Source: Candidatus Kaiserbacteria bacterium (GTDB lineage Bacteria > Patescibacteriota > Minisyncoccia > Phycocordibacterales > UBA918). Taken from it: a stretch of 64,000 nucleotides of DNA. Made by a program: the position numbers and the translations under genes. The stretch is from the NCBI GenBank assembly GCA_016699245.1, contig CP064968.1:768317-832316 (forward strand), read 5' to 3'. Of this stretch, positions 1 through 64,000 are shown piece after piece. Each line of letters starts with the position of its first letter. The first letter of the stretch is position 1. The notes under the pieces are model-generated. The model had not been told where the DNA came from. It worked only from the letters and a program-made list of their open reading frames with translations, and made no database searches.

Positions 1-10
1 CGTAGGTGAG

Positions 11-262
11 GTGGTAGCGCCACTTATGCTTATCATAGGTTTCCGCACTCGCTGTGCAGCAGGACTCATCGCCTTCACACTATTCATGGCAGTAGTTCTC
101 GCACATCTCGACCAAGTCTTTTCACTCGCCAAGATGGGTGGTGGGTACGCGCTTGAACTTCAAGCACTCTACTTCTTTAGTGCACTTACTCTTATAGGTC
201 TTGGCTCGGGCAAATATGCGCTTAAACCAGATAAGCCCTGTGAATGTTGCGAAGCAAAATAA
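11..262 (+). CDS. DoxX-like small membrane protein; the frame is open to the window edge, so it may be 5' partial
   Basis: Hydrophobic ORF with a DoxX-like C-terminus; a hairpin plus T-run terminator follows at 289-310. Confidence 0.4.
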   Translation: MVAPLMLIIGFRTRCAAGLIAFTLFMAVVLAHLDQVFSLAKMGGGYALELQALYFFSALTLIGLGSGKYALKPDKPCECCEAK

Positions 263-288
263 TCAACGACAGAATCATACTCTAATTC

Positions 289-310
289 AAAAGCCCCGCG
301 AGGGGTTTTT
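289..310 (+). terminator. Rho-independent terminator hairpin (aaaagccccgcgaggggttttt)
   Basis: GC stem plus T-run directly after the ORF ending at 262. Confidence 0.6.
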
Positions 311-460
311 GATAAATATCTTTTCACTCTTATTCAGAAAAAGTTTGACACAAAAAGAAAGTTGCCATACGATACAGAAAGTTGAATCCACCTCCAGTTC
401 TTGAACTGGTGTTCTTTATTTTTTCTATATGGTGTGGGACATATAGAGTATGAGGATGTC

Positions 461-682
461 ATGAACGCGTCAAAAGTGTACTTTGGAATTACCATACTGG
501 CAGTCATCATTGGTGTATTACAATTGTTGAATATTCTGTACTGGGGGATCGACAGTCTTACTCACCTCCGAGGACATAAGATCAACATCTGGGTGGTTGC
601 TTTTATCGATCTGATGTTCCTCGCGTACATCGGACTCACGGTAATCGGAGCATATAAGGAGCCTGCCCCGACACCAGAGTAA
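461..682 (+). CDS. Small membrane protein (2 predicted TM segments)
   Basis: ORF 401..682; I prefer the internal start at 461 (MNASK..) because gaggatg lies upstream; hydrophobic helices; the terminator-like hairpin gccccctgttttttcgggggc follows at ~703-725. Confidence 0.4.
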   Translation: MNASKVYFGITILAVIIGVLQLLNILYWGIDSLTHLRGHKINIWVVAFIDLMFLAYIGLTVIGAYKEPAPTPE

Positions 683-873
683 TCTCCTTCGCTCCCCCCT
701 ATTGGCCCCCTGTTTTTTCGGGGGCTTTCTCATATATGAGACGGTTTTATTTTCCCCCTGCGCTCAGGTATTTACAAACCATAATATATGGGGTATTATT
801 TTCTCAGTCAGTTATTTTAGTTCGAAGCATTCGTGCTTCTTTTTCAATGCAACAAAAATCTGTGAGGTGAGAA

Positions 874-1296
874 ATGGGAAATGATGAAGAAAAAAGACTT
901 TGCGTTACAATCTACAATCCTCCATGTGAGATTTCAGAAAGTACAGCAGAGACGCTAAACAAGATTCACGTACTTGCTGCGCAAGCAATTAGCGAAAAGT
1001 TGGCAATCGATCTGGACAGAATCAAAGTCCGGTCAATACACCAGTGCACCAAGACGAGCAGGTATCGTCACGGATTGCATTCCACATTATTGGTCCATTG
1101 CAACTGGTCCGATGGGTTGGATAACCGCTCAAGGGACAAGCAAGTTCAATCTGTGGTATTTCCGATTATCGGGGACCATTTTGGGGAAGAATACGACCCA
1201 CAGTCAAAGAAAGCACTCATGTACAAAGGCAATGAGGCACTGTGGCTTATTCGAGACATTGCTTGGTTAGTCCTTGCTGGCCGAATAGCAGCCTAA
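874..1296 (+). CDS. Hypothetical protein
   Basis: 140-aa ORF with RBS gaggtgag upstream; a terminator follows at ~1320-1360. Confidence 0.45.
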   Translation: MGNDEEKRLCVTIYNPPCEISESTAETLNKIHVLAAQAISEKLAIDLDRIKVRSIHQCTKTSRYRHGLHSTLLVHCNWSDGLDNRSRDKQVQSVVFPIIGDHFGEEYDPQSKKALMYKGNEALWLIRDIAWLVLAGRIAA

Positions 1297-1319
1297 TAGC
1301 CCAACTGGTCCACCAACGT

Positions 1320-1360
1320 AAGCCGCCGTGTTCACTCACAGGCGGCTTCTTTATATCTTT
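1320..1360 (+). terminator. Rho-independent terminator (aagccgccgtg..cacaggcggctt plus T-run)
   Basis: Inverted repeat followed by ttctttatatcttttt. Confidence 0.6.
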
Positions 1361-1557
1361 TTATGTACATGAAAGTAATTTATATAATGCTTACACAAAC
1401 AAAAAACTAAGGGGATTAGTCCTCCAGATGACTTTTTGAGAATTGATACTGATATAACTATCTCACTTGGGTGAAGGTCTAATGTCTATAGAGCACAGCA
1501 TATGTACCTCTGCCTAACCAATACCTCAAAGCAATAAAACACATGTGTACTATCGGT

Positions 1558-2889
1558 TCATTTTTTGCTATTGAGTGAATACCAATCTAAGTCCCTCGTA
1601 ATGTACATCACTATAGCGAGCACACCAAACAAAAGTACTGAACCAAAGAGTAATGAATATTGGTCCATCTGAAGAAGGATATACAAATACCCATACAAGG
1701 CAGTGAGGAGTATCCCTATTGAGAAGGCACGCTTCTTCGCTTTGAGGACACTGAGACAGTAACCTGTAATCAATAGTGTCGTTGCAATTGCAGCGACAAA
1801 ATATGCAGGAAGAAACCCAATTATTTCAGCGAAGGAAAGGAGGAGCAGATAAAACAATGCGATAGCTAATCCCACGAGTAAGTACTGTAGGGGATGAATT
1901 CTTAAACCAGCCAACACCTCATACATGAAGAACGTGAGGAAAGTGAGACTGATAAATAGAATGGAATACTTAATAGATCGATCAATCATGGTGTACAAAT
2001 CAACCTCCTGATAGAGACCTACCCCAAATGATTTAGAAAGAAGTAATTCGTTGGTAACTATTGATGAATTACTGAGCCAGTACTGAGGTATGTTCTTGCC
2101 ATACGCGGTGATTTTCCACGTCGCTCCGAAACCATTTTCCGTAATAGTTCTTTCCTCGGGCAAAAACTCGCCCGTAAAGCTAGGTGCATTCCAATCTGAT
2201 TTTACGACAACACTTGTATTTTCTCCGAGTGGTAAAAAAGATATTTCACGACTTCCTTTGAGCGGTAAGGTAAACGAAAAAGGGTGGTTGGGTCGGCTAG
2301 GGTCTAGGTTGATATTTGTATGCACTCCACCGCCATCCAGTGTAGAAAAATCTGAAGAAGGCAACATCTGATAGGTGTTATTCGAAAGGATGAAATCAAA
2401 CATCGACGTAATACCACGCGTATCAGATACATTTATTGAGACTACTGCCTTATTCCATAGTATGCGTGTATCGGATGATTCTTGCAGTGCTATATCAGAA
2501 AGATCAAAATTACCGGTTCCACTCACGATAGTTGTGTAGACTGGGGTTTCGTACACACCTCTTGTGAGTAACTGGGTTTCAATGTTGCTTTCATAGGTCA
2601 ATGTCTCCGGTAAAAGGGTAAGGGTAGTTGTATTCACTACTCGTTCACCAGTGGTGGTGATGGTTGTTTTCTCTACCGGAACAGTGATTACTGGCCCCGC
2701 AATTACTTGCGGCCGACTCCATTGTTCAGAAATCTCATTGGAAGCAGTTTCTTGTCTATTTTCTCTATCTTGTATGACTCCCCATACAAACATGGTTGCT
2801 GCCCACGAAATAACCACGAGTACTGCAAGCGCTATAAGTTTACCAGTCAGATTGTTACTTGGGTGTGAATTGAGAGATATTTCATTCAT
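1558..2889 (-). CDS. creD: CreD-like inner membrane protein
   Basis: 443 aa; N-terminal TM segment, large periplasmic region and a C-terminal polytopic domain; N-terminal motifs (SWG..Q.IAGPVITVP) resemble the CreD family. Confidence 0.5.
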   Translation of the reverse strand: MNEISLNSHPSNNLTGKLIALAVLVVISWAATMFVWGVIQDRENRQETASNEISEQWSRPQVIAGPVITVPVEKTTITTTGERVVNTTTLTLLPETLTYESNIETQLLTRGVYETPVYTTIVSGTGNFDLSDIALQESSDTRILWNKAVVSINVSDTRGITSMFDFILSNNTYQMLPSSDFSTLDGGGVHTNINLDPSRPNHPFSFTLPLKGSREISFLPLGENTSVVVKSDWNAPSFTGEFLPEERTITENGFGATWKITAYGKNIPQYWLSNSSIVTNELLLSKSFGVGLYQEVDLYTMIDRSIKYSILFISLTFLTFFMYEVLAGLRIHPLQYLLVGLAIALFYLLLLSFAEIIGFLPAYFVAAIATTLLITGYCLSVLKAKKRAFSIGILLTALYGYLYILLQMDQYSLLFGSVLLFGVLAIVMYITRDLDWYSLNSKK

Positions 2890-3125
2890 GTTTGATATAT
2901 TTTATTACAGCCTATTCCGAAATTAATGCTCGTTCTCTCATTTTTAACCCCCAAACAGGTTTATTAGTTACGTTGGTTCAGTATGTTTTTTGTAATTATC
3001 ACCACTGATTTGATAGAACTCCTTGGATTTTTCAATAACTCTACAAATTGTGTTCCGAATGGCTTACTTAAAACGAAAACAGCCTCCTATGGAAAACTTA
3101 TGTCTTCGCCCAGGAAGCTGGTGAG

Positions 3126-3512
3126 TTAATCCCATTCATCTGATGGGTAGTGGAATGTGACGTAATAGCCCAATATTACGATGAGGATGCCGGCCAAAAT
3201 AAACGCGATGTGAAGAAAATTTGCTTGATCAGTTATATTCCTTTCGATTACAAAAATCCTGCTGAAAATAAACGAAATTGTGGTACCTATAACTACCACA
3301 ACAATTCCAGCACACCTGTGATCAACTCCCAAATACGAGTACTCGGTTCGTTTCCATAGACCAATACAGAAGAACCATATACTTGCACATAAAAGAAGTG
3401 CGTCACCGACGAAGGGTGGTCGTATCGGATAGAAATAGATGGTGCTAATGCTCAAGAAAAAAAGCACAACACCCACATACGTTACTAACTTCTTTTCGAC
3501 ATAAATTTGCAT
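3126..3512 (-). CDS. Small polytopic membrane protein
   Basis: 128-aa strongly hydrophobic ORF. Confidence 0.35.
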   Translation of the reverse strand: MQIYVEKKLVTYVGVVLFFLSISTIYFYPIRPPFVGDALLLCASIWFFCIGLWKRTEYSYLGVDHRCAGIVVVVIGTTISFIFSRIFVIERNITDQANFLHIAFILAGILIVILGYYVTFHYPSDEWD

Positions 3513-3665
3513 GGATCACCCCTTTTGCAAAGAACACCCAATCCAAGTTGGGAATAGAGAAAAGATACCTCATAATTTGATTTTGTCAAAAAATGCATCC
3601 GGGTCTTCCATAGAACCTGTCCACCCCGCACATACGAAAAAACCCGTGAGGGCTTATTTCATATG

Positions 3666-3736
3666 TGCGGGATGGGGGAATCGAACTCCCGACCAGAGTT
3701 TGGAAAACTCTTATTTTACCACTAAACTAATCCCGC
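3666..3736 (-). tRNA. tRNA-Gly (anticodon TCC)
   Basis: Reverse complement folds as a cloverleaf: GCGGGAT..GTTT/AAAT D-stem, AGAGT-TTTCCAA-ACTCT anticodon arm, GGGAG-TTCGATT-CCCCC T-arm (one mismatch); CCA is not encoded. Confidence 0.7.
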
Positions 3737-3805
3737 AATCATTTTGTATGAATCTTTCACACAAAGACAAATAAGTATACTAAATGTTGCACATTGGGCA
3801 ACGCT

Positions 3806-4546
3806 CTAATTACTTATTTCGGATGATTCTAGCACTTCTTGCATATATGCGCCAATCTGGCGTGCGAGCATTACTCCAAATGCTTTATTCCCTCTCGAAT
3901 GGACAGTAACGTGTGCTGTTCCATACGGATGAATACCACTTCTTTTCCTATCTTTTCCGACCCTCTTGTCAATACATACTGATTGTAATTGTGTTCTGGA
4001 AAAACCCGTCTTTTTCAACCAAAACTCCTCAGATTCATGAATATTTGAGTCGGGGTATAGATGTATCCTAATGGTGAAGTTTGTATGATCCAATCCGAAA
4101 GATTCAAGCCAGCGTATATATAAATTAATTACTCGATAATCACTATTTACTAATCGAGTGATATCATGTGTCTTACTTCCCTCTCCGATATAGGTGCCGA
4201 GTCCAAGGAAAAACAAGTCACGAAATGAGATAATTCCTATATCCTTTTTCGCTCTCTCCCTTGCCTCTTCATATGTTTTTTTCTTTGCCAGCGATTTTGT
4301 AAGCAAAGAAGCAGATCGTGCTTTACCAATCGCTGCGATTGTTTTTTTATTCGGTGTGTAAGGGATACGTGAAAGATGGTATGAAAGCGTACTTACAGAA
4401 AGTCCTGTTTTCTTGGCAATATGGGTATATGAATAACCACGTTCTCGAAGTTTGATTGCTGTATCCTTAGCACTCATTACAATAATTGTATCACCTGTTA
4501 CCCATCTGGTCATTACCATTCGAGTTGATATACGAGTGTTATACAA
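3806..4546 (-). CDS. HTH-domain protein with a LAGLIDADG-like motif (paralog 1 of 3); 70 bp upstream of tRNA-Gly(TCC) and co-oriented with it
   Basis: N-terminal HTH (LRERGYSYTHIAKKTGLSVSTLSYHL); central motif FFLGLGTYIGEGSK resembling LAGLIDADG; homologous to the ORFs at 11157..11819 and 12316..12993. Confidence 0.6.
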   Translation of the reverse strand: MYNTRISTRMVMTRWVTGDTIIVMSAKDTAIKLRERGYSYTHIAKKTGLSVSTLSYHLSRIPYTPNKKTIAAIGKARSASLLTKSLAKKKTYEEARERAKKDIGIISFRDLFFLGLGTYIGEGSKTHDITRLVNSDYRVINLYIRWLESFGLDHTNFTIRIHLYPDSNIHESEEFWLKKTGFSRTQLQSVCIDKRVGKDRKRSGIHPYGTAHVTVHSRGNKAFGVMLARQIGAYMQEVLESSEISN

Positions 4547-4553
4547 TCAGTCA

Positions 4554-5702
4554 AATATGGTCGTGCTTACATTTCTTCAAAACATTGTCGTATCAGTGCT
4601 TGTAGGCTACCTCAGTATTACAAATACCCTCGCTGGGCATATTGAATCATTTTTTGAGTCTCCTCAAAGAGAGGAAGTTTTGGCGGAGGCAGAAACGACT
4701 CTCACAAAGGACGTCCTCACCGAAATTGCCCCTACCGGGGACTCATTTAGGGGAGCAATTCCAAAAATCCTTCTCGAACATGCCGAGTACCAGCGTGCTG
4801 CCGTCCTCGCGAGTAAACAAGACGAAAATATGCCCACATCTATTGGCGATGTACCTCTTGAGGAAGCAATAGAAAATGCACTTGTGAATATTTATTGTCA
4901 GTATAAAACTGATGAATACATTCGCACTACCACGGGTACTGGCTTTTTCATCAATCAAAAAGGAGTTATTCTGACCAATGCCCATGTAGCACAGTTTCTA
5001 CTTCTCAAAGAAATTAAGGGGGTTACTGACGATATTGAGTGTGTCATTCGTTCAGGGAATCCCGCCTCGCCAAAATACGTGGCAGAACTTTTATATATTT
5101 CACCCACCTGGGTATTTAAAAATTCTGAAGTGGTCGTGGATGAATCTCCGCGTGGTACGGGCGAGCGTGATTATGCACTTTTATATATAGCAAAAAGCAC
5201 TAACGGCACTCCCCTTCCCATCCGCTTCCCTACCCTTCCTATAGACACTACGCTTCTCTCACGAGAGACCGAAGGTCTCGAGGTATTCACTGCAGGATAT
5301 CCTGCAGAAGAACTCATGCGTCGGGGCGCAGATGCAGAACTGTATCCCGTCCTTGCTCCTACGCAAATTAATGCACTCTACACCTTCGGAAGTAACTATG
5401 CAGACCTCTTTTCAATCTCAGCATCTCCTGTAGGGGAGCATGGGGCCTCAGGTGGACCCATTGTGAATGTATGGAGTCAACGTGCGATTGGGCTTATCGT
5501 CACCAAAGGTGATATTGCTGAGGGAGAAAAAAGTCTTCGGGCACTTACCCTTTCCTACGTCGATCGTACCATCATAGAAGAAACGGGCTTTTCTCTCTCA
5601 CAAAACATGCAAGGAGATATTGCCTATCGTGGACTCATTTTTAACAAAGCAATGGCACCTTTTCTGTCAGATATTTTAATGGATGAATTGCAAGGAGAAT
5701 AA
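4554..5702 (+). CDS. Trypsin-like (S1 family) serine protease, membrane-anchored
   Basis: His motif TNAHV and Ser motif GASGGPI; N-terminal TM anchor; the ORF as given starts at 4452, but an internal Met at 4554 avoids overlap with the divergent gene. Confidence 0.7.
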   Translation, partial: NMVVLTFLQNIVVSVLVGYLSITNTLAGHIESFFESPQREEVLAEAETTLTKDVLTEIAPTGDSFRGAIPKILLEHAEYQRAAVLASKQDENMPTSIGDVPLEEAIENALVNIYCQYKTDEYIRTTTGTGFFINQKGVILTNAHVAQFLLLKEIKGVTDDIECVIRSGNPASPKYVAELLYISPTWVFKNSEVVVDESPRGTGERDYALLYIAKSTNGTPLPIRFPTLPIDTTLLSRETEGLEVFTAGYPAEELMRRGADAELYPVLAPTQINALYTFGSNYADLFSISASPVGEHGASGGPIVNVWSQRAIGLIVTKGDIAEGEKSLRALTLSYVDRTIIEETGFSLSQNMQGDIAYRGLIFNKAMAPFLSDILMDELQGE

Positions 5703-5750
5703 AACAAGCCCCGACACCACTGGTGTCGGGGCTTGTATATATCAAGTTTA

Positions 5751-7088
5751 TTATTCTACTTCAGGGAGTATTACTTCTGTTGAAGTGCTTGTTTCCTCGA
5801 CTGGATCTACAACCTCCCCTTCTACTGGTGGGAGTACCGGTACTTCTCCTGTTACTTCACTTGGCTTAGTGAGAGAATCAATATCAATCATAAGTGCGCT
5901 TGCTTCCTTAATTGCCACCTCAGCAGCAGAAATCTCCCCTGTCTCAAGAGCCACTGTTGTCTGAAGCATGAGTGTATCTATCTGTGTGAGTGCCTCGTTC
6001 ACTTTCTCTACAATTCCAGGCTCAGCAAGTGTGATGAGGCGTTCAGTGACTTGAATTTTTAAACCATTCAATACTTCGATTTCGCTCTTCACCATCTCAG
6101 TTCGTTCGATATCGCTAAGCATCACTGGTACGAGATCAGCAAGCGACACCGTTTCACGCACATCAATATCAGACATAAAAGCCACGAGTTTCTGCAGGAG
6201 CCCCAAGGTAGCAGCCAAATCGCCTGTAGCAGCCTCTGAATGATCGTCGTGCACCTGTTTCGCCTCTTCGGTCAAGCGATTGATATCACTCAAACGACGA
6301 TCGATATCGCTAATTTCTTCTTCGGTTGCTGATCTTTTGATTGTGATAAAGAGTTCAAAAGCACGTGTGGTTTCACGCTCTACCTGTGCCATTAGTCCTT
6401 CGTATGAAGCAGTGTTTTCTACCTGACTTTCTATTACACCTTCACGCGCATCATTCATCACCACCATAATAGATTCCACGAGAGAATCATCTTCGATTTC
6501 TGTATCTGCACCAAGCATTGCAGACTGGACCTCGAGTGACGCATTAAAAGAAATCTCTGCAATAGCAGCACCTTCAGCATCCTGCGTACGAAGTTCCACA
6601 AGTCCCGCTTGTACTGCAGTGGTGTGTTCCTTCACGGTATCGGTAATCTGTTGCTTCACTTCTTCGGTCAACTTACCTTCACTCGCAAGCACTCGCGCTT
6701 CGGTAATACGACGCTCCATGAGTTTGGTCTCGAATTCAATTTTTTCGTACGGTGAATTGGCAAGTTGTCCCTGCACTGTTTCATTCACTCCCGTCTTTAC
6801 CAAATACAACACATCACCAGGCATTGATTGCTCTGCAAAAAATGGTGCCGCGATAATAAAGAGAGCAAATATCCCGCCTGCTACACGCATATAGATTTTA
6901 TTAAAATGCACCACCATAAATGATTCCGAAGGAACACTCTGTGCAAGTGCTCGCATGTCGGTCATCTGCTTTGGAAGTGGATGGTACTCCATGTATGCAA
7001 AAATACGCTCACGAAGTTCGGTACGTTCCGACGCTTTCATGTGCGTTTTGTCTGTATATTTTTTTAGTTCTGTTTCAAATGATTTCAT
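5751..7088 (-). CDS. Anti-sigma factor-like protein (single TM, long acidic coiled-coil ectodomain)
   Basis: Start overlaps the sigma-gene stop (ATGA); short cytoplasmic N-terminus, one TM segment (GGIFALFIIAAPFF), long acidic extracytoplasmic region. Confidence 0.5.
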   Translation of the reverse strand: MKSFETELKKYTDKTHMKASERTELRERIFAYMEYHPLPKQMTDMRALAQSVPSESFMVVHFNKIYMRVAGGIFALFIIAAPFFAEQSMPGDVLYLVKTGVNETVQGQLANSPYEKIEFETKLMERRITEARVLASEGKLTEEVKQQITDTVKEHTTAVQAGLVELRTQDAEGAAIAEISFNASLEVQSAMLGADTEIEDDSLVESIMVVMNDAREGVIESQVENTASYEGLMAQVERETTRAFELFITIKRSATEEEISDIDRRLSDINRLTEEAKQVHDDHSEAATGDLAATLGLLQKLVAFMSDIDVRETVSLADLVPVMLSDIERTEMVKSEIEVLNGLKIQVTERLITLAEPGIVEKVNEALTQIDTLMLQTTVALETGEISAAEVAIKEASALMIDIDSLTKPSEVTGEVPVLPPVEGEVVDPVEETSTSTEVILPEVE

Positions 7089-7735
7089 GTTTTCTTTGTG
7101 CGGTTTTCGTGTGCTGCTGCTTCGCGTTCAGTAATCATATCCTTGAGTGTCTTCAATCCGCGATGTATACGTACCGAAACAACGTTTTCAGACTCTTCAA
7201 TAAGTTCGCTGATTTCTTTTGGTCCAAGTCCATCCACAAAACGAAGCGTGAGAACCTCTCGGTACACAAGGGGAAGTTCCTGGAGAAGTAAGCTTGCTTT
7301 CTGTGCATCGAGCGTAAAAGTAACCTCCGCAATACTTCCTCCCTGCAATTCTGGAAATGAGCCCTCATCAACCCCTTCCTCTGCGAGGATTGCATCAAGT
7401 GAAAGTTCCTTTCGTTTACGATACTCATCAATAATGAGGTTATTCATTACTTTGTACAGAAAAGGCTTGTATGAGTCTATCTCGTGACCCCCACGAATAT
7501 ATCCCCACACTTTTGTGAATGTATCATGCACGATTTCGATTGCTCGTTCTCGGTCTGAGAGTCGATATACTGCATGTCGGAATAGTGCATCTGCATATTC
7601 ATCAAATGCTTTCAAAAAACGATCCTCGTAGGACACTACGCTGGAATCCCTGACTGTTTTCCTTTTTGCCGGTTGTTTTGGCGCCATGTGGAAACCATTA
7701 TAAGCGAAGACGAGTGAAAAACCCACTTCTTTCAT
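7085..7735 (-). CDS. ECF-type RNA polymerase sigma-70 factor
   Basis: Sigma-70 region 2 (DTFTKVWGYI) and region 4 (REVLTLRFVDGLGPKEISELI) motifs. Confidence 0.8.
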   Translation of the reverse strand: MKEVGFSLVFAYNGFHMAPKQPAKRKTVRDSSVVSYEDRFLKAFDEYADALFRHAVYRLSDRERAIEIVHDTFTKVWGYIRGGHEIDSYKPFLYKVMNNLIIDEYRKRKELSLDAILAEEGVDEGSFPELQGGSIAEVTFTLDAQKASLLLQELPLVYREVLTLRFVDGLGPKEISELIEESENVVSVRIHRGLKTLKDMITEREAAAHENRTKKT

Positions 7736-7764
7736 AGAATTGCAATAAATAGCCTATTTCTTTA

Positions 7765-8688
7765 TTAAATCCAACGATTTGACTTGAAAAAGTATACCGT
7801 TCCAGAAACAGCAGTAACCACGAACGCTGCAACGTACAGAAAAGCATGTGGATTATCTTGAAATGGAAGTGGGATATTCATACCAAAAATCGAAGATATA
7901 AGGGTTGGAATTGTGAGTACAATCGTAAATGCAGTGAGACGGCGGATTGTAGCGTTAAGATTTTGGGTCAAAATAGACTCACTTGCACTTCGAATATTTT
8001 GAATAGTCTTTAAAATAGACTTTGCAGAGTCAATAAGCTGCGCAGTTTCAATAATAAGGTCTTCGAGTAACTCCCTATCCTCACTAAACATTTGGATATA
8101 GTTCCCTTTCGTGAGTTGTTGGAGCCATTCTTGAGTGGGTACGAGCGCAGACATTATTTCATTCAGTTCCTGTTCCAAAAATACCAAACGTTGAATGTCG
8201 CGACTGCGAATATCACGAATGCGTCCCATGTCGCGATACACCATTTTGCGCATGCGGGTCAACTTTTTTTCATAGGTAGCCTCAATTTCTGAGAGAAATT
8301 GAAGAAAAAGTGCTGTTTTTTGAACAGTTGAATAATCCCTCTTGCCTGCTATGAGTGGGTCAAGGAACGGCGTTTCCTGGTTTGCAATCGTAATAAGAAA
8401 CGTCTCGCCAAGAATTATGAGAATTGGCGCAGTTTCAATATCAATATCCTGCACATCAAAGGGGTAACGGGTGAAAAAATATGATATTGAGCCATCTTTT
8501 TCAAAACGTGGCACCTCAAAGACGTCCCGACTATCATCAATAATAGCCTCATCAAAACCATACTTTTCAATGAGTTCCTTAAGTTCTTCATCAGTAGGCT
8601 TCACTACATGTGTCCACACACCAGCTTTCGCCTCCAAAACGGTTTCGACTTCTGTGGAGTCACTTTGGCGAAAATAATGCGTTATCAT
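7765..8688 (-). CDS. corA: CorA-family Mg2+/Co2+ transporter
   Basis: C-terminal two-TM domain with the GMN motif (FGMNIPLPF). Confidence 0.8.
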   Translation of the reverse strand: MITHYFRQSDSTEVETVLEAKAGVWTHVVKPTDEELKELIEKYGFDEAIIDDSRDVFEVPRFEKDGSISYFFTRYPFDVQDIDIETAPILIILGETFLITIANQETPFLDPLIAGKRDYSTVQKTALFLQFLSEIEATYEKKLTRMRKMVYRDMGRIRDIRSRDIQRLVFLEQELNEIMSALVPTQEWLQQLTKGNYIQMFSEDRELLEDLIIETAQLIDSAKSILKTIQNIRSASESILTQNLNATIRRLTAFTIVLTIPTLISSIFGMNIPLPFQDNPHAFLYVAAFVVTAVSGTVYFFKSNRWI

Positions 8689-8863
8689 AATCTACAGTGT
8701 ATATCAGAAACGAAATAAACCTGCAATGTTTTGCTTTCATATTGTGTACAACCTCGCATTTTTTTGAAAGGAATGCTATTATCGGGGTCATGAAATCGGT
8801 ATGGTGCTGGTTTCGTGTTGAAAAAATTACTTTTCCAGTTCTTGTTCACAAAGGAGGTCTGCA

Positions 8864-9148
8864 ATGAAATTCCGCCAAGGAATTATTCGTACTCTTGTTA
8901 AGTCAGTGATTGACGATTTACTCTACAATGTTCGCCAACTTCCAGGAAAGATCAAGCGTCAACTCTGGAATAAACGCATACTTTTGTGGTGGTCTCGTCT
9001 CTGGATTCGCAAAGACGAGTTTCATTCATCGCTCAGTTTAGATACATCCGCGATGATAGAAATGACCAAAGACGAGTTAGCTGTGTATCTCAGAGACATC
9101 GTGAGAAGACGCAATATTGCACACAACAGAGACTTAGAGGGTTCTTAG
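8864..9148 (+). CDS. Hypothetical protein
   Basis: Strong RBS aaggagg upstream; terminator hairpin at 9154-9178. Confidence 0.45.
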   Translation: MKFRQGIIRTLVKSVIDDLLYNVRQLPGKIKRQLWNKRILLWWSRLWIRKDEFHSSLSLDTSAMIEMTKDELAVYLRDIVRRRNIAHNRDLEGS

Positions 9149-9153
9149 TCTCA

Positions 9154-9178
9154 GGGGAAGCTTGTCTTCCCCGCTTTT
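9154..9178 (+). terminator. Rho-independent terminator (ggggaagcttgtcttcccc plus T-run)
   Basis: Stem-loop followed by gctttt. Confidence 0.55.
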
Positions 9179-9212
9179 AAAGTAAAATCTAAAAGTTTTA
9201 CATCGGGGTGTA

Positions 9213-9364
9213 TCTTCGCCTAACGGCTCGATACATTCCCTCTTCGCTCGGAAATCAAAAAGTCTGTGCTTCGCACACATCCTCTCAGGAATGTTTTAAA
9301 ATCAAGCGAGCTTTATTTTAAAACATTCCTGAGAGGATGACCGACACTTTTTGATTCCTCTCGC
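9213..9364. repeat. 152-bp highly structured insertion, a nested palindrome, flanked by a 14-bp direct duplication (tacatcggggtgta) of the tRNA-Pro 5' end
   Basis: Direct repeats at 9199-9212 and 9365-9378; perfect 25-bp inverted repeats at 9278-9302 and 9315-9339; outer arms at 9250-9264 and 9343-9358. Confidence 0.55.
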
Positions 9365-9369
9365 TACAT

Positions 9370-9440
9370 CGGGGTGTAGCATAGTGGTAGTGTACTCGGT
9401 TTGGGACCGAGTGGTCCGGGTTCGATTCCCGGCTCCCCGA
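9370..9440 (+). tRNA. tRNA-Pro (anticodon TGG)
   Basis: C1:G72 acceptor end, which is characteristic of bacterial tRNA-Pro; CTCGG-TTTGGGA-CCGAG anticodon arm with G37; CCGGG-TTCGATT-CCCGG T-arm; one T-T mismatch in the acceptor stem; CCA is not encoded. Confidence 0.65.
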
Positions 9441-9829
9441 CAAATACTAAAATACCAGTCTTTTGACTGGTATTTTAGTATTCTGTCGCTAGGGAATCGA
9501 AGCTGATGCGAGAAATTTTTCGAGTGAAGCGAAGAAAAATATCCGCATCGGGTACTGAAACTGTAAGTTTCGATATTCCCGGCTCCCCGACAAAAAACGC
9601 AAAAGCCCTGATTTCTCAGGGCTTTTGCGTTTTTTGTCGGGGAGAGGAAGCAAACAATTTTGCTTCCGTCCGGAATCGAACGCCGGAACGATGTGAGTTT
9701 ACGAACGAGTGAGGCGTGTCCCGCGGCACTTAGCGAGTTTACGAGCTTAGTGACCGTCAGGACGATTCCCGGCTCCCCGACAAAATATACGAAAGGCCGC
9801 TAGTCACAACTAGCGGCCTTTCGTATATT
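9424..9829 (+). repeat. Three tandem copies of the tRNA-Pro 3' end (gattcccggctccccgacaaa), each followed by a different perfect terminator hairpin
   Basis: Copies at 9424-9444 (the real tRNA end), 9572-9595 and 9764-9785; hairpins at 9443-9482, 9592-9637 and 9784-9829. Confidence 0.6.
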
Positions 9830-9845
9830 CAATCACATATTAATC

Positions 9846-10334
9846 GTTCCACGTGGAACTATAATGCTTGTTTCATATGAAACAAGCATTATAGTTATTC
9901 GAAAATTACATTCTCTATGAAATTAATCTTCCCGTACTTTTCACGTGGAACTAGACGTATTGCTACAATATCAATTACGAAATCACCAAAATACTTTCTT
10001 TCATCAAGCCAGATGCTAATTGTGTTTTTTAACTTCTTTTGCTTATATGCATGCACATTCTCCTCAGGGCGCCATGTTTTATGTGAAACTGCTCTTTCTA
10101 GATCACTCATTGTTTCATATGAAACAGTCTTTACTTCAATAAAATGGACCTTGCCACTAGTTTCACGTGCAACAATGTCGATTTCACCGCATTTTTTATT
10201 ATAGTTTCTCTCAACAAGAGTAAGGCCTTTCCGCCTAAGCCAATTTGCAGCAATTTCCTCTCCCATTTCCCCAATTTCGTTGTGTTTAGCCATGTTTCAT
10301 ATGAAACTACATGTAAATTTGTTCCACGTGGAAC
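9846..10334. mobile_element. Cassette carrying yraN, bounded by compound palindromic terminal inverted repeats (GTTCCACGTGGAAC plus GTTTCATATGAAAC)
   Basis: Left end at 9846-9893 and right end at 10294-10334 carry the same two 14-bp palindromes in mirrored order; internal copies or variants occur at 9940, 10112 and 10159. Confidence 0.35.
9895..10293 (-). CDS. yraN: YraN-family (UPF0102) predicted endonuclease
   Basis: Motifs GEEIAANWLRRKG, GEIDIVARE and HFIEVKT, which are typical of YraN/UPF0102. Confidence 0.7.
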   Translation of the reverse strand: MAKHNEIGEMGEEIAANWLRRKGLTLVERNYNKKCGEIDIVARETSGKVHFIEVKTVSYETMSDLERAVSHKTWRPEENVHAYKQKKLKNTISIWLDERKYFGDFVIDIVAIRLVPREKYGKINFIENVIFE

Positions 10335-10931
10335 CATTTTAAGTAAATTGCTTAGAATTTGAGCAGAAACTATATTTAAAGCCGTTTTTTAAAGACATTG
10401 CTCTTTTATGTATTTGTCCTTTATACACATATCCACCTGCTTTTCCCCAGTTTTTGGATTTTTTGATTATTTTTGTCGATATGTCCTTTATATTGAAGAT
10501 AGTGTCTTTTATAATGTATTAGCCTAGTTTATCATCATAACTAAACTTAAGTCTTGCACACTGTGCACTATCTTCTACGATTTGGAAGTTTGTGGCCGGG
10601 GAGAATCGGTGTCCAATTCTAATTCGTTGACTCTGGTTTACTTATGATTTTCTAATTGTATCTTTGGTTCTATAATTTGGGGTCAAGTTTCTAAATTCAC
10701 TTCGTTCATTAAGAACTTCCTCCCCGAACTCGTCTGTTTTTGCATTATGAATAGTTTCGTCTCAAAATCTATTGTGAGTAAGATTTTGAGACAGACTCAG
10801 AAAATATAGTCGCTCCCGCTTCTTATTTTCTGGCCACATGACTCCGTTTCACACACAAGATCAAAAGCAAAGCAGTTTGCTTTCTAACGAAAAAACACCA
10901 TTTATTCAATGGTGTTTTTTCGTTTCTTGTG

Positions 10932-10956
10932 TGTGCGACCAGGGGTAATCGAAAAC
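10932..10956 (-). repeat. Partial duplicate of the 3' end of tRNA-Gly(GCC) (tgtgcgaccaggggtaatcgaaaac), with a terminator hairpin at 10896-10928
   Basis: 23/25 identity to 11078-11102; the same tRNA-end-plus-hairpin unit architecture as downstream of tRNA-Pro. Confidence 0.5.
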
Positions 10957-11079
10957 ATACTGTTTCAGTACACCTTTTGGCCTAATTCGCTCGTGTCCTC
11001 GCAATTTGGCTCAAAAGCTCTTTCGATTACCCATGCAAAATTAAAAAGACCAGGGGAAACCCTGATCTTTTTTAATTTG

Positions 11080-11150
11080 TGCGGCCAGGGGTAATCGAAA
11101 CCCCGACTAGTGCTTGGCAAGCACTCGTTATACCACTTAACCATGGCCGC
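11080..11150 (-). tRNA. tRNA-Gly (anticodon GCC)
   Basis: Clean cloverleaf: GCGGCCA acceptor, GTTA/TAAC D-stem, AGTGC-TTGCCAA-GCACT anticodon arm, GGGGT-TTCGATT-ACCCC T-arm; CCA is not encoded. Confidence 0.85.
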
Positions 11151-11156
11151 ATGTAA

Positions 11157-11819
11157 TCAATACTCTTTTTCAGCGAGTGTTACCCATTTGAGTAGTGTTC
11201 GCTTTAAAATTGTATTCCCGATTATAGTATTTCCTACTCCATCATGCAACGTCTGAATTGTATTTTGTTTTTCTAATACTTGATAGCGATGAAACTGAGT
11301 AATTGGAACACGAATTGAACGTGACCAGATGCGTGAAACTTTTTCTGGGGAGTGGGTAGGGTAGAGAAGGAGCCAAAATCGTATATTTTCCCGTGGAACG
11401 CCGAGATATTCTTGCATAAACGTAATAAAAATACGGTGAGCCGACTTTCGTGATGTGGAGATTCGTATCTGATTACTTAATGAGCAGTCACCAAGGGCTG
11501 CATAGAGCATTATCCCTGCAATAAAGGCAGGGAAGTGCTTGTAATGCTTGAAAGATATTGTTGCACTCCGTTCTGCTTCTGCATATTGTTTCTTGAGTTG
11601 GTTGCTGCGCGCTTTATTCAGTAATCCAATACGTTTGCCATTTTCCTTTGAGGTACGTTTCTTATTGTCATTGGTAACAGAAATTGACCATGTTTCATGT
11701 GAAAGCCAGATACTTACGGTACTTTTTGAGACACCCACAACATGCGCTATCTCGGTATAGGTAAAACCACGCTTACGCAATCTGCATGATTCTTCGTACT
11801 GAGCAGATTTACGTATCAC
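11157..11819 (-). CDS. HTH-domain protein with a LAGLIDADG-like motif (paralog 2 of 3); ends 6 bp upstream of tRNA-Gly(GCC)
   Basis: HTH (LRKRGFTYTEIAHVVGVSKSTVSIWL); motif FIAGIMLYAALGD; homologous to the ORFs at 3806..4546 and 12316..12993. Confidence 0.6.
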   Translation of the reverse strand: MIRKSAQYEESCRLRKRGFTYTEIAHVVGVSKSTVSIWLSHETWSISVTNDNKKRTSKENGKRIGLLNKARSNQLKKQYAEAERSATISFKHYKHFPAFIAGIMLYAALGDCSLSNQIRISTSRKSAHRIFITFMQEYLGVPRENIRFWLLLYPTHSPEKVSRIWSRSIRVPITQFHRYQVLEKQNTIQTLHDGVGNTIIGNTILKRTLLKWVTLAEKEY

Positions 11820-12180
11820 AGTATGAGTATAATATATACTTCGTCAATTGTTCGATTTGAGGTGTGTAGAAGCTGGGTTTTAGGTATACAGGTACTTAGT
11901 TGGACTCGTCCCGCTTTTTGACCAATTTTTCTTGAGACTGAACGGATTTAGAAAAATGTAAGGTGAATTGCGAAGCAAGAGAAGATACCCTGGGGTAGAA
12001 ATACTCTTGTGGTGCTAACTCACTACATTTTGTGGTCACGAGTTGCTAAGTGTAATCAAACACTTCGTGTTGATTACACTAAGCACTCTCGACCCCAGCT
12101 CGTGGTTTTTCTTCTTTGTGGAAGAAAAACATCACTCCGCCTTGCACAAAAGCCGAACGCAAAGCCTTTTGCGTTCTAAA

Positions 12181-12216
12181 CTAAAAGCCCATTTTCTTAA
12201 GAAAATGGGCTTTTAG
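12181..12216 (-). terminator. Perfect palindromic terminator hairpin directly downstream of tRNA-Arg
   Basis: ctaaaagcccattttcttaagaaaatgggcttttag; three more hairpins follow at 12040-12180. Confidence 0.55.
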
Positions 12217-12226
12217 TTTACTTTTG

Positions 12227-12299
12227 TGCACCCGGAGGGACTCGAACCCCCAACCCTTTGTTCCGAAGACAAATACTCTATCCGTTGAGCTACGGGTGC
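12227..12299 (-). tRNA. tRNA-Arg (anticodon TCG)
   Basis: Cloverleaf: GCACCCG acceptor, GCTC/GAGT D-stem, TTTGT-CTTCGGA-ACAAA anticodon arm, GGGGG-TTCGAGT-CCCTC T-arm; CCA is not encoded. Confidence 0.75.
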
Positions 12300-12315
12300 A
12301 GATTTTATGAGCATA

Positions 12316-12993
12316 CTATTCTTTGAGATAAGAATCAACCAACATTTTCTGCCAAAACTTCATTTTGAGTAGTAGTTCTTTACTCCTCCTGACCTCGATG
12401 CGAATACACCCCTTATATAGCGGGCGCTTTTTAATTCCGCGACCACCTGGCTTATAGATAGTTTTTTTGAACTGGTCTTTATGTATATTAAGTTTATTTT
12501 TCCACCACTCTTCACAATTTTCGTGTGCGTACAATTTATGTATGAAAAGACGAAAATGCAAATCAGAGTGTTTAATTTCAATAAATCTTTCTAACCACAA
12601 AATCATTACTTGAATCATGTCATCGTCTGAGTTTATAAAACTCCATTGATTGACACGTTTTGCTCCCTCAGCCCAATATAGAGAAATGCCACAATGAAAA
12701 AATGTATCGTGTTTGTATTGTTGAAACACTTTTTGTGCTTCTTCAAGAAAAACTTGTTCACGAGCAAGACGTCTTTTTCTTAATTCGCTTGCTGCGTTAA
12801 TTCGTCCCCGCGTTATGTTTGAATCTTTGCGATGTTTAAGCACCTTCCTTTCATCCTCAGTAAGTGGTAAGTCTTTGAGCCAAAGCGACAATGAACTCTT
12901 TGCAACATTAACTTCTTTTAAAATTTCATTATATGAGCAACCTTTTCTGCGAAGTTGTATAGCTCGATCTTTCTCTTGAACTAATGTTTTCAT
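12316..12993 (-). CDS. HTH-domain protein with a LAGLIDADG-like motif (paralog 3 of 3); ends 16 bp upstream of tRNA-Arg
   Basis: HTH (LRRKGCSYNEILKEVNVAKSSLSLWL); motif FFHCGISLYWAEGAKR; homologous to the ORFs at 3806..4546 and 11157..11819. Confidence 0.6.
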   Translation of the reverse strand: MKTLVQEKDRAIQLRRKGCSYNEILKEVNVAKSSLSLWLKDLPLTEDERKVLKHRKDSNITRGRINAASELRKRRLAREQVFLEEAQKVFQQYKHDTFFHCGISLYWAEGAKRVNQWSFINSDDDMIQVMILWLERFIEIKHSDLHFRLFIHKLYAHENCEEWWKNKLNIHKDQFKKTIYKPGGRGIKKRPLYKGCIRIEVRRSKELLLKMKFWQKMLVDSYLKE

Positions 12994-13074
12994 GTTTATA
13001 ACATTATATCATGGTTTGAATAACACACGGCGCAGTTGTGTACATTTCTATGTAAAACCAATACAATAGACACC

Positions 13075-14547
13075 ATGATAGTCCGCAGTGAAATACCAAA
13101 GGGAGTACAGCATGTGGCCGATATTCTCGAAAGCCATGGTTTTGAGGCGTATTTGGTGGGGGGATGCGTTCGCGATTTACTTATCGGAAAGCAACCAAAG
13201 GATTGGGATATCACCACTGATGCACATCCTAATGAAATAGAGAGTTTTTTCCCAAACACATACATCAACAATGATTTTGGTACCGTAGGAGTGGTAAACG
13301 AGGAGACTGAGGATCCGACGCTTAAAATAGTGGAGGTAACGCCATATCGTACCGAGTCTGAATATTCTGACGCACGCAGGCCAGACTCAGTAGAATTTGG
13401 GGTTTCTCTGACCGAGGACCTTAAACGACGCGATTTTACCGTAAATGCTATCGCATATCGCCTCAAAGATGAATCAATCGTTGACCTTTTTGGTGGGGAA
13501 GAGGATATCAAGCACAAGCGACTCCGTGCAGTAGGGAACCCTACCGAGCGCTTCAAAGAGGATGCACTGCGTATGATGCGTGCGGTGCGCCTTGCGGTGG
13601 AACTTGGTTTTGTGATTGAAAGTGAAACCATGTCTGCTATTACTGAAAATAGTACCAATTTAAGTCGTATTTCAAAGGAACGTATTCGCGATGAATTTTC
13701 ACGTATTCTTGAGTCAAAACAGCCAATGCAAGGGATTATTTTCCTCGAGAAATTGCAATTGCTTCAGTTTGTAGCCCCCGATCTTCTCAGGGGGATTGGG
13801 GTAGAACAAAATCAAGCACATGCTTTTGATGTATACGAGCACCTTTTGCGCACCATGCAACACGCTGCCGACAAGGATTGGGAGTTTGATATTCGCCTTG
13901 CAGGGCTCTTTCACGACATCTCCAAGCCAGAGACACGACGCTGGTCGGATGAGAAAAAGGATTGGACCTTCCATGGACATGAGGTAGTGGGTGCTAGAGT
14001 AGCGAAAAAGGCTTTGCAAGACCTTAAGTTTCCTCGTGAACGTATCGAAAGGATCGTCACACTCATCAGGTGGCATATGTTTTTCTCAGATCCAGCACAA
14101 ATCACTCTTTCTGCAGTACGCCGCACTATTGCGAATGTAGGGCAGGAGAATATATGGGACCTCCTCAAACTCCGCAGATGTGACCGAATTGGCACGGGAA
14201 GGCCAAAAGAACAGCCTTTCAGGCTCCGGAAGTACACTGCCATGGTGGAAGAAGCACTTCGTGACCCTATTTCAGTGAAGATGCTCAAGATTGATGGTTC
14301 CCGCATTATGGAACTTACGGGGGAGAAGCCGAGCAAGAAACTTGGTGACACACTAAATGCACTTCTTGAAGAAGTCCTCGACGAACCAGCAAAGAATACG
14401 ACTGAATACATGGAAAAACGTGCCCTTGAACTCATGCACATGACGGAAGCAGAGCTCGATGCCCTCGGAAAGAGTGGAAAGGAAAAGCGGGAACGAGAAG
14501 AAGCCGAAGCTGTTGCAGAATTACACAAAAAGCATAAGGTGGACTAG
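13075..14547 (+). CDS. cca: CCA-adding tRNA nucleotidyltransferase with an HD domain
   Basis: Pol-beta NTase motif LVGGCVRDLL..DWD; HD motif LFHDISKPE; the start is probably the internal Met at 13075 rather than 13036. Confidence 0.75.
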   Translation: MIVRSEIPKGVQHVADILESHGFEAYLVGGCVRDLLIGKQPKDWDITTDAHPNEIESFFPNTYINNDFGTVGVVNEETEDPTLKIVEVTPYRTESEYSDARRPDSVEFGVSLTEDLKRRDFTVNAIAYRLKDESIVDLFGGEEDIKHKRLRAVGNPTERFKEDALRMMRAVRLAVELGFVIESETMSAITENSTNLSRISKERIRDEFSRILESKQPMQGIIFLEKLQLLQFVAPDLLRGIGVEQNQAHAFDVYEHLLRTMQHAADKDWEFDIRLAGLFHDISKPETRRWSDEKKDWTFHGHEVVGARVAKKALQDLKFPRERIERIVTLIRWHMFFSDPAQITLSAVRRTIANVGQENIWDLLKLRRCDRIGTGRPKEQPFRLRKYTAMVEEALRDPISVKMLKIDGSRIMELTGEKPSKKLGDTLNALLEEVLDEPAKNTTEYMEKRALELMHMTEAELDALGKSGKEKREREEAEAVAELHKKHKVD

Positions 14548-14632
14548 GTAATATGGTTCGAAAGGAACTCTATTACCACTAAGCCTGTCGTAAAACAATG
14601 ACTTTTCAGCCCCAACCTGCTAAAGTTTTGGT

Positions 14633-15163
14633 ATGAGTGTTGTACCAAAAATAATTCTGGTTGGGGGTCCCCAAGCAACGGGGAAAACTACTTTAGCCAA
14701 AGGCCTTTCGTCTCGATTGGATATACCTTGGATTTCGACAGACCAAATACGAGCAATTTGTGGCATTACCCCTAAAGGGAAGGATTCGTTGATGGAAGAA
14801 ATAGAAAACAATGAAGATGTTTGGAAAGGGGTGGAGCGTTTCATTAAAAGCCCATTCCCGTGGGAGGCTGTGATTGTTGAAGGGGTGGCCATTCTTCCGC
14901 ATCTTGTTGCTTCGCTTGATATTAAAGTTAGTCCGATATTTATTATTGATACGGATGAGAAAAGGATTGCTGAGACAATTTACCAAAGAAGTTTACTTCT
15001 CTGGATACAGACAAAGACAGAGGAACAGCAGCGAAAAAGGGTTGCGTATATCATCGAGTTCAATAATTTTATAAAAAGTGAGGCAGAAAAATACAATTTT
15101 CCAATAATAGAAGTTTCGAAATCAAATCAAGATATTGAAAGAATAATGGAAATGCTTGGTTAA
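14633..15163 (+). CDS. P-loop NTPase/kinase (AAA_33 or 2-phosphoglycerate kinase-like)
   Basis: Walker A motif GGPQATGKTT. Confidence 0.5.
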   Translation: MSVVPKIILVGGPQATGKTTLAKGLSSRLDIPWISTDQIRAICGITPKGKDSLMEEIENNEDVWKGVERFIKSPFPWEAVIVEGVAILPHLVASLDIKVSPIFIIDTDEKRIAETIYQRSLLLWIQTKTEEQQRKRVAYIIEFNNFIKSEAEKYNFPIIEVSKSNQDIERIMEMLG

Positions 15164-15180
15164 GAGACAGAAGGAAGACA

Positions 15181-15444
15181 CTACTCGTATAACTCACTAT
15201 GGCTTCCAATAGCCGTGAATATTACAATGTCTCCATCGAGATCCTTAAAAACTACACGAATATCCGCATTCACGTTAAAACTCTTATATCCCTCTAGACT
15301 TCCATGAAGTTCATGCACATGAAGCAAAGAATCGGCTCTGTTCTCAAGAAATACGTCTCTTCGTAACCGAAATGCCTCCTGAATACTTCGTGGTAACTTG
15401 CGAAATTGTTTCAGGAACTTCTTGTGGATAATCACTTGTATCAT
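15181..15444 (-). CDS. yafQ: Type II toxin, RelE/ParE superfamily (YafQ-like)
   Basis: 87 aa; C-terminal IGSHSELY resembles the YafQ motif GSHSDLF; overlaps the upstream antitoxin gene by 4 bp. Confidence 0.65.
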   Translation of the reverse strand: MIQVIIHKKFLKQFRKLPRSIQEAFRLRRDVFLENRADSLLHVHELHGSLEGYKSFNVNADIRVVFKDLDGDIVIFTAIGSHSELYE

Positions 15445-15734
15445 GTATTCTTTTTATCGAACAGATATGCATCCATATCTTTTGCATTTGTAAACACAGG
15501 AGAAAGATTCTTACCAGTCTTAAGATCTTCTTCTACTTCTTTAATGATTCCTTCTAGATAGGGGGTCATTTTATACCCTGCAGAGAACTGTACAGAGCGA
15601 GTACGAATAAACTGCTTGAGTGAGGCAGTGATGAAGGAGGAAAGGGTAAAACCAAGCTCTTCGGCGAGTTTTTGAGCCTCCTCTTTGACTTTTTTATCTG
15701 TTTTGATATTTATCATGGTTGTTTTCATATCCAA
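15441..15734 (-). CDS. dinJ: Type II antitoxin, RelB/DinJ family
   Basis: N-terminal MINIKTDKKVKEEAQKLAEELGFTLSSFI resembles the DinJ ribbon-helix-helix domain; forms an operon with the yafQ-like gene. Confidence 0.6.
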   Translation of the reverse strand: MDMKTTMINIKTDKKVKEEAQKLAEELGFTLSSFITASLKQFIRTRSVQFSAGYKMTPYLEGIIKEVEEDLKTGKNLSPVFTNAKDMDAYLFDKKNT

Positions 15735-16308
15735 AGTATATACTTTGGATGTATAGTGTCAACTTGAGGTGTGGCCTTGCCAGACCTTCTCGCAAAATAC
15801 AATAAAAAAAGCCCGTGGGATTGATAGCCGAGATGAATCTCTGCGCCCAATCCGACGGGCTTTGTTTGGTAGGGTGGTCTGTTCTCGTCTGAGTCAAAGT
15901 GGAACATAAGGTTCCAGTGGATGTACCAGATGGTACTGTATCCTAAGTGTGACTCCTTAAATTAGTTTTGGTGAATCTTGTCTGAATCATGTAAATTCAG
16001 TGCTTTCATCACCGAGTGTGATGTACTAAGAGTTTTTTTGGAGGTATTAACTCAATTTTATAATGTGCTCTTTAAGGGGTATCTCTCCGATGAGAGTTAC
16101 CTGCTCGCCCTTTCTGGGCCTATCACTATAGTATGTCCTTTATAATTGAGTGTAAAGGACATACCTGTGTATAAGTGTGGATAACAAAATAATCATGTCC
16201 TTTATAAAAGACAAAATTTATAATTGTAATTCCAATTATATTTTGAGCCGTATAATTCACATGCCTTTACAGTGAATTGACACATTTATATTTCGTGTGA
16301 TTGTATTT

Positions 16309-17109
16309 CTATAAATCCACTGCTATTTCTAGCGAAACAGGGCAGTGATCGCTCCCTAAAACTTCCGGATGTATGTGTGCCTTTTGTATCATCGGCACGA
16401 GTTCTTTTGACGCCATGACGTAGTCAATTCTCCAACCCACATTTCGCTCTCGTGCTGCGCCCCAGTGTGACCACCATGTGTAAAATCCATTTCCTTGTGT
16501 AAACAGTCGGAACGAATCTTGGAAGCCCGAACTCATCATTGCATCAAAGCCTGCTCGCTCTTCGAGAGTGAAACCTTTGTTACCTTCGTTTTCTTTTGGT
16601 CGCGCGAGGTCATCTGCAGTATGTGCAACATTGAAATCTCCACAAAAAATGACTGGTTTAATTTTTGCGAGGCTATTCATGTACTCAAGATATGCTGGGT
16701 CCCAATTCTTTTCACGCATCGGAATACGGGTGAGATCATCTTTTGCATTCGGTGTATACACGGTACTGACGTAAAATGGCTCAAATTCTAATGTTATTAC
16801 GCGACCTTCTTTGGTAGTGTCTCCATATGAGTCACTGAGTGCATATTTTTGTGCTATTTCGTCTGGAATACCGTAGACAGTATTAAGTGGTTCATACTTT
16901 GTGAAAATAGCAGTGCCCGAGTACCCCTTTTTCTCTGCTGAACACCAATACTCTTCGTAATTCGGCAAATCGATTTCCACTTGGTCTTTCTGTGCTTTTG
17001 TCTCCTGAATGCAGAGGATATCCGGGTCGTACTTACTCAAAAACCTTTCAAAGTCGCCCTTTTTTAACACTGCGCGTATGCCGTTTACGTTCCATGAGAA
17101 AATTTTCAT
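16309..17109 (-). CDS. xth: Exodeoxyribonuclease III (AP endonuclease)
   Basis: MKIFSWNVNGIRA..DILCIQETK and other ExoIII/APE1 family motifs. Confidence 0.85.
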   Translation of the reverse strand: MKIFSWNVNGIRAVLKKGDFERFLSKYDPDILCIQETKAQKDQVEIDLPNYEEYWCSAEKKGYSGTAIFTKYEPLNTVYGIPDEIAQKYALSDSYGDTTKEGRVITLEFEPFYVSTVYTPNAKDDLTRIPMREKNWDPAYLEYMNSLAKIKPVIFCGDFNVAHTADDLARPKENEGNKGFTLEERAGFDAMMSSGFQDSFRLFTQGNGFYTWWSHWGAARERNVGWRIDYVMASKELVPMIQKAHIHPEVLGSDHCPVSLEIAVDL

Positions 17110-17195
17110 ATGATACCCAGTGTATCAAACACCACAATTGTGCGCGAATATAAAACATCCACTGCATACGTAGTATGTGTGGATGTTTTGTTGCA

Positions 17196-17681
17196 TTACG
17201 CAAATGTCATCTGCTCAGGTGAACTATGCGTAATCAAAAGCCGTACTATGTCATCTCGAGACGGGAACTGTTCCTCGTAGGGGACAACAATAACTCGTGT
17301 AGCCCCTGCTTTGTGTAACGAGACGACGCCATCATTAATACAGGCTTCGGGTGTTTCTTGTGACGTGTTACATGCACTCAGCCGTTCGCGTACTTCGCTC
17401 GGCCACGTACTTGAATACTGAGAAATTGCCTGTGATGTTGGGGTACATATTCGCGATGATGCTTCACTCACTGATATCTCCTCATTCCACGGCACCTCAC
17501 TCAGAGGAAACGAAGTTGCGGCTGGCGTAACACAGAGCACTTTCCAGACTCCAGACATTGTTGAAAGTAAATCATATACTGGGTCAAGCACTTTCCTTAG
17601 AAGGATACTACAATCGAATGTTTCCCGTGTAGCACCACTCTGTGAAGTACAGAACACAATACCAAGTTTTTCTTTACTCAC
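17196..17681 (-). CDS. Hypothetical protein (weak CbiX-like resemblance only)
   Basis: 161-aa ORF with no convincing motif. Confidence 0.35.
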   Translation of the reverse strand: MSKEKLGIVFCTSQSGATRETFDCSILLRKVLDPVYDLLSTMSGVWKVLCVTPAATSFPLSEVPWNEEISVSEASSRICTPTSQAISQYSSTWPSEVRERLSACNTSQETPEACINDGVVSLHKAGATRVIVVPYEEQFPSRDDIVRLLITHSSPEQMTFA

Positions 17682-17842
17682 GCTATTCTCCCTTACATTA
17701 AAATGAACGCATTAGAACTATCAACTTCAGAGGATACGGTATGCTTGTCTTAATGTAATGTCAACTGTGGACATTTTCTTTTCGTCACAAAGCACTGTGA
17801 TACGCTACATATAGGAGATCTTAGTAATCTAAAATTCTACAT

Positions 17843-17905
17843 ATGGCAGAACGTGTTACCCACAAAAAGGAAAAAAAGAAACCAAAGAAAGGAGACAAGA
17901 AATAG
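17843..17905 (+). other. 20-codon lysine-rich mini-ORF (MAERVTHKKEKKKPKKGDKK), ending immediately before a terminator
   Basis: ATG at 17843 and TAG at 17903; A-rich codons; the ABC-F gene starts 90 nt downstream. Confidence 0.25.
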
Positions 17906-17940
17906 AAAATCGCCCGCAACTCTGTTGCGGGCGACTTTTC
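17906..17940 (+). terminator. Rho-independent terminator or attenuator (tcgcccgcaa-ctctg-ttgcgggcga plus T-run)
   Basis: 10-bp GC-rich stem followed by cttttc; lies between the mini-ORF and the ABC-F start. Confidence 0.55.
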
Positions 17941-17994
17941 TATGTATCCAAAACCCTTTCAAAATCGCCTAAAATGCGCTAGTGTACAGTACTT

Positions 17995-19455
17995 ATGGCA
18001 CGTGAAGCAGGTCTTATCTCGTTTAACGACGTAACGTTTGAATACACACACAATAAACCAATCTTAATTGGGGCTAATTTTGTGATTCGCCGCGGATCAA
18101 AATTGACCCTCATGGGTCAAAACGGTGCAGGGAAGAGTACTATTTTTGGTCTTATCACTGGCGAATTTAAAGAAAACGATGGTGATATCAATATTATGCC
18201 TCGCACTACCATCGCGCTTTCAAGGCAGGTAATACCTCGTGATGAACTCGATTTAACCGTTCGTGATTTTTTTCAGAAGTGCTTTCCTGAAAAGGTATAT
18301 GATATCGACCCAAAGATTGATGCGGTACTTGAGGTAGTGAATCTTGTAGCACCTCACGACCGTATCGTGCGTTCTTTTTCTGGTGGACAGCAAGCGCGCA
18401 TACTCCTCGCCTCGGCACTTATCCAAAATCCCGACCTTCTCCTCCTTGACGAGCCGACCAACAACCTCGATGTCGAGGGTATTCGCCATCTCACTGAGTT
18501 TCTCCGTGAGTATAAAAAGACCGTTGTGGTAATTTCCCATGATGCTGATTTTCTCAATGCGTTTACGGAAGGTGTGTTGTACCTCGATGTCCGTACACAT
18601 GTCATAGAGCAGTATGATGGCAACTATCATACAGTGGTGCGGGAAATCGCGGCGCGTATTGAAAGGGAAAACCGAAAGAACTCCCAATATGCAAAAGAAA
18701 TTCAAGCAAACAAAGAAAAGGCGAACTTCTTTGCACAAAAAGGAGGCAAGATGCGCCTTGTAGCAAAGAAACTGCGTGAAGAGGCAGAAGAGTATGAAGA
18801 AAACAAAGTGGATGTGCGCAAAGAAGATAGAACCATTCGCCCTTTCACAATTAATGTCCCCGAAGAACTCCCCACAAAGATTCTCACCATTTCTTCATAT
18901 AAGGTTATCAAAAATCACGTTCCAACCGAAAAGAAATGTGATATAACGCTCGGAAAGAATTTTCACCTTCAACTCGTGGGTCCAAACGGCATAGGGAAGA
19001 GCACGCTTCTCGAAGCACTTGCCTCAGGGCACGCACAGGGTGAGACTGTAGCGCCACAGGTAAAGATTGGCTACTACCGACAGGATTTCTCAACCCTCAA
19101 CTTCGAGGATACGGTGTTTAATGCACTCCTCTCCGTGATGGAGAAAAAGATAGAGGAAGACATGCGCTCGGTGGCTGCAGGTTTTCTTCTTGGTAGTGAC
19201 GTCATGCGTACCAAGATTGGGAGTCTCTCAGAAGGACAAAAGGGTCTCGTGGCATTTGCACAACTTGTGCTCATGAAACCAGGCCTTCTCATCCTCGATG
19301 AACCCACCAACCACATCAATTTCCGACATCTTCCTGTAATCGCAGAGGCACTCAACAAGTATGAAGGCGCCATGATTCTTGTTTCTCACGTCCCCGATTT
19401 TGTAGAAAAAATTCGTATTGATGAGGTGTTGGATTTAGGGAAGAAACATACGTAA
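17995..19455 (+). CDS. ABC-F family ATPase (two ABC domains and no TM domain)
   Basis: Two Walker A motifs (GQNGAGKST, GPNGIGKST) and two signature motifs (LSGGQQ, LSEGQK) with a linker between the domains. Confidence 0.8.
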   Translation: MAREAGLISFNDVTFEYTHNKPILIGANFVIRRGSKLTLMGQNGAGKSTIFGLITGEFKENDGDINIMPRTTIALSRQVIPRDELDLTVRDFFQKCFPEKVYDIDPKIDAVLEVVNLVAPHDRIVRSFSGGQQARILLASALIQNPDLLLLDEPTNNLDVEGIRHLTEFLREYKKTVVVISHDADFLNAFTEGVLYLDVRTHVIEQYDGNYHTVVREIAARIERENRKNSQYAKEIQANKEKANFFAQKGGKMRLVAKKLREEAEEYEENKVDVRKEDRTIRPFTINVPEELPTKILTISSYKVIKNHVPTEKKCDITLGKNFHLQLVGPNGIGKSTLLEALASGHAQGETVAPQVKIGYYRQDFSTLNFEDTVFNALLSVMEKKIEEDMRSVAAGFLLGSDVMRTKIGSLSEGQKGLVAFAQLVLMKPGLLILDEPTNHINFRHLPVIAEALNKYEGAMILVSHVPDFVEKIRIDEVLDLGKKHT

Positions 19456-19612
19456 TCTTTATATTTTGTACTCATTTTGACGGTATCATATAAAGTGTTG
19501 CAAAATGTGCAAAAAAAATATATTCTGGCACAGACTCCTCGTGGTGCTGGTCATATTCCTTCACACACAATGAAGTCAGAAACATTGTTCTTAAACAATT
19601 CGGAGTTGAAAA

Positions 19613-19855
19613 ATGGGCAAAGCAAAAACTGTGGGAAATGGTAACCTTGCAATAGCAGATTCCAAAGAAGTCATATTTGAGCAGACTGCCAAATATATTT
19701 GCTGTATATGCAAGGATCCTCATTTTCGCGTATACGGCAGATGGAATCACGGGAAAGAATCCGTCTGTTCCAAGGCTTGCAATGACAGAAAGAGTGAGGA
19801 AGTGAGGAACGCTCGCTCTAAACGGCCGCCAAATCTTGCTGTAGTTACAACATAA
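19613..19855 (+). CDS. Small Cys-rich protein, possibly a zinc ribbon
   Basis: RBS ggag 8 nt upstream; CCIC..C..C pattern; conflicts with the antisense ORF at 19472..20143, which I judge spurious. Confidence 0.35.
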   Translation: MGKAKTVGNGNLAIADSKEVIFEQTAKYICCICKDPHFRVYGRWNHGKESVCSKACNDRKSEEVRNARSKRPPNLAVVTT

Positions 19856-19975
19856 CCAACTCAATACAACCAAGGGAAACCTCTGCGCAAGCGGGGGTTT
19901 TGATTTTGTTAGGTTTTTAAAATTTGATGCGTGTTCTGATTTGCATACACCGCTAATCCCTCGTATTATCAAGTA

Positions 19976-20833
19976 ATGGAAAAAGAAATCACCTGTATCT
20001 ACCACAAGGATTGCATCGATGGCACTACTGCCGCTGCCGTGGTTCTCAGAAAATATCCAAATGCCCAAACCTTTCCCCTCGCCCATAATTACTCTCCCGA
20101 GGAAATAGAAACCATTCTTAATTGTACTGAACCTTCTGCCCACATATATATAGTCGACTCAACACTTGGATTGACTGAGTTTTTGGAACGAGGACACACG
20201 GTGACGGTAATCGATCACCACATTAGCGAACATACGCGAGTATTAGAAATCACAAAGGACTACACGGGGCTCACCTATGTATTTGATAATGAAAAGTCAG
20301 GTGCGTCACTCTCGTGGGCATACCTCTTTCCCGAAGTACCTGCGCCTGCACTTATTCCCCATGTAGAAGACAATGACCTCTGGAAAAAAATGTTTGGGGA
20401 AGAAACTGAGCACATTGTGAATTATCTTTCCCTATGGAGAAACGACCCTCATCACACCGTAGCGCTTTTTGATGAACCTCTCGAATCACTTACCGCTCAA
20501 GGAACAATACTAACGCTCTCAGCGCATTCTATGGTAAGCCGACTAATCCTTCTTGAGCCGGTAACGCTTCGTATTGAAAATCATGAGGTACTTGCATACA
20601 ACATCACTAATTACCAATCAGCGTGTGGCAATGCGCTTGCTCACCAAAACGGCATGGCGGTTGCGCTCTATACCATTTTGGGTAACCAAGTAAAGTTTAG
20701 TTTCCGTTCTGAGGATTCACATGAACCCTCAGCACTCAAACTCGCCATGTCGCTCGGCGGAGGAGGACATCGAAATAGTTCTGGAGCCACTATATCGCTC
20801 GACAACTTTATTGAACGCATTGTACGAATATAA
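19976..20833 (+). CDS. DHH/DHHA1-family phosphoesterase (NrnA-like)
   Basis: DHH motif (VIDHHISEH) and DHHA1 motif GGGGH. Confidence 0.7.
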   Translation: MEKEITCIYHKDCIDGTTAAAVVLRKYPNAQTFPLAHNYSPEEIETILNCTEPSAHIYIVDSTLGLTEFLERGHTVTVIDHHISEHTRVLEITKDYTGLTYVFDNEKSGASLSWAYLFPEVPAPALIPHVEDNDLWKKMFGEETEHIVNYLSLWRNDPHHTVALFDEPLESLTAQGTILTLSAHSMVSRLILLEPVTLRIENHEVLAYNITNYQSACGNALAHQNGMAVALYTILGNQVKFSFRSEDSHEPSALKLAMSLGGGGHRNSSGATISLDNFIERIVRI

Positions 20834-20882
20834 AACAATCCCCTCGACGTATGGGGGATTGCTTTTTCACATCACGGAAAAC

Positions 20883-21791
20883 ATGGTAGTCTGTATACAC
20901 TATTATTGTAATGACGATATAACTTTTCGTATGGACAACACACCAGAAACAACGAACGCTGAAAGACCTACAACTTCCGAACCCGTTAAGAGTGGGACGT
21001 GTACAGTATGTAATGCAAGTCCTATTCAAAATGGAATCTGTACAGTATGTGCCGCAGAGCATACCCCCGTTACCTCTGAAACCCCCGCGAGCGTATGTGG
21101 GACAGGATTCGATACCCCCTGCGAGCCATTTTATAAGAAATACGCTACATATATAGCGCTTATTGTTGCAACGGCGATTATACTTGGTGCAGGCTTTTAT
21201 ATGTATTCAGGATTCGGTGCTCGCGGTGCAGTGGTTGCAACAGTGAACGGCACCAAAATATATCAACCAGAACTTGATGAGAGCATCAATCTCCTTTCAC
21301 AAAGTGCTGCTGCACAAGGAGCAAACATAAGTGACCCAAAAACGCTTGAAGAAATCCGCACACAAGCACTTGAGGTACTTATCAGCAATACTCTCATGAC
21401 AGCTGCTGCAAAAAAAGAGGGTGTCACTGTATCTGATGCAGATGTACAAAAGCAGTTTGACGATCTCTTGGCACAATTTGGCACACAAGAAGAACTTACA
21501 GCAAAAATGGCTGAGGTAGGGCTCACGGAGGAGAAGCTTCGCAAAAACATTAGTGATCGCATTCTTGCAGAACGTTACATAGAGGCAGTAACCGACATTG
21601 AAACAGTTGCGGTGACTGAGGAAGAAGTTGCTGAGTTTATAAAAACGATTACCGCAAATGGCACAGAATTGCCACCTCTTGATGAAATTCGCCCACAAAT
21701 TGAAGCCCAACTCGCCGGGGAAAAACAACAGAAAATCATCACTGAACTCGTGGAAAAACTACGAGCAGATGCCGATGTTGTGATTAAATAA
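20883..21791 (+). CDS. Membrane-anchored SurA-N/PpiD-like chaperone-domain protein with an N-terminal Cys4 zinc ribbon
   Basis: CTVC..CTVC motif, one TM segment, then a SurA N-terminal-like domain; the start is moved to the internal Met at 20883 to avoid overlap with the upstream gene. Confidence 0.45.
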   Translation: MVVCIHYYCNDDITFRMDNTPETTNAERPTTSEPVKSGTCTVCNASPIQNGICTVCAAEHTPVTSETPASVCGTGFDTPCEPFYKKYATYIALIVATAIILGAGFYMYSGFGARGAVVATVNGTKIYQPELDESINLLSQSAAAQGANISDPKTLEEIRTQALEVLISNTLMTAAAKKEGVTVSDADVQKQFDDLLAQFGTQEELTAKMAEVGLTEEKLRKNISDRILAERYIEAVTDIETVAVTEEEVAEFIKTITANGTELPPLDEIRPQIEAQLAGEKQQKIITELVEKLRADADVVIK

Positions 21792-21802
21792 ATAGATGGA
21801 GA

Positions 21803-21838
21803 AATCCCCTCCGCGCCTATGGCGCGGAGGGGATTTTC
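21803..21838 (+). terminator. Rho-independent terminator
   Basis: aaatcccctccgcgcc-tatg-gcgcggaggggatttt. Confidence 0.65.
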
Positions 21839-21891
21839 ATGCCTTTTTCACATTTGGTAAGAAATGGCTCTACTATGCGTCAACGTGAATA

Positions 21892-22152
21892 ATGTACGAG
21901 CGATTTCATACCTACACCAAATCAAAGCCCCGTATGCGCAAAATTGCGGGTTGGACTTTTGTAATATTTGGCTTTCTTGCACTTATTACGCCACTCACTC
22001 CCGGGGGACTCCTTTTCTTTGTCGGCCTTGAACTTCTTGGGCTACGCTTTATTGGTGCCGAAAAATTAAAGCGCTTTCTGATGAAAAAAAAGGAACTCCC
22101 TGTGCTCGATACAATTACCATCGACACCCCTCCCCACACCATACATTCTTAG
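21892..22152 (+). CDS. Small membrane protein
   Basis: 86 aa with one or two TM segments. Confidence 0.35.
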   Translation: MYERFHTYTKSKPRMRKIAGWTFVIFGFLALITPLTPGGLLFFVGLELLGLRFIGAEKLKRFLMKKKELPVLDTITIDTPPHTIHS

Positions 22153-22153
22153 A

Positions 22154-22837
22154 ATGCGTTATACTAATAGTATGAAAACACGATTATTCATACTTATCGT
22201 TGGAGCATTGGTAGCCACCCTCGTGTGGCTCTTTGTCGTTGGGGGAGAGACACCACCACAGCCAATCGCATGCACAATGGAAGCACGCATCTGCCCCGAC
22301 GGTAGTGCGGTAGGGAGAACGGGCCCCAATTGCGAATTTGCGGAGTGCACAGAGAGTGAAACTCCTACCGAAGTCCCCGATACACCCGACACTGTCGCCT
22401 GCACTATGGACGTGCAGTCCTGCTCGGATGGTAGTTTTGTGGGGCGTGTAGCACCATCGTGTGCATTTGCACCGTGTCCTCAAGAATCAACCCTCGATAA
22501 TCTCATTCGTGTAACTTCCCCCGCTCCACAGAGCAGTATTACTTCCCCCACAACAATCACGGGAACAGCGCGTGGCACTTGGTTCTTTGAAGGCAGTTTC
22601 CCTATTTCAATAGTAAATTGGGATGGACTTATTATTGGAGAGGGAATTGCGACCGCAGAAGGAGAATGGATGACTGAGGATTTTGTCCCTTTCACCGCAA
22701 ATATTTCATACACCATCGACCCACAAACTCCATACAACCGCGGTGCAGTAATCCTGAAGAAAGACAACCCCTCCGGCCTCCCCGAACACGATGCCGCACT
22801 AGAGATACCCGTGACTTTTAACGAAATTAGTCAGTAA
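22154..22837 (+). CDS. Secreted protein with two tandem Cys-rich repeats (ACTM..C.DGS.VGR..P.C.FA.C)
   Basis: N-terminal TM or signal segment; internal duplication of a ~40-aa Cys motif. Confidence 0.45.
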   Translation: MRYTNSMKTRLFILIVGALVATLVWLFVVGGETPPQPIACTMEARICPDGSAVGRTGPNCEFAECTESETPTEVPDTPDTVACTMDVQSCSDGSFVGRVAPSCAFAPCPQESTLDNLIRVTSPAPQSSITSPTTITGTARGTWFFEGSFPISIVNWDGLIIGEGIATAEGEWMTEDFVPFTANISYTIDPQTPYNRGAVILKKDNPSGLPEHDAALEIPVTFNEISQ

Positions 22838-22847
22838 TTAAGCCCCA

Positions 22848-23264
22848 ATGGAAATACGAAATCATTTTTATCGAATTAGCATCAAGGCGCTCATACTGAA
22901 TGAAAGTCGTGATAAGTTTTTGATTGTGAAAGAGGAGGATGGTCGGTGGGAACTTCCGGGAGGAGGTCTTGACTGGGGAGCAACACCACACCAGGATCTT
23001 CCGCGAGAAATTAGTGAAGAAATGGGAGTGAAGGTGACATGGATAGCCCCACACCCTTCATATTTTTTAACGTGTGAAAACAGTAATCGCGAAATTTGGA
23101 TTGCGAATGTGCTCTATGAAACGACTCTCGAGAGTCTCGACTTCACACCATCAGACGAGTGCACTGAAGTGCGTTTTGTAAACAAAGATGAAATCGACGG
23201 GCTTGATGTACATGCAAACGTCATAATTTTAGGAGACATGTTTGACCCTAAAAAGCATCAATAG
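22848..23264 (+). CDS. NUDIX hydrolase
   Basis: Nudix box GGGLDWGATPHQDLPREISEEMG. Confidence 0.7.
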   Translation: MEIRNHFYRISIKALILNESRDKFLIVKEEDGRWELPGGGLDWGATPHQDLPREISEEMGVKVTWIAPHPSYFLTCENSNREIWIANVLYETTLESLDFTPSDECTEVRFVNKDEIDGLDVHANVIILGDMFDPKKHQ

Positions 23265-23370
23265 GAAAAAACACTCTTAATATGTACGTCACCGCCGTGT
23301 GTGAAATTTTTTGTAAAAGTCTCTGTCTCATGTAACGTAATCCAGTCAGATTTCTTCTCTCCATTTTCTT

Positions 23371-24603
23371 CTACGCAGATAGCCCCTCAAGAAAATCCTT
23401 AGCGCGGACAATGTGAATATTATTATGTTGCACTTCTGTGTGCGTCGTATGCCCAACCACTTGCGTCGCAGTAATATGGTACTTCTGACTATAGTAACTC
23501 AGTTGTCTCGTACCACTACCCTGTGACAATTTTACCTCAATAAGTTCTTGAGCTTTTTCATTATGAACGCGCACAAAATCAACTTCCGGCCCATCCTTAA
23601 CGCGGACATACGCCAATCGACGCTGCTCTCCGAAGACATCTTCTCTATAAAAATCATCCTTAAGAAGCGAGAGCGCAACAAGATTTTCGAGTCGGACGTC
23701 CTCTCCCCCTTGCACCATCCCTGTATCAAAAAAATATACTTTTGGCTCTTTTCGTATTGCACGAGCAATTTTTGTCGTGTACGGAGTAACGCGGAAAATA
23801 ATATATAGGTCCTCAAGAATATCGATGTATCGTTTCGCAGTCTTTGGAGAAATCCCTACATCTTCGGCAATGCTTGCATATGAAAGGGAACTTCCTACGC
23901 GTTCGCGAAGGAGGCGAAGAATTGTATGCAGTGAACGGATATCTTCTACCGCAGCAAAATCGAGAACATCGACGTTTATCATACTTTCGATATACAGACT
24001 ACGGAGGCGTTCATCCATCGTGTCCTCTGTAAGGAATCGCTCAGGGAATCCTCCGCGAGTGAGCAGGCGCTCGACTGCACCTTCATACATAGTTCCCTTG
24101 AGTTCTTGAAGTGAGAAGGGGAGAATGCGGTGGAGAAGGTATCGACCCGCCAGTGAATCGCCCACCCGTCGATACGCATTGAGTCGCGCACTCCCTGTTA
24201 CCAGGATGCTTAGGCCTTCAGGTTTTGTATCATAAATGCCTTTGAGATAATTTTTCCAGTTGCGCATCTTATGTATCTCATCAAAGACAACGAGGTCGAC
24301 TCCAAAAAGGAATTTCTTATCTTTAATTATTTTTCTATGGTCGCTGTCATCAAAGTTGAGGTAGAGTGGATGTTCAAATGACTTCATAACCTCCTTCGCT
24401 ATCCACGTTTTTCCAACTTGACGAGGACCAACAACAAACACAATCTTTTTCTTAAGATCCTGGATAATGGTCTGTGTTTGCTTCCTTGGTATGTTCATAG
24501 CGCTTATTGTATAGCATAATCCATAAAAAGCAACCCTTTTATGGATTTGCCTCCAAAATGGTCGAATTTTGTGTTTTGACCAGAATCTTGGTAAAAAATC
24601 CAA
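23371..24603 (-). CDS. AAA-family ATPase with a DUF4143-like C-terminal domain
   Basis: Walker A motif VVGPRQVGKTW and Walker B motif LVVFDEIH. Confidence 0.65.
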   Translation of the reverse strand: MDFLPRFWSKHKIRPFWRQIHKRVAFYGLCYTISAMNIPRKQTQTIIQDLKKKIVFVVGPRQVGKTWIAKEVMKSFEHPLYLNFDDSDHRKIIKDKKFLFGVDLVVFDEIHKMRNWKNYLKGIYDTKPEGLSILVTGSARLNAYRRVGDSLAGRYLLHRILPFSLQELKGTMYEGAVERLLTRGGFPERFLTEDTMDERLRSLYIESMINVDVLDFAAVEDIRSLHTILRLLRERVGSSLSYASIAEDVGISPKTAKRYIDILEDLYIIFRVTPYTTKIARAIRKEPKVYFFDTGMVQGGEDVRLENLVALSLLKDDFYREDVFGEQRRLAYVRVKDGPEVDFVRVHNEKAQELIEVKLSQGSGTRQLSYYSQKYHITATQVVGHTTHTEVQHNNIHIVRAKDFLEGLSA

Positions 24604-24752
24604 GTGTGTAGTATTTCCAAAATTAATTATGGTTAATTAACTCTTAATTATAGAAATTTTGTGTACCGATAAGAGAAGGGTGGCTGTATTCTTATCATCC
24701 CATACAAAAATTAACCGATGCGAACCGGTAAAAGAGAAGTAAACGAATTCCT

Positions 24753-24962
24753 TTAATACTTCCGTGATTTTAAAAGATTATTAAGGTCTCCTGAAAGTGT
24801 CGGCTCCTTCATAGCATGAAGAACTTTCTGAACCGCCCTGTCTTCAATATAGTGTTTGAGTGCATTGCGCACGACAACAGCTCTACTTGCGCCAGTTTCT
24901 TCAGCCGCCTCGGCGAGGTGCATCTCGAGTTCAGGAGTGAGAATAACCGATATTGTTGACAT
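24753..24962 (-). CDS. Ribbon-helix-helix (CopG/ParD-like) DNA-binding protein
   Basis: 69 aa with an N-terminal beta strand followed by a helix-helix pattern; no toxin partner is seen. Confidence 0.45.
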   Translation of the reverse strand: MSTISVILTPELEMHLAEAAEETGASRAVVVRNALKHYIEDRAVQKVLHAMKEPTLSGDLNNLLKSRKY

Positions 24963-25020
24963 GATACTTAGATGAAAAAATTTATATTAAATACAAGTGG
25001 CACTTCAAGATGATTCAGAA

Positions 25021-25949
25021 TCACCCCCGTGAGTGAAACTTTTTGTGGATGTCGCGGAGGTGTTTGTCGGTGACGTGGGTGTATATCTGGGTGGTGGCGA
25101 TATTGGCGTGGCCGAGGAGTGCCTGTACGGAGCGGAGGTCGGCACCATTATGGAGTAGGTCGGTGGCGAAACAGTGGCGGAGTTTATGGGGGGTGACTTT
25201 GCGGGTAATACCGGCAATGGTTGCGTAGCGCTTTATTATGCGTTGCACACTCCTTGGTGTGAGCCGAAGGTCTTTATTTTTCAACTCATCATGCTTGGCG
25301 TTTTTTCCATACTGAATAAACATGGCATCATCAAAGTCCTTACGTTCTTTGAGATACGCTTTGATTGCGTCTCGCGCCGTGTCCGAAAGAAATACCACAC
25401 GCACCTTGTCTCCCTTGCCGCGTACGGAAAATTCATCTCGACTTAAATCCACATCTTCTTGAGACAGTGCACACAGTTCAGACACACGAAGGCCGGTTGA
25501 AAAAAGAAGTTCGAGTATTGCTTTATCCCGGAGGCCGGAAAGGGAAGCGAGGTCGGGTGCCTCAATGAGGCGCGTGAGCTCGGAAGAAGAGATGAGGTCG
25601 AGAGAACGTTCAGGCACTTTCGCGAGTTCAATGCGCTCAGGGTTGAGCGACTCGATGCCGCGTTTCCGCATATATTTTAGAAACGCACGAAGTGCAATGA
25701 GGTAGTAGTTTCGTGTTTTCGGTTTCAGAGTCTCCATATTTCTCCCAACCTTCGTTCCGGGCTGACGATTGAGCCATAGGCGGTACTCGCGTACATGCGC
25801 TTCAGTGAGTGCGCTTGGATTTTCAATTTTTGAGTATTCCAAAAAGCGGGTGAGATAGTGGTCGTAGTTCCTCACGGTCAAAATACTGCGTCCTTTTTCA
25901 ATTTCGAGGTATTCAAGGAATTCGCGTTTGAGTTCGGTTAAGGTCATAC
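25021..25949 (-). CDS. xerC: Tyrosine site-specific recombinase, XerC/XerD type
   Basis: C-terminal R..HxxR..Y catalytic motifs (RHCFATDLL..LGHANIATTQIYTHV); the start is the Met of MTLTELKREFLEYL at 25947-25949; the 453-codon ORF upstream is read-through. Confidence 0.8.
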
Positions 25950-26122
25950 ATACAATATATAGGTATAGGGAGGGAAGTGTCGCACAATATAGTGGATAAG
26001 CCCGCGTTAGGGCAGGGGTTGCGCACTTTGTCAAACTGTGGTAGAGTGGTGACAACCTTCGCAGGTTACTAACAACGCGCCACGGAACAACATCTACGTT
26101 CCATGACGCATTTTTAAACACT

Positions 26123-26389
26123 ATGCTTACAAAACGAAAGAAAGAAAACGCGATTAAGGAAGTTCGCCGACATGATCTCGACACTGGTTCACCACAAGCA
26201 CAGGTGGCAATTCTCACGAAGTCAATTGAAGAACTCTCGAAGCATCTTAAGAAGAATTTGAAGGATTTCCACTCACGTCGTGGACTCCTCCAGATGGTTG
26301 CCGATCGCCGCACACATCTTAAGTACCTCGAGAAGAAAGATGAAAAGGCATACAAGGCCCTCATCAAGAAACTCTCACTCAAGAAGTAA
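26123..26389 (+). CDS. rpsO: 30S ribosomal protein S15
   Basis: 88 aa; HSRRGLLQMV..RRTHLKYL motifs typical of S15. Confidence 0.9.
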   Translation: MLTKRKKENAIKEVRRHDLDTGSPQAQVAILTKSIEELSKHLKKNLKDFHSRRGLLQMVADRRTHLKYLEKKDEKAYKALIKKLSLKK

Positions 26390-26404
26390 TAGGGAAAAGG
26401 GAAG

Positions 26405-26444
26405 AAACACGCGCATTCTTTTTTGAAGAAGAATGCGCGTGTTT
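26405..26444 (+). terminator. Rho-independent terminator after rpsO
   Basis: aaacacgcgcattc-ttttttgaagaa-gaatgcgcgtgttt. Confidence 0.6.
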
Positions 26445-26524
26445 CATTTCTCTCTCACACGTCTGATATACTTATTAAGGAAGTCCATGTTCATTTTTTA
26501 AAAATTCTATAACTGTTCATTTTT

Positions 26525-27112
26525 ATGGCTGTCATTAAACATAAGGAACAGCGTGTCGCGATTTTTATCGACACGCAAAATCTCTATCACAGTGCAAAAA
26601 ATATTTATCATGCAAAAGTTAATTTTGACGCAGTGGTAAAAGCTGCCCTAGGTGAGCGCAAACTCGTCCGCGCAATTTCCTACGTCGTCACCACCGAAAG
26701 TGGGGAAGAGCGTTCATTCTTTGAAGCTCTTGAAAAAATTGGTATTGAAGTTAAAACAAAAGACCTCCAGATATTCTTTGGTGGTGCCAAAAAGGCAGAC
26801 TGGGATGTGGGACTCGCGGTGGATGCAATTAAGCATTCTCAAAAGGTTGATGCAATTGTCATCGCTTCGGGCGATGGCGACTTTGTACCGCTCATGGAAT
26901 ACGTTCGCTCACAAGGATGTCAGGTGGAATGTATTGCCTTTGGCAAATCAAGCTCTTCACGACTCCGTGAAATTGTCGATGACTTTATCGATATGGATGA
27001 AGACCCGAACACATTCCTTATTGGGCTTCGTGGGAAGGGTGCACGTCCTAAAGCTAAAAAGTCGATGAAGCGGGTAGTAGGTACCGACACGGATGACGCA
27101 GGGGAGATATAA
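26525..27112 (+). CDS. NYN-domain (LabA/DUF88-like) protein
   Basis: VAIFIDTQNL..ASGDGDF pattern of NYN/LabA domains. Confidence 0.65.
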   Translation: MAVIKHKEQRVAIFIDTQNLYHSAKNIYHAKVNFDAVVKAALGERKLVRAISYVVTTESGEERSFFEALEKIGIEVKTKDLQIFFGGAKKADWDVGLAVDAIKHSQKVDAIVIASGDGDFVPLMEYVRSQGCQVECIAFGKSSSSRLREIVDDFIDMDEDPNTFLIGLRGKGARPKAKKSMKRVVGTDTDDAGEI

Positions 27113-27115
27113 ATA

Positions 27116-27158
27116 AAAACACCCCGTGCGGCCACAGGCCGCACGGGGTGTTTTTTTG
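27116..27158 (+). terminator. Strong rho-independent terminator
   Basis: caccccgtgcggcc-aca-ggccgcacggggtg followed by a T7 run. Confidence 0.75.
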
Positions 27159-27191
27159 ACCCAACTTTGATACACTTTGCCCATTACTCAC

Positions 27192-27250
27192 GAGCGAGAG
27201 AGATAGGTGAGTTTCAAGCGCGTGTTTGAAATTCAAAATCTCTCTCGCTC
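27192..27250 (+). promoter_or_regulatory. Long hairpin in the pnp 5' leader (13-bp stem gagcgagagagat/atctctctcgctc with a structured loop)
   Basis: Ends 16 nt upstream of the pnp ATG; analogous to the RNase III-processed pnp leader hairpin of E. coli. Confidence 0.5.
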
Positions 27251-27265
27251 ATTAGCACACACATC

Positions 27266-29401
27266 ATGGAGAAAAAATCATATACCACTTCTATTGAAGG
27301 GAAGCCACTTACCGCCAGCTTCACCAACCTCACCAACCAAGCCCACGGCTCAGTCATGCTCACCATGGGCGAGACCGTTGTACTCGTAACGGCAGTCATG
27401 AGCAAAAAGAGTGCCGAAGCGATTCCATACTTCCCCCTTTCGGTAGAGTTTGAGGAAAAGTTTTATGCCACCGGACAAATTCTGGGCAGCCGTTTCCAAA
27501 GACGCGAGGGTCGACCAAGTGAAGGTGCCGTGCTTTCGGCACGTGTCGTCGACCGTACGATTCGTCCGCTCTTTGACCATGCCATCCGCCATGAAGTGCA
27601 GGTCATCGTGACTGTGTTGAGCGCAGGAGAAGATGACCCCGATGTACTCGGCGTCATTGGTGCATCGCTCGCTCTTTCGGTTTCTAACATTCCTTGGGGA
27701 GGTCCCATAAGCGCGGTGCGTGTTGCAAAGCGTCGTGATACAGGAGTGATTGTTATTAACCCCACCTATACCGAACGCGAAGCGGGGACTCTTTTGTACG
27801 AGGTTCTTGCATGCGGTCAAGACGAGACAATTAACATGATTGAGACTGCAGGCTTTGAGGTGAGTGAGGCAGAAATAGTGCACGCTCTCGAACATGCCGT
27901 AGGCATCAATATGGAGATACTCGCGTTCCAAAAAAAGATTATTGCTGAAATCGGAAAAGCAAAACGTGACATTCCTCTTGCAGCACTCGATGATGCGGCA
28001 GTGGCGCTCTTTGCAGAACACATTGCTCCAAAACTCACCACAACCCTTTTCTCCAACACCACGGGCAAGGCACACCTCTACGAACTTAAGGAAGAGTGGC
28101 TCGCACTTCTTGCCACAGAACTTCCAGAGTCAAACAAAAATCTTGCGAGTGAATATTTTGAACACGCAGTGGATGACGAACTTCATCGCGGTGTCATTCA
28201 CGACAAGGTACGTCCCGATGGTCGCTCTATGGATGAAGTGCGTCCTCTCTTCGCACAAGCAGGAGGCATCAGTCCCGCACTCCATGGCAGTGGGATTTTC
28301 TATCGCGGTGAAACGCATGTACTTTCTGCACTTACCCTCGGTGGCCCCGATGACTCACAAATACTCGACTCAATAGAAGAAAACGGAACAAAAAAACACT
28401 TCATGCATCACTATAACTTCCCCCCATTTTCTGTGGGAGAGACAGGGCGCGTGGGTGGGACCAACCGTCGTATGATTGGCCACGGTGCACTCGCAGAGAA
28501 AGCACTCTTCGCCGTTATCCCCCTGAAGACAGAGTTCCCCTACACCATTCGTCTTGTGTCGGAAACCATGGCATCTAATGGTTCCTCATCAATGGGTTCC
28601 GTCTGTGCATCGACACTTGCGCTTATGGATGGAGGGGTTCCAATTACGCGCCCCGTCGCAGGTATTGCATCAGGCCTCATGATGGAGACGCACACCACCT
28701 ATCAACTCATTACCGACATCCAAGGTCCCGAGGATGAACATGGTGACATGGACTTTAAAGTAGCGGGTACGACAGAGGGCATCACTGCTATTCAAATGGA
28801 TGTAAAGGTGGGGGGTATTCCCGTTACAATACTTGCAGAAGCTCTTGAGAAAGCGCGTATTGCTCGCCTCCATATTCTTGAAACACTCACGAGTGAGATT
28901 GGTGCTCCACGCGCTGACATCTCTCCACGTGCACCAAAGATTATTGTGATGCAAATCAACCCAGATCAAATTGGTCTTGTGATTGGGGGTGGAGGAAAGA
29001 CTATCAACGGTATCAAGGATGATACGGGTGTCGATGAAATTACGATTGAAGACGACGGTACCGTGTACATCACCGGTAAGGACCAGGCGCCTCTCCTTGC
29101 ACAAGCGCGCATCGCGGCACTTACCAAAGTGTATGTAATAGGAGAGCGCATGGAAGCAGAGGTAACCCGCATCGCAACCTTCGGTGCATTCGCAAAGATG
29201 GATGCTCAAAATGAGGGGCTCATCCACATATCAGAAATCGTGTCATGGCGTCTCGAAAATCTCGATGGTATTTTGAAGGTGGGCGACAAAGTACCCGTCG
29301 TCGTTTCTAAGGTAGAAGATGGGAAAATTGGTCTCTCGATTAAAAAAGCAGACCCTGAGTGGGCGACGAAGAAAGGCCTTAAAGCACCAGAGAAAAAATA
29401 A
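27266..29401 (+). CDS. pnp: Polynucleotide phosphorylase (PNPase)
   Basis: Two RNase PH domains plus a KH domain (IGLVIGGGGKTINGI) and a C-terminal S1 domain; 711 aa. Confidence 0.9.
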   Translation: MEKKSYTTSIEGKPLTASFTNLTNQAHGSVMLTMGETVVLVTAVMSKKSAEAIPYFPLSVEFEEKFYATGQILGSRFQRREGRPSEGAVLSARVVDRTIRPLFDHAIRHEVQVIVTVLSAGEDDPDVLGVIGASLALSVSNIPWGGPISAVRVAKRRDTGVIVINPTYTEREAGTLLYEVLACGQDETINMIETAGFEVSEAEIVHALEHAVGINMEILAFQKKIIAEIGKAKRDIPLAALDDAAVALFAEHIAPKLTTTLFSNTTGKAHLYELKEEWLALLATELPESNKNLASEYFEHAVDDELHRGVIHDKVRPDGRSMDEVRPLFAQAGGISPALHGSGIFYRGETHVLSALTLGGPDDSQILDSIEENGTKKHFMHHYNFPPFSVGETGRVGGTNRRMIGHGALAEKALFAVIPLKTEFPYTIRLVSETMASNGSSSMGSVCASTLALMDGGVPITRPVAGIASGLMMETHTTYQLITDIQGPEDEHGDMDFKVAGTTEGITAIQMDVKVGGIPVTILAEALEKARIARLHILETLTSEIGAPRADISPRAPKIIVMQINPDQIGLVIGGGGKTINGIKDDTGVDEITIEDDGTVYITGKDQAPLLAQARIAALTKVYVIGERMEAEVTRIATFGAFAKMDAQNEGLIHISEIVSWRLENLDGILKVGDKVPVVVSKVEDGKIGLSIKKADPEWATKKGLKAPEKK

Positions 29402-29416
29402 TATTCACGAACACAG

Positions 29417-29449
29417 GAAAACGCGTCCACAGGTGTGGACGCGTTTTCC
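29417..29449 (+). terminator. Rho-independent terminator after pnp
   Basis: gaaaacgcgtccac-aggt-gtggacgcgttttcc. Confidence 0.65.
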
Positions 29450-29489
29450 TAAATTCATGAGATACTTATGGTATTACCTTTTCATCACT

Positions 29490-31322
29490 ATGGATACTAA
29501 TACACCAAAAAATAATTCGGACATGGGCATTGTTTTTAACACCCCCAATACGAAAGAACCAGCTCAAAAAGACATGCATGCACTGTCTACGGCAAGTACT
29601 CCAAAAGACTCGCACCTCAGTAGTCGTGGGGGAGTGTTTGATGTCTCAAAGGTGTTTGAAGGCGAGCAGGGAGGTGAAGCGGGTATCATCATTAACGATC
29701 GGAAACATCGCCGTGCTTCGTTCGGAGAAAATATGCAAGCGGTGTTTAGCGAGTGGTGGGGAAGCGCGAGCAAGAAAATTGAAAAGTCAGTGGAAGCAAT
29801 GCCGAAACTTACCAAGGAAGAACCCACACTTGCCAAAGCAGAAACACGAGCTGAGATAGTGCAAGAAGCTGCGAAGTATTCCACTATTGCTCCACAAGAT
29901 GATCATAAAGTAGTACTTGAAAAATTCCATACATTCAAAAGTGATGTTGCACGTATTACCGGTACCCCTACCGTGGTACTCAAAGAGCCTCCTAAAAAGA
30001 AGGGAATACTGAGTGCCTGGACACACATTGTCGACAGTCCCAAGGATGTCCCTGTTGCGAAACCGGTTCCCGTAAAAGAGAAAGAGGCACTTGATATGCG
30101 ACACGCTATCGCTCCCGTGGTCGCGCAGAAAATTCAAAATGATATCAAACACTTTACTCCTGGAACACACATCCCTCCAAAACAAATCGAGAAGGTTCCA
30201 CTGCAGGCCACTCCCGAGAAAAAAGTCTCGATGCCAACTCCAAACATACTACCAAAGAATCCTGTAGTTGTTTCTCATGATGTCACCTCGTATGCAAAAC
30301 CCATTCCTAATTTTGAGAAGACATCCGCTTTCAAAAAAAGTGATTTTTCTCCACTTTCCAAAGCGGCACCAGTAGTACCAAAAGCCGTTCCACCTGTTGC
30401 TCTGTCTCCTACCTGGCTTTCTGCTCGAGAAGTGAAAGAGGAAACTTCTGAGTCCGATATTGTGGTTGGGCATATGTCTATTCCCCAACCTGTGGAACAA
30501 ATCCGCACAGCACTCAAACCTCCGCTTACCCCCCAAAGGTCTACCGTGAGTGCGATTGGACTCTCTACTGACCCACACACATTTCCTGAAGATAGGATAC
30601 AAAATATCAATACCAAACGTTCAGCATCACAAGTTCAGAAAACGAGTTCTGTTCCACGCACTGCAGTCACCATGACCACATGGCTTATCTTTGGTGGAAT
30701 AGTAGCACTTGGTGTCATACTTGCACTCGTCGTAAGTATCTACGTCAATGTGTTTAAAGGAGAATCTGATTCTATCTATGCGGTATCTTCATTCTTTACC
30801 ACATCAGAAGTAATCGGTGTTCCACTTGCAGGAGATGGTTCGGGGTTCGCTACTGCGTTTGCCTTACGTGCACAAGATTCCACAAATGAGAGTGTTCAGA
30901 TATATCCAGTTGTACAAAAGGGCGAGGTGACGCGACCCGCCTCAAGTCAGGAATTCTTTACAGCACTCAGAATGGACGTGTCACGTGCGTTCCTCAGTAG
31001 CCTCGACGACGCATTCATGATGGGAGTAGTCACTGCCAAAAAGCCCGAACCATTCCTCATCATCCGCTCATACAATTTTGATGAACTGTTTGCAGGACTC
31101 CTCGCGTGGGAGGGCAGCATGCAAAAAGATCTTGCACCACTTTTTGGGACATCCTCGGGTGAAATGGGCGTCTTCATCGATGCCGTTGCAAACAACAAAT
31201 CAACGCGCATTCTTAAAAGTGACACAGGGGAGGAGGTGCTCGTATATTCCTTCATCAATAAAAACACCGTCATCATCACCACAAATGGAGATGCCTTGGC
31301 CATACTTCTTAGCAAGTTTTAG
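29490..31322 (+). CDS. Hypothetical protein with a Pro-rich N-terminal region, a single TM segment and a C-terminal extracytoplasmic domain
   Basis: The long ORF 29319..31322 overlaps the pnp terminator, so the start is probably the Met at 29490; TM segment WLIFGGIVALGVILALVVSIYV. Confidence 0.45.
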   Translation: MDTNTPKNNSDMGIVFNTPNTKEPAQKDMHALSTASTPKDSHLSSRGGVFDVSKVFEGEQGGEAGIIINDRKHRRASFGENMQAVFSEWWGSASKKIEKSVEAMPKLTKEEPTLAKAETRAEIVQEAAKYSTIAPQDDHKVVLEKFHTFKSDVARITGTPTVVLKEPPKKKGILSAWTHIVDSPKDVPVAKPVPVKEKEALDMRHAIAPVVAQKIQNDIKHFTPGTHIPPKQIEKVPLQATPEKKVSMPTPNILPKNPVVVSHDVTSYAKPIPNFEKTSAFKKSDFSPLSKAAPVVPKAVPPVALSPTWLSAREVKEETSESDIVVGHMSIPQPVEQIRTALKPPLTPQRSTVSAIGLSTDPHTFPEDRIQNINTKRSASQVQKTSSVPRTAVTMTTWLIFGGIVALGVILALVVSIYVNVFKGESDSIYAVSSFFTTSEVIGVPLAGDGSGFATAFALRAQDSTNESVQIYPVVQKGEVTRPASSQEFFTALRMDVSRAFLSSLDDAFMMGVVTAKKPEPFLIIRSYNFDELFAGLLAWEGSMQKDLAPLFGTSSGEMGVFIDAVANNKSTRILKSDTGEEVLVYSFINKNTVIITTNGDALAILLSKF

Positions 31323-31352
31323 AACCCTTGTAAAAGGAGTATACTAATACCT

Positions 31353-31727
31353 ATGCAAACACAAGAGTACCGAGCACGCCTTGAAACGATGCTCGTCGAT
31401 ATTACAAGCGAACTCAAAACCGTAGGTATTCATAATCCCGAAAATCCAAGTGATTGGATTGCAGTGCCCGAAGAATTCGATGCCGAAGAACCAGATCAAA
31501 ATCTCGCAGCAGATGCCGTCGAAGCGTGGGATGAACGAAATGGACTCGTTACTGTTCTTGAAAGTAAGTACAACAGCATCAAGGATGCGCTCGTACGTAT
31601 CGACGCAGGGACATTTGGCACCTGTGAAATTTGCCAAGCACCTATCGAAGAGAAGCGTCTCATGGTAAGTCCTACTGCACGAACCTGCATGACACACCTC
31701 GAAGACGAATCGCAAATCGCATCATAA
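31353..31727 (+). CDS. DksA/TraR-family C4 zinc-finger protein
   Basis: C-terminal CEICQAPI..17 aa..CMTHL C4 motif after a coiled-coil region. Confidence 0.6.
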   Translation: MQTQEYRARLETMLVDITSELKTVGIHNPENPSDWIAVPEEFDAEEPDQNLAADAVEAWDERNGLVTVLESKYNSIKDALVRIDAGTFGTCEICQAPIEEKRLMVSPTARTCMTHLEDESQIAS

Positions 31728-31736
31728 TTTTCTACC

Positions 31737-33263
31737 ATGGCAGTCGCTCGTGTTTTTTCCGCGCAACCTTCCCTCACGAGTGCTGACATCGTCACTATTG
31801 AAACAGACCTCTCACGAGGTCTGTTTGCGTTTTCGATTGTTGGTCTTGCAGGGAAGGCGGTCGAAGAAGCACGTGACCGCGTCAACAGTGCCATTAAAAA
31901 TTCGGGACTCGCGGCACCGAAGAGTGAGAATCACAAAGTGGTTATTTCACTCGCACCTGCAGATTTAAAAAAGGAAGGTCCACTCTTCGATCTTCCGATG
32001 GCACTCTCATACCTCATCGCTTCGGAGGAAGTGACTGCCGATATGACCACGTGTATTTGCATTGGCGAACTTTCACTCGATGGTACCTTGCGTCCTGCGC
32101 GTGGCGTACTCCCCATTGTGCGGAAAGCAAAAGAAATGCATTTTACCGAAGTGATTGTGCCTTTTGAAAATGCGTCGGAGGCCGCGCTCATTCCCGACAT
32201 TCGCATTATCCCGGCACACACACTCCACGAAGTGCTTATGCATATCGACACGACACGCGACGACCATACGCGCATTACGGAAGCACCACTCACGCAAGTG
32301 GAAACACTCTGGAGTGAAAGCTCAGTGTCACTCGATGATATTCGCGGACAAGAGTCTGCAAAGCGCGGTCTCATGATTGCTGCGGCGGGGAGACACAATG
32401 TCATCATGGTGGGACCGCCGGGGACCGGCAAGACTATGCTCGCGCGTGCCTTCCAGGGAATACTTCCTGCACTCACACTTGACGAGGCCCTTGAGGTGAC
32501 TTCGATACACTCCGTCGCAGGCACCGGTGAGGGCATCTCCCTTCGCCCACCATTTCGTGCGCCTCATCACACCGCATCATATACTGCACTCGTAGGTGGA
32601 GGTACCTACCCGCGACCTGGCGAAGTAACACTCGCACACAAGGGCGTACTTTTCCTCGATGAGTTTCCAGAGTTTGAGAGGCGTGCTATTGATGCGCTTA
32701 GGCAGCCACTTGAAGACCGCGTTGTGTCTATTTCACGCATTCACTCAAGTGCACTCTTTCCTGCAGATTTTATTTTAGTTGCCGCAATGAACCCGACGCG
32801 TGGCGGAGACGAGCACGGTGACTATGCGCATCAGATGGTAGAGACATACAAACAAAAAATCTCTGGCCCGATTCTCGACCGCATCGATTTATGGCTTCAG
32901 GTGCCGCATGTCGACTACGAGACACTCACCGAAAAAAGAACCGCACGACCGAAAGGAGTCCAGGATGAGACTGACCGTGCTCGAGAAAAAATCACCCGTG
33001 CGCGTGAGCGCCAGTATGCACGGTTCAAAGGACTCGGTATTCAGACCAACGGAGAAATGAGCACCCGCGACCTCGATACCTGCATTGAACTTTCCATAGA
33101 ATGCCGAACCCTCCTCAAGCGCTCCGCCGAAAAACTCGGTCTCTCTCCCCGCAGTTATCACCGCCTCATTAAAGTCTCACGCACTATCGCTGACCTTGAA
33201 GATAACGACGACATCACCGAAGCGCACATCCTTGAAGCCCTCAGTTTTAGGACGAAGATGTAA
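31737..33263 (+). CDS. comM: Mg-chelatase-like AAA+ ATPase YifB/ComM
   Basis: Lon-like N-domain, Walker A motif VIMVGPPGTGKTML, and a Mg-chelatase C-terminal domain. Confidence 0.85.
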   Translation: MAVARVFSAQPSLTSADIVTIETDLSRGLFAFSIVGLAGKAVEEARDRVNSAIKNSGLAAPKSENHKVVISLAPADLKKEGPLFDLPMALSYLIASEEVTADMTTCICIGELSLDGTLRPARGVLPIVRKAKEMHFTEVIVPFENASEAALIPDIRIIPAHTLHEVLMHIDTTRDDHTRITEAPLTQVETLWSESSVSLDDIRGQESAKRGLMIAAAGRHNVIMVGPPGTGKTMLARAFQGILPALTLDEALEVTSIHSVAGTGEGISLRPPFRAPHHTASYTALVGGGTYPRPGEVTLAHKGVLFLDEFPEFERRAIDALRQPLEDRVVSISRIHSSALFPADFILVAAMNPTRGGDEHGDYAHQMVETYKQKISGPILDRIDLWLQVPHVDYETLTEKRTARPKGVQDETDRAREKITRARERQYARFKGLGIQTNGEMSTRDLDTCIELSIECRTLLKRSAEKLGLSPRSYHRLIKVSRTIADLEDNDDITEAHILEALSFRTKM

Positions 33264-33277
33264 AAATATAAAACGAT

Positions 33278-33853
33278 ATGATACACCCGCTACTACAAAA
33301 GCAAGACGAACTTTTCACTGAAGCAACTCAGCTTCTTCAGCAAATTATAATTCCCACTTTTAGTGAATTTGGTAATGTTATTATCGGAGGGAGTTACGTG
33401 TATCGCCTTCTCACCTACCCTGATATTGATATAGACATAGTGAGCGACGACGTGTCAGACGTTACGTACAAAAAATTATGTGACAAAGTTACTTCACTCG
33501 ATTCTGTTTCCGAATTTAAAACGCTCGACCGCACAGAAAGACCAGTAATTGGTACGAGGCCAAAAGGGTACTGGCTTTCTCCAAAAATTCAATATGGTAA
33601 TAATCTATGGAATATAGACATCTGGTTTCAAAAGCCGGAATGGAACACTGGTAACACACTCATGTACAAAGACGCCCTCCTGAAAATTAGCGATGAACAA
33701 CGTATAGTGATTTTAACTCTGAAAAATGAACTTCGAGAGAATGATCTATATGGCGTCGGAAAGGAATTTCAATCTGTCGATGTGTATGACGCCGTCCTCA
33801 ACAGTGGGGCATACACTCTTGAAATGCTCCGCACATACAAGCACAGTCTTTGA
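33278..33853 (+). CDS. Nucleotidyltransferase-like protein
   Basis: GGS..DIDIDIV motif of pol-beta superfamily NTases. Confidence 0.35.
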   Translation: MIHPLLQKQDELFTEATQLLQQIIIPTFSEFGNVIIGGSYVYRLLTYPDIDIDIVSDDVSDVTYKKLCDKVTSLDSVSEFKTLDRTERPVIGTRPKGYWLSPKIQYGNNLWNIDIWFQKPEWNTGNTLMYKDALLKISDEQRIVILTLKNELRENDLYGVGKEFQSVDVYDAVLNSGAYTLEMLRTYKHSL

Positions 33854-33866
33854 TACCAATCTCATA

Positions 33867-33897
33867 AAATGACGGACATCCGATGTCCGTCATTTTA
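33867..33897. terminator. Perfect hairpin terminator (aaaatgacggacatc-cgatgtccgtcatttt)
   Basis: Symmetric, so it could serve as a terminator on either strand. Confidence 0.55.
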
Positions 33898-33899
33898 TG

Positions 33900-33962
33900 T
33901 TTTTTATGAACGCAACAAAGTAAATGAGTAAAAATGTGCGTCCGATTAGAATGAATTTCTGG
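33900..33962. repeat. 63-bp direct repeat, copy A (copy B at 34191-34253; about 57/63 identical)
   Basis: Copy B comprises the last 17 nt of the M23 peptidase CDS plus its 3' UTR; copy A is a stand-alone duplicate followed by its own terminator. Confidence 0.6.
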
Positions 33963-34236
33963 TTCCAGAAATTCATTTTAGGATGCAGCGCGAGGAGACA
34001 AACAAAAAAGCCACAAGGTGTACATAGACGTACAGTGCAGTGGCTTTTTTGTGTAGTTGGTAACTATATACCTACAGCACAACCTTTGTTTTTGAGAGTA
34101 AGAGGTGGGAAGTAAGGACACTCATTTTTACATCAGTTACGAGGCGTGGATTAAAAAACTCGCGAGCCGTACAGGTGTACGGTGAGCGAGTTTTTTATGA
34201 ACACAACAAAGTAAATGAGTAAAAATGGGCGTCCGG

Positions 34237-35271
34237 CTAGAATGGATTTCTGGCGCCGCGCACCTCAAAGTGAAGATGATTCCCCGTCGACCGTCCCGTC
34301 GAACCTACATACCCGACCACATCACCCGCAGCAACTGTATCTCCAACCCCGACAGCGTTTCGCGAATTGTGTGCATAGAGTGTCTGAGTACCATTTGCAT
34401 GCTTAATAACCACATAGAGTCCGTACCCACCGTTGTATCCTGAACTCTTTGAAACAATCACTTCACCCGCAGCAGCTGCGTAAATAGGTGCTCCTGCAGA
34501 TGCACCAAAATCAATCCCGTTGTATCCATGGAGCCCCTGTGTACGTACTGCACCAGGGAGTGGATGTGCATATCCTGCACTTCCACTTCCTGTTGCAACA
34601 GTTGTGCCCTTTGTGCGACTTGGGTTCGCTTTCTTCGTCGGAGTTGGTTGTGCCATGACTCCACCAGGCACCACTACTGTGTCGCCTACATTCACATCCT
34701 CAGCTGAAGCAAGTTGGTTATATGCAAGGATGTCGTCAATGTCACCTGCATATTTTTTCGCAATCGAGGCAAGTGTATCTCCCTTTTTCACAATATGACG
34801 AACGCCCGTAATCGGCAAAATAATAAGGGAATCTCCTGGACGAATTTTGCTTGGACTAGAAATATCGTTTGCCCACAGAATAGTCTTTGCACTTACATCA
34901 AACATCTCAGCAATTTGTGAAAGGGTGTCGCCTTCGCGTACCACATACAGATTAATCTCTCCATTCATAGTTTGGAGGTTCACCGTATTATCCTTGCCGT
35001 CAATATCTCCACTTGGCACCAAAGCACCATCCTCTACCAGAATATCTTCAGTATCCTTTTCAGGATTTGGGTCAATATTGAGTGCTGCGCGAAGTAAAGG
35101 CATCACTTGTGCATTTTGATTTTGACTATATACCACCGGTTCTTTTGTTTCTGCTGAGACAGTATCAAAAAAAGCAGAGAACACTCCTGCGTGTACCGAA
35201 AATGGGATCACGACCGCAAGCACTAAAAGACCGAGCTCAAGCACGAGTTGATAGGTGTGTGTATATGTCAT
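34237..35271 (-). CDS. M23-family metallopeptidase with two LysM domains
   Basis: LysM repeats (GDTLSQIA.., GDTLASIAKKY..) and M23 motifs (HNGIDFGA, HLHFEV); N-terminal signal anchor. Confidence 0.8.
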   Translation of the reverse strand: MTYTHTYQLVLELGLLVLAVVIPFSVHAGVFSAFFDTVSAETKEPVVYSQNQNAQVMPLLRAALNIDPNPEKDTEDILVEDGALVPSGDIDGKDNTVNLQTMNGEINLYVVREGDTLSQIAEMFDVSAKTILWANDISSPSKIRPGDSLIILPITGVRHIVKKGDTLASIAKKYAGDIDDILAYNQLASAEDVNVGDTVVVPGGVMAQPTPTKKANPSRTKGTTVATGSGSAGYAHPLPGAVRTQGLHGYNGIDFGASAGAPIYAAAAGEVIVSKSSGYNGGYGLYVVIKHANGTQTLYAHNSRNAVGVGDTVAAGDVVGYVGSTGRSTGNHLHFEVRGARNPF

Positions 35272-35650
35272 CTGTTCTTTACGGAGTACTTTGTACCCAG
35301 AACGAGAATCGTGAAAGAAATATGTTATAAGCGATTTTTATGGACTCTCCACCTACGCAACCACTACGGTAATTATCTGAAACAAAAAGAGCGAACTTGG
35401 AAAGGCGCTCCATGTAGTACCCACAAGAGGTACGGTTACATGATAGCGGAGTAGGGAGGAGGGTCAACCTTGCAAAAAGGTCTTTTCCACAGTTTGACTC
35501 AAAGTGCTTTTCTGACGCTCTATATAGGGGTATTTAAGGTATTGCGGTATCTTTTCTTTGTGTTCTAATATTCTAGATGTTTTCAGTATCCCCAAAATGG
35601 GTACGGGGACACAGCATGTTATAGTTGATGCCACATTTACTTTTTTATAT

Positions 35651-38600
35651 ATGGATCATCTTCACGGACTCAACGACGCACAACGAAATGCGGTAGTAAC
35701 AACAGAGGGACCGCTCTTGGTACTCGCGGGTGCGGGCTCAGGAAAAACCCGCGTAATTACTCATCGGATTATCAATCTCATTTTACAAGGAGTACCTCCA
35801 GAGCGGATTTTGGCAGTGACATTTACCAATAAAGCCGCAAAAGAAATGCGCGAGCGCGTAATGAATCTTATTCATACACATCAAGGAGGAGCGCGTGCGA
35901 CTGAGAGCGGAGTACCTTTAGTGACCACTTTCCACGCGCTTGGGGTACGGATGCTTCGGGAGCACCATGAGGTGTTTGGTCTTCGGAAGCAGTTTGTGAT
36001 TTATGACAGAAGCGACTCAACGAGCGCTATAAAGAAGGCTATGGAGCGGGCAGGTCAGGACCCAAAGCAGTTTGAGCCACGGAAAATACTCTCAATAATA
36101 TCGCGCGCAAAGGGCGATGCGGTAACCCAAACTGACTTTAGTGGGAGTGCGCGTACGTACCCCGAGCGAGTTGCTGCAGATGTGTGGATTCACTATGAGG
36201 CAATTTTGAAGGAGGATCATGCGCTTGATTTTGATGATCTCCTCGCAAAGACACTCTCTATGCTCAAAAGCCATCCGCCAATTCTTGATGAGTACCGCAA
36301 GCGTTTTACCTATGTACACATCGATGAATACCAGGACACCAACCGGGTGCAGTTCGAAATCGCACGGCTTATAGTAGGAGATAGGGCTAATCTTTGTGTG
36401 GTGGGTGATGTCGACCAGTGTCTTATGGAAGGAACAGAGGTCACCATGGCTGACAAAACGAAATGCCCAGTAGAAAAAATAAAAAAAGGTGACTCTGTAC
36501 TTTCATGTTATGGAAGTGGTGATTTTCGTCCAGCACTCGTCGTGAGGGCACGAGCACTTGTGCCCAAAGACGAGTTAGTGCGAATTGAAACAGTAAGTGG
36601 AAAAGTACTCATAAGTACAAAAGACCATATTCATTTTGCTAGTTATGTTCTTGGAATTACCCCACAGACGTACATCACCTACCTCATGTGGAAAGGAGGC
36701 GTTGGATGGCGACTCGGTACAACACAGATATACACAAAAGGCCAAAAAAAGTCAGTTGTTGGGCTCATACAGCGGAGCAATCATGAGCATGCAGACGCGA
36801 CGTGGGTGGTGAGTACGCATCACTCCATTCAGGAGGCTCGTGTTCATGAGTACATTCTTTCTCTTACCTATCAAATACCCACAGTTCCCTTTATTCCACG
36901 TCGTGGACTGAGTACTCACGGTTATGTACATGACGGAGACGCGCTAAAACAAATTTTTTCTTCAGTTGATACAGAGAAATCTGCACGCAAGCTTCTTTCT
37001 GACTACCATCTCTCCCTCTCTTTTCCGCACCATCGCCCACAGTCATCGAAAAGTGTTCGAAAGAATATCAACGTTACCCTCTGTGGCGACAGACGAGGAA
37101 AGACGCCAATGCACCGAATCAGTATGGTCGGCTCAGATAGTGAGACAAAAAAACTCCTTATGTCTCATGGTTTTTCTGTTCGTCCCGCAAAGAAGAACTC
37201 CACGGGTTGGCGCTTCGAAACTGCACATGCTTCATTTGCACACATTGAGGCACTGGTCACACAACTCCAATCAATCATTCCTCAGGCATATGTCACCATG
37301 CATGCGCGTTTCGGAATACAAGATGAGAATCTAATACAAAAAAACTCACTTCTTTTTACTCCCGCAAGTTCCGTTAAAGCCGGAATGGCTCTTTTTGGAA
37401 GTAATGGAAAGTACGAAATTGTGAAAGAAGTGTCTCTTTTAAAATCCTCTTCTCGCGTGTTCGATATCGATATTGAACACACACACAACTATATTGCAAA
37501 TGGTATTGTGACACACAATTCAATTTACTCATGGCGTGGTGCAGATATCAAAAATATTTTGCAATTTGAACGTCATTTTCCCAATGCAAAAATTATCATG
37601 CTCGAGGAAAACTATCGCTCCACACAGACCATCATCACCGCATCAAATGATGTTATTGAAAAAAATGTAAACCGTCCTCTCAAAAAAGTATTTACCAAAA
37701 ATCATGAAGGTGAACTTATCTCACTCTACGCAGCTATGGGTGGGCAAGAAGAAGCGGAGTACGTAGCACTCACTGCAAAAGATTTGATAAAAAACGGCGT
37801 ATTTCCTTCTGAAATTGCCATCCTCTTCCGTACCAACTTCCAATCGCGTGCACTCGAGGAGGCGTTTATCAACTACGATGTACCGTATCAAATGCTCGGT
37901 ACCAAATTTTTTGAGCGCAGGGAGGTAAAGGATGTACTTTCCTTTCTTCGTTTCGCGTGTAACCCCGACAGCAACGCCGACTTGGTACGCATCATCAACA
38001 CACCTCCGCGAGGTATTGGAAAAGTAACACTCCTAAAAATAGTAGAGGGGAAGCGTGCTGAACTCCCGGGGAAAACGAGTGAAAAAGTTGATGCGTTTTA
38101 TCGCATGATAGACGACATTGCTACCTATGCAAAGGAGCACCCCGTCCACGAGACGCTTGCATTCATCATGAAGCATACCGGCATGGAAGCCGAATACAAA
38201 ACAGGCGGGGAAGAAGGGCTTGAGCGTCTCGAAAACGTCCGTGAGTTGGTAACCCTCGGCACCAAGTATCAGGAGTACGGGCCCGAAGAGGCTATCGAGC
38301 ATCTCCTTGAAGACTCCGCTCTCGGAAGTGATCAGGATGAGATGAAAGAAAAAGAGGAATTTGATGCCGTGCGCCTCATGACTATCCACTCTTCAAAGGG
38401 ACTTGAATTCCCCTATATCTTTATTACCGGCCTCGAGGAAGGACTCTTTCCCCATGAGCGCCTCAGTGACGAGGGAATTGACGAGGAAGAAGAGCGACGT
38501 CTCTTTTACGTAGCCCTCACCCGCGCAAAAAAGAAAGTATTTCTTTCCTACGCCCATATTCGTACTATATTTGGAACACAACGGGTAAATGCGCCATCTT

Positions 38601-38686
38601 CTTTCCTTCGCGACATCAGAAGTGAACTCCTTGAAAGCAAAAACCCCGCAGAATCTGGCTTCGAACGTACTATTTATCTGGATTAG
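35651..38686 (+). CDS. UvrD/PcrA-type DNA helicase carrying an in-frame intein
   Basis: Walker A motif AGAGSGKTRV; helicase motif III (VGDVDQ / SIYSWRGA) interrupted by a 367-aa insertion; the start is probably the Met at 35651. Confidence 0.85.
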   Translation: MDHLHGLNDAQRNAVVTTEGPLLVLAGAGSGKTRVITHRIINLILQGVPPERILAVTFTNKAAKEMRERVMNLIHTHQGGARATESGVPLVTTFHALGVRMLREHHEVFGLRKQFVIYDRSDSTSAIKKAMERAGQDPKQFEPRKILSIISRAKGDAVTQTDFSGSARTYPERVAADVWIHYEAILKEDHALDFDDLLAKTLSMLKSHPPILDEYRKRFTYVHIDEYQDTNRVQFEIARLIVGDRANLCVVGDVDQCLMEGTEVTMADKTKCPVEKIKKGDSVLSCYGSGDFRPALVVRARALVPKDELVRIETVSGKVLISTKDHIHFASYVLGITPQTYITYLMWKGGVGWRLGTTQIYTKGQKKSVVGLIQRSNHEHADATWVVSTHHSIQEARVHEYILSLTYQIPTVPFIPRRGLSTHGYVHDGDALKQIFSSVDTEKSARKLLSDYHLSLSFPHHRPQSSKSVRKNINVTLCGDRRGKTPMHRISMVGSDSETKKLLMSHGFSVRPAKKNSTGWRFETAHASFAHIEALVTQLQSIIPQAYVTMHARFGIQDENLIQKNSLLFTPASSVKAGMALFGSNGKYEIVKEVSLLKSSSRVFDIDIEHTHNYIANGIVTHNSIYSWRGADIKNILQFERHFPNAKIIMLEENYRSTQTIITASNDVIEKNVNRPLKKVFTKNHEGELISLYAAMGGQEEAEYVALTAKDLIKNGVFPSEIAILFRTNFQSRALEEAFINYDVPYQMLGTKFFERREVKDVLSFLRFACNPDSNADLVRIINTPPRGIGKVTLLKIVEGKRAELPGKTSEKVDAFYRMIDDIATYAKEHPVHETLAFIMKHTGMEAEYKTGGEEGLERLENVRELVTLGTKYQEYGPEEAIEHLLEDSALGSDQDEMKEKEEFDAVRLMTIHSSKGLEFPYIFITGLEEGLFPHERLSDEGIDEEEERRLFYVALTRAKKKVFLSYAHIRTIFGTQRVNAPSSFLRDIRSELLESKNPAESGFERTIYLD
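36419..37519 (+). mobile_element. Intein (367 aa) inserted in helicase motif III of the UvrD/PcrA gene
   Basis: Begins with Cys (CLMEG), ends with ..VTHN and is followed by Ser+1 (SIYSWRGA); the flanks restore the canonical DQSIYxxRGA motif. Confidence 0.75.
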
Positions 38687-38709
38687 TTGGTATACTTCAC
38701 GTAAATCTT

Positions 38710-40257
38710 ATGACTCTTCCCAACAAGAAAGTATTTTATGTAGTGAATTCATTTTTGGCTGGTTTTTCAATCATGGTGGTTGAATTGATTTCTTCCCGCA
38801 TCGTCGCACCTATATTAGGTGCGACGGTCTTTACGTGGACATCAGTTATCGGATTGACTTTGCTCGGTCTTGCAATCGGTGGATGGGTTGGTGGGAAGGT
38901 TGCTGATTCAGTCAAAAGCAATCGGCCACTTCCTATTGCGCTACTTGCTTCGGCACTATCTGTTGCACTTATTCCTAAGTTTGCTGAGTACACAAGTTTT
39001 ATAACAGATGCCTCGAATTCCATACTTGTTCTTAATCTTCTTCTGTCTTTCTATCTATTCTTTATCCCCGCGTGTGCTATAGGCACCATACAGCCATTAC
39101 TCCTCAAAAAATATGCCGATACATTCTCAAGCATCGGAACAAAATACGGGACTCTGTCTGCTGCATGGTCGATTGGGAGTATGCTGGGTGTTTTTCTCAC
39201 AGGGTTCTTTTTAATATCGGTGATTGGAAGTACAGAAACAATATGGCTTATTTCTAGCATGTTATTTTTACTGGGCATTACGTATGTTTTTTCTGATACC
39301 TCATTGCTTCTTATTTTTATTGCCACATTATTAAGCACAGTTGTACTTTACTCTGTTACTACTACCCCATCACAAAAAAATGTACTTTTCGAAAAAGAAA
39401 CTAACTATTACAGCACTAAAGTAATAGATACCGTGCTTCCAACCCTCGGAGAATCTAGAATTCTTTTCTTAGATTTAGATATACATGGCGTTGAACCAAC
39501 TCACTCAAATCTATTGACCTACTTCGATATGCAACCTGTCTTTTCATATATAAAGGATGAAATTAAAGATATTCTTGTGCTCGGGGGAGGCGCCTATCTT
39601 TTGCCAAGACATTTTAGTGAATATTATCAAGATGCACATGTCACCGTAATTGAAACCGATCCTGAAATGATACCTATTGCTAATGAGTTTTTTAATTTAC
39701 AACAGTATCCTATTACCACCGTAATAACCGATGCGAGACTCTACATGCAAAAAAATCAGGGTACATATGATGTTATTTATGGAGATACCTTTAACTCATA
39801 TATTTCTGTCCCATGGTATCTACTTACCACTGAGTGGAACGCTCAAGTACGTGAGAGACTCAACAAGGATGGCATATATGCTATTAATTTTATAAGTTCT
39901 CTAGATGGAGATGGTGCGGAACTTGCTAAAAGTATCACAAATACCTTTAAACAGACGTTCCCTAACTATTATGTGTTTTTGTTTGGAAAGGGGTCTACTG
40001 CAGTTCAAAATATTGTTTTAGTAGGTATAAATGGAGATAATATCCTCTCTGAAAAAGAGCTTATGAAGAGGCTTGGGCAAGATGGACATACACAACTAGC
40101 TCGGACAGTCGCTTCCCGTGAATCGATAGGTAATTCTTCTGTTATTCTTACTGATGACTTTAGTCCTATCGAGCGACTCATGTCACCTCTTTTGAAGGAT
40201 TATTTTCCCAATAACGTCCGTCAAATTCGTCAGATCATGACAGAGAGAAATATATGA
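38710..40257 (+). CDS. Spermidine synthase-like aminopropyltransferase fused to an N-terminal polytopic membrane domain
   Basis: About 7 N-terminal TM helices, then a SAM-dependent fold with LVLGGGAY..VIETDPEMI..DVIYGD. Confidence 0.6.
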   Translation: MTLPNKKVFYVVNSFLAGFSIMVVELISSRIVAPILGATVFTWTSVIGLTLLGLAIGGWVGGKVADSVKSNRPLPIALLASALSVALIPKFAEYTSFITDASNSILVLNLLLSFYLFFIPACAIGTIQPLLLKKYADTFSSIGTKYGTLSAAWSIGSMLGVFLTGFFLISVIGSTETIWLISSMLFLLGITYVFSDTSLLLIFIATLLSTVVLYSVTTTPSQKNVLFEKETNYYSTKVIDTVLPTLGESRILFLDLDIHGVEPTHSNLLTYFDMQPVFSYIKDEIKDILVLGGGAYLLPRHFSEYYQDAHVTVIETDPEMIPIANEFFNLQQYPITTVITDARLYMQKNQGTYDVIYGDTFNSYISVPWYLLTTEWNAQVRERLNKDGIYAINFISSLDGDGAELAKSITNTFKQTFPNYYVFLFGKGSTAVQNIVLVGINGDNILSEKELMKRLGQDGHTQLARTVASRESIGNSSVILTDDFSPIERLMSPLLKDYFPNNVRQIRQIMTERNI

Positions 40258-41075
40258 GTGAAAAAATACCGAAAATTGAGGCAAAAAAGTCACTTGGACA
40301 ACATTTTTTGACGAATACCAAGGTCCCCATTCTTATGATGGAGGCTGGCGGGGTGAAAAGGGGTGATATTGTACTCGAAATAGGGCCGGGAACAGGGGTT
40401 TTAACCCGAGAATTGCTCAAAAATGGTGCAAAGTTGATTGCAATAGAGGCAGATATACGAGCAGTAGAATCACTCAAAGAATCATTTAGTGCAGAAATAA
40501 AGGCTCAAATGCTCACTATTATCCATGGAGATGTGCGGGAATTAGACCTTTTTGCGCTCGGCCTACGTCCTCGCGAATACAAACTCATCGCCAATATCCC
40601 CTATTATATCACTGGGTTTCTCTTTCGAATGTTTCTCGAACACAAAATCCACCCTTCAGATATTGTGTTCTTGGTGCAACGAGAGGTAGCAGAACGTATT
40701 GTGCGCGATAAAAAAGAATCTCTTCTTTCTCTTTCCGTAAAGGTATTTGGTACACCGACGTACATCAAGACAGTACGGAAGGGGAGCTTCATCCCTCCAC
40801 CAAAAATTGACTCTGCGGTTATTGCCATCAATACCATTTCAAAAGATAACTTTGCTCACATTCCGCAAGAATTCTTTTTTGTTGTACTTCATGAAGGTTT
40901 CAAATCAAAGCGCAAGCAACTTTTTGGCAATCTTTCTACACTTGTCAGTCGTGAACAACTTGTGCACATCTTCTCCACACTTGGTATCGATGAAAAGGTT
41001 CGCGCTGAGGACCTTCCTCTTATACAGTGGCTTACTCTTGTTGAAATGCTCGATACCCACATGCACCCCAAGTGA
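40254..41075 (+). CDS. rsmA: 16S rRNA (adenine1518/1519-N6)-dimethyltransferase
   Basis: SLGQHFLTN and LEIGPGTGVLT motifs. Confidence 0.85.
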   Translation: MSEKIPKIEAKKSLGQHFLTNTKVPILMMEAGGVKRGDIVLEIGPGTGVLTRELLKNGAKLIAIEADIRAVESLKESFSAEIKAQMLTIIHGDVRELDLFALGLRPREYKLIANIPYYITGFLFRMFLEHKIHPSDIVFLVQREVAERIVRDKKESLLSLSVKVFGTPTYIKTVRKGSFIPPPKIDSAVIAINTISKDNFAHIPQEFFFVVLHEGFKSKRKQLFGNLSTLVSREQLVHIFSTLGIDEKVRAEDLPLIQWLTLVEMLDTHMHPK

Positions 41076-41162
41076 GTCCACAGAGTTAACCACAGGTTTT
41101 ACCTATACATGTGCACATTCAGAGGAACACCTTGCTATACTATATGAGTAATATTCTTTCTT

Positions 41163-42059
41163 GTGAAAGGCATCATACGCATAGGAGGAGCACTCGCTGT
41201 GGGGATTGTAATCATTCTCACGGCTTTAAATGTGCCCGATCAAACAAATGCTGAAATGTCCGGCTCGGTTGTTGTTGCTACTGCCCCTGAGCGCAACTAT
41301 ATCGAATCAGTAGACTCTGATGGAGATGGCATTAAAGACTGGGAAGAGAGTCTTGGCAACCGCTTTATAGAAATTGCAAAAAGTAAGTCCTCCTCAACTG
41401 TATCAGGGACTCAAGCTCCCTACACTCCTCCCACTACACTAACTGGGAAGTTTTCTGAAGCTTTTTTTCAGGACTATCTCGATGGGAAAATAAAAGGGGA
41501 AGATTTTAGTAATCCTGAAGCATTTATTGGAAATGCAGTAACTGCTATCGAAAAAAACTCGCAGAGTAAACGTCACTCACGACTCGAACTCACCATCATT
41601 CCTTCTTCATTTGAATCTGTGTATACCTATGGAAATGAGCTTTCCTTGCTTTTGAAGAAACACTCTATCAAAAACGAAAACGAGGCGGTCATTTTAAAGC
41701 GTGCCCTCGAGACAAATAATCCTTCCGTTCTTGCTGAACTTGTACCTATCCAGGCGGTGTACACAGGCATGATAGTTGACGCACTTAGTCTGCCTGTCCC
41801 CGAAACACTTGTAGATGAGCATATCGCCTTTCTCAATGCATGCGAAGCGCTCGCTACCGACATAGAAGCAATGCAAGTTGCGTTTAGTGACCCTCTCTAT
41901 GCCCTAGCACGAGTAAAAGAATATCAAAATGATGCTAAGAATCTCGCAAAAAGTTTTGGAAATTTTGCAAAAGCATTTACTGCTGAGGGGGTTACTTATG
42001 CCAATACTGAGCCGGCAGCATTCTTTTATTTATTTGATGTAGACCATAACGCTCTATGA
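41163..42059 (+). CDS. Hypothetical exported protein (first gene of the T4SS-like cluster)
   Basis: N-terminal signal anchor. Confidence 0.4.
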   Translation: MKGIIRIGGALAVGIVIILTALNVPDQTNAEMSGSVVVATAPERNYIESVDSDGDGIKDWEESLGNRFIEIAKSKSSSTVSGTQAPYTPPTTLTGKFSEAFFQDYLDGKIKGEDFSNPEAFIGNAVTAIEKNSQSKRHSRLELTIIPSSFESVYTYGNELSLLLKKHSIKNENEAVILKRALETNNPSVLAELVPIQAVYTGMIVDALSLPVPETLVDEHIAFLNACEALATDIEAMQVAFSDPLYALARVKEYQNDAKNLAKSFGNFAKAFTAEGVTYANTEPAAFFYLFDVDHNAL

Positions 42060-43543
42060 AAAATACCTTTTTGAGAAAAATATACTCGTCCCTCATAGCT
42101 GGTTTGCTTGTTCTTTCCTTTGTGAGCGCTCCCGTCTCTCAAACACTTGAAGTTAAAAAGGCGGAAGCAATCCCTGTCTTTGATGCTGCTGCATTTAAAC
42201 TACAACTAACTGAATACATTGCAGAATATGGCACATTTGTTCAATCCACGATTTCAGCCGCGGCCGACGTAGCTATGGCTGCATCAGTAGAAAGTATTGC
42301 CCTTAAGGAATATGTCCTCGATGGTATTGTGTGGTTTCTTATCAACCTCATCCTTCAAGAGATGATACGAAGCGTCACACAGTGGGTTGCAAGTGGTTTC
42401 CAAGGTAGCCCTGCATTCGTCTCTGATTTGCAAGGTTTTCTCATGGACTTAGCAGACAAGGTTGTTGGTGATTTTATTTATGGTTCAAACCTCAGTTTTT
42501 TGTGCTCTCCCTTTAAGCTCAATATTCAACTTGCGCTTGACCTGCAATACAGCAAGACTCGTTCCTATAAGGCAAAGTGTACCCTGAGCGGTGTGGTAAA
42601 TAACGTCAGTAATTTCATGGAAGGTGATTTCCTCTCGGGCGGATGGAATGAGTGGTTCAAAATGACCCAAACTCCGGGGAACAACCAATATGGCGCCTAT
42701 ATGGAAGCATCGGTTGGTCTGAGCGCCACACTACAAAATGCCAAAGGCGAGGAGGTCAAATTGCTCGATTTTGGTAAAGGACTTTTGTCGCTCAAGGATG
42801 ATGATGGAAACATCATTACTCCAGGGACGGCTATTGAGGCAACCTTAAACGAGTCACTCAGTATTCCAGGAGAACGCCTAACTATTGCTGATGAAATTGA
42901 TGAACTTATTGGTACACTTTTTGCACAACTGGCTAAGACGGTACTTTCTGCTGCGACTGGTGGTCTTTCTGGCTTAAGTAGTACAGGGAAGAATTCTTCA
43001 TATTTCCCGAGCGTTCAAGCAGAGGCAGCAGCGCAAGGAAGCACAGGTGGGGCGGTAACTCTTTTTAGCAGTAGCCTTTCTGTTCTTACTGAGTACATCG
43101 GATATCAAAACACAATTGTCAGCTCTATTAACGGAGCAAAGACGTATGTTGAAAATTCTTGTTATACGACGAAATCTGGCAACACGGTAATTACACTCGG
43201 GACTCTTGATGCATCCCTAGCATCCCAACTGACTGCTGCATCAAATGCGGTTACGTCTGCTACCACAAAACTCAATGTTATAAAACAATATGAGTCTGAC
43301 TACACTGCGCTCGGTGCAAGCTCAACCCAAGCACTTCTGGCAAAATACAATGCTACTGACTCCGCTACTGCACAACAAAATCTCATTACACAGTACCGAG
43401 CATATGTTGCGTCTGGAGCACTTCCCACAACAGGAGGCAATGTTGATGTGAAAATGAATACTATTCCTAATGTCCAGAAAGAAATCCAGACATTCAAGGG
43501 TAATGTCGATACCTACTGCGCAAGTCTTCTAGTAAACCCATAA
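42056..43543 (+). CDS. Hypothetical exported protein
   Basis: N-terminal TM or signal segment; 495 aa. Confidence 0.4.
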   Translation: MKNTFLRKIYSSLIAGLLVLSFVSAPVSQTLEVKKAEAIPVFDAAAFKLQLTEYIAEYGTFVQSTISAAADVAMAASVESIALKEYVLDGIVWFLINLILQEMIRSVTQWVASGFQGSPAFVSDLQGFLMDLADKVVGDFIYGSNLSFLCSPFKLNIQLALDLQYSKTRSYKAKCTLSGVVNNVSNFMEGDFLSGGWNEWFKMTQTPGNNQYGAYMEASVGLSATLQNAKGEEVKLLDFGKGLLSLKDDDGNIITPGTAIEATLNESLSIPGERLTIADEIDELIGTLFAQLAKTVLSAATGGLSGLSSTGKNSSYFPSVQAEAAAQGSTGGAVTLFSSSLSVLTEYIGYQNTIVSSINGAKTYVENSCYTTKSGNTVITLGTLDASLASQLTAASNAVTSATTKLNVIKQYESDYTALGASSTQALLAKYNATDSATAQQNLITQYRAYVASGALPTTGGNVDVKMNTIPNVQKEIQTFKGNVDTYCASLLVNP

Positions 43544-43569
43544 CACTCACTGATAAAAATTCTTATTAT

Positions 43570-45846
43570 ATGAATACCATCCAACAAAAAAATAAATTCT
43601 TGCAGGGCGTGCTTGCCTTTATTTTCTTTGTGATTCTTTGTACCCCTGTTGCTATTTCATTTGAAAAGGACTCGGTGAAATCGGCCTCCGAAACAATTGG
43701 AGTCTCGGAATTTTCTTCAATTAAAATTGCTATCAGCCCCACCATAGCATACGCAGCAGATAAGGGTAAAAACGATGCTTCAGGTTCGGAATGGGTCCAG
43801 AAAGTGGTGATGGTTCTTGGTAATTTACTCCTTAGTATTGGTGCTTTCTTTGCATGGGTCACCGGCAACTTCCTTGATAAGTCACTCAAAGAACTCGTCT
43901 TTGGAATGGGTGATTTAATAAATAAAGGTGGAATAGGAATTGCTATTGATACCGCATGGGGTATTGTCCGTGATTTGTGTAACCTTGCATTTATATTTGG
44001 ATTTATTTTCCTCGGTATTCGTACTATCATTGACCCCGATAATTCTTCAGTGAAGCGTACACTTTCTCAAATTATCATTGGTGCATTCCTCATCAACTTC
44101 AGCCTCTATATGGCGAAGTTCATCATTGATTTTTCAAACTTTACTGCGTACTCCATTTACAACGCAATGGTAACAGGCGGAAGTTCCATCTCCATGATTA
44201 TGTTTGACCAGCTGGGAATCACCACATTTTATTCAACGAAAGGAATAAATACAGCCCAGTTTGCTCAAGCGACCGGGGATGGAATGATTGCGTTTTACAT
44301 CATGGGAATGATTCTTCTCCTCGTGGCTTCATTTATTTTTCTTGCTTCTACGCTACTCCTTGTTTCTCGATTCGTGCTCCTGGTATTCCTTATGATTGGT
44401 TCGCCCATACTTTTTGCTGCAACGGTGTTTCCAAAGACAGAGGGGTACGCCAAATTGCTCTGGGGGAAACTTCTCTCATTATCGTTTTTTGCACCGCTCT
44501 ACCTCCTTCTCACACTCATATCAATGATGATGCTGAAAAGTTTTGTGGGAGTAATGAGTGGCGGACAACAATTTGCATCTACCTTCACTGACCCTAATGC
44601 CAAAATGGATGCCTTCGGTGTCGTCGTGAGCTTCGTGGTAGTGATATATTTCCTCATTCAGTCGTTACTCATTGCTAAACAGCTTGGTGTTGCAGGTGCG
44701 GATAGAGCGATTGGGCTTGGGAAAACACTGAAAGGAAATGCACAAAGCCTTGTAGGAAGGACGGCACTGGGCTGGGGTGGAAATAAAATCGCAAAATGGC
44801 AAGAGAACGCACGCTACAATGGGGGAGCAGGGAGTAAGGCTGCTGCTAGAGCTGCACGATGGACGGGTGTTGATGCTGCTGCGAATGCTGCTGCGAATGC
44901 GAAATGGGGAGGTTCGAAATCAAGTAAAGAAACTGCTAGCGAGAGTCAGGAAAGGGGTCGAAAACATGCCAGAGCACAGCAAGTATCAACCATCTCTACG
45001 GCAGTCTCTGAAAGCACACACCTCAATGCAGAGCGAGAGAGAATTGAGAAGGACACTTCATCCACCCAAGCACAAAAAGATGCTGCACGTACAGCGAGCG
45101 ATACCGCTAATATGCGCATGGAGAGTGCACTTGCCGGTGCGTCCTCAGAACAAACGCTTGAACTTCTTAGGAAGCATAAAAGCGGGCCTGAACGAGATGC
45201 CATCGTTGCCAACCTTTCTGCAAGCCAGTTTGACGGTCTCATGAAAGCCAAGCCAGAAGATCTTGATGATGGAAAGAAAGAAGAACTTCGCGGTCAACGT
45301 TCTACCGCAGTGCAAAATCGACTGATTGCTGCAGAGGATAGAAAGCGTAAAGCATCTGCAACGCCGAGTGCTCCCGCAGTAGCGGCAACTATTCAGGATG
45401 TTATTGGAAAAGCAGATGGAAAGGATCTTGATGCAATGGGCTTTGATACTGTGCTCAGTCACGCAGGACAACTCTCAACTAAGCAAGTCGATGACATGTC
45501 ACTTACACCAACAGCCAAAACCCGTCTCAAGGATGCACGGAAAGCAGCACTTATTGCTGAGTTCAATACAGGTGGTGCTGGAGCTGGCGCGGGAGATCTA
45601 TTTAAGAGAATCACCAGTGAGACAGAACGAGCCAAACTACCCGGAGAGATCCTTAAGGACAGCGGAGCAGCTCCGTATCTTACACAACAGGTTCTCACCA
45701 AGATGCTTGATAATGAAAGTGTTCTTGCTTCAGACCGGGCTGCTATTAAAACAAACGTTGAAACAGCATGGCTTACCAATCCTACAAAGGCACGACAATT
45801 TGCAGACTTCTTTGATGACACCCCCGCAGGTAAACAATATGTATAG
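43570..45846 (+). CDS. VirB6/TrbL-like polytopic membrane protein with a long low-complexity hydrophilic C-terminal tail
   Basis: Multiple TM helices in the first ~380 aa; Ala/Lys-rich tail; located next to PrgI-like and VirB4-like genes. Confidence 0.5.
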   Translation: MNTIQQKNKFLQGVLAFIFFVILCTPVAISFEKDSVKSASETIGVSEFSSIKIAISPTIAYAADKGKNDASGSEWVQKVVMVLGNLLLSIGAFFAWVTGNFLDKSLKELVFGMGDLINKGGIGIAIDTAWGIVRDLCNLAFIFGFIFLGIRTIIDPDNSSVKRTLSQIIIGAFLINFSLYMAKFIIDFSNFTAYSIYNAMVTGGSSISMIMFDQLGITTFYSTKGINTAQFAQATGDGMIAFYIMGMILLLVASFIFLASTLLLVSRFVLLVFLMIGSPILFAATVFPKTEGYAKLLWGKLLSLSFFAPLYLLLTLISMMMLKSFVGVMSGGQQFASTFTDPNAKMDAFGVVVSFVVVIYFLIQSLLIAKQLGVAGADRAIGLGKTLKGNAQSLVGRTALGWGGNKIAKWQENARYNGGAGSKAAARAARWTGVDAAANAAANAKWGGSKSSKETASESQERGRKHARAQQVSTISTAVSESTHLNAERERIEKDTSSTQAQKDAARTASDTANMRMESALAGASSEQTLELLRKHKSGPERDAIVANLSASQFDGLMKAKPEDLDDGKKEELRGQRSTAVQNRLIAAEDRKRKASATPSAPAVAATIQDVIGKADGKDLDAMGFDTVLSHAGQLSTKQVDDMSLTPTAKTRLKDARKAALIAEFNTGGAGAGAGDLFKRITSETERAKLPGEILKDSGAAPYLTQQVLTKMLDNESVLASDRAAIKTNVETAWLTNPTKARQFADFFDDTPAGKQYV

Positions 45847-45848
45847 GT

Positions 45849-46364
45849 ATGGAAAATGAATTACAACAAAAGCGCATCGGCGCGTATCGGGCAGCAAGTC
45901 AACTAATAAAGGATCAGTATGGGAATATGGTTTTGGGTGGTATTTTAAAATCCATCTCACAGAACAATTCGCTTTCAAAGGAAAAACATGGTGACTTTGT
46001 AAATCTGATTGGTGACTATATTCTTGGTATATATTCGAAGGATGTCGTTGAAGAAAAATTGGTATCTCAGATTGGCATTGCGAGCAACGAGACAAAAAGT
46101 GTCCTATCGGTGATTACAAATTTCCTTACGGGAAAGGAAAATGCTCCTGAGGTCCCCGAAGCACCAAAGGATTTCAAGGAGAAGCTTGAGTTGCGACCCG
46201 AGGACGCACAGGTATCAGAAAGCGATGGGAAAGGAAGTGTGCGCCCACTCACCCGTGACGAAGTCTTGCGTGCACTCGCGCCGGCACGCACTATGGCAGG
46301 GGATATCGCATCACTCGGGAAGCCATCAGATACTCCACGAGTACCACCTACAGCAAAACCGTAG
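45849..46364 (+). CDS. Hypothetical protein
   Basis: 171-aa ORF within the cluster. Confidence 0.35.
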   Translation: MENELQQKRIGAYRAASQLIKDQYGNMVLGGILKSISQNNSLSKEKHGDFVNLIGDYILGIYSKDVVEEKLVSQIGIASNETKSVLSVITNFLTGKENAPEVPEAPKDFKEKLELRPEDAQVSESDGKGSVRPLTRDEVLRALAPARTMAGDIASLGKPSDTPRVPPTAKP

Positions 46365-46391
46365 GTATCACGACTCTTGCAGGAAGGCTAT

Positions 46392-46420
46392 CCGCGCGCG
46401 CGCCTTCGGCGCGCGCGCGG
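46392..46420 (+). promoter_or_regulatory. Perfect 12-13 bp pure-GC hairpin with a UUCG tetraloop (ccgcgcgcgcgcc-ttcg-ggcgcgcgcgcgg)
   Basis: Very GC-rich stem in an AT-biased genome; a tacaat -10-like element lies 8 nt downstream, just before the PrgI-like gene. Confidence 0.5.
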
Positions 46421-46441
46421 ACTGCGGTACAATACACATAT

Positions 46442-46846
46442 ATGCGCTTTGAAGTTCCACAATTCATTGAGGTAGAAGATAAAATTATCGGCCCCCTTAC
46501 GTGGAAGCAATTTGTGTACCTTGCGGGGGGTGTAGGTATCATAGTGGTACTGTTCCTCAGTGTACCTTTTTTGATTTTCATACTTTTTGCACTTCCGCTG
46601 GGTGCGCTCTCGTTTGCACTTGCGTTTCATCGTGTCAACAATCGACCATTTTCGGTTTTTCTTGAATCTGCCGTAATGTTTTTTACCCGCAGTCGGTTGT
46701 ATCTGTGGCGTCGTGAAACTGCACAAACCATTGTCGTAAAAAAAGAAAAATCTGAGCAGACGACTTCTGATTCTGAATTACACTCAGTACGCACGCAATC
46801 AATTCACACGCTCTCACGCAAATTAGAGCATTCACTACCCGAATAA
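46442..46846 (+). CDS. PrgI/VirB3-like small membrane protein
   Basis: 134 aa, with two adjacent TM helices after a short N-terminus, as in PrgI-family proteins; located next to VirB4. Confidence 0.5.
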   Translation: MRFEVPQFIEVEDKIIGPLTWKQFVYLAGGVGIIVVLFLSVPFLIFILFALPLGALSFALAFHRVNNRPFSVFLESAVMFFTRSRLYLWRRETAQTIVVKKEKSEQTTSDSELHSVRTQSIHTLSRKLEHSLPE

Positions 46847-46849
46847 TAT

Positions 46850-47467
46850 ATGGCGACGCAATCCTCAACACAAAAATTTGTTCCTATTGCGGATATTCAT
46901 GATGACGTGGTTGTTCTCAAAGACGGCCAGCTTTGTATGGTACTTCTTGCGTCCTCCGTCAACTTTGCACTCAAGTCTCTCGAAGAACAGCAGGCAATTC
47001 TCTCTCAGTTCCAAGCATTTCTAAATTCGATGGACTTTTCCCTTCAAATATACATGCAATCCCGTCGTCTCGATATTCGACCCTACCTTGAAACACTCAG
47101 AGAGCGAGAACCGCTTCAGGATAATGATCTCATGCGCACGCAACTCCGTGAGTATATTGAATTCATCAGCACATTTACCTCACAGGTAGAAATCATGACA
47201 AAAAACTTCTTTGTAGTGGTACCCTATGCCCCACTCGGTGTAGAAGTGAAAGGAATATCAAATTTACTCAAACAAAAAGAAACAAAGGAATCGCGTGCTG
47301 ACAAATTTTTTGAGGACCGCACGCAGCTTGAGCAACGTGTATCGGTGGTAGAACAGGGACTTGCACGCATCGGCATTCGCACAGCACCTCTCGGTACCGA
47401 CGAACTCACTGAATTGTATTATCACATTTTCAACCCAGATGACTTATCAAAAGCACCAAAACCGTAA
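46850..47467 (+). CDS. VirB4 N-terminal domain-like protein (possibly a split or frameshifted N-terminus of the ATPase)
   Basis: Matches the N-terminal ~200 aa of Gram-positive VirB4/TrsE proteins (pattern ..KDG..C..L...inF.LKS.EEQ..I...F..FLNS.DF..QI); stop at 47467; the next ORF starts at 47470 in another frame. Confidence 0.4.
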   Translation: MATQSSTQKFVPIADIHDDVVVLKDGQLCMVLLASSVNFALKSLEEQQAILSQFQAFLNSMDFSLQIYMQSRRLDIRPYLETLREREPLQDNDLMRTQLREYIEFISTFTSQVEIMTKNFFVVVPYAPLGVEVKGISNLLKQKETKESRADKFFEDRTQLEQRVSVVEQGLARIGIRTAPLGTDELTELYYHIFNPDDLSKAPKP

Positions 47468-47469
47468 CT

Positions 47470-49266
47470 ATGCGACTCACTGACTTCATTCAACAAAAAA
47501 AGCAAGAGGCGGTGGAGATGGTGCCTACCAATGCACCCCTCACCACACCGGATATTGTGGCGCCTTCAGCTATTAATGTTACCCCTCGCACGATCAATAT
47601 CAGTGGCCGTGTTTCTCGTATTTTTTTTGCGGTTTCCTACCCACGGTATCTCAATGATGGTTGGCTTGAGCCAATTCTTAATCTCGAGCGAGAAATAGAC
47701 GTATCCATTGTCATTCACCCCATCGACACTGCAGAAACCCTTAAGAAATTTCAAAAAAAGGTTGCTGAGGTGCAGAGCCAAATCAATGAACGAGCAGATA
47801 AAGGAATGGTGCGTGACCCTCTCCTCGATGCAGCATACCGCAATCTTGAGGAACTTCGAGACAAACTCCAGCAAGCAGAGGAAAAGCTTTTTAATGTTGG
47901 GCTCTACATTGCACTCTATGGAGATACGGAAGCAACGCTCGATAAGATTGAGGCTGAGGTGAAAGGCTCACTTGATACACGCCTCATTTACATGAAGCCT
48001 GCTCTCTTCCAACAAGAAGACGGGTTTTTGAGCGTACTCCCTATTCTCTCTGATAAACTCCTTGTGCATAGCAAATTTAATTCTTCGCCGCTGTCGAGTT
48101 TCTTTCCCTTTATATCGTCTGATCTCACTTCAGATACGGGTATTTTGTATGGTATCAACCGTCAAAATGGCTCCCTTATTCTTTTTGACCGATTTAAACT
48201 TACCAACTACAACTCAGTCACTTTTGCTACCTCGGGAGCAGGGAAGTCATACACCACCAAACTCGAGATTCTCCGTTCACTCATGTTTGGCACCGAGGTC
48301 ATTGTCATAGACCCTGAACGTGAATATGAATATCTTGCTGAGGCCACGGGCGGAAAGTTCCTCAATATTTCGCTTTCTTCAAAACACCACATCAACCCAT
48401 TCGATTTACCAGTCCCGCAGTCTGACGAGGATCCAAAAGACCTGCTCCGTTCACATATTATTGAGTTGGTAGGACTATTTCGGCTCATGCTCGGGGGACT
48501 TACCCCAGAAGAAGACGCGGTGATTGATAATGCTCTCCATGAGGTATATGCACTTAAAGACATTACCGGTGCAGGCGACTACCGTGACCTCACTCCACCA
48601 CTCCTCACTGACTTTGAAATGGTGCTCGCGGGTATGGAAGGAAGTGAATCGCTTGTGCAGCGCCTTACCAAATACACATCGGGTACCTGGGCGGGCTTTA
48701 TGAATGAATCCACCAACGTGGATATCAATCAAAAATTCATTGTCTTTTCCTTACGCGACATGGAAGAGGAACTTAAGACCATTGCGATGTACATCGTCAC
48801 CAACCATATCTGGAGTGCCGTGCGGCGCGAACTCAAGAAGCGCCTTCTCGTGATTGATGAAGCGTGGTGGATGCTGAAGTCAGAAGACACTGCCGCATTC
48901 CTCCACAACATGGCTAAGCGTGGACGTAAATACTATCTAGGACTTGCGACAATTACTCAGGATGTGGATGACTTCCTCCGCTCACCGTATGGCGTACCGA
49001 TGATTACGAACTCCTCCATTCAACTGCTCATGAAGCAGTCCCCTACTGCTGTGGACACCTTGCAAAGTGTGTTCAATCTCACGAACGAGGAAAAACTGAT
49101 GCTTCTTGAGTCAAGTGTCGGGGAAGGGATTTTCTTTCTTGGGCTTAAACATGTTGCGATTAAAGTCCTCCCCTCATACACCGAAGACCAAATCATCACC
49201 TCAGACCCCTCGCAATTGTTACAAATAAGACGCGCTCGTGAAGAACTTGGAGGAGCACCTAAATAA
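47470..49266 (+). CDS. VirB4/TraC/TrsE-family type IV secretion ATPase (C-terminal 598 aa)
   Basis: Walker A motif FATSGAGKSY and Walker B motif LLVIDEAWWML. Confidence 0.8.
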   Translation: MRLTDFIQQKKQEAVEMVPTNAPLTTPDIVAPSAINVTPRTINISGRVSRIFFAVSYPRYLNDGWLEPILNLEREIDVSIVIHPIDTAETLKKFQKKVAEVQSQINERADKGMVRDPLLDAAYRNLEELRDKLQQAEEKLFNVGLYIALYGDTEATLDKIEAEVKGSLDTRLIYMKPALFQQEDGFLSVLPILSDKLLVHSKFNSSPLSSFFPFISSDLTSDTGILYGINRQNGSLILFDRFKLTNYNSVTFATSGAGKSYTTKLEILRSLMFGTEVIVIDPEREYEYLAEATGGKFLNISLSSKHHINPFDLPVPQSDEDPKDLLRSHIIELVGLFRLMLGGLTPEEDAVIDNALHEVYALKDITGAGDYRDLTPPLLTDFEMVLAGMEGSESLVQRLTKYTSGTWAGFMNESTNVDINQKFIVFSLRDMEEELKTIAMYIVTNHIWSAVRRELKKRLLVIDEAWWMLKSEDTAAFLHNMAKRGRKYYLGLATITQDVDDFLRSPYGVPMITNSSIQLLMKQSPTAVDTLQSVFNLTNEEKLMLLESSVGEGIFFLGLKHVAIKVLPSYTEDQIITSDPSQLLQIRRAREELGGAPK

Positions 49267-49267
49267 T

Positions 49268-49978
49268 ATGCCAGAAGAATCACGCGATACAAGACGAGGT
49301 ATTCAAAACGTACAAGGACGAGTGTCCCGCATTCCGAGCCGTGAGACGGTGGGCGAACGCCATCTACGGGGTGGGAAATGGAGTCCTGAAGCAGCGAATG
49401 ATGCTGGGGCCATTCAGGCTGCTAATGACGACGCATATGCTGCAGAAAATGCCATGATGATTGCTGAAGCACAGGAATCCGCAAACCAATCACGAATACA
49501 GCAAGCCATCAAAGAAAAAGGGAAAAAAATGCTTTTAAAAAAGCTTGCGAGCGAAAAAACACTTTTGGCACGCACATCCATTCGTTCAACGCTCTGGTAT
49601 GCACTCATTGCGTACGTCCTACAAATATTTTTTGCTGTTGGTGCAATGCTGGGTTTTGGAGGTCACGCTGTGGTGCTGTATCTCAGACACGAAACTATTG
49701 TTGGACGGGTTTTTGGTGTTTTAATTGATTTTCAAAATATACTTCCCTTTGAAGGTCTTGGGTATGTATTCTGGGGACTCGGTATTGTGCTTTCACTTGC
49801 ATTACTTATTGGTTATAATTTATTTTTCTTTTTTATCGGTATTTCCGTATTACGGAGTTCCACAATGTTTCTCATCATGGTGGTGTGCTTCGCCTTCAAT
49901 ATTATCCCATTCATCAATATTCTTCCCTGGCTCTTGTTGTGGGTTATCTACATGTCTTTGTTCAGTTCACGTGAATGA
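49268..49978 (+). CDS. Polytopic membrane protein
   Basis: 4 TM helices; the start is the Met just after the VirB4 stop. Confidence 0.4.
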   Translation: MPEESRDTRRGIQNVQGRVSRIPSRETVGERHLRGGKWSPEAANDAGAIQAANDDAYAAENAMMIAEAQESANQSRIQQAIKEKGKKMLLKKLASEKTLLARTSIRSTLWYALIAYVLQIFFAVGAMLGFGGHAVVLYLRHETIVGRVFGVLIDFQNILPFEGLGYVFWGLGIVLSLALLIGYNLFFFFIGISVLRSSTMFLIMVVCFAFNIIPFINILPWLLLWVIYMSLFSSRE

Positions 49979-51009
49979 AATTAATTATGCACATGATACA
50001 CTATAAGAGTATGCACCACATAGACTCATATCGTTCAGTCACAATCACTGCTTGTTTGTTTATTCTGGGTTGTATTTTCAGCACAGCATTGCCGTCGAGC
50101 GCTTTTGCTCAGGTGCCTTCTTTTATAGGGAGCAGTATTTACCTTGAATCAAAGCCCCAGTATCCTGAGCCACAGAGTACCGCAACCGTATCGTTAAATG
50201 ACTATAGTGTGAATACATTTGGAGCAACTATCAACTGGTTTGTAAACGGAGTGGAGCAGGTAGGAGCAAAAAACAATCGTTCCATTACCGTTCCTACTCG
50301 TGAGATTGGGTCACAAGAAGTTGTGAAAGCAGTTCTTTCATATACAAACGCACCCTCACAGACAGCAACACTCACGCTTACGCCCATAGTCATCGATATC
50401 ATCCTAGAGGCAGATACCTACGTTCCTTCATTTTATAAAGGACGTGCACTTCCAAGTCAGGAATCCAGAGTTCGTGCTATTGCTCTCGTCCATGATGCAA
50501 AGGGTGGCATAAAAGGTAATTATGTATATAAATGGTCTGCGGGGAGCACTGTTCTTCTCGGTGGGCCAGTAAAGGGTAAGTTTATACTTGAATACGCCAT
50601 GCCTCGATATAGTGATAATGAACTTACGGTGGAAGTATTAAATACGGAAGGCACTACCCTTGGAAAAAAGACTATCCTTTTGAACCCCGAAGAAACTCAA
50701 TTGCATTTCTATGAATATAGTTCACTCCGTGGACTTTCTGAACGCACCGTTGCGAATCCCTTTTCTCTCATTAGTGAGGAGACCACCCTCTATGGTGAGC
50801 CCTATTTCATGAATACCCGCATAAATACAGCAGAAGCGGACTTCACATGGACCCTCGACAACAATGCAGTAGTTCCTAACCAAGATGCTCCCAACGCAAT
50901 AACACTGAGACGTACTGGTATCACAGGCACCTCTGAAGTCTCCTTGCGTGTGGTTACCAAAAATCGAATTCCACAATATGTGATGCAAAAGCTTCAACTT
51001 ATATTTTAA
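49975..51009 (+). CDS. Secreted protein with a signal peptide
   Basis: Signal peptide ending ..SSAFAQ. Confidence 0.4.
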   Translation: MKLIMHMIHYKSMHHIDSYRSVTITACLFILGCIFSTALPSSAFAQVPSFIGSSIYLESKPQYPEPQSTATVSLNDYSVNTFGATINWFVNGVEQVGAKNNRSITVPTREIGSQEVVKAVLSYTNAPSQTATLTLTPIVIDIILEADTYVPSFYKGRALPSQESRVRAIALVHDAKGGIKGNYVYKWSAGSTVLLGGPVKGKFILEYAMPRYSDNELTVEVLNTEGTTLGKKTILLNPEETQLHFYEYSSLRGLSERTVANPFSLISEETTLYGEPYFMNTRINTAEADFTWTLDNNAVVPNQDAPNAITLRRTGITGTSEVSLRVVTKNRIPQYVMQKLQLIF

Positions 51010-51011
51010 TT

Positions 51012-51788
51012 ATGAATACAACTCTCTATCGTGTCTCACCAGTAGGTATTTTCTTCCTTATCCTTAGTATGTTCTGTATCTTCTTTGCAACACCTCTGTT
51101 TGTAACAGGTGTGAGTGCTCAAGCACCAACTACACAACAAGACTGTTGGAATGCCCTCGGTACTTGGAACGGTACAACATGTACTAATATTCCTGCCACA
51201 ACAGGTGGAGGGACTGGTGGAGCAGTAGGTGGGGGGGGTGGGGGTGGAGTTAAATACACTCCACTTGTGGGTATCCCCGGTATAAGTGGCACACCGTCAC
51301 TCCCTGATTATATTAATAAGATATATTTGCTTACTATTGCAGTCGGTGTGTTTATTGCAATTCTCCGTATTGCATACGCGGGTGTGAAATACAGTATGTC
51401 GGGTGTCGTGACCGATAAAGCGAGTGCCAAGAGTGATATCAAGGGTGTTCTTATAGGGCTTGCTATTCTCCTTTTGCCAGCACTTGTTCTCAATACCATT
51501 AACCCCAATTTACTTCGTCTTGATTTTCTTAATGGTCTTCCAAAGTTGGATACATCTGCTGGTTCAATAAAGAATCCCGGTGGAGCGGGTGGTGCAAGTG
51601 GGCCAGGTTTTGCGAATAGCTCCGGGAGTGCAGGGGCTAAGGCTCCAACCTCACAACAAGATTGTTGGGATGCTCTCGGTACTTGGAATGGCACTGCATG
51701 TACTAATATTCCTACCGTATCAGGTAATGCGGGTGCAGGGAATAGCGTCAACTGTGCTGCAACCCCCCAATTGTGTCTTGACCCCTAA
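51012..51788 (+). CDS. VirB2/TrbC-like pilin candidate with a Gly-rich tract and duplicated Cys motifs
   Basis: Signal peptide, then a core of two hydrophobic helices (LTIAVGVFIAIL..VLIGLAILLLPALV) resembling TrbC/VirB2; QQDCW.ALGTWNGT.CTNIP occurs both before and after the core. Confidence 0.4.
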   Translation: MNTTLYRVSPVGIFFLILSMFCIFFATPLFVTGVSAQAPTTQQDCWNALGTWNGTTCTNIPATTGGGTGGAVGGGGGGGVKYTPLVGIPGISGTPSLPDYINKIYLLTIAVGVFIAILRIAYAGVKYSMSGVVTDKASAKSDIKGVLIGLAILLLPALVLNTINPNLLRLDFLNGLPKLDTSAGSIKNPGGAGGASGPGFANSSGSAGAKAPTSQQDCWDALGTWNGTACTNIPTVSGNAGAGNSVNCAATPQLCLDP

Positions 51789-51797
51789 CATTATCTT

Positions 51798-52943
51798 ATG
51801 AAAAATATATTTATTATAATCGGCGTACTCGTTTTTGTTTTAGTGTTAGGAATATGGGCATATCTATTTACATTTGGTACCCCCCAAAGTGGCGCTGAAA
51901 TATTCACGCGATTTAGTGGGGGGAGTGATGCAGAAACATTCATACCTCCTGAAAACACGAGCATTGATGTGAGTGATGTGGACACTCTTGGTGCGCCTCA
52001 AGCACTCAAGCAACTTACCACACGTCCCGTAGCAGGAGCAGGATTTACCAGTGATGGTATACGGTATGTAGAGCAGGGAACAGGGCATGTATACGACATC
52101 AATCTTCAGACTGGAGCTGAAACACTTCAGAGTGGCACGACAATCCCTGGTGCGCGCGATGCTGTATTTTCTGATGATGGCTTATACGCGGCAATTACCA
52201 TGCTTGACGAAGGAGATGAGAGGACGTTGGTAGGTAAACTGACATCAGGCACACAATTTTCTGGAGTGACACTCCCACTTGGCGCAAAAAATATTGCTTT
52301 TGTTAATGCATCGGGGACACTGGAATACACGATAAACGAAGGGTATAGTACTCTCGGGTACTCGTACAATATGATGAAAGAGGCGGATACAATGGTGTTT
52401 AACTTGCCACTCAAAGATGTGGGAGTATTGTGGGGAAACCCTACCTATGTATTTACAACACCTTCCACCAAACAAATGGGCTACCTCTATCAAGTAATTA
52501 AAAACGATCTCCACTATGTAACAAAGGGAGGTCGTGGCCTCGCAAGTTTTGCTACTCATGATGGTGTCATGGTAACGCGTTCTACTGATACACTCGTAAA
52601 GTCTTTTCTTATAACTTTAGATGGCGAGCGAGTAACACAGCCACTTCCATACATTCCTGAAAAATGCGTGTCAGGTGAAACCTTCCTCTACTGTGCAATC
52701 CCAAAAGAGACCCTCAACACCCAAGCGTTTCCTGATGACTGGTACATGGGTGACGTTTCATTTGATGATTCGCTTTGGATAGTCGACACCAAAAATCAAA
52801 AAGCGGAGGTGCTTGTAGACTTTACTGGTGCAAGTGGCCGCGCGATAGATGTACTTAAAATTGGTGCAGACAAGGAAGGGAAGCGTGTATACCTCATCAA
52901 TAAAAATGACAACACGCTCTGGCTCTTTGATACCACTCTCTAA
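51798..52943 (+). CDS. Exported protein with an N-terminal TM anchor
   Basis: 381 aa; N-terminal hydrophobic segment. Confidence 0.4.
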   Translation: MKNIFIIIGVLVFVLVLGIWAYLFTFGTPQSGAEIFTRFSGGSDAETFIPPENTSIDVSDVDTLGAPQALKQLTTRPVAGAGFTSDGIRYVEQGTGHVYDINLQTGAETLQSGTTIPGARDAVFSDDGLYAAITMLDEGDERTLVGKLTSGTQFSGVTLPLGAKNIAFVNASGTLEYTINEGYSTLGYSYNMMKEADTMVFNLPLKDVGVLWGNPTYVFTTPSTKQMGYLYQVIKNDLHYVTKGGRGLASFATHDGVMVTRSTDTLVKSFLITLDGERVTQPLPYIPEKCVSGETFLYCAIPKETLNTQAFPDDWYMGDVSFDDSLWIVDTKNQKAEVLVDFTGASGRAIDVLKIGADKEGKRVYLINKNDNTLWLFDTTL

Positions 52944-52963
52944 ATTCCGCACACAGACAGATA

Positions 52964-52986
52964 AAAACAGCCTACGGCTGTTTTTG
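52964..52986. terminator. Bidirectional terminator hairpin (aaaaacagcc-tac-ggctgttttt)
   Basis: Lies between the convergent 3' ends of the T4SS-like cluster and yidC. Confidence 0.65.
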
Positions 52987-53003
52987 TTTGTCTCCACACG
53001 TGT

Positions 53004-53753
53004 TTATTTTGTTGTATGAGGAAGCTTTAATCCCTTGTGGCGCACCACATATTCCTGCCCAATCGATACAATATTGCTGATAGTGAAGTAAAGTGCAATC
53101 GCTGCGGAAATGGTGTATGCAGCTATAATGATAATTACCGGCATGACGTACTTCATTTGAATGTGCATACTGCGTGCGAAATCATCTTTGAAGTTTGGCT
53201 CTGCTTTGGGGTCCTTCGGTTTTTGTGGAGGAAGGGTAAGATGGGTAAGAATGTATTGCGTGACTCCGGCAAGGAGAGCGAGCGGAAGACTCCGTGCGGT
53301 AATGTCCATAAACCCAAGGAAAATCATATTCACTGTCTCGGGGGTAGGAATAAATGAATAGAGAAGAACGGTATTGATATCAGGAAGCTTAACACCACCT
53401 CCAGAAGATACAGAAAGGTATAAGGCAATAACGATAGGGATCTGAAGGAAGAGAATGAAAATACTGGCAAATGGATTTACCTTTGCTTCGCGGAAAAGTT
53501 CCATAGTCTTTGTCGCCTGCATCTCACGCTGGTCTTTAAAATCCTCTTTTATTTTAGCGAGTTTTGGCTCAAGCTCGCGCATTGCGAGTTGTGTACGAGC
53601 TGCTTTGAGTGAAATGGGGAGGAGTATCAATTTTACCAATATCACCGTACAGATAATCGCAAGCCCCACATCACCATCACGCACGACATCAATAAAAAAA
53701 ACGAGGCTATTATAGACAGGGTCAAAGAAAAATGTATGCCAGATTGAACTCAT
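53004..53753 (-). CDS. yidC: Membrane protein insertase YidC/Oxa1 (short form)
   Basis: 249 aa with conserved YidC core helices; follows rnpA. Confidence 0.8.
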   Translation of the reverse strand: MSSIWHTFFFDPVYNSLVFFIDVVRDGDVGLAIICTVILVKLILLPISLKAARTQLAMRELEPKLAKIKEDFKDQREMQATKTMELFREAKVNPFASIFILFLQIPIVIALYLSVSSGGGVKLPDINTVLLYSFIPTPETVNMIFLGFMDITARSLPLALLAGVTQYILTHLTLPPQKPKDPKAEPNFKDDFARSMHIQMKYVMPVIIIIAAYTISAAIALYFTISNIVSIGQEYVVRHKGLKLPHTTK

Positions 53754-54121
53754 AGAAGTGTACTCATATTACTAGTATTTTGTATGGATGTACTCAGTCG
53801 TGCGTATACTTCGGATTTAAGAGAAGTATATGGTGTATTCTCTACACCTTTTTTGGTCAAAAAAATAAATACCCCACGCACCTCCGTCTCAGTGCGGTAG
53901 TGTCTCACAATATCATATATTCGTCGCCGAATCTTGTTGCGTACAACTGCATGATTGGATATTTTTTTAGATACCACTACTGATACATGCAGTGCCGGGG
54001 AAGGAGCATATACCAAGGTAAAGAGGGGGGAGTGATAACGCTTCCCCACAGAAAAAAAACGATTGAATTCTAATCTGCTCAATCGTTCTTTTTTAGGAAG
54101 CATATGCTTAGTATAGCGCAC
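53750..54121 (-). CDS. rnpA: RNase P protein component
   Basis: KISNHAVVRNKIRRRI motif; rpmH-rnpA-yidC synteny. Confidence 0.85.
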   Translation of the reverse strand: MRYTKHMLPKKERLSRLEFNRFFSVGKRYHSPLFTLVYAPSPALHVSVVVSKKISNHAVVRNKIRRRIYDIVRHYRTETEVRGVFIFLTKKGVENTPYTSLKSEVYARLSTSIQNTSNMSTLL

Positions 54122-54175
54122 TATATCGAGGCATAGTATAAAACGTCACGTAAAAAGGCACGCAGGGGCCTTTTC

Positions 54176-54313
54176 TTAAACGCTTAGCTTTGCTCGTCCT
54201 TTACGGCGTCGTGCGGCGAGTACCGCGCTCCCTGACGCACTTGCTGAACGCACGAGAAACCCGTGGGTTGTTGCTCGTTTTCGCTTTTTTGGTTGATAGG
54301 TTCGTTTTGGCAT
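54176..54313 (-). CDS. rpmH: 50S ribosomal protein L34 (45 aa; too short to appear in the ORF track)
   Basis: Manual translation of the minus strand gives [45 protein letters not shown], a clear L34. Confidence 0.85.
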
Positions 54314-54515
54314 ATATAAAATGTTGTGGCTCACACTCTACACCACAAACCATTTTTAATCAATACGCATGTAATATGACAAAGGGACTCATCTTTGACA
54401 AATAGGTTATACACGACTCTCCCCATCCTATACACAGCCCCTATACACAATGAGTACTATATATCCCATTTATTGAATATTGTTTACACTTTTCTACAGA
54501 CACGTATAATACTTC
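54314..54515. promoter_or_regulatory. rpmH-dnaA divergent intergenic region with DnaA-box-like repeats (cctatacaca x2)
   Basis: TATACACA variants of the DnaA box; AT-rich. Confidence 0.4.
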
Positions 54516-55925
54516 TTGTCGTTTAGCATTTCCTCTATGCAATCTATGAGTTCCATTTCAAACATCTCAACAAATATAATACACACTGAGCAGATAGATA
54601 TAAAAAAGCTCTGGGATGATGCGCTCGTAAGTATAGAACTCTCCATTACTTCAGCAAATTTTAAAACGTGGTTTCGCGATACACAGATTGTATCGGTAGA
54701 GGATGGCACCGTGACACTGGGGGTGCCGAGTGTCTTTGTGCGCGATTGGGTTGCAGACAAATTTCAAACACTTATTTTAAAGACGCTTCGCGACCTTACC
54801 CCCCACGCGCGAAGTATCGAATACGCTGTAGTCCAACGCACCGACCGTAAACAAGAGTCGTCGCGTAAACAGACGGTAAACGCTGCCCTTCCACTTGAAG
54901 AGTATTACATAAACAAAAGCGACAACCTCAATCCAAAGTATGTTTTTGATAACTTTGTCGTAGGTCCCTTTAATGAACTTGCGCATGCAGCAGCACGTAC
55001 TGTGGTTAATAAGCCTGGCATCGCATACAATCCACTTTTTATATACGGAAAGACAGGGCATGGAAAGACGCACCTCATACAGGCTGTGGGGAACCAATTA
55101 AAACGTGTGGGGAAGAAAGTGTTTTATGTAACCAGTGAGCGTTTTACTGTCGATTATATGAATGCTCTCCAAAATGGTACTGCAAACGGATTTAAGGATA
55201 AATACCGCCAATACGATGTGCTTGTGATGGATGATGTACAATTTTTGATGAATAAAGAAAAGACACAGGAGGAACTCTTCCATCTTTTTAACTCTATGCA
55301 CGACAACAACAAACAAATTGTGTTTTCGAGTGATGTACACCCCGCAATCATGTCGAATATGGAAGATCGTCTCAGGTCGCGTTTTGCACAGGGAATGATT
55401 GTTGATATACCTGAACCTGATTTTGAATCTCGTGGTGCTATTTTACGCTCTAAAGCAGCACAAAATAGCCTTACCTTGAGTGATGATGTGGTGGAACACC
55501 TCTCACATACTATTGATGGCAATGTGCGTGAAATTGAAGGTGCACTCAATACTATTTTGTGTCAATCACAACTCTTAGGGCGCACGTTAAATCTTGACGA
55601 AGTAAAGGTGCTTATTAAAAACAGCACACGTCCGCGCAAATCACTTGCGGTCTCTGATGTAGTGGATAAAGTTGCACGGTATTTTGATATTGACCCCGCA
55701 AGTATCTACGAAAAAACACGTCGTAAAGAAGTGGTGAAGCCGCGGCAACTTATTATGTATATCCTAAGGGAGGATTTTCAAGTATCATATCCTGCAATTG
55801 GACAAAAACTGGGTGGTAGGGATCACACGACTGTGATTCACTCCTGTGAAAAAATTAAGCATGAGGTGAAGGAAAGTGCTGAACTCGAAGAGGAGATTTC
55901 ACAAATCCGTCTCCTTTTGAAATAA
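54516..55925 (+). CDS. dnaA: Chromosomal replication initiator DnaA
   Basis: AAA+ Walker A motif GKTGHGKTHL; C-terminal DnaA DNA-binding domain. Confidence 0.9.
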   Translation: MSFSISSMQSMSSISNISTNIIHTEQIDIKKLWDDALVSIELSITSANFKTWFRDTQIVSVEDGTVTLGVPSVFVRDWVADKFQTLILKTLRDLTPHARSIEYAVVQRTDRKQESSRKQTVNAALPLEEYYINKSDNLNPKYVFDNFVVGPFNELAHAAARTVVNKPGIAYNPLFIYGKTGHGKTHLIQAVGNQLKRVGKKVFYVTSERFTVDYMNALQNGTANGFKDKYRQYDVLVMDDVQFLMNKEKTQEELFHLFNSMHDNNKQIVFSSDVHPAIMSNMEDRLRSRFAQGMIVDIPEPDFESRGAILRSKAAQNSLTLSDDVVEHLSHTIDGNVREIEGALNTILCQSQLLGRTLNLDEVKVLIKNSTRPRKSLAVSDVVDKVARYFDIDPASIYEKTRRKEVVKPRQLIMYILREDFQVSYPAIGQKLGGRDHTTVIHSCEKIKHEVKESAELEEEISQIRLLLK

Positions 55926-56215
55926 GGTGGGGGATATGTGTGGAAAAGTTCTTTATAAAAGTATGGACTACTATTACAAACACCTGTGTATAGAAAGAAT
56001 TAATAGTGGTGTAGGAGACGATTAAGAGGAGTATGGATGTTATGTATAAAATACATCCACACCCTTTTATACAGTTTCATACACACTATACCCAATTCTA
56101 TACAAAGCCAGATATACAAAAAGATTTATAATAAGCCACATTAAAGCAATATCCACACATCCACACCACTAATAATAAGGAATACTGTTTTTAAAAGAAA
56201 AAATAATAGACACGT
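55926..56215. promoter_or_regulatory. Candidate oriC in the dnaA-dnaN intergenic region: multiple DnaA boxes plus an AT-rich unwinding region
   Basis: ATCCACAC-type boxes at ~56051-56064 and 56149-56168 (aatatccacacatccacacc); further TTATACA/TGTGTAT variants; the AT-rich run ttttaaaagaaaaaataata precedes dnaN. Confidence 0.55.
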
Positions 56216-57307
56216 ATGCACATCACTATTGAAACAAAACAATTGAAACAAGTACTCGATATTGTTTCTAAAGTGAGTACAAAACACATCACTCTCCCTG
56301 TACTACAATGTGTGCTCCTTAATGTGTCAGGAACTACACTTGTTATAAAAGCAACAAACCTTGAGATTGGCATTGAGGGAACGCTTACGGTAAAAGTAGA
56401 AGAGGAGGGTGTTATTGCAGTGCCTGCATATATTTTAGTACAGACAGTGAATCTTATTTCACAACCATCTATTACCTTAACTACCGAAGGTGAAGTATTG
56501 GTAGTAGAGGCACGAGACTCACGTACAGAAATTAAAAGTATTCCTGCTGGTGATTTCCCAAGTATTCCTCATATCTCAAGTAACCCTATCACTATACAAG
56601 GGCATCTTTTTGCGCTCGGAATTAAAACAACTGCATTTACTGCGTCACAATCTTCAATTAAGCCAGAGTTGGGGAGTATCTATATTCATCAAAAAAAAGA
56701 GCATGCACTCACGTTTGTAGCGACTGACTCATTTCGTTTAATGGAAAAAACAATTCCACAAAAAGGAGTTGTACTTGAAGAAGCAATTCTTATACCGTAT
56801 AAAAACGCCCTTGAACTCTCACGAGTAATAGATGATGTATCAGGAGATGTGCAACTCTTTGTTACTGAAAATCAATGCGCTCTCACCGTTGGAAATATTT
56901 ATATTACCTCACGTTTAATTACGGGTACATTTCCCGATTACGCTCAGATTATTCCAAAAGAATATAAAACAACTATTACTACCCTCACCAGTGATTTTGC
57001 ACAAGCGCTTAAAAAAACCAATATATTCCTTAATAAATTCATGCAACTTACGCTCACTATCTCTGAGGGTACGTGCAGTCTTTCTTCACAAAGTGGTGAG
57101 GCAGGAGCTACTACTGAGTCAATAAAAGCACATATTGAAGGAGAGGATCTTACACTTAATTTTAATCAACGCTACATTCATGAAGTAATTCCCCATATTC
57201 AAAGTGATAGTATCCTTTTAAAATGTGCCGGTGTAGGCCGTCCTATGGTGATAGAGAACATTAATGATAGTTCTTTACGCTACCTCGTAATGCCTATGAA
57301 TAAATGA
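56216..57307 (+). CDS. dnaN: DNA polymerase III beta sliding clamp
   Basis: 363 aa with a three-domain beta-clamp pattern; located immediately after dnaA. Confidence 0.85.
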   Translation: MHITIETKQLKQVLDIVSKVSTKHITLPVLQCVLLNVSGTTLVIKATNLEIGIEGTLTVKVEEEGVIAVPAYILVQTVNLISQPSITLTTEGEVLVVEARDSRTEIKSIPAGDFPSIPHISSNPITIQGHLFALGIKTTAFTASQSSIKPELGSIYIHQKKEHALTFVATDSFRLMEKTIPQKGVVLEEAILIPYKNALELSRVIDDVSGDVQLFVTENQCALTVGNIYITSRLITGTFPDYAQIIPKEYKTTITTLTSDFAQALKKTNIFLNKFMQLTLTISEGTCSLSSQSGEAGATTESIKAHIEGEDLTLNFNQRYIHEVIPHIQSDSILLKCAGVGRPMVIENINDSSLRYLVMPMNK

Positions 57308-57321
57308 CCGAAAAATAATAT

Positions 57322-57600
57322 GCGAAGCATATATATTTTCTCGAGTCCTTCGATTTTTCCTCCCCCCGGAGGAAAAATCGAAGCAGCAAGACCCTGTAGC
57401 GAATCCCTTTACCAAATCCCTGTTTTCCTCCCCCCGGAGGAAAAATCGAAGCAGCAAGACCCTGTAGCGAATCAATTTATCAACTCCTATAATTTCTGAG
57501 TGGTCTAGAAATTAAGAAGCGAAGCGCCTATAATTTTCCGAGTCCTTGGCTTTTTCCTCCCCCCCGGAGGAAAAAGCCAAGTAGCCATCAATGTAGCGAG
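57322..57600 (+). repeat. Three copies of a ~60-85 bp hairpin-containing repeat (stem cgatttttcctcc-cccc-ggaggaaaaatcg plus tail agcagcaagaccctgtagcgaatc); the stem of copy 3 carries compensatory changes
   Basis: Copies at 57322-57405, 57413-57473 and 57518-57600; in copy 3, cgat becomes ggct and atcg becomes agcc, which preserves base pairing. Confidence 0.6.
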
Positions 57601-57660
57601 TTTATATAACTGACCCTGTACCAAGTCCATATAACCACCCCCCACCAAATCTATTTTTAC

Positions 57661-57966
57661 ATGCTCTTCAAACCCCACAACAAACGCGGACAAGGAATCG
57701 TACATGTCTCCGACCTTTTTAAAAAATATACCCAAACCCTTAGGGCACCACAGGGGATAGTGGTAACCGCATTTATTGTGGCAGTAGAAGAGGTGTGTGG
57801 TGCAACACTCACAAAAAATAATTGTACGTATAATCCTGATACACACACTCTCTCAGTACATGCATCAGGAATGATAAAAACAGAAATAACTCTTCATAAA
57901 AAGGAAATATTACGTGTAATGCGCGACACTATTAGTGAAAAGAGTCTCCCCAAAAACATTCTTTAA
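57661..57966 (+). CDS. DUF721/DciA-like small protein
   Basis: 101 aa; C-terminal pattern L.V...S..IKTEI.L.K..IL resembles DUF721; located next to dnaN. Confidence 0.35.
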   Translation: MLFKPHNKRGQGIVHVSDLFKKYTQTLRAPQGIVVTAFIVAVEEVCGATLTKNNCTYNPDTHTLSVHASGMIKTEITLHKKEILRVMRDTISEKSLPKNIL

Positions 57967-60257
57967 GGATTATTTGATTCTTCGGGCTCTTCTACTTCAT
58001 CTGAAGTAGAAGTATCAGTTTCCTCTGCTTCTTTAATTTCATTAAGTCCCATAAGAGAATTTTTCCAGAGTGTGATGGGGTATTCCCACAGAGGGAATTG
58101 ACCGTCAGTAGGGTATGAGGGTTGCGGACCGCGTGGATTGTCTTTATCAAGGAAGTACAGAATCGAATGTGCACCCATAACTGCGTTTTCTACCGTAACA
58201 GGAGCTGGCCCAGTGTCTCCCTCAGAATCACTCGGAGGAGGGGTTACAAGTGCTCCTGCGTCAAACCAGACCCCTCGGAGGACAGGTTTTAGGGTATCGG
58301 GAGTAGGGATGGGCTTTGTAAATGATTCTTCTTCTAGTGTGGGAAGTGCAACATCCATAAATTCTCGCCAAAGTGGGGTAATAATAAGTCCAGATATTTC
58401 ACTCATAGAGCGATTGTCGTTGTTTCCTGCCCATGCACCAACAACAAGATTAGGAGTGTATCCAAGTACCCATGCATCACGTTTGTCATTTGTTGTCCCT
58501 GTCTTTGCAGCTACATCGCGTCCGCCGAAATAGAGCGTAGAGTTGGCCCCATAGAGCGGTGTACGAGCAACGTTGTCGGAAAGGATATCAGATATTTGTC
58601 GTGCAACATTAGGGTCAAGCACTGGTTTTGCTACAGGTTCTGACTCCTCAAGTATATTTCCATCAGCATCTTCAACACGAATAATACTTTGGAGCTCATG
58701 GCGAATTCCTTCATTTGCAAAAGTACCATACGCACCTACCATTTCTAGAAGTTTTACCTCACCACCCCCAAGTACAAGCGTGAGTCCATACTTATTTCCA
58801 CTTCCGAGAGTGGTGATACCCATATCTCGCGCCATTTTAATCGATGCAGGAATACCAGCGAGGTACAGCGCTTTTACTGCGGGGACGTTGAGTGATTGAG
58901 CAAGCGCATTTTTAAAAGTAACCGGGCCACGGAATTTATGGTCGTAGTTGTCGGGGGAGTAACAACCATCCTCAGAGGTAAAATTGTCAGGCGTGCACGT
59001 GGTGGAAAACTGTGTTTTAAGATCAAAGACTACCGTCTCAGGAGTGTATCCCTTTTTAAATGCGGCTGCGTACACAAATGGTTTAAAGGAAGATCCAGGC
59101 TGGCGTTCGGCGAGGGCAATATTGAAATTACCATCGATCTCAGTGTCGAAGTAATCACGCGAGCCCACCATAACGAGTATGTGGCCATCAGTAGGGTCTG
59201 TAGCAACAAGCGCCGCATTTTCTGCATTAAAGGTTTTGGCATTGTGTAATGCGTTCTTTTTTACAATTTCCTCTGCTTGTTCTTGTAGTTTCCAATCAAG
59301 AGTAGTGATTACCTTAAGTCCACGCTCAGCAATTGATTCTTCACCGTATTTTTCAACAAGGTAGTCTCGTACATAGAAGACAAAGTGTGGTGCGCGAATA
59401 CCAGTAGCTACTTGTGGTTTAAACTCTACTCGCTCATTCATGGCAGCATCGTGCTCCTCTTTAGAAATAAAGCCGAGCGTGACCATTTTCTCGAGAACGT
59501 AGTTTTTACGTATCTCGAGTTCATCAATGTGATTACCGTAAGGAGAATAATATGTAGGAAGTTGAGGAAGTGCTGCAAGATATGCTGCCTCTCCGAGCGT
59601 CACTTCAGAGGCACGTTTTCCAAAGAATGAGAGACTTGCTTCCTCGACACCGTATATCGTTCCTCCGTATGGTGATTCATTGAGATAGTGACCAAGGATT
59701 TCTTCTTTGGTGAGTATTTGTTCTAGACGAAATGCAAGAATAGCCTCCTTCACTTTTCTGGTGAGTGTTTTTTCGTGTTGGAGAATGGAATTTTTGATTA
59801 CTTGCTGTGTGATAGTGGAGCCTCCTGCACCACTAAAGGGGCCACCACCCTTTTGTACATTGCTTATCATGGAGCGTAGAATTGCAAGGGGGCGCACACC
59901 TGCATGCTCAAAGAAGGTATCATCCTCAATAGCAACGGTGGCATTTTTGATGTGACGAGAAATGTCCTCATACGGCACAATGGTGCGGCGTACGTCTTGG
60001 TGGAGGTCGTAGAGGAGAATTTCCCCAGTACGGTCGTAGATTTTAGTTGATTGTTGTACTTTGCGCTCTTCAAAAGAAGAAAGGTCGGGAATATCGAGGG
60101 TGGCAATCCATACAAGAAGGATACCGGTAGCAATGAGTCCCAGCACAAAAAGACCAATAAAACCATCAATAATAATCTCCTTGAAATGCCGTTTAATCCA
60201 CGTGCGCACATGTTTCATATTGCCAATAGTATCACTGTATTGTGCAGATATAAACAT
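57963..60257 (-). CDS. Class A penicillin-binding protein (bifunctional transglycosylase/transpeptidase)
   Basis: GT51 motifs (EDDTFFEHAGV, GGSTITQQ) and transpeptidase SxxK (GSSFKPF), SxN and KTGT motifs. Confidence 0.85.
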   Translation of the reverse strand: MFISAQYSDTIGNMKHVRTWIKRHFKEIIIDGFIGLFVLGLIATGILLVWIATLDIPDLSSFEERKVQQSTKIYDRTGEILLYDLHQDVRRTIVPYEDISRHIKNATVAIEDDTFFEHAGVRPLAILRSMISNVQKGGGPFSGAGGSTITQQVIKNSILQHEKTLTRKVKEAILAFRLEQILTKEEILGHYLNESPYGGTIYGVEEASLSFFGKRASEVTLGEAAYLAALPQLPTYYSPYGNHIDELEIRKNYVLEKMVTLGFISKEEHDAAMNERVEFKPQVATGIRAPHFVFYVRDYLVEKYGEESIAERGLKVITTLDWKLQEQAEEIVKKNALHNAKTFNAENAALVATDPTDGHILVMVGSRDYFDTEIDGNFNIALAERQPGSSFKPFVYAAAFKKGYTPETVVFDLKTQFSTTCTPDNFTSEDGCYSPDNYDHKFRGPVTFKNALAQSLNVPAVKALYLAGIPASIKMARDMGITTLGSGNKYGLTLVLGGGEVKLLEMVGAYGTFANEGIRHELQSIIRVEDADGNILEESEPVAKPVLDPNVARQISDILSDNVARTPLYGANSTLYFGGRDVAAKTGTTNDKRDAWVLGYTPNLVVGAWAGNNDNRSMSEISGLIITPLWREFMDVALPTLEEESFTKPIPTPDTLKPVLRGVWFDAGALVTPPPSDSEGDTGPAPVTVENAVMGAHSILYFLDKDNPRGPQPSYPTDGQFPLWEYPITLWKNSLMGLNEIKEAEETDTSTSDEVEEPEESNNP

Positions 60258-60290
60258 CTGGAGGGTGTGATACTATAATGAGTACTTACT

Positions 60291-61472
60291 ATGCAAATAG
60301 ATACAAATCCAGAAAAAATTGAAACATTACTCACCCGTGGCGTTGAAGAGGTAATTCACTATGATGAACTCAAATCAAAACTTCTTTCAGGCAAACAATT
60401 GCGAGTGAAACTCGGCATCGACCCCACAAGTGCTCATGTGCATATTGGTCGATCAGTACCCCTTTTAAAACTCCGTGACTTTCAGGAACTTGGGCACCAA
60501 ATAATACTCATTATTGGTGACTTCACGGGAATTATTGGTGATACTTCAGATAAGGAGAGTGAACGTCCCATGCTCACACGTGAAGCAGTAGATGAAAATA
60601 AAAAAACATATCTAAAGCAAGTGGAAAAAATTCTTGATATTAACAAAGTAGAATTTCGCTACAACTCAGAATGGCTCGAAAAATTAACATATCGCGAACT
60701 TGGAGAACATGCAGACCTCTTCTCAGTGGCAGATTTTATTGCACGCGATAACATCAAACGTCGCCTCGATACAGGGAAGCGTGTATCACTTCGTGAGACG
60801 CTGTACCCACTTATGCAGGGGTATGACAGCGTAGCGATTCAGGCTGATGTAGAGCTCGGTGGTACTGATCAACGATTTAATCTTCTAGCGGGACGCACCA
60901 TGCAACCCCACTTTGGACAGGATGCACAAAATATTCTCATGTCTCCTTTGATACATGGTACTGATGGGAGAAAGATGAGCTCGAGCTGGGGAAATACTAT
61001 CAATCTCCTTACTCCCTCGAATGATATGTTTGGAAAAGTGATGAGTATGCGGGATGAGGATGTTGTGGCTTATTTTGAGATGTGCACACGACTCCCTATG
61101 CATGAGATACAGACGATTGAAGTAGAACTTGCCGCAGGGGCAAACCCACGCGATATGAAACTTCGTCTTGCATATGAAATTACCCGCATGTATCACGGCG
61201 ATGAAGGAGCAAAAGAAGGACAGACATATTTTAGTGAGACCTTTCAGCAAAAGCAGGTCCCCGAGGATGTGCTTGAAATTAAAAAGGATTTCGTGGAGGA
61301 ACTTATTGCACAAGCAGTGGTATCTTCAAAGGCTGAGTTACGACGTTTGCTTGAAGCGGGTGGTGTACGAAATGCAGAGACGGGCGAGAAAATCACAGAG
61401 ATCCCTGAAACCGTTTCGAAACCAACAGTGTTGAAACTTGGAAAGAGAAGGTTTGTGAAATTACTTCCATAA
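60291..61472 (+). CDS. tyrS: Tyrosyl-tRNA synthetase
   Basis: HIGH motif (HVHIG), KMSKS motif (KMSSS) and a C-terminal S4-like domain. Confidence 0.8.
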   Translation: MQIDTNPEKIETLLTRGVEEVIHYDELKSKLLSGKQLRVKLGIDPTSAHVHIGRSVPLLKLRDFQELGHQIILIIGDFTGIIGDTSDKESERPMLTREAVDENKKTYLKQVEKILDINKVEFRYNSEWLEKLTYRELGEHADLFSVADFIARDNIKRRLDTGKRVSLRETLYPLMQGYDSVAIQADVELGGTDQRFNLLAGRTMQPHFGQDAQNILMSPLIHGTDGRKMSSSWGNTINLLTPSNDMFGKVMSMRDEDVVAYFEMCTRLPMHEIQTIEVELAAGANPRDMKLRLAYEITRMYHGDEGAKEGQTYFSETFQQKQVPEDVLEIKKDFVEELIAQAVVSSKAELRRLLEAGGVRNAETGEKITEIPETVSKPTVLKLGKRRFVKLLP

Positions 61473-61474
61473 TA

Positions 61475-61507
61475 AAAACAGCCCGTGCGAAGCACGGGCT
61501 GTTTTTA
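61475..61507 (+). terminator. Rho-independent terminator after tyrS
   Basis: aaaaacagcccgtgc-gaa-gcacgggctgttttt. Confidence 0.7.
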
Positions 61508-61511
61508 TATT

Positions 61512-61781
61512 TTAAAGTTCATCTTTATCATCGAATGAATCATAATCCATTTCTTCCTCGTCTTCTTCCTCGTCGAATACCTTACTTCCATCTTCTGCAA
61601 GGCCGGGTTCCGTTTCTTCAGTGAGTGCATCAAATGCAGTTTCCTTGAGTAGTGGGTCAAATTCTTCATCAAGCTCGTCATCTACTTCCTCAGTAAGTTC
61701 ACCGAGGAGGGCGTCGTCAATACCCACCTCTTCCTCCTCTTCAAAAATATTTGAATTGTTTTGTGTTACAAAAAAGATCAT
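61512..61781 (-). CDS. Small, very acidic (Asp/Glu-rich) protein
   Basis: 89 aa, more than 40% D+E; low complexity. Confidence 0.3.
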   Translation of the reverse strand: MIFFVTQNNSNIFEEEEEVGIDDALLGELTEEVDDELDEEFDPLLKETAFDALTEETEPGLAEDGSKVFDEEEDEEEMDYDSFDDKDEL

Positions 61782-61879
61782 ATGGTTCGTGTATTTGGTT
61801 ACAATAATCTAGTAGAGTTCTTTGTATCAAAAGTTTACGTATTATGCAACTGGGCAATCCCTATAATTATAGGTTGAGA

Positions 61880-62353
61880 TTAATGAGGGTGGTGGGCAAG
61901 CGTGGTAATTCCGACTGCAATTGCATCATATTCATCATCAAGCGCATTCATTGGGGCATTTACAATGAGGCGTTTCACCATATCAATGACGGCTTTTTTG
62001 TCACTTTTCCCGTAACCAGTTACCGCTACTTTTATTTCTTGAGGGCCAAATTCATACACCACACACCCAGCTTTCTGTGCGAGAAAGAGAATAATCCCTC
62101 GTGCCTGCGCAACCCCAATCGCCGTTTTTACATTTTTGTTAAAAAAGAGTGTCTCTATACCAACTGCTTGTGGTGTATGTTCAAGAATAAGTCTTTCAAC
62201 TGCTTCTCCAACTTGAAAAAGGCGCGTGTGAAGTGTTTCATCACGAGAGGTCAGGATACAAGCAGAATACAGGAGTTTCTCTTTTCCATTTTCTTTTTCA
62301 ATCACCGCAACACCGAGCCTGTCGTATCCAGGGTCAAGTGCAAGAACACGCAT
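61880..62353 (-). CDS. ruvC: Holliday junction resolvase RuvC
   Basis: MRVLALDPGYDRLGVAV.. RNase H-fold motifs. Confidence 0.85.
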   Translation of the reverse strand: MRVLALDPGYDRLGVAVIEKENGKEKLLYSACILTSRDETLHTRLFQVGEAVERLILEHTPQAVGIETLFFNKNVKTAIGVAQARGIILFLAQKAGCVVYEFGPQEIKVAVTGYGKSDKKAVIDMVKRLIVNAPMNALDDEYDAIAVGITTLAHHPH

Positions 62354-62355
62354 AC

Positions 62356-62904
62356 CTATTCTTTAGAATTAGGTTCGTCTGCAGTGGTGTACACATCGTG
62401 GACATCATCATTTGCTTCAAGGAGTTCCACAAGCGTGGCGAGCTTCTCACCATCTTCTTCAGAAAGATTCATGGGCATGTTGGGGACGTATCCTTCATGT
62501 GTTTTTGTAAATGCCCATGCTGAAGACCCTACTGCACCGAGTTGATATCCATGCTTTGAGAGGAGGTGTTTCATCTCAGGAGTAGTGCGATTGGGGTTGT
62601 CGGTTACCGCGGTTATCAGAATTGCAGTACCTCCGGGGCCATACGTTTCGTAAAGTACTTCAGAAAGAGTAGCACCGTCAGCACCACTTCCTTTCGCGAC
62701 CGCCCTGTCGATGTTTTCTTTTGGCATCGAATCTTTTTTTGCACGCTCAATAGCCGCTGCAAGCCCAGGGGAACTGAGGTTCCCTTGGGCCTTCCTTGAT
62801 TCCATTGCAATAAGGCTTGTGTGTTTTGAAAATACCTTACTTTTTTGCCCATCAGTCTTTGCTTTCTGATGTTTAATCTGTGACCATTTATTATGTCCTG
62901 ACAC
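62356..62904 (-). CDS. yebC: YebC/PmpR-family transcriptional regulator
   Basis: SGHNKWSQIKHQKAKTDGQKSK N-terminus; a GTG start at 62904 is likely, and the in-frame ATG at 62952 is the alternative. Confidence 0.8.
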   Translation of the reverse strand: MSGHNKWSQIKHQKAKTDGQKSKVFSKHTSLIAMESRKAQGNLSSPGLAAAIERAKKDSMPKENIDRAVAKGSGADGATLSEVLYETYGPGGTAILITAVTDNPNRTTPEMKHLLSKHGYQLGAVGSSAWAFTKTHEGYVPNMPMNLSEEDGEKLATLVELLEANDDVHDVYTTADEPNSKE

Positions 62905-62966
62905 GGTATGTAATCTTAATGAATAATGATACGAATATATAACCATCCTCACCGTATTTCATCAAC

Positions 62967-63971
62967 TCATGTGTTCTCGAGTGAACGCATGTGTTCGTAG
63001 GCACTCGTGGTTGCTACGCGACCACGAGGAGTGCGTTCGAGAAATCCTTGTCGAATGAGATATGGCTCAAGGACATCTTCAATTGTCGACATCTCTTCGC
63101 CAGTGGCTGCGGCGATGGTGTTGAGCCCTACAGGACCGCCGTTAAACTTATCAATAACCACACTGAGTACCGCGCGGTCGGGACCGGTGAGACCACGTGC
63201 ATCTATTTCGAGAAGATCAAAAGTCTTTTCAATAATATGTTCATCGAGATCAGTGCTTTCGAGTTGTGCAAGGTCGCGACAACGTTTCAAAAGATAATTT
63301 GCAGTTCGGGGTGTGGCACGACAACGATGTGCAATGTGTTCAAGAAGTGAAGGAGCGACGCGCACACTCAGAAGTTCTGCAGACCTCCCCAGAATATGTG
63401 CTATTTCACTATCAGCATAAAACTCGAGTCGGAAAGTTCCCCCTGAGAAGCGAGAACGAAGGGGAGCAGAGAGAAGTGATATACGTGTGGTAGCAGCAAC
63501 GAGTGTAAATGGAGGAAGGTCGAGCTGTACTGTTCTTGCTGAAGGGCCTTTACCAATAATGATATCGAGGACACCTGACTCCATTGCAGGGTACAGGACT
63601 TCTTCAATAGATTTTGAAAGACGATGTATTTCATCGATAAATAGTACGTCTCCGGGAGTGAGATTGGTAAGGATAGCTGCCAAGTCACCCACACGCTCAA
63701 TCGCTGGCCCCGAGGTGGTTTTCATGTTGGTGCCAAGGGTCTTCGAGATGAGGTGGGCAAGGGTTGTTTTGCCAAGCCCCGGAGGTCCATAGAGAAGAAT
63801 ATGTTCAGCAGCATGGCCACGCTCACGCGCTGCGGTAAGCAAAATACGTAGATTTTCCTTGATTTTTGCCTGTCCGACGTACTCATCCCACGATTGAGGT
63901 CGAAGGGTTTGGTCGAGGTTGCCCGTGAAATCGCGCTCAATAGAAGGCTTTGAATCAATGGGTGTATTCAT
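62967..63971 (-). CDS. ruvB: Holliday junction branch-migration helicase RuvB
   Basis: Walker A motif [13 protein letters not shown] and a RuvB C-terminal domain. Confidence 0.9.
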
Positions 63972-64000
63972 GGGTATATTGTATATGAAGAGGGGAGAGA

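What the first reader, a model, noticed from the sequence alone, without database searches (positions are those of the whole stretch)
3666..12993. Three paralogous HTH/LAGLIDADG-like genes, each placed immediately upstream of a co-oriented tRNA gene
The ORFs at 3806..4546, 11157..11819 and 12316..12993 share an architecture. Each has an N-terminal HTH (LR.RG.SY..I......S.S.LS.WL), a central motif resembling a single LAGLIDADG (FFLGLGTYIGEGS / FIAGIMLYAALGD / FFHCGISLYWAEGA), and conserved downstream blocks. The three are mutually about 25-30% identical. Each is on the minus strand and ends 6-70 bp before a minus-strand tRNA: Gly-TCC, Gly-GCC and Arg-TCG. Chance placement three times out of three is unlikely. 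One reading is a family of free-standing homing-endonuclease-like selfish genes that target or are maintained at tRNA loci. Another is a tRNA-linked regulator or processing factor. The nearby tRNA-end duplications and terminator-hairpin arrays fit repeated insertion events.
Basis: partly seen in the sequence, partly recalled or inferred. Interest (0 to 1): 0.8.

Follow-up and report, generated by a model that had tools for sequence, protein, structure and literature searches.

The report
tRNA-flanking LAGLIDADG homing-endonuclease-like genes
Three related genes in this Candidate Phyla Radiation (CPR) bacterium belong to a large, unnamed family of DNA-cutting-enzyme-like proteins, each type sitting just in front of one particular tRNA gene and present in some close relatives but absent in others, as selfish "homing" genes are.

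Summary
Three paralogous genes (25-27% identical, BLASTP E 1e-10 to 6e-19) each end 69, 6 and 16 nt before a co-oriented tRNA (Gly-TCC, Gly-GCC, Arg-TCG).

The family has about 3,400-6,100 clusters at 50% identity, in Patescibacteria and Actinomycetota. All 94 relatives that could be scored have a co-oriented tRNA at their 3' end. Subfamilies follow tRNA identity exactly.

I sampled relatives through the neighbouring CCA-adding-enzyme gene, which does not select for the family. The Arg-TCG site was filled in 5 of 72 and the Gly-GCC site in 15 of 45. The closest relatives have empty sites. The Gly-GCC subfamily, including window ORF2, shows eroded motifs, truncations and tandem copies.

Best reading, confidence about 0.6: free-standing, tRNA-locus-specific homing-endonuclease-like genes inserted upstream of the tRNA promoter. 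Cleavage and the target site are untested. The main rival is a domesticated WhiA-like regulator. The family appears undescribed.

The parts
4485..4513 (-). Promoter-like site for ORF1 (ATGACC-17-TACAAT, with TG before the -10). The -10 ends 7 nt before the ATG at 4477, so the mRNA would be leaderless.
   Evidence: Consensus scan; sequence. A consensus match only.
3806..4477 (-). ORF1, 223 aa, the Gly-TCC subfamily member. It has an HTH, a helical linker and a LAGLIDADG-fold domain with an intact E-G-x-K and N-S-D.
   Evidence: (100% identical NCBI protein of 223 aa). In four of four independent orthologue look-ups the gene sits 5-75 nt before a tRNA-Gly-TCC.
3774..3801 (-). Promoter-like site between the ORF1 stop codon and tRNA-Gly-TCC (TTGCCC-16-TATACT).
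   Evidence: A consensus match only.
3665..3736 (-). tRNA-Gly(TCC), 69 nt after the ORF1 stop codon.
   Evidence: ARAGORN; Rfam tRNA model, 64.9 bits.
3640..3655 (-). Terminator-like hairpin after tRNA-Gly-TCC.
11820..11847 (-). Promoter-like site directly upstream of ORF2 (TTGACG-16-CATACT).
   Evidence: sequence. The geometry relative to the GTG start codon is uncertain.
11157..11819 (-). ORF2, 220 aa, the Gly-GCC subfamily member. It has the same architecture, but the motif is degenerate: YAALG in place of YWAEG, with K112, N121 and D123 also lost.
   Evidence: This subfamily is patchy, tandemly duplicated or truncated in relatives.
11079..11150 (-). tRNA-Gly(GCC), 6 nt after the ORF2 stop codon.
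11043..11072 (-). Terminator-like hairpin after tRNA-Gly-GCC.
13003..13011 (-). Extended -10 promoter of ORF3 (TGATATAAT), 9 nt before the ATG. It is conserved in orthologous loci and implies a nearly leaderless mRNA.
   Evidence: Sequence; upstream regions of 23 orthologues.
12316..12993 (-). ORF3, 225 aa, the Arg-TCG subfamily member. It has an HTH (about residues 1-55), a long helix (58-92) and a LAGLIDADG-fold domain (93-225) with an intact E109-G110-x-K112 and N121-S122-D123.
12310..12338 (-). tRNA-Arg promoter embedded in the 3' end of ORF3. The -35 (TTGATT) lies in the last codons, a 17-nt spacer contains the TAG stop codon, and the -10 (TATGCT) ends 10 nt before tRNA +1.
   Evidence: Sequence. 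My own scan of the 29 Arg-TCG junctions picked the same layout (TTGAxx, 16-17 nt, TAnnCT, 9-18 nt before the tRNA) in 13 of them. By eye it is present in L001, L003 and L009 as well. Empty alleles carry a promoter at a similar position.
12226..12299 (-). tRNA-Arg(TCG), 'type A' D-arm, 16 nt after the ORF3 stop codon.
12155..12220 (.). Two adjacent hairpins after tRNA-Arg. One has a 20-bp stem (12177-12220). The other is a terminator-like hairpin (12155-12176).
13075..14547 (+). Divergent tRNA nucleotidyltransferase (CCA-adding / poly(A) polymerase family) gene. It is not part of the element. I used it as the flank marker that defines the orthologous site.
   Evidence: Pfam PolyA_pol, HD and tRNA_NucTran2_2. 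Synteny in 27 of 30 loci. Used for the unbiased sampling.

Best explanation
The three genes are free-standing, homing-endonuclease-like genes of a previously unnamed family. Each protein has an N-terminal HTH, a long helical linker and a single LAGLIDADG nuclease-fold domain.

Each subfamily is tied to the 5' flank of one tRNA gene species. The gene brings its own promoter, which gives a leaderless mRNA. It is inserted just upstream of the tRNA's promoter, and its last codons run over that promoter. In other subfamilies they run into the tRNA itself. Because the promoter is kept, the tRNA stays expressed and the insertion is tolerated.

**Inferred mechanism (not shown).** The protein dimerises through the LAGLIDADG helix. 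It recognises its cognate tRNA locus, the only sequence conserved across hosts, probably with help from the HTH. It cuts alleles that lack the gene. Repair from a filled allele then copies the gene, and often the linked tRNA allele, into the empty site.

Over time copies decay and are lost. ORF1 and ORF3 look catalytically competent. ORF2 looks like a decayed or repurposed copy.

**What is shown.** The fold, the conserved motif, the one-to-one link with tRNA species, the filled/empty polymorphism, the decayed copies and a local island of divergence.
For: **Fold.**
- The model of the domain alone has pLDDT 93 and pTM 0.85.

**Sequence.**
- A 96-member profile finds I-DmoI as the only hit that is not an HTH or other DNA-binding domain (E 0.005). 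It aligns LYWAEGxK with LYVAEGDK.
- PADLOC's homing-endonuclease model gives a weak hit to ORF1 (E 0.006).
- E109-G110-x-K112 and N121-S122-D123 are at least 96% conserved in five subfamilies.

**Site specificity.**
- All 94 members that could be scored abut a co-oriented tRNA.
- In 94 of 94 cases the nearest relative has the same tRNA.
- Five subfamilies are monophyletic for their tRNA.

**Dispensability and patchiness, from sampling that did not select for the family** (80 loci fetched through the neighbouring CCA-enzyme gene).
- Arg-TCG site filled in 5 of 72, Gly-GCC in 15 of 45, Pro-TGG in 0 of 20.
- The closest relatives (L091 and L092, CCA enzyme 88% identical) have empty sites, with the tRNA 80-83 nt from the CCA gene.

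**Decay.** The Gly-GCC subfamily has eroded motifs, truncated copies (L009, L006) and tandem doublets (L006, L021, L022, L114).

**Local exchange.**
- Window versus L007: the flanks are 78-90% identical in DNA. The ORF3 body falls to 43-67% and the tRNA to 57-67%.
- The two tRNA-Arg-TCG types are distributed independently of the CCA-enzyme phylogeny.
- Type A is enriched at filled sites: within the unbiased set 4 of 5 filled against 5 of 55 empty, Fisher p = 0.0012.

**Coding constraint.** dN/dS is 0.07-0.26 where dS is not saturated.

**Precedents.**
- CPR bacteria carry active, homodimeric single-domain LAGLIDADG endonucleases in rRNA introns (PMC11270868).
- Phage T4 SegB is a free-standing homing endonuclease in a tRNA gene cluster (PMC2330249).
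Against: - No cleavage, dimer or target site has been shown.
- No Pfam LAGLIDADG model matches any of the three proteins. None appears among the top families for the 96 members scanned.
- I found no conserved sequence at the insertion point of empty sites apart from the tRNA and its promoter. How a filled allele would escape cutting is therefore unexplained.
- ORF3 orthologues largely follow the neighbouring gene's divergence (Spearman 0.60).
- The Gln-TTG subfamily splits into deep, separate Patescibacteria and Actinomycetota clades, with host-like GC content. That shows long vertical residence and fits loss as well as gain.
- Motif-less copies (window ORF2 and its L007 counterpart) remain intact ORFs. 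This hints at a function that does not need catalysis.
Confidence: 0.6

Rival explanations
1. A domesticated, WhiA-like DNA-binding regulator. The protein no longer cuts DNA. It binds at or near its cognate tRNA gene or promoter, which overlaps its own 3' end, and tunes transcription of that tRNA or of itself.
For: - WhiA is the best structural hit.
- The HTH is conserved across the family.
- The ORF physically overlaps the tRNA promoter.
- Clades are deep and mostly vertical, with purifying selection.
- Copies lacking the acidic residue persist as intact ORFs.
Against: - The gene is absent from most close relatives, whose tRNA and promoter are intact. It is filled in 5 of 72 at Arg-TCG.
- The catalytic-type E-G-x-K and N-S-D are nearly invariant in five subfamilies, unlike WhiA, whose LAGLIDADG domains lack the acidic residues (the WhiA point is from my own knowledge).
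- It does not explain the truncated and tandem copies, or the divergence island that includes the tRNA.
Confidence: 0.2
2. An RNA-binding, maturase-like cofactor. Translated from the tRNA precursor transcript, it helps fold, process or protect its cognate tRNA.
For: - Some LAGLIDADG proteins act as RNA maturases (my own knowledge).
- Stop codons that abut the tRNA or lie inside it imply a shared transcript.
- Subfamilies are specific to one tRNA.
- ORF3 sits next to the CCA-adding enzyme gene.
Against: - The tRNAs are ordinary, intron-free, 72-74-nt genes.
- The same tRNA exists without the protein in most relatives.
- The N-terminal domain is a DNA-type HTH.
- The CCA-gene synteny also holds at empty sites.
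Confidence: 0.05
3. Part of another kind of mobile element that targets tRNA genes, such as an IS or transposase, or an integrase accessory protein.
For: - The HTH resembles transposase and resolvase HTHs (HTH_23, HTH_7, HTH_SB, HTH_Tnp_1).
- Some database sources call relatives 'transposase'.
- Duplications of tRNA 3' ends lie nearby.
Against: - The protein has no DDE, serine- or tyrosine-recombinase domain.
- I saw no terminal repeats or target-site duplications at filled/empty boundaries.
- The unit is a single gene.
- The tRNA-end duplications are on the 3' side of other tRNAs.
- The family is essentially absent from phage and viral collections.
Confidence: 0.05

Closest known systems
Single-domain LAGLIDADG homing endonucleases (I-CreI, I-CeuI and I-ShaI of CPR rRNA introns) and I-DmoI
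   Same: - The same core fold.
- The motif helix ends in an acidic residue followed by Gly. Sequence similarity to the second motif of I-DmoI, including E and K.
- A fixed genomic site with filled and empty alleles and decayed copies.
- CPR hosts are known to carry active enzymes of this kind (PMC11270868).
   Different: - Free-standing rather than inside a group I intron or intein. Rfam finds only tRNAs here.
- An added N-terminal HTH and a 35-residue helical linker.
- An extra helix between the third and fourth strands.
- No match to the Pfam LAGLIDADG models.
- The site is the 5' flank of chromosomal tRNA genes, not inside an rRNA or protein gene.
WhiA (bacterial transcription factor built on a LAGLIDADG scaffold plus an HTH)
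   Different: - WhiA has two LAGLIDADG domains and a C-terminal HTH. This family has one domain and an N-terminal HTH.
- WhiA lacks the catalytic acidic residues (my own knowledge). This family keeps E-G-x-K.
- WhiA is a conserved core gene. These genes are present or absent among close relatives.
- No Pfam WhiA model matches the three window proteins.
Phage T4 SegB, a free-standing homing endonuclease in a tRNA gene cluster (PMC2330249)
   Same: A free-standing endonuclease gene lodged among tRNA genes. Inheritance of the tRNA region is linked to the endonuclease gene. That compares with the association of type A tRNA with filled sites here.
   Different: SegB is a GIY-YIG enzyme of a phage. 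This family has a LAGLIDADG fold, is cellular, forms tRNA-specific subfamilies and overlaps the tRNA promoter.
Modular homing endonucleases with a tethered HTH DNA-binding domain (I-TevI type)
   Same: A nuclease domain joined by a long linker to an HTH. This suggests binding at one place and cutting at a distance. The comparison is from my own knowledge and is an analogy only.
   Different: A different catalytic fold (GIY-YIG), the opposite domain order, and residence in an intron.

Membership tests
LAGLIDADG homing endonuclease superfamily | Alpha-beta-beta-alpha-beta-beta-alpha core fold | tested here: met
LAGLIDADG homing endonuclease superfamily | Match to a curated sequence model (Pfam LAGLIDADG_1, _2, _3) | tested here: not met
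   No hit at E <= 10 for the three proteins. None among the 25 most-hit families for 96 members. The only sequence links are a profile hit to I-DmoI, E 0.005, and PADLOC HEase, E 0.006, for ORF1.
LAGLIDADG homing endonuclease superfamily | Acidic catalytic residue at the C-terminal end of the motif helix | tested here: met
   E109 is aligned to the Glu of I-DmoI's AEGDK. It is present in ORF1 and ORF3 and in at least 96% of five subfamilies. It is lost in ORF2 and in several other Gly-GCC members.
LAGLIDADG homing endonuclease superfamily | Site-specific double-strand cleavage of the allele lacking the gene | not testable with these tools
   Needs an in vitro cleavage assay on empty-site DNA.
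LAGLIDADG homing endonuclease superfamily | Homodimer formation by single-domain enzymes | not testable with these tools
   Only monomer prediction was available.
Homing endonuclease genes (as selfish elements) | A fixed insertion site with filled and empty alleles among related genomes | tested here: met
   Sampling through the neighbouring gene: Arg-TCG site filled in 5 of 72 and Gly-GCC in 15 of 45. Filled gaps are 773-784 nt and empty gaps 31-242 nt.
Homing endonuclease genes (as selfish elements) | Cycle of invasion, degeneration and loss (decayed copies) | tested here: met
   The Gly-GCC subfamily has eroded motifs, truncated copies and tandem doublets.
Homing endonuclease genes (as selfish elements) | Horizontal spread that disagrees with host phylogeny | tested here: inconclusive
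   There is a local divergence island, and one pair has ORF3 more similar than the CCA enzyme (L003-L004, 77% against 60%). Overall ORF3 follows the CCA enzyme (rho 0.60), and the clades for different phyla are deep and separate.
Intron- or intein-encoded endonuclease | Located inside a self-splicing intron or an intein | tested here: not met
   Rfam finds only tRNA models in 3000-14000. The ORFs stand alone with their own promoters.
WhiA | Two LAGLIDADG domains followed by a C-terminal HTH, and a match to the WhiA models | tested here: not met
   One domain and an N-terminal HTH. No Pfam WhiA model hit for the three window proteins.
IS transposase or site-specific recombinase | DDE, serine- or tyrosine-recombinase catalytic domain, with terminal repeats or target-site duplication | tested here: not met
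   Only HTH-level hits to transposase models. No repeats seen at filled/empty boundaries.

The most novel reading that the evidence does not exclude
The endonuclease and its adjacent tRNA allele spread as one unit, a gene drive acting on tRNA genes. The enzyme would cut the rival tRNA-Arg-TCG allele (type B). Repair would install the gene together with its linked, resistant allele (type A). If so, this family has been reshaping tRNA gene sequences and tRNA-locus architecture in Patescibacteria and streamlined Actinomycetota over very long times. Some lineages may then have been domesticated into tRNA-specific regulators.
Probability: 0.2. Interest if true: 0.85.

Novelty: new variant of a known kind. 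Interest (0 to 1): 0.72.

Why it matters
**A large unnamed family gets a fold, a defining context and a testable function.** The family has about 3,400 clusters at 50% identity at E <= 1e-10. Its members are currently labelled 'hypothetical', 'HTH regulator' or 'transposase'.

**It would be a new niche for homing endonucleases.** I found no description of free-standing LAGLIDADG-type genes that are specific for the 5' flank of individual chromosomal tRNA genes. Here they are woven into the tRNA promoter, and in some members into the tRNA itself.

**It may explain odd features of tRNA loci.** The two tRNA-Arg-TCG forms are distributed independently of a neighbouring housekeeping gene. tRNA clusters in CPR genomes are broken up by these insertions.

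**It could supply new nucleases.** The family offers many natural, diverged LAGLIDADG-plus-HTH proteins, presumably with long and distinct DNA targets.

**It can be tested in culture.** A member sits next to tRNA-Gln in the cultivated Minisyncoccus archaeiphilus (locus L053).

Tried and rejected
- **Pfam, NCBIfam, PHROGs and PADLOC.** Only HTH-level hits, plus one weak homing-endonuclease hit.
- **Phage origin.** No tblastn hit in 50,697 phage records. One hit in 2.9 million viral contigs (L081), which has the same gene-then-tRNA layout.
- **Recent transfer from CPR to Actinomycetota.** Rejected. The actinobacterial Gln-TTG members form a deep sister clade and have host-like high GC content.
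- **A palindromic target at the insertion point.** CATTGCAATG lies at the tRNA -35 of L091. It is not general: TTGCAA occurs in 8 of 57 empty sites and ATTGCAAT in 4 of 57.
- **Deletion scars of ORF3 in the larger 'empty' gaps.** Only short matches with E >= 0.003, none convincing.
- **An essential tRNA cofactor.** Rejected, because most relatives lack the gene.
- **tRNA 3'-end duplications as footprints of these genes.** They lie on the other side of the tRNAs, and I found no link.
- **ORF3 and tRNA type inherited strictly together.** Only a weak effect after controlling for CCA-enzyme similarity: coefficient 0.02, permutation p about 0.001.
- **An apparent family ORF without a tRNA (L114, 300-836).** It is the upstream copy of a tandem doublet that runs off the contig.


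Full report
**1. The observation**

The window comes from a Ca. Kaiserbacteria (Patescibacteria/CPR) genome. ORF1 is 100% identical to an NCBI protein from a 1.05-Mb contig.

ARAGORN finds four tRNAs in the 64 kb: Gly-TCC 3665-3736(-), Pro-TGG 9370-9441(+), Gly-GCC 11079-11150(-) and Arg-TCG 12226-12299(-). Rfam confirms them.

Three minus-strand ORFs end 69, 6 and 16 nt before three of these tRNAs.

| ORF | Coordinates | Note |
|---|---|---|
| ORF2 | 11157-11819 | |
| ORF3 | 12316-12993 | |

They are true paralogues, with BLASTP E values of 6e-19, 1e-10 and 1e-16 at 25-27% identity. An hmmsearch of all window ORFs of 100 aa or more finds only these three.

**2. What the proteins are**

Pfam, NCBIfam, PHROGs and PADLOC give only marginal HTH hits (HTH_7, HTH_23). 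PADLOC also gives one weak homing-endonuclease hit for ORF1.

An AlphaFold2 model of ORF3 (pLDDT 88) shows three parts:
- a three-helix HTH;
- a helix of about 35 residues (58-92);
- an alpha/beta domain.

Sequence evidence agrees. A profile of 96 family members finds I-DmoI as its only hit that is not an HTH or other DNA-binding domain (E 0.005). It aligns the family's 'LYWAEGxK...NSD...WL' with I-DmoI's second motif, 'LYVAEGDK...NKN...WL'. From my own knowledge, the Glu of that I-DmoI motif is one of its two catalytic acidic residues.

Across 99 family ORFs the following are 86-100% conserved: G102, Y106, W107, E109, G110, K112, N121, D123, W164. Within the Arg-TCG, Arg-TCT, Gln-TTG, Lys-CTT and Gly-TCC subfamilies, E-G-x-K and N-S-D are at least 96% conserved, except K112 in Arg-TCT (9 of 11).

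ORF1 and ORF3 keep these residues. ORF2 does not.

**3. The tRNA link is a property of the whole family**

A scan of one genome per GTDB species returned 400 relatives, of which 80 loci were kept. With the window they hold 99 family ORFs.

All 94 that are not cut by a contig end have a co-oriented tRNA starting between -81 and +94 nt of the stop codon. Most fall between -15 and +25 nt.

In many Gln-TTG, Arg-TCT and Lys-CTT members the stop codon lies inside the tRNA gene. It is the TAG at tRNA positions 8-10, a TAA at positions 13-15, or the TAA formed by the Lys-CTT anticodon loop.

A neighbour-joining tree separates the family by tRNA species:
- Arg-TCG, Arg-TCT, Gln-TTG, Lys-CTT and Gly-TCC are each monophyletic.
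- Gly-GCC is paraphyletic around Gly-TCC.
- In 94 of 94 cases the nearest relative has the same tRNA.

Four of four further look-ups of ORF1 orthologues show a tRNA-Gly-TCC 5-75 nt downstream.

The family also occurs in Actinomycetota. In a high-GC 1.57-Mb contig the gene lies between ksgA and tRNA-Gln, upstream of glmU-prs, and its TAA stop codon is inside the tRNA. The actinobacterial Gln-TTG proteins form a deep clade that is sister to the CPR ones.

In a library of 1.84 billion representatives, 6,111 clusters match at E <= 1e-3 and 3,443 at E <= 1e-10. The looser count may include proteins that match only the HTH.

The family is essentially absent from viruses. There is no hit in GenBank phages. 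There is one hit in IMG/VR (L081), again followed by a tRNA, here Leu-CAG.

**4. Anatomy of a unit**

ORF3 has an extended -10 promoter (TGATATAAT, 13011-13003) 9 nt before its ATG. The promoter is conserved in orthologous loci, so the mRNA is nearly leaderless.

The last codons of ORF3 carry a sigma-70-type promoter for the tRNA. The -35 is TTGATT (12338-12333). The 17-nt spacer includes the TAG stop codon. The -10 is TATGCT (12315-12310), 10 nt before tRNA +1.

My own scan of the 29 Arg-TCG junctions picked the same layout in 13. By eye it is also present in L001, L003 and L009. In GC-rich actinobacterial loci I read a TAnnnT hexamer 10-11 nt before tRNA-Gln in most cases.

Terminator-like hairpins follow each tRNA.

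I compared filled alleles (window, L007, L114) with empty ones (L091, L092). The tRNA keeps a promoter at a similar position in both. The roughly 700-bp gene with its own promoter lies between that promoter and the divergent promoter of the CCA-adding-enzyme gene. I saw no terminal repeats or target-site duplication.

The gene is therefore placed so that the tRNA stays expressed.

**5. Dispensability, patchiness, decay and local exchange**

The first set of loci was selected through the protein itself and could not show absences. I therefore fetched 80 metagenome loci through the neighbouring CCA-adding-enzyme gene (Pfam PolyA_pol, HD, tRNA_NucTran2_2). That gene lies beside ORF3 orthologues in 27 of 30 loci.

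In this sample, which does not select for the family:

| tRNA site | Filled | Scored |
|---|---|---|
| Arg-TCG | 5 | 72 |
| Gly-GCC | 15 | 45 |
| Pro-TGG | 0 | 20 |

- 65 loci have the tRNA-Arg-TCG 31-242 nt from the CCA gene with nothing between.
- The 5 filled loci have gaps of 773-784 nt.
- The two closest relatives (CCA enzyme 88% identical) are empty.

The Gly-GCC subfamily shows every stage of decay:
- intact copies;
- tandem doublets (L006, L021, L022, L114);
- truncated copies (L009, L006);
- loss of E, K, N and D in 4 of 12 tRNA-proximal copies and in all 3 upstream copies.

Between the window and L007 the CCA gene and the intergenic region are 78-90% identical in DNA. The ORF3 body drops to 43-67% and the tRNA to 57-67%. 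Identity recovers to 70-82% after the tRNA.

tRNA-Arg-TCG exists in two forms that differ in the D-arm, type A and type B. Their distribution is unrelated to the CCA-enzyme phylogeny.

Type A is enriched at filled sites. Within the unbiased set it is at 4 of 5 filled sites and 5 of 55 empty ones (Fisher p = 0.0012). Pooled over both sets the counts are 18 A and 14 B at filled sites against 5 A and 50 B at empty sites. Shared ancestry is not controlled in either test.

ORF3 similarity still follows CCA-enzyme similarity overall (rho 0.60), with only a small extra effect of tRNA type. Where dS is not saturated, dN/dS is 0.07-0.26.

**6. Interpretation**

The simplest account is a family of free-standing homing-endonuclease-like genes, each lineage bound to one tRNA locus.

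*Shown:*
- LAGLIDADG fold with a conserved catalytic-type motif;
- one-to-one site specificity;
- filled and empty alleles among close relatives;
- decayed copies;
- a divergence island that includes the tRNA.

*Inferred:*
- dimerisation;
- recognition of the tRNA locus, with the HTH possibly acting as an anchor;
- cleavage of empty alleles;
- copying by repair.

The main rival is a domesticated WhiA-like regulator. In its favour are the WhiA structural match, the overlap with the tRNA promoter, the deep vertical clades, and intact copies that lack the motif. Against it are the absence of the gene from most relatives and the conserved E-G-x-K.

Both could be true for different lineages. ORF2 may be either decaying or repurposed.

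An essential tRNA cofactor and a transposase are unlikely.

**7. Novelty**

Full-text searches found papers on group I introns in Patescibacteria tRNAs (PMC13011429), LAGLIDADG endonucleases in CPR rRNA introns (PMC11270868) and T4 SegB in a tRNA cluster (PMC2330249). None describes this family or this arrangement.

I rate it a new variant of a known kind: LAGLIDADG homing-endonuclease-like genes with a new architecture and a new genomic niche.

Noticed in passing
window 9425-9458, 9575-9608, 9765-9798; and 10920-10954 vs 11066-11100: The 3' end of tRNA-Pro-TGG (ATTCCCGGCTCCCCGACA...) is repeated twice more downstream, at 150 and 190 nt spacing. The 3' end of tRNA-Gly-GCC is repeated once, 146 nt downstream (83% identical over 35 nt). 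The pattern resembles att-site remnants of elements that integrate at tRNA 3' ends, or reiterated terminator modules.
   Followed up: partly
window 9846-10337 (around the UPF0102/YraN-like gene at 9895-10293): Short palindromic repeats occur in and around this gene. GTTCCACGTGGAAC-like 17-mers appear four times, and TGTTTCATATGAAACA-like 17-32-mers three to five times, including one copy inside ORF2 at 11688-11704.
   Followed up: no
L001-L030 and L091-L170; window tRNA-Arg 12226-12299: tRNA-Arg-TCG occurs in two sharply different forms. The type A D-arm is AGCTCAACGGATAGAGT and the type B D-arm is GTGAAGAGGATATCAT. Their distribution is unrelated to the divergence of the adjacent CCA-enzyme gene (rho 0.09). 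Type A is enriched where the family gene is present.
   Followed up: partly
L034, L035, L039, L043, L047, L052, L054, L056, L060, L061, L075, L082 and others: In many Gln-TTG, Arg-TCT and Lys-CTT members the stop codon lies inside the tRNA gene. In L075 the reading frame runs through the whole tRNA. RNase P cleavage of a shared transcript would then leave an mRNA without a stop codon.
   Followed up: partly
L081 (IMG/VR contig of 73 kb), 3001-3784: This is the only 'viral' contig with a family member. The gene precedes tRNA-Leu-CAG, which points to a further subfamily. The locus also carries tRNA-Met, tRNA-Leu-AAG and a tRNA with anticodon TAT.
   Followed up: no
Representative proteins P0379, P0396, P0398, P0404, P0411: Some family members are 400-576 aa long, with two or three matched stretches. 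They could be fused tandem copies or assembly read-throughs of the tandem doublets seen upstream of tRNA-Gly-GCC.
   Followed up: no
L027, L029, L030 vs window 3665-12299: More distant relatives keep a compact cluster, tRNA-Arg-TCG, Gly-GCC, Pro-TGG, Gly-TCC, within 1.4-2.9 kb. In the window the same four tRNAs are spread over 8.6 kb, with Pro-TGG inverted and other genes between them.
   Followed up: no
window 12177-12220: A perfect 20-bp-stem hairpin lies directly after tRNA-Arg-TCG and next to a second terminator-like hairpin (12155-12176). It gives weak Rfam matches, below the gathering threshold, on both strands. These are probably meaningless.
   Followed up: no

Follow-up and report, generated by a model that had tools for sequence, protein, structure and literature searches.

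An intact tRNA-Pro gene within a nested array of short, structured, non-coding cassettes in a Patescibacteria chromosome

The T-loop is a classic sublocation for integrases, tandem arrays of partial tRNAs have been reported from tycheposon islands, and template-switch mutation perfects quasipalindromes. Integration of genetic elements yields tRNA gene fragments (PMC9897764), and PMC12045711 cites work on plant dicistronic tRNA-snoRNA genes, from which RNAs are released by tRNA 3' processing. Here we analyse a tRNA-Pro locus in a 64-kb window (the whole stretch of DNA studied, on which all positions are counted) of a Patescibacteria ("Ca. Kaiserbacteria", candidate phyla radiation) chromosome. 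The locus is an intact tRNA gene inside a nested array of short, non-coding, structured cassettes. Its pattern is that of Campbell-type insertion, with an intact tRNA, inserted DNA and a displaced end, the insert here being a non-coding cassette of 130–190 bp. The two downstream modules apparently represent undescribed families that lie behind tRNA genes of many types, and a literature search returned no description of them.

The tRNA-Pro neighbourhood encodes CorA, an ECF sigma factor, a UPF0102 protein and a CCA-adding enzyme, and ARAGORN places three further tRNAs within 9 kb. CorA homologues, together with an identical 220-aa protein, are labelled Candidatus Kaiserbacteria, Paceibacteria or Patescibacteria, and we compared the locus with syntenic loci from relatives (designated by L numbers) whose CorA proteins are 44–91% identical. 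The intact gene, tRNA-Pro(UGG), occupies 9370–9441 on the plus strand and has no encoded CCA (ARAGORN; Rfam RF00005, 65.5 bits against a threshold of 29). At the Rfam 15 gathering threshold, tRNAs alone pass in the window, and within 9100–9900 no family other than tRNA comes near its threshold. An E-value cut-off likewise gave no known RNA family, the weak miRNA-like matches being long hairpins.

Duplicated ends of the tRNA-Pro gene

Both ends of tRNA-Pro are duplicated. The 14-nt sequence TACATCGGGGTGTA occurs exactly twice in 64 kb, at 9199–9212 and 9365–9378, where 0.03 copies are expected and 0 of 100 shuffles reached two. This bears out the direct repeat of the tRNA 5' end reported in a first-pass annotation, except that with the tRNA start taken as 9370 the repeat comprises 5 nt of leader and 9 nt of tRNA rather than 4 and 10. 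The upstream copy (9199–9212, plus strand) is a 5' remnant made of the leader TACAT and tRNA-Pro nucleotides 1–9, and relatives keep (C)GGGGTGTA at this place. At the other end, the same annotation had correctly seen the tRNA 3' end recur twice downstream: the 21-nt sequence GATTCCCGGCTCCCCGACAAA is present in three copies, at 9424, 9574 (one mismatch) and 9764, against 0 expected. In all three window copies, and likewise at other tRNAs, the repeat begins in the T-loop, at about position 57. Remnant 1 (9572–9592, plus strand) contains the 3' half of the T-loop, the 3' strands of the T-stem and the acceptor and the discriminator, with one extra base (GATATTCCC); remnant 2 (CGATTCCCGGCTCCCCGACAAA) lies at 9763–9784 on the same strand. 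Neither remnant is called as a tRNA, the tRNA-Pro repeats are spaced by 150–190 nt and no ORF lies in between.

Each tRNA 3' end is followed by a palindrome of its own on the plus strand: terminator-like hairpin 1 (9443–9482, 18-nt arms, A-rich 5' and T-rich 3'), terminator-like palindrome 2 (9583–9644, 29-nt arms) and terminator-like hairpin 3 (9784–9829, 21-nt arms). The claim that each 3' copy carries a different perfect terminator thus stands as regards perfection, all arms being 100% paired, but a consensus terminator scan called none of the three. The scan misses them because their T-runs form part of the stems, so the word terminator rests here on shape, namely a GC core between an A-rich 5' arm and a T-rich 3' arm. 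Palindrome 2 takes in the acceptor strand of remnant 1 together with its antisense copy, which is the X1 segment of module 2 (see below). Hairpin 3 is probably the ancestral terminator of the locus, judging by its resemblance, by eye and unaligned, to the last hairpin of L001. When folds were compared with shuffled sequence, z was −9.8 for 9238–9369 (predicted RNA fold of −55.6 kcal/mol), −3.7 for 9483–9595 and −6.4 for 9636–9785, where the module 2 fold reaches −68.7 kcal/mol.

The leader element upstream of tRNA-Pro

Upstream of tRNA-Pro, a motif common to about 20 related loci (CTCGCATTTTTT ... GGTATTATCG in relatives) is found in the window as CTCGCATTTTTTT ... GCTATTATCG at 8753–8786, plus strand; its conservation is what suggests a promoter. 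At simple loci, tRNA-Pro starts 17–60 nt past this promoter-like motif. At 13 loci, the window included, a longer leader reads, in order: a 5' remnant GGGGTGTA paired with an antisense copy, the motif CTCTTCGCTCGG and a three-way junction consisting of an outer stem, a side hairpin and a hairpin of 25–30 bp. The window also has, between the promoter motif and this leader element, an inserted 94-aa ORF with a hairpin of its own.

The first part of the leader is a plus-strand hairpin at 9205–9239, in which the 5' remnant GGGGTGTATC (9205–9214) pairs with its antisense copy GATACATTCC (9230–9239). Taken alone it is weak (−16.8 kcal/mol, z = −2.45, equalled by 2 of 200 shuffles), and homologous hairpins with differing loops occur in L005, L006, L127, L133 and L134. 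The motif CTCTTCGCTCGG follows at 9241–9252 (plus strand); kept in 11 relatives, it is a near-repeat of the leader end and tRNA start (CTCTCGCTACAT plus CGG, 9358–9372) and may represent a duplicated insertion site. CTCT(T)CGCT, a second near-repeat, borders the three-way junction on both sides. The repeat that brackets the whole 152 bp between the 5' copies (9213–9364) is 14 nt long in the window, and relatives share just 8–9 nt of it (GGGGTGTA).

The nested palindromes noted earlier in these 152 bp are all present. The three-way junction spans 9250–9358 (plus strand), with an outer stem at 9250–9263/9346–9358 that constitutes terminal inverted repeats (9253–9263/9346–9356 when the palindromes are taken singly), a small side hairpin at 9265–9277 and a long hairpin at 9278–9339, whose 30-nt arms (9278–9307/9310–9339) match at 97% and whose apex reads AAG-YRAR-CTT. 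Among 11 orthologues of 134–144 nt with widely different sequences, 36 of 48 predicted pairs show compensatory changes. G:U pairs are not in excess of A:C in this element (about 12 versus 13 in a hand tally).

Two origins had been proposed for the 152-bp element in the first-pass annotation. A multi-copy MITE does not agree with its distribution, since the window holds one copy and in relatives it was seen at tRNA-Pro only. A structured RNA co-transcribed with the tRNA fits well, given its position between the conserved promoter motif and the tRNA, and the covariation check suggested at the time came out in its favour. This leads to a more general alternative for the whole array: its parts could be host-functional, tRNA-linked structured RNAs, serving as leaders, trailers or small RNAs that ride on tRNA transcription, with the antisense and sense copies forming a closing helix or acting on the cognate tRNA (in processing, regulation or guiding) and the arrays growing by local duplication. 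Overall we regard this as unlikely. It is at its strongest for the leader element, which certainly sits between the promoter-like motif and tRNA-Pro, covaries strongly and has its length held at 134–144 nt; orthologous copies persist where CorA proteins are just about 45% identical, and the plant tRNA-snoRNA genes provide a precedent.

Structured modules behind tRNA genes

What lies between the 3' repeats? The spacers had been taken for decayed tRNA because of 'ggaatcgaa' motifs, but these are reverse-complement copies of the T-loop and the 3' half of the T-stem of the same tRNA. Spacer 1 is module 1 (9483–9571), a member of a family of about 100 nt. It opens with the antisense segment X at 9483–9501 (plus strand), made of TGTCG, the reverse complement of the acceptor end, and GGGAATCGAA, the reverse complement of TTCGATTCCC. 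The core follows at 9502–9571 on the same strand (nhmmer E = 2e-31) and consists of the P2 hairpin (9502–9552), the junction GGGTACTGAA (9550–9559) and P3 (9557–9571), which has a GUA loop. The general order of a unit is, on its 5' side, the tRNA, an A-rich arm, a GC hairpin and a T-rich arm, then X1, an optional hairpin H1 and X2; on its 3' side, GAA, P2, the junction GGTGTACTGAA, P3 with its GUA loop, the tRNA remnant and the next hairpin. X1 is the acceptor 3' strand in reverse complement, together with the discriminator and, where encoded, CCA; X2 is the reverse complement of the T-stem 3' strand and T-loop; the remnant spans the tRNA from about position 54–57 to the discriminator. Spacer 2 follows the same plan: module 2 (9636–9762, plus strand) is composed of X1 GTCGGGGAG (9636–9644), H1 (9646–9667), X2 CCGGAATC (9670–9677) and two core hairpins (9680–9762).

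The module 1 core is conserved as a structure. In 44 aligned copies, compensatory changes occur in 26 of 27 predicted pairs, and 93.8% of cells are paired, compared to 69.2% after shuffling and at most 56% with partners slid. GAA, GGUGUACUGAA and the GUA triloop are conserved as unpaired nucleotides. When read on the tRNA sense strand, P2 and P3 contain G:U over A:C at 27 to 5 (hand tally), or 73 to 33 in 125 copies; from this excess, the folded strand is therefore the tRNA sense strand. A hammerhead or other ribozyme core was considered and rejected, because the junction GAA / GUACUGAA is, by inspection, unlike the hammerhead consensus and has no Rfam match. A retron ncRNA was also discarded: the scanned window ORFs hold no reverse transcriptase, and the hairpin order fits the antisense strand only while the G:U bias favours sense. 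Finally, TIGR arrays and box C/D-like guides (PMC12045711, in which CPR clades are mentioned) differ in unit size (36 nt) and motifs.

The inverted repeats of module 1 (X versus remnant) are copies of the local tRNA. At 67 positions (in 64 modules) where the remnant is unlike the tRNA, the antisense segment agrees with the tRNA in 60 cases and with the remnant in two, and 90 additional positions are changed in the antisense segment alone. Since the antisense segment tracks the tRNA by 60 to 2, it and the remnant are independent, decaying copies of the tRNA end. A closing helix under selection between the two was accordingly rejected, the comparison of antisense, remnant and tRNA yielding no compensation. 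Nor did we retain the idea that the unit mimics a tRNA acceptor recognised by RNase P or synthetases: where copies are full-length, pairing with the antisense segment extends even to the discriminator and the encoded CCA, so that the 3' end is not free.

These results bear on both alternatives that do without mobility. For functional RNAs speak the strong covariation of the module 1 core, its conserved unpaired GAA, GGUGUACUGAA and GUA triloop, which are typical of structured RNAs, and the sense-strand G:U bias. Against them, the 3' modules are preceded by hairpins with T-runs that look like canonical terminators and they offer no space for a separate promoter, the antisense copy and remnant lack compensatory evolution, and no Rfam family matches; furthermore, three unrelated cores share the same flanks, the distribution is patchy, with nested, inverted and truncated copies, and cassette similarity is discordant with genome relatedness (see below). 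Alternatively, neither mobility nor function would be involved if replication switched templates at palindromic tRNA terminators, by quasipalindrome correction and snap-back synthesis, and gene conversion kept the copies tRNA-like. Several features are as this predicts: many hairpins are perfectly Watson–Crick across 18–30 bp; terminator palindromes reach the acceptor strand at module-less tRNAs, such as tRNA-Gly(UCC) in the window; the antisense segment tracks the tRNA and not the remnant; and in L254 the remnant is followed by a terminator identical to that of the tRNA. However, template switching cannot create one core of about 70 nt with a conserved junction at 29 tRNA kinds (among the matches listed) in many genomes, and it leaves unexplained both the G:U bias and the different terminators in successive units of one array. 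We consider it improbable.

Module 1 is widespread. Searching related genome loci with a profile built from six copies, we found 42 copies. All but two are placed on the tRNA strand 36–310 nt past tRNA-Pro, Arg, Gly(GCC) or Gly(UCC), the exceptions being L005, where one copy is inverted, and L135, where one lies immediately upstream of tRNA-Gly; most of the 42 then carry a copy of their own tRNA from the T-loop to the 3' end. An exact-pattern scan of metagenome contigs gave at least 120 loci, with true modules in 109 of the 120 among the matches listed. Among these listed matches, module 1 follows tRNAs of at least 29 anticodon classes and 18 amino acids. It lies 36–350 nt downstream, usually 36–80, on the same strand, and each copy is then followed by a 3'-end copy of its own tRNA. 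Over 29 Patescibacteria sequences (the window and 28 related loci), module 1 is present behind 33 of 75 tRNAs. At least two copies, in L171 and L223, lack a detected tRNA and lie just past a group I intron match, so that they presumably follow intron-containing tRNA genes; of the other tRNA-less copies, some are found at the ends of contigs and the rest show no tRNA up to 600 nt away. That the spacers belong to widespread families of structured modules behind most tRNA isotypes is a point the first-pass annotation had missed.

The window itself contains other members. A second module 1 copy (10928–11043, minus strand) lies 36 nt past tRNA-Gly(GCC), with a Gly-specific antisense segment and remnant, and its core is 62% identical to that of the first; copies within one genome are often just 60–80% identical, and therefore do not result from a recent burst. 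The module 2 family (spacer 2, 9636–9785) occurs after Pro, Gly, His and Asp tRNAs. A third family, found after Arg, Phe, Leu, Glu, Ile and Gly tRNAs, has a member at 11990–12184 (minus strand), 42 nt past tRNA-Arg(UCG). Modules 1–3 have unrelated cores and share the design of their flanks and their placement.

Could the repeats be decayed attL/attR scars of integrase-carrying prophages, plasmids or islands that inserted repeatedly at tRNA-Pro? Their start in the T-loop matches the usual sublocation of integrases, and tRNA gene fragments are known from integrated elements. Yet none of the 67 remnants is as far as 400 nt from its own tRNA, no ORFs lie in between and no genes are bounded, and the unit of about 100 nt recurs at tRNAs of 18 amino-acid types (among the matches listed), which independent deletions would not reproduce. 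A megablast of 8000–11500 against 50,697 phage records returned no match, none of 130 viral contigs matching the core pattern holds a module, and in the annotated loci L001, L005 and L006, as in the window's first 15 kb, the arrays neither contain nor adjoin an integrase gene. This alternative is already largely refuted, and we see very little chance that it is correct. The earlier proposal of serial integration at tRNA ends survives only in part: duplicated ends do bound stacked inserts, but the inserts are not gene-carrying elements.

Turnover and the serial insertion of cassettes

Module content varies among relatives. The window tRNA-Arg lacks the module 1 present in L005, L134 and L139, and the window tRNA-Gly(UCC) lacks the one carried by relatives. 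By eye, the terminator behind tRNA-Arg in the window is like the second one in L134 and L139, which places the extra unit between the body of the tRNA and the older terminator. How similar the cassettes are does not follow the relatedness of the genomes: the cassette of the window (9442–9574) is 94% identical to that of L131 over 100% of its length (133 nt; corA DNA 75%) and 88% identical over 99% to a tRNA-Arg cassette of L144 (corA 66%), compared to just 81% over 71% for the closest genome, L127 (corA 84%). Within single contigs, P2 and the junction are identical at tRNA-Cys and tRNA-Leu in L200 and 96% identical at Gly and Arg tRNAs in L150. Tandem module arrays occur, and at the tRNA-Pro of L150 one module appears by eye to be nested in another. 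At a larger scale, L127, L129, L131 and L136 contain, in this order, a 5' half, X, a complete tRNA-Pro, Y and a 3' half, where X and Y are inverted repeats. The break falls at 37/38 where it was read (L001/L127), and L127 and L131 represent an anticodon-loop case; L137 is more complex and L005 retains Y alone. The first four loci look as if a complete tRNA unit had entered an older tRNA-Pro.

How could such arrays have formed? We tentatively favour a series of insertions, in which small non-coding cassettes entered the tRNA gene and each brought along a new tRNA end to replace the old one, and rate this a little short of an even chance. Downstream, each of the two units consists of a tRNA 3' part (T-loop to discriminator plus CAAA), its own hairpin, an antisense copy and a structured core; since another copy of the 3' part comes after each unit, the locus has three 3' ends and as many hairpins. 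Upstream lie a displaced leader with tRNA nucleotides 1–9, a hairpin with its own antisense, a 130-nt three-way junction and a fresh leader. We infer insertion as the origin, as well as the crossover point and the nature of the intermediate. Cassettes would have entered the tRNA gene one by one, the 3' cassettes in its T-loop and the 5' element within its first few nucleotides, by a Campbell-type recombination that would be either site-specific or use the tRNA itself as homology. The incoming unit would supply a replacement tRNA end with its own terminator or leader, so that the tRNA would stay functional, the old end would be displaced outward and the newest unit would adjoin the tRNA. By analogy with integron attC and CTX phage, the conserved, sense-strand-biased hairpin core could be the folded single-stranded substrate of a recombination machinery. 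Tailoring to each tRNA might mean that every tRNA has its own lineage of cassettes, or that template switching or gene conversion corrects the copies against the adjacent tRNA.

Several observations argue against insertion. (i) No recombinase, transposase or reverse transcriptase is linked to any module copy: the sole tyrosine recombinase in the window, an XerD-like gene at 25021–26382, is 15 kb from the arrays, and the scanned window ORFs include no reverse transcriptase. (ii) Neither a free or circular form nor a viral copy of a module was found. (iii) A simple transposon does not explain why antisense segment and remnant are tailored to each tRNA. (iv) Gene conversion between resident copies could yield shared cores, deletion between direct repeats would equally give presence and absence, and template-switch correction could produce covariation in perfect palindromes without a selected function. 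(v) The upstream element lacks the bias of G:U over A:C, and copies within a genome are too diverged for a recent burst.

Serial insertion also suggests a wider proposition, which is possible but rather doubtful: that Patescibacteria harbour unrecognised gene-less elements, defined by structure, which home to tRNA genes of essentially every isotype, targeting themselves by means of the folded core and tRNA-derived stem, which would serve a recombinase acting in trans as substrate or guide, in a way that differs from known transposons, integrons and integrases. Each insertion may then rebuild the tRNA end that it interrupts while carrying a sense and an antisense copy around a three-way-junction core. 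Alternatively, the antisense segments could act as regulators of each tRNA. These genomes measure about 1 Mb and have little DNA to spare, and structured, end-duplicating modules of 100–200 nt accompany roughly 4 in 10 of the tRNA genes sampled. If mobile, the modules would be a minimal, protein-free form of tRNA-targeted integration that shows how an essential gene is invaded harmlessly and that marks gene flow between uncultured lineages; if RNAs, they would add a new and large class of structured, tRNA-linked RNAs to a phylum in which next to nothing is known of RNA biology. They account for the long palindromes and the pieces of tRNA that cause confusion when these genomes are assembled and annotated, and provide RNA and repeat databases with a family ready for covariance models.

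How do the modules compare with known systems? Like tRNA-linked ncRNAs (tRNA-snoRNA, sRNAs derived from tRNA spacers, GOLLD, ROOL), they are structured, adjoin a tRNA on the same strand and covary strongly; unlike these, they match no Rfam model, the 3' modules are parted from the tRNA by a terminator-like hairpin, and they contain both sense and antisense copies of the tRNA end. With MITEs, Correia, REP and BIME elements and IS200/IS605-derived PATEs they share a size of 100–200 bp, terminal inverted repeats, hairpin potential, an intergenic location beside terminators and nested insertions. In contrast to MITEs, neither a target-site duplication of short, uniform length nor a related transposase was seen, the 152-bp element occurs once in 64 kb, the terminal repeats copy the neighbouring tRNA end and differ at each locus, and copies within a genome are diverged with compensatory changes.

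Closer parallels come from site-specific recombination. As in integron attC and CTX (IMEX) sites, the modules have imperfect inverted repeats in which structure is conserved over sequence, folding is strand-biased, the arrays consist of units that each end in such a site, and the sequence of the recombination partner is reconstituted as a hairpin stem. Unlike integrons, no integron integrase or attI lies nearby and the cassettes have no ORF; unlike attC, the stem is tRNA-gene sequence specific to each tRNA, and the putative crossover falls at the inner rather than the outer end of the stem. Integrase-mediated integration at tRNA genes likewise repeats the 3' part of the tRNA directly, starting in the T-loop, with incoming DNA that restores the tRNA, a displaced 3' end that stays downstream and serial stacking. 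The modules differ in being 130–190 bp long without genes or integrase, in combining a tRNA end in antisense with a hairpin core that covaries, and in that one core family serves most tRNA isotypes and 5' ends are duplicated as well.

tRNA genes within and beside other elements

In several relatives, a complete tRNA-Pro lies inside an older tRNA-Pro, of which a decaying 5' half and a 3' half enclose it. We found this arrangement in locus L127 (5400–5640; = L001) and likewise in L129, L131, L136 and L137. In L001/L127, where the sequence was read, the older gene is split at position 37/38. The inner tRNA-Pro is bounded by X and Y, inverted repeats of about 30 nt. Only Y and a degenerate 3' half are retained in L005.

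Two metagenomic copies of module 1, the structured non-coding family found downstream of tRNA genes, lie directly downstream of a group I intron (RF00028; L171 1645–1886 and L223 4093–4321). ARAGORN found no tRNA at these two copies; both sites probably hold tRNA genes of the metagenomic bacteria that contain an intron. Another locus, L237, carries a LOOT RNA (RF03000, 3062–3184).

tRNA-Gly(UCC), which is without module 1, is followed by a terminator palindrome (window 3600–3665, minus strand) that extends into the acceptor strand (TGTGCGGGGTGG 3' of the hairpin). Using strict criteria, we detected such an extension at 13 of 109 module-less tRNAs of related loci.

Protein genes around the window tRNAs

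Between the conserved tRNA-Pro promoter (8753–8786) and the tRNA leader lie a 94-aa ORF (8864–9148, plus strand), which has a strong Shine-Dalgarno sequence and contains the 12-nt repeat CAAAGACGAGTT twice, and its hairpin (9152–9176). The close relatives L127 and L005 lack this ORF, whose homologues are hypothetical CPR proteins of 65–155 aa.

tRNA-Gly(GCC) and tRNA-Arg(UCG) start 7–17 nt downstream of the ends of genes for a 220-aa and a 225-aa protein (11157–11819 and 12316–12993, both minus strand). These are paralogues (25% identical), each with an N-terminal HTH domain. The family is highly conserved (54–81% identity), and its arrangement with a tRNA is kept in relatives. The C-terminal domain has a confident AlphaFold model, with no significant match in the PDB.

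The palindromic 14-mer GTTYCAYRTGRAAC occurs 9 times in the window at ≤1 mismatch, against 0.26 expected (9846–10334, also 11692). Eight copies lie within and around a UPF0102/YraN-like nuclease gene (9895–10293, minus strand), and the same motifs flank its orthologue in L001, L005 and L006. Possible roles for the 14-mer are those of an operator or of a site recognised by a nuclease.

Helicase, recombinase and putative DNA-transfer genes

A UvrD-type helicase gene (35558–38686, plus strand) contains an intein: Intein_splicing and HINT both match in the stretch that separates its helicase domains. TrbL/VirB6-like and TraG/VirB4-like genes (43570–49266, plus strand) point to a cluster for type IV secretion or DNA transfer. 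The window also encodes a XerC/XerD-like tyrosine recombinase (25021–26382, minus strand) with an additional N-terminal region of about 150 aa; among NCBIfam models, only the archaeal XerA/integron-integrase type reached its cut-off.

Follow-up and report, generated by a model that had tools for sequence, protein, structure and literature searches.

An open reading frame for a DNA-repair helicase of Candidatus Kaiserbacteria, a member of the CPR/Patescibacteria, contains a block of 367 codons that splits helicase motif III. This raises the question of whether the block is a genuine intein and which role is played by its large central domain. The window in which this question was addressed, i.e. 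the whole stretch of DNA that was analysed, comprises 64,000 nucleotides. The block at 36419..37519 (+) is a genuine intein located in the middle of the helicase gene. We consider it probable that it represents a canonical intein of class 1, inserted in frame between Gln and Ser of motif III (DxDQ/SIYxWRGA; slashes denote splice junctions) of a PcrA-like helicase, that it splices, and that its central domain is a homing endonuclease. Inteins of this kind are known, but its middle domain, which is suspected to cut DNA, has no match among the described endonuclease families.

The intein-containing precursor gene of the PcrA/UvrD-like SF1A helicase extends over 35651..38686 (+), as supported by Pfam, TIGR01073 and PDB 1pjr. 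The ORF tool reports a frame open from a TTG at 35558 (35558..38686, +), but the ATG at 35651 is likely the true start, because the sequence beginning there (MDHLHGLNDAQ...) aligns with the N-terminus of PcrA. The host protein contains the Pfam domains UvrD-helicase (3.5e-79) and UvrD_C (1.1e-70) and the helicase motifs including motif III, and thus has the features of an SF1A helicase. After deletion of the intein, the helicase matches PcrA of G. stearothermophilus (PDB 1pjr) with an E value of 3e-160, and the best NCBIfam match of the spliced protein is TIGR01073 (pcrA) with 697 bits. As this score does not reach the equivalog cutoff of the model (911; 911.2), PcrA-like is the safe name for the protein. 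The gene order in the neighbourhood of the intein-bearing helicase gene is common to other CPR classes, and synteny likewise assigns the window to a genome of the CPR/Patescibacteria.

The N-extein (35651..36418, +) ends with VVGDVDQ (nt 36398-36418), the first half of motif III, while the C-extein (37520..38683, +) starts with Ser+1 and the second half of the motif, SIYSWRGA (nt 37520-37543). The junctions in the ORF read ...NLCVVGDVDQ/CLMEGTEV...IANGIVTHN/SIYSWRGADI..., with the Cys-to-Asn block corresponding to nt 36419-37519. When this block is removed, motif III aligns without gaps with that of PcrA ('vgdvdqsiyswrgadi' versus 'vgdadqsiyrwrgadi' in 1pjr) and also with that of UvrD (3lfu). 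Counted on the 1pjr alignment, the insertion point lies between Q254 and S255 of PcrA. In agreement with this, the NCBIfam pcrA match is divided into two stretches in the precursor and is continuous in the spliced sequence. The original prediction of a 367-aa intein that interrupts motif III and whose removal restores this motif was thus correct to the base. No further intein was found within the window.

The 367-aa element is of the class-1 type (Cys1 ... His366-Asn367), and this assignment is based on sequence, Pfam, NCBIfam, AlphaFold and Foldseek. The N-terminal part of the Hint domain (residues 1-75; 36419..36643, +) is defined by sequence and by the conserved C, T, and H columns of the family alignments. 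It contains block A (C1-LMEGT), whose Cys1 at nt 36419-36421 is invariant in these alignments, and block B (T67-K-D-H70, TxxH), whose T and H are invariant even in the phage homolog. The C-terminal part (residues 308-367; 37340..37519, +) is defined by TIGR01443 and by the inteins of Pho RadA and Spl DnaX, which match it in searches of PDB sequences, and contains block F (VFD349IDIEHTHNYIANG) and block G (IVTH366N367), which is followed by Ser+1. Scores of curated intein models exceed the respective cutoffs, with 40.8 bits versus a gathering cutoff of 35.8 for Intein_splicing (PF14890, Pfam) and 30.2 bits versus 15.6 for intein_Cterm (TIGR01443). The signature of Cys1, terminal His-Asn and Ser+1 from which the intein had been predicted is therefore present and conserved in the family, and it is complemented by all four splicing blocks, by profile and fold matches and by the in-frame insertion. 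The AlphaFold model of the intein has a pLDDT of 90.4 and a pTM of 0.88. In Foldseek searches, it matches solved inteins with a probability of 1.00, among them PI-SceI (4.7e-7) and the gp41-1 mini-intein (TMt 0.83-0.84), and it also resembles the VMA and PI-PfuI inteins and mini-inteins. The dN/dS ratios indicate purifying selection on the Hint parts. The element is probably a functional intein.

The intein at this site of PcrA/UvrD-like helicases is widespread and not rare. The same intein was found at the same site in the genomes of at least 284 GTDB species, and the intein family comprises at least 1860 clusters at 50% identity. All 78 homologous loci that were read have intact ORFs and the same DQ/C...HN/[S/C] junction, with the +1 residue changed to Cys in CPR relatives. 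Phi92-like coliphages and Bacillus phage SPO1 have an intein at the same site, which is already annotated as such. The suggestion that motif III of UvrD is a known insertion hotspot agrees with the number of GTDB species and with the annotations in SPO1 and BASEL phages. It is not stated in the literature consulted, in which one review places the PcrA/UvrD inteins at the P-loop (PMC5874633).

Translation of the gene would yield a 1011-aa precursor, which is predicted to be inactive as a helicase because motif III is split. Splicing by the Hint domain would follow the standard route, starting with an N-S acyl shift at Cys1, followed by transesterification to Ser+1, His366-assisted cyclisation of Asn367, and an O-N shift. 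The predicted products are a 644-aa helicase with restored motif III and the free 367-aa intein. The central domain (residues ~80-300) is most likely a homing endonuclease, which would cleave the conserved sequence encoding motif III in alleles that lack the intein, and repair would then copy the intein into these alleles. Lobe 1 of the domain, with residues Y88, R98, G100, R119, and E144, is likely catalytic, and lobe 2 would be an accessory DNA-binding module.

According to the model, the central domain of about 230 aa is folded and consists of two lobes; it is basic. Lobe 1 (residues 80-166; 36656..36916, +) has a strand-strand-helix-strand-helix order and is the putative catalytic module, as suggested by model and conservation. 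The family alignments show Y88, M90, R98, G100, R119, and E144 to be invariant in lobe 1, and Y88, G100, R119, and E144 remain so in a set of 32 diverse members that covers three phage lineages. The region between the lobes (36917..37054, +), also defined by model and conservation, comprises two helices, at residues 173-181 and 185-195, and a loop in which P203-H204-H205 is conserved. Lobe 2 (residues 213-300; 37055..37318, +), defined by model and alignments, has the order strand-strand-helix-strand-strand-helix-strand and contains the motifs LCGDRRG..PMHRI and SVRPAK..WRFET. The net charge is +5 for lobe 1 and +8 for lobe 2. Lobe 2 is probably a DNA-binding module.

The central domain is conserved as well as the helicase, or better. 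Mean pairwise identity is 58.5% for lobe 1, 54.6% for the Hint domain and 44.2% for the extein, and dN/dS in close pairs is 0.02-0.37 for the central domain and 0.02-0.25 for lobe 1. All parts of the intein are under purifying selection. The window copy retains all residues that are at least 85% conserved across the family. The SPO1 helicase intein and the adenine methyltransferase intein of a S. suis phage possess lobe 1 and lack lobe 2; this indicates a modular architecture in which lobe 1 is shared among inteins without lobe 2. In turn, mini-variants of the intein without lobe 1 keep lobe 2. The seven short proteins returned by a search with the lobe 1 profile provided no evidence for free-standing lobe 1 enzymes: P0199 (Caloramator), the one whose context was read, stems from part of a pcrA-intein gene with a frameshift, and P0203 is nearly identical to part of the SPO1 intein.

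Regarding the nuclease class, the insertion, which had been considered large enough to hold a homing-endonuclease domain, does have a large internal domain, but this cannot be recognised as an enzyme of the LAGLIDADG or HNH type. Searches with the window copy, 17 members, the phage homolog, and several distant representatives gave no match of the central domain in Pfam, NCBIfam, or PHROG. Searches of PDB sequences with the single sequence and two profiles returned nothing or only ankyrin-repeat noise. The ankyrin resemblance on 'GDRRGKTPMHRI' (E 0.19) was regarded as a chance match, as the model has a β-hairpin at the same place. For an HNH endonuclease, there was neither a Pfam, NCBIfam, or PHROG match nor a conserved HNH-type His/Asn/His pattern in the alignments. 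Some actinophage inteins are reported to encode an endonuclease out of frame or antisense (bioRxiv 10.1101/2025.01.02.630785). In the present intein there is no conserved alternative-frame or antisense ORF, and this possibility was rejected because ORFs in alternative frames are either short or do not keep their position in low-GC homologs.

The central domain could be a highly diverged two-lobed LAGLIDADG homing endonuclease, the commonest type of intein endonuclease. Its top Foldseek matches in the PDB are mostly LAGLIDADG enzymes, including I-OnuI, the best of them with an E value of 4e-3, and I-CvuI (87 columns, rmsd 4.4, probability 0.85). Moreover, the whole-intein model aligns best (>450 columns) with the LAGLIDADG-bearing PI-SceI, Tli/Pho VMA, and PI-PfuI, and a strand-strand-helix-strand-strand-helix order as in lobe 2 fits a LAGLIDADG half-domain. 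However, these matches of the central domain are marginal, with TM-scores of about 0.2-0.3, and eIF1/SUI1 and MotA domains reach scores that are just as good. None of the 17 members nor the phage homolog matches LAGLIDADG_1/2/3 or Hom_end at E<=10, whereas second inteins in some of the same helicases match LAGLIDADG_3 strongly (1e-14 to 1e-21). In the model, lobe 1 is limited to three strands and is not preceded by a helix. The central domain lacks a canonical LAGLIDADG acidic residue; the acidic residue of the 'LLxDxGL' helix is out of register with the catalytic position. A LAGLIDADG enzyme is therefore rather doubtful, and the same holds for a degenerate LAGLIDADG-like fold of the central domain.

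A very divergent GIY-YIG-like fold of lobe 1 is a tentative assignment that falls somewhat short of an even chance. GIY-YIG (PF01541) and its relatives do not match the family members at E<=10, the lobe 1 profile has no match among PDB chains, and GIY-YIG structures are not among the top 50 PDB matches of the central-domain model in Foldseek. Fold matches to GIY-YIG/NUMOD enzymes in BFVD are marginal (E 0.007-0.1). A query with the catalytic domain of I-TevI, made for a diverse GIY-YIG profile, gave only nine close homologs; a different profile of nine sequences was therefore assembled from T4 Seg/I-Tev proteins and UvrC and Cho of E. coli. The hhalign alignment of lobe 1 with this nine-sequence profile is weak (score 15.8, P 0.035, probability 1.5%); in a shuffle control, one of 100 shuffles reached this score. 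The residual probability goes to some class other than GIY-YIG-like or LAGLIDADG-like. In 2009, GIY-YIG domains were known beside split inteins, and GIY-YIG/Vsr-like endonucleases were not known within inteins (Dassa et al., PMC2677866). That the central domain represents an undescribed class of intein homing endonucleases, in which a cryptic, derived GIY-YIG-like lobe within the Hint domain is combined with a basic DNA-binding lobe, is conceivable, with a probability of roughly one third.

The view of the intein as an active mobile element applies to the family. In three Steroidobacteraceae species, dS of the intein is 0.28-0.44 compared to 0.87-1.10 in both extein flanks, with disjoint bootstrap intervals, while two Solirubrobacterales have exteins that are 94% identical and inteins that are only 65% identical. 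The discordant synonymous divergence of intein and extein within the family indicates that it moves horizontally between genomes. The claim of mobility is not shown for the window copy, whose GC and GC3 are host-like. Furthermore, distances of inteins and exteins correlate (Spearman 0.60), and this correlation and the gene order shared within the CPR suggest that the window copy may be long resident and vertically inherited.

Host-like composition, conserved synteny, the occurrence of the intein across CPR classes, and the distance correlation also fit a true splicing intein with a non-nuclease central domain. The window copy would then be immobile and vertically inherited, and the domain would serve the folding of the Hint halves or a role at host level, e.g. 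DNA- or stress-dependent control of splicing. Consistent with this are the lack of any match to a nuclease motif or family, the change of the +1 residue to Cys in CPR relatives, which suggests long coexistence, and the retention of lobe 2 by mini-variants after loss of lobe 1. This explanation is nevertheless unlikely. The invariant polar set of lobe 1 (Y, R, R, E) and its low dN/dS fit an enzyme, lobe 1 travels with inteins of unrelated host genes, and the movement of the family between genomes requires homing activity. That the element is a Hint-like accessory insertion which the mature helicase keeps, or a pseudogene disruption, is highly improbable: although splicing of the window intein is deduced from sequence and model, it has the complete set of catalytic junction residues, which the 78 loci conserve, the ORF is intact, motif III is interrupted between Q and S, the Hint parts are under purifying selection, and the annotations of SPO1 and BASEL phages give homologous insertions as inteins.

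Thus, a splicing intein whose central domain is a homing endonuclease remains the preferred reading. An intein in a UvrD-family helicase is in itself ordinary and catalogued, with the same site annotated in SPO1 and the phi92 group. The present case documents the intein in the CPR/Patescibacteria in a conserved gene neighbourhood, and even very small genomes would therefore carry a selfish element in a repair helicase that needs splicing. It belongs to a large intein family that is under purifying selection and moves between genomes, and whose endonuclease-like domain matches no family. Should this domain turn out to be an intein endonuclease of a new or GIY-YIG-like type, the known intein architectures would be joined by a further one, and a new scaffold for programmable nucleases that recognise a highly conserved helicase-coding sequence would become available.

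Among bacteria, 16 UvrD inteins in five phyla have been reported (Novikova et al. 2016, PMC4760082). They share the host protein family, the kind of element, and hosts among Acidobacteria, Actinobacteria, and Proteobacteria with the present family; the CPR are not among the hosts given in the main text of that study, nor does this text state the insertion site or the endonuclease type of the UvrD inteins. The intein of the SPO1 DNA helicase gp34.33 (NC_011421, 275 aa) occupies the same site of a UvrD-like helicase (GDDDQ/C...THN/SMYSFRGA) and has homologous Hint ends and a homologous lobe 1 (hmmsearch, E 3e-18). In contrast to the window intein, it has a phage host, does not have lobe 2, is 92 aa shorter, and is only 25% identical over the matched part. 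The UvrD/Rep helicase intein of phi92-like phages (Justusliebigvirus, e.g. PaulScherrer MZ501100) is homologous to all 367 aa of the window intein (27% identity, E 1e-17) and has the same site and two-lobed layout (BFVD structure match, TMq 0.69, E 2.6e-12), but LCGDRRG, PMHRI, and residues H124, D126, H134, and R141 are not conserved and its +1 residue is Cys. Inteins of the PI-SceI/VMA type, the best structural matches of the whole model, likewise have a Hint domain interrupted in frame by a DNA-binding/endonuclease domain; the window intein differs from them by its lack of LAGLIDADG motifs and of a Pfam match and by its lobe topology (TM ~0.27). GIY-YIG enzymes of the I-TevI type differ from lobe 1, which has no PF01541 match, an Arg in place of the second Tyr, and an 11-aa insertion before the Arg helix. 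The strand-strand-helix-strand-helix order of lobe 1 fits that of these enzymes, as does the placement of its invariant residues (Tyr, strand 1; Gly, strand 2; Arg, helix 1; Glu, helix 2), and the hhalign alignment brings the GIY-YIG and lobe 1 residues into register. The spacing of 12 between Tyr and Gly in lobe 1 equals that of UvrC, and the window intein shares with the I-TevI type the succession of a catalytic lobe, putative in the window intein, a linker, and a basic lobe.

The helicase and its intein are encoded by a single long ORF (35558..38686, + strand) found by ORF calling. The mechanically called ORF begins with TTG 35558 and PcrA homology starts only at ATG 35651, which is probably the true start because MDHLHGLNDAQR aligns with the PcrA N-terminus. 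The 31 codons at 35558-35650 are probably an untranslated leader. In the translation, IVGDRANLCVVGDVDQ leads up to a block that opens with CLMEGTEVTMADK and closes with HNYIANGIVTHN, after which the helicase resumes with SIYSWRGADIKN. This Cys-to-Asn block spans nt 36419-37519 and 367 aa, exactly as in the original prediction. It exceeds the cutoffs of Pfam Intein_splicing (40.8 bits, gathering cutoff 35.8) and of the NCBIfam model TIGR01443 for the intein C-terminal region (30.2, cutoff 15.6), and a PDB sequence search matched it to the C-terminal blocks of the solved Pho RadA and Spl DnaX inteins. The class-1 residue set is complete, with Cys1, T67-x-x-H70 in block B, D349 and H356-N357 in block F, and H366-N367 in block G followed by Ser+1 in the C-extein, so that the predicted signature of Cys1, terminal His-Asn and Ser+1 is present in full. 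A confident AlphaFold model of the intein, obtained with 20 homologs as input (pLDDT 90.4, pTM 0.88), was matched by Foldseek to PI-SceI, the Tli and Pho VMA inteins and PI-PfuI (E down to 4.7e-7) and to mini-inteins (target-normalised TM up to 0.84).

After in silico removal of the block, the helicase aligns with G. stearothermophilus PcrA (1pjr, E 3e-160) and likewise with E. coli UvrD (3lfu) without a gap through VGDVDQSIYSWRGADI, which bears out the claim that motif III is restored. Counted on the 1pjr alignment, PcrA Q254 and S255 flank the junction; Q254, W259 and R260 belong to motif III and link ATP hydrolysis with DNA binding. The NCBIfam pcrA model aligns with the precursor in two separate segments and with the spliced sequence in a single segment. 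At 697 bits, the spliced protein stays under the equivalog cutoff of 911, and PcrA-like is therefore the safe name. The block is thus an intein precisely inserted in helicase motif III. The gene order, a divergent LysM-M23 peptidase gene, pcrA with the intein and then rsmA, is the same in the CPR loci, so that the window most likely belongs to the chromosome of a CPR/Patescibacteria member. Elsewhere on the + strand of the window, a 667-aa ORF that overlaps the PNPase gene at its 3' end (29319-31322) and two ORFs of 298 and 495 aa (41163-43543) have no Pfam match; after the latter two comes a 758-aa protein in which a TrbL/VirB6 (type IV secretion) domain is weakly recognised (43570-45846).

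The original prediction also saw room for a homing-endonuclease domain. A large folded central domain is indeed present, but it matches neither LAGLIDADG or HNH nor any other Pfam family. In the model, lobe 1 comprises strands 85-92 and 96-105, helix 115-122, strand 127-134 and helix 137-151, the linker contains helices 173-181 and 185-195 and a loop bearing P203-H204-H205, and lobe 2 is a strand-strand-helix-strand-strand-helix-strand unit (residues 217-297). The most conserved lobe 2 motif, LCGDRRGKTPMHRI (window 37079-37120, residues ~221-234), resembles the ankyrin-repeat consensus D..G.TPLH.A, with sub-threshold DARPin/ankyrin matches (E 0.13-1.5); this likeness is probably due to chance, because the model places a beta-hairpin there.

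The central domain matched no family in Pfam, NCBIfam or PHROG, whether taken from the window copy, from 17 relatives, from the phage homolog or from distant representatives, and a search of PDB sequences with the central domain gave no match. On the boldest reading, itself less likely than not, it would be an intein endonuclease of a new class, encoded in frame and perhaps akin to GIY-YIG enzymes. The invariant Tyr in strand 1, Gly in strand 2, Arg in helix 1 and Glu in helix 2 of lobe 1 echo the order and placement of the catalytic residues in GIY-YIG nucleases. Against a GIY-YIG profile built from T4 I-TevI/II, SegA/B/C/F and E. coli UvrC and Cho, hhalign placed lobe 1 in the exact catalytic-residue register, but with a score of only 15.8 (P 0.035, probability 1.5%), which was reached by 1 of 100 column-shuffled controls, other intein segments scoring 8-10.6. 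This likeness is a lead, not a demonstration. A diverged LAGLIDADG enzyme is a rather unlikely alternative. The fold searches, made with a second AlphaFold model of the central domain alone (pLDDT 86), gave marginal top matches in the PDB, mostly to LAGLIDADG enzymes (I-OnuI with E 4e-3 but a TM of 0.21, I-CvuI over 87 columns with rmsd 4.4) and also to eIF1/SUI1 and MotA domains; in BFVD, homologous phage helicases aside, a weak mix of GIY-YIG/NUMOD endonucleases, SUI1 and LAGLIDADG was returned. However, no LAGLIDADG motif or profile match was found in the window copy, the 17 relatives, the phage homolog or the distant representatives, while some of these helicases carry a second intein that strongly matches LAGLIDADG_3.

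That the central domain is not a nuclease at all is judged improbable. Mean pairwise identity across 68 loci is 58.5% in lobe 1, 54.6% in Hint, 46.4% in lobe 2 and 44.2% in the helicase; dN/dS in close pairs is 0.02-0.25, 0.08-0.16 and 0.09-0.37 for lobe 1, Hint and lobe 2, respectively, and both lobes are basic (net charge +5 and +8). Among 173 family members, conservation reaches 100% at Y88, R98 and G100, 99% at R119, E123, W129, E144 and P203, and 98% at D126, M90, P154 and H204; Y88, M90, R98, G100, R119 and E144 are invariant in a set of 32 diverse sequences that covers three phage lineages. The window intein keeps every one of these residues. Taken together, identity, dN/dS, charge and conserved residues argue for a functional central domain. 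A hidden endonuclease gene was rejected, since no conserved alternative-frame or antisense ORF was found inside the intein, which leaves the in-frame central domain as sole candidate for homing.

Standard class-1 splicing with homing is the most likely mechanism. The helicase precursor would be made with a split motif III, class-1 splicing would free the intact PcrA-like helicase, and the central domain of the freed intein may cut intein-less alleles at a specific site, with a putative catalytic role for lobe 1 and additional DNA binding by lobe 2. A non-splicing insertion can practically be dismissed: all 78 loci read through have an intact ORF and the junction DQ/C...HN/[S or C]xYxxRGA (slashes mark splice points). 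The claim of an active mobile element holds for the family, which clearly moves: its discordant divergence is direct evidence that inteins are transferred or replaced independently of their host gene. In three Steroidobacteraceae (L041/L043/L045), intein dS is 0.28-0.44 versus 0.87-1.10 in both extein flanks, 2-4 fold lower with disjoint bootstrap intervals, and two Solirubrobacterales (L067/L069) have exteins 94% identical but inteins only 65% identical, with saturated intein dS. The window copy, by contrast, looks long resident, since its GC (0.439) and GC3 (0.371) lie within those of the window genes (0.453+/-0.035 and 0.409+/-0.053) and the similarity of the inteins correlates with that of the exteins throughout the family (Spearman 0.60).

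A protein search with the intein returned only UvrD/PcrA proteins from many phyla (41-59% identity), and a scan of one genome per GTDB species found it in at least 284 loci. The best matches among the loci listed are Saccharibacteria, Kaiserbacteria and Pacebacteria MAGs (53-58% identity); other hosts include Azospirillum sp. A26 (complete chromosome), Roseomonas ATCC 49961, Acidobacteria, Rubrobacter, Solirubrobacterales, Ktedonobacterales, Dormibacteria and beta/gamma-proteobacteria. The copies in CPR loci L001-L011, L017 and L019 all have Cys+1 (THN/CIY), so that the spliced helicase would read DQCIY rather than canonical DQSIY, whereas Ser+1 is kept in the window copy (37520-37522) and in the non-CPR bacterial loci read; the phi92-like phage copy has Cys+1. 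This suggests long host-intein coadaptation in those CPR lineages. In Caloramator sp. (L088, CP118396, 1710798-1717166) gene calling breaks the pcrA-intein gene into several short pieces, among them a 122-aa ORF with lobe 1 only and split parts of UvrD_C; the gene is either a pseudogene or affected by sequencing frameshifts. At E<=1e-3, a central-domain profile matched at least 1860 representatives of clusters built at 50% identity. The seven long representatives examined all proved to be helicases of the UvrD family, and some of them have 2-3 inteins. In such proteins (the P0177, P0118, P0179, P0140, P0146 set; up to 2536 aa), one extra intein with LAGLIDADG_3 lies before the UvrD-helicase domain match and another has a DUF559/Vsr-like domain, so that different types of endonuclease occur side by side in a single host protein.

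The original prediction was thus correct, and the intein belongs to an already known, very widespread kind of element. UvrD inteins are catalogued in the survey by Novikova et al. (PMC4760082). The novel aspect is the nature of the central domain, for which no description was found in searchable literature and databases. The lobes of the central domain look modular. Four natural bacterial mini-variants of the UvrD intein, of ~243-246 aa (P0026, P0027, P0029, P0038), have lost lobe 1 together with the linker while retaining lobe 2 and the ends of the Hint domain, and may represent a degeneration stage of the homing cycle. Phi92-like coliphages carry the same intein, annotated as such in phage PaulScherrer. 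The annotated intein in gp34.33, the helicase of Bacillus phage SPO1, occupies the same site (GDDDQ/C...THN/S) and has lobe 1 (E 3e-18) without lobe 2. Lobe 1 (E 2.5e-16) without lobe 2 also occurs in an unannotated intein (HEP/CQPAGT...GIVTHN/CLYGWK) of a Streptococcus suis prophage adenine methyltransferase, the protein annotated as 'adenine-specific methyltransferase' in Streptococcus phage phi-SsuYTJ2_rum (L086, MN270277, locus nt 1580-3691).
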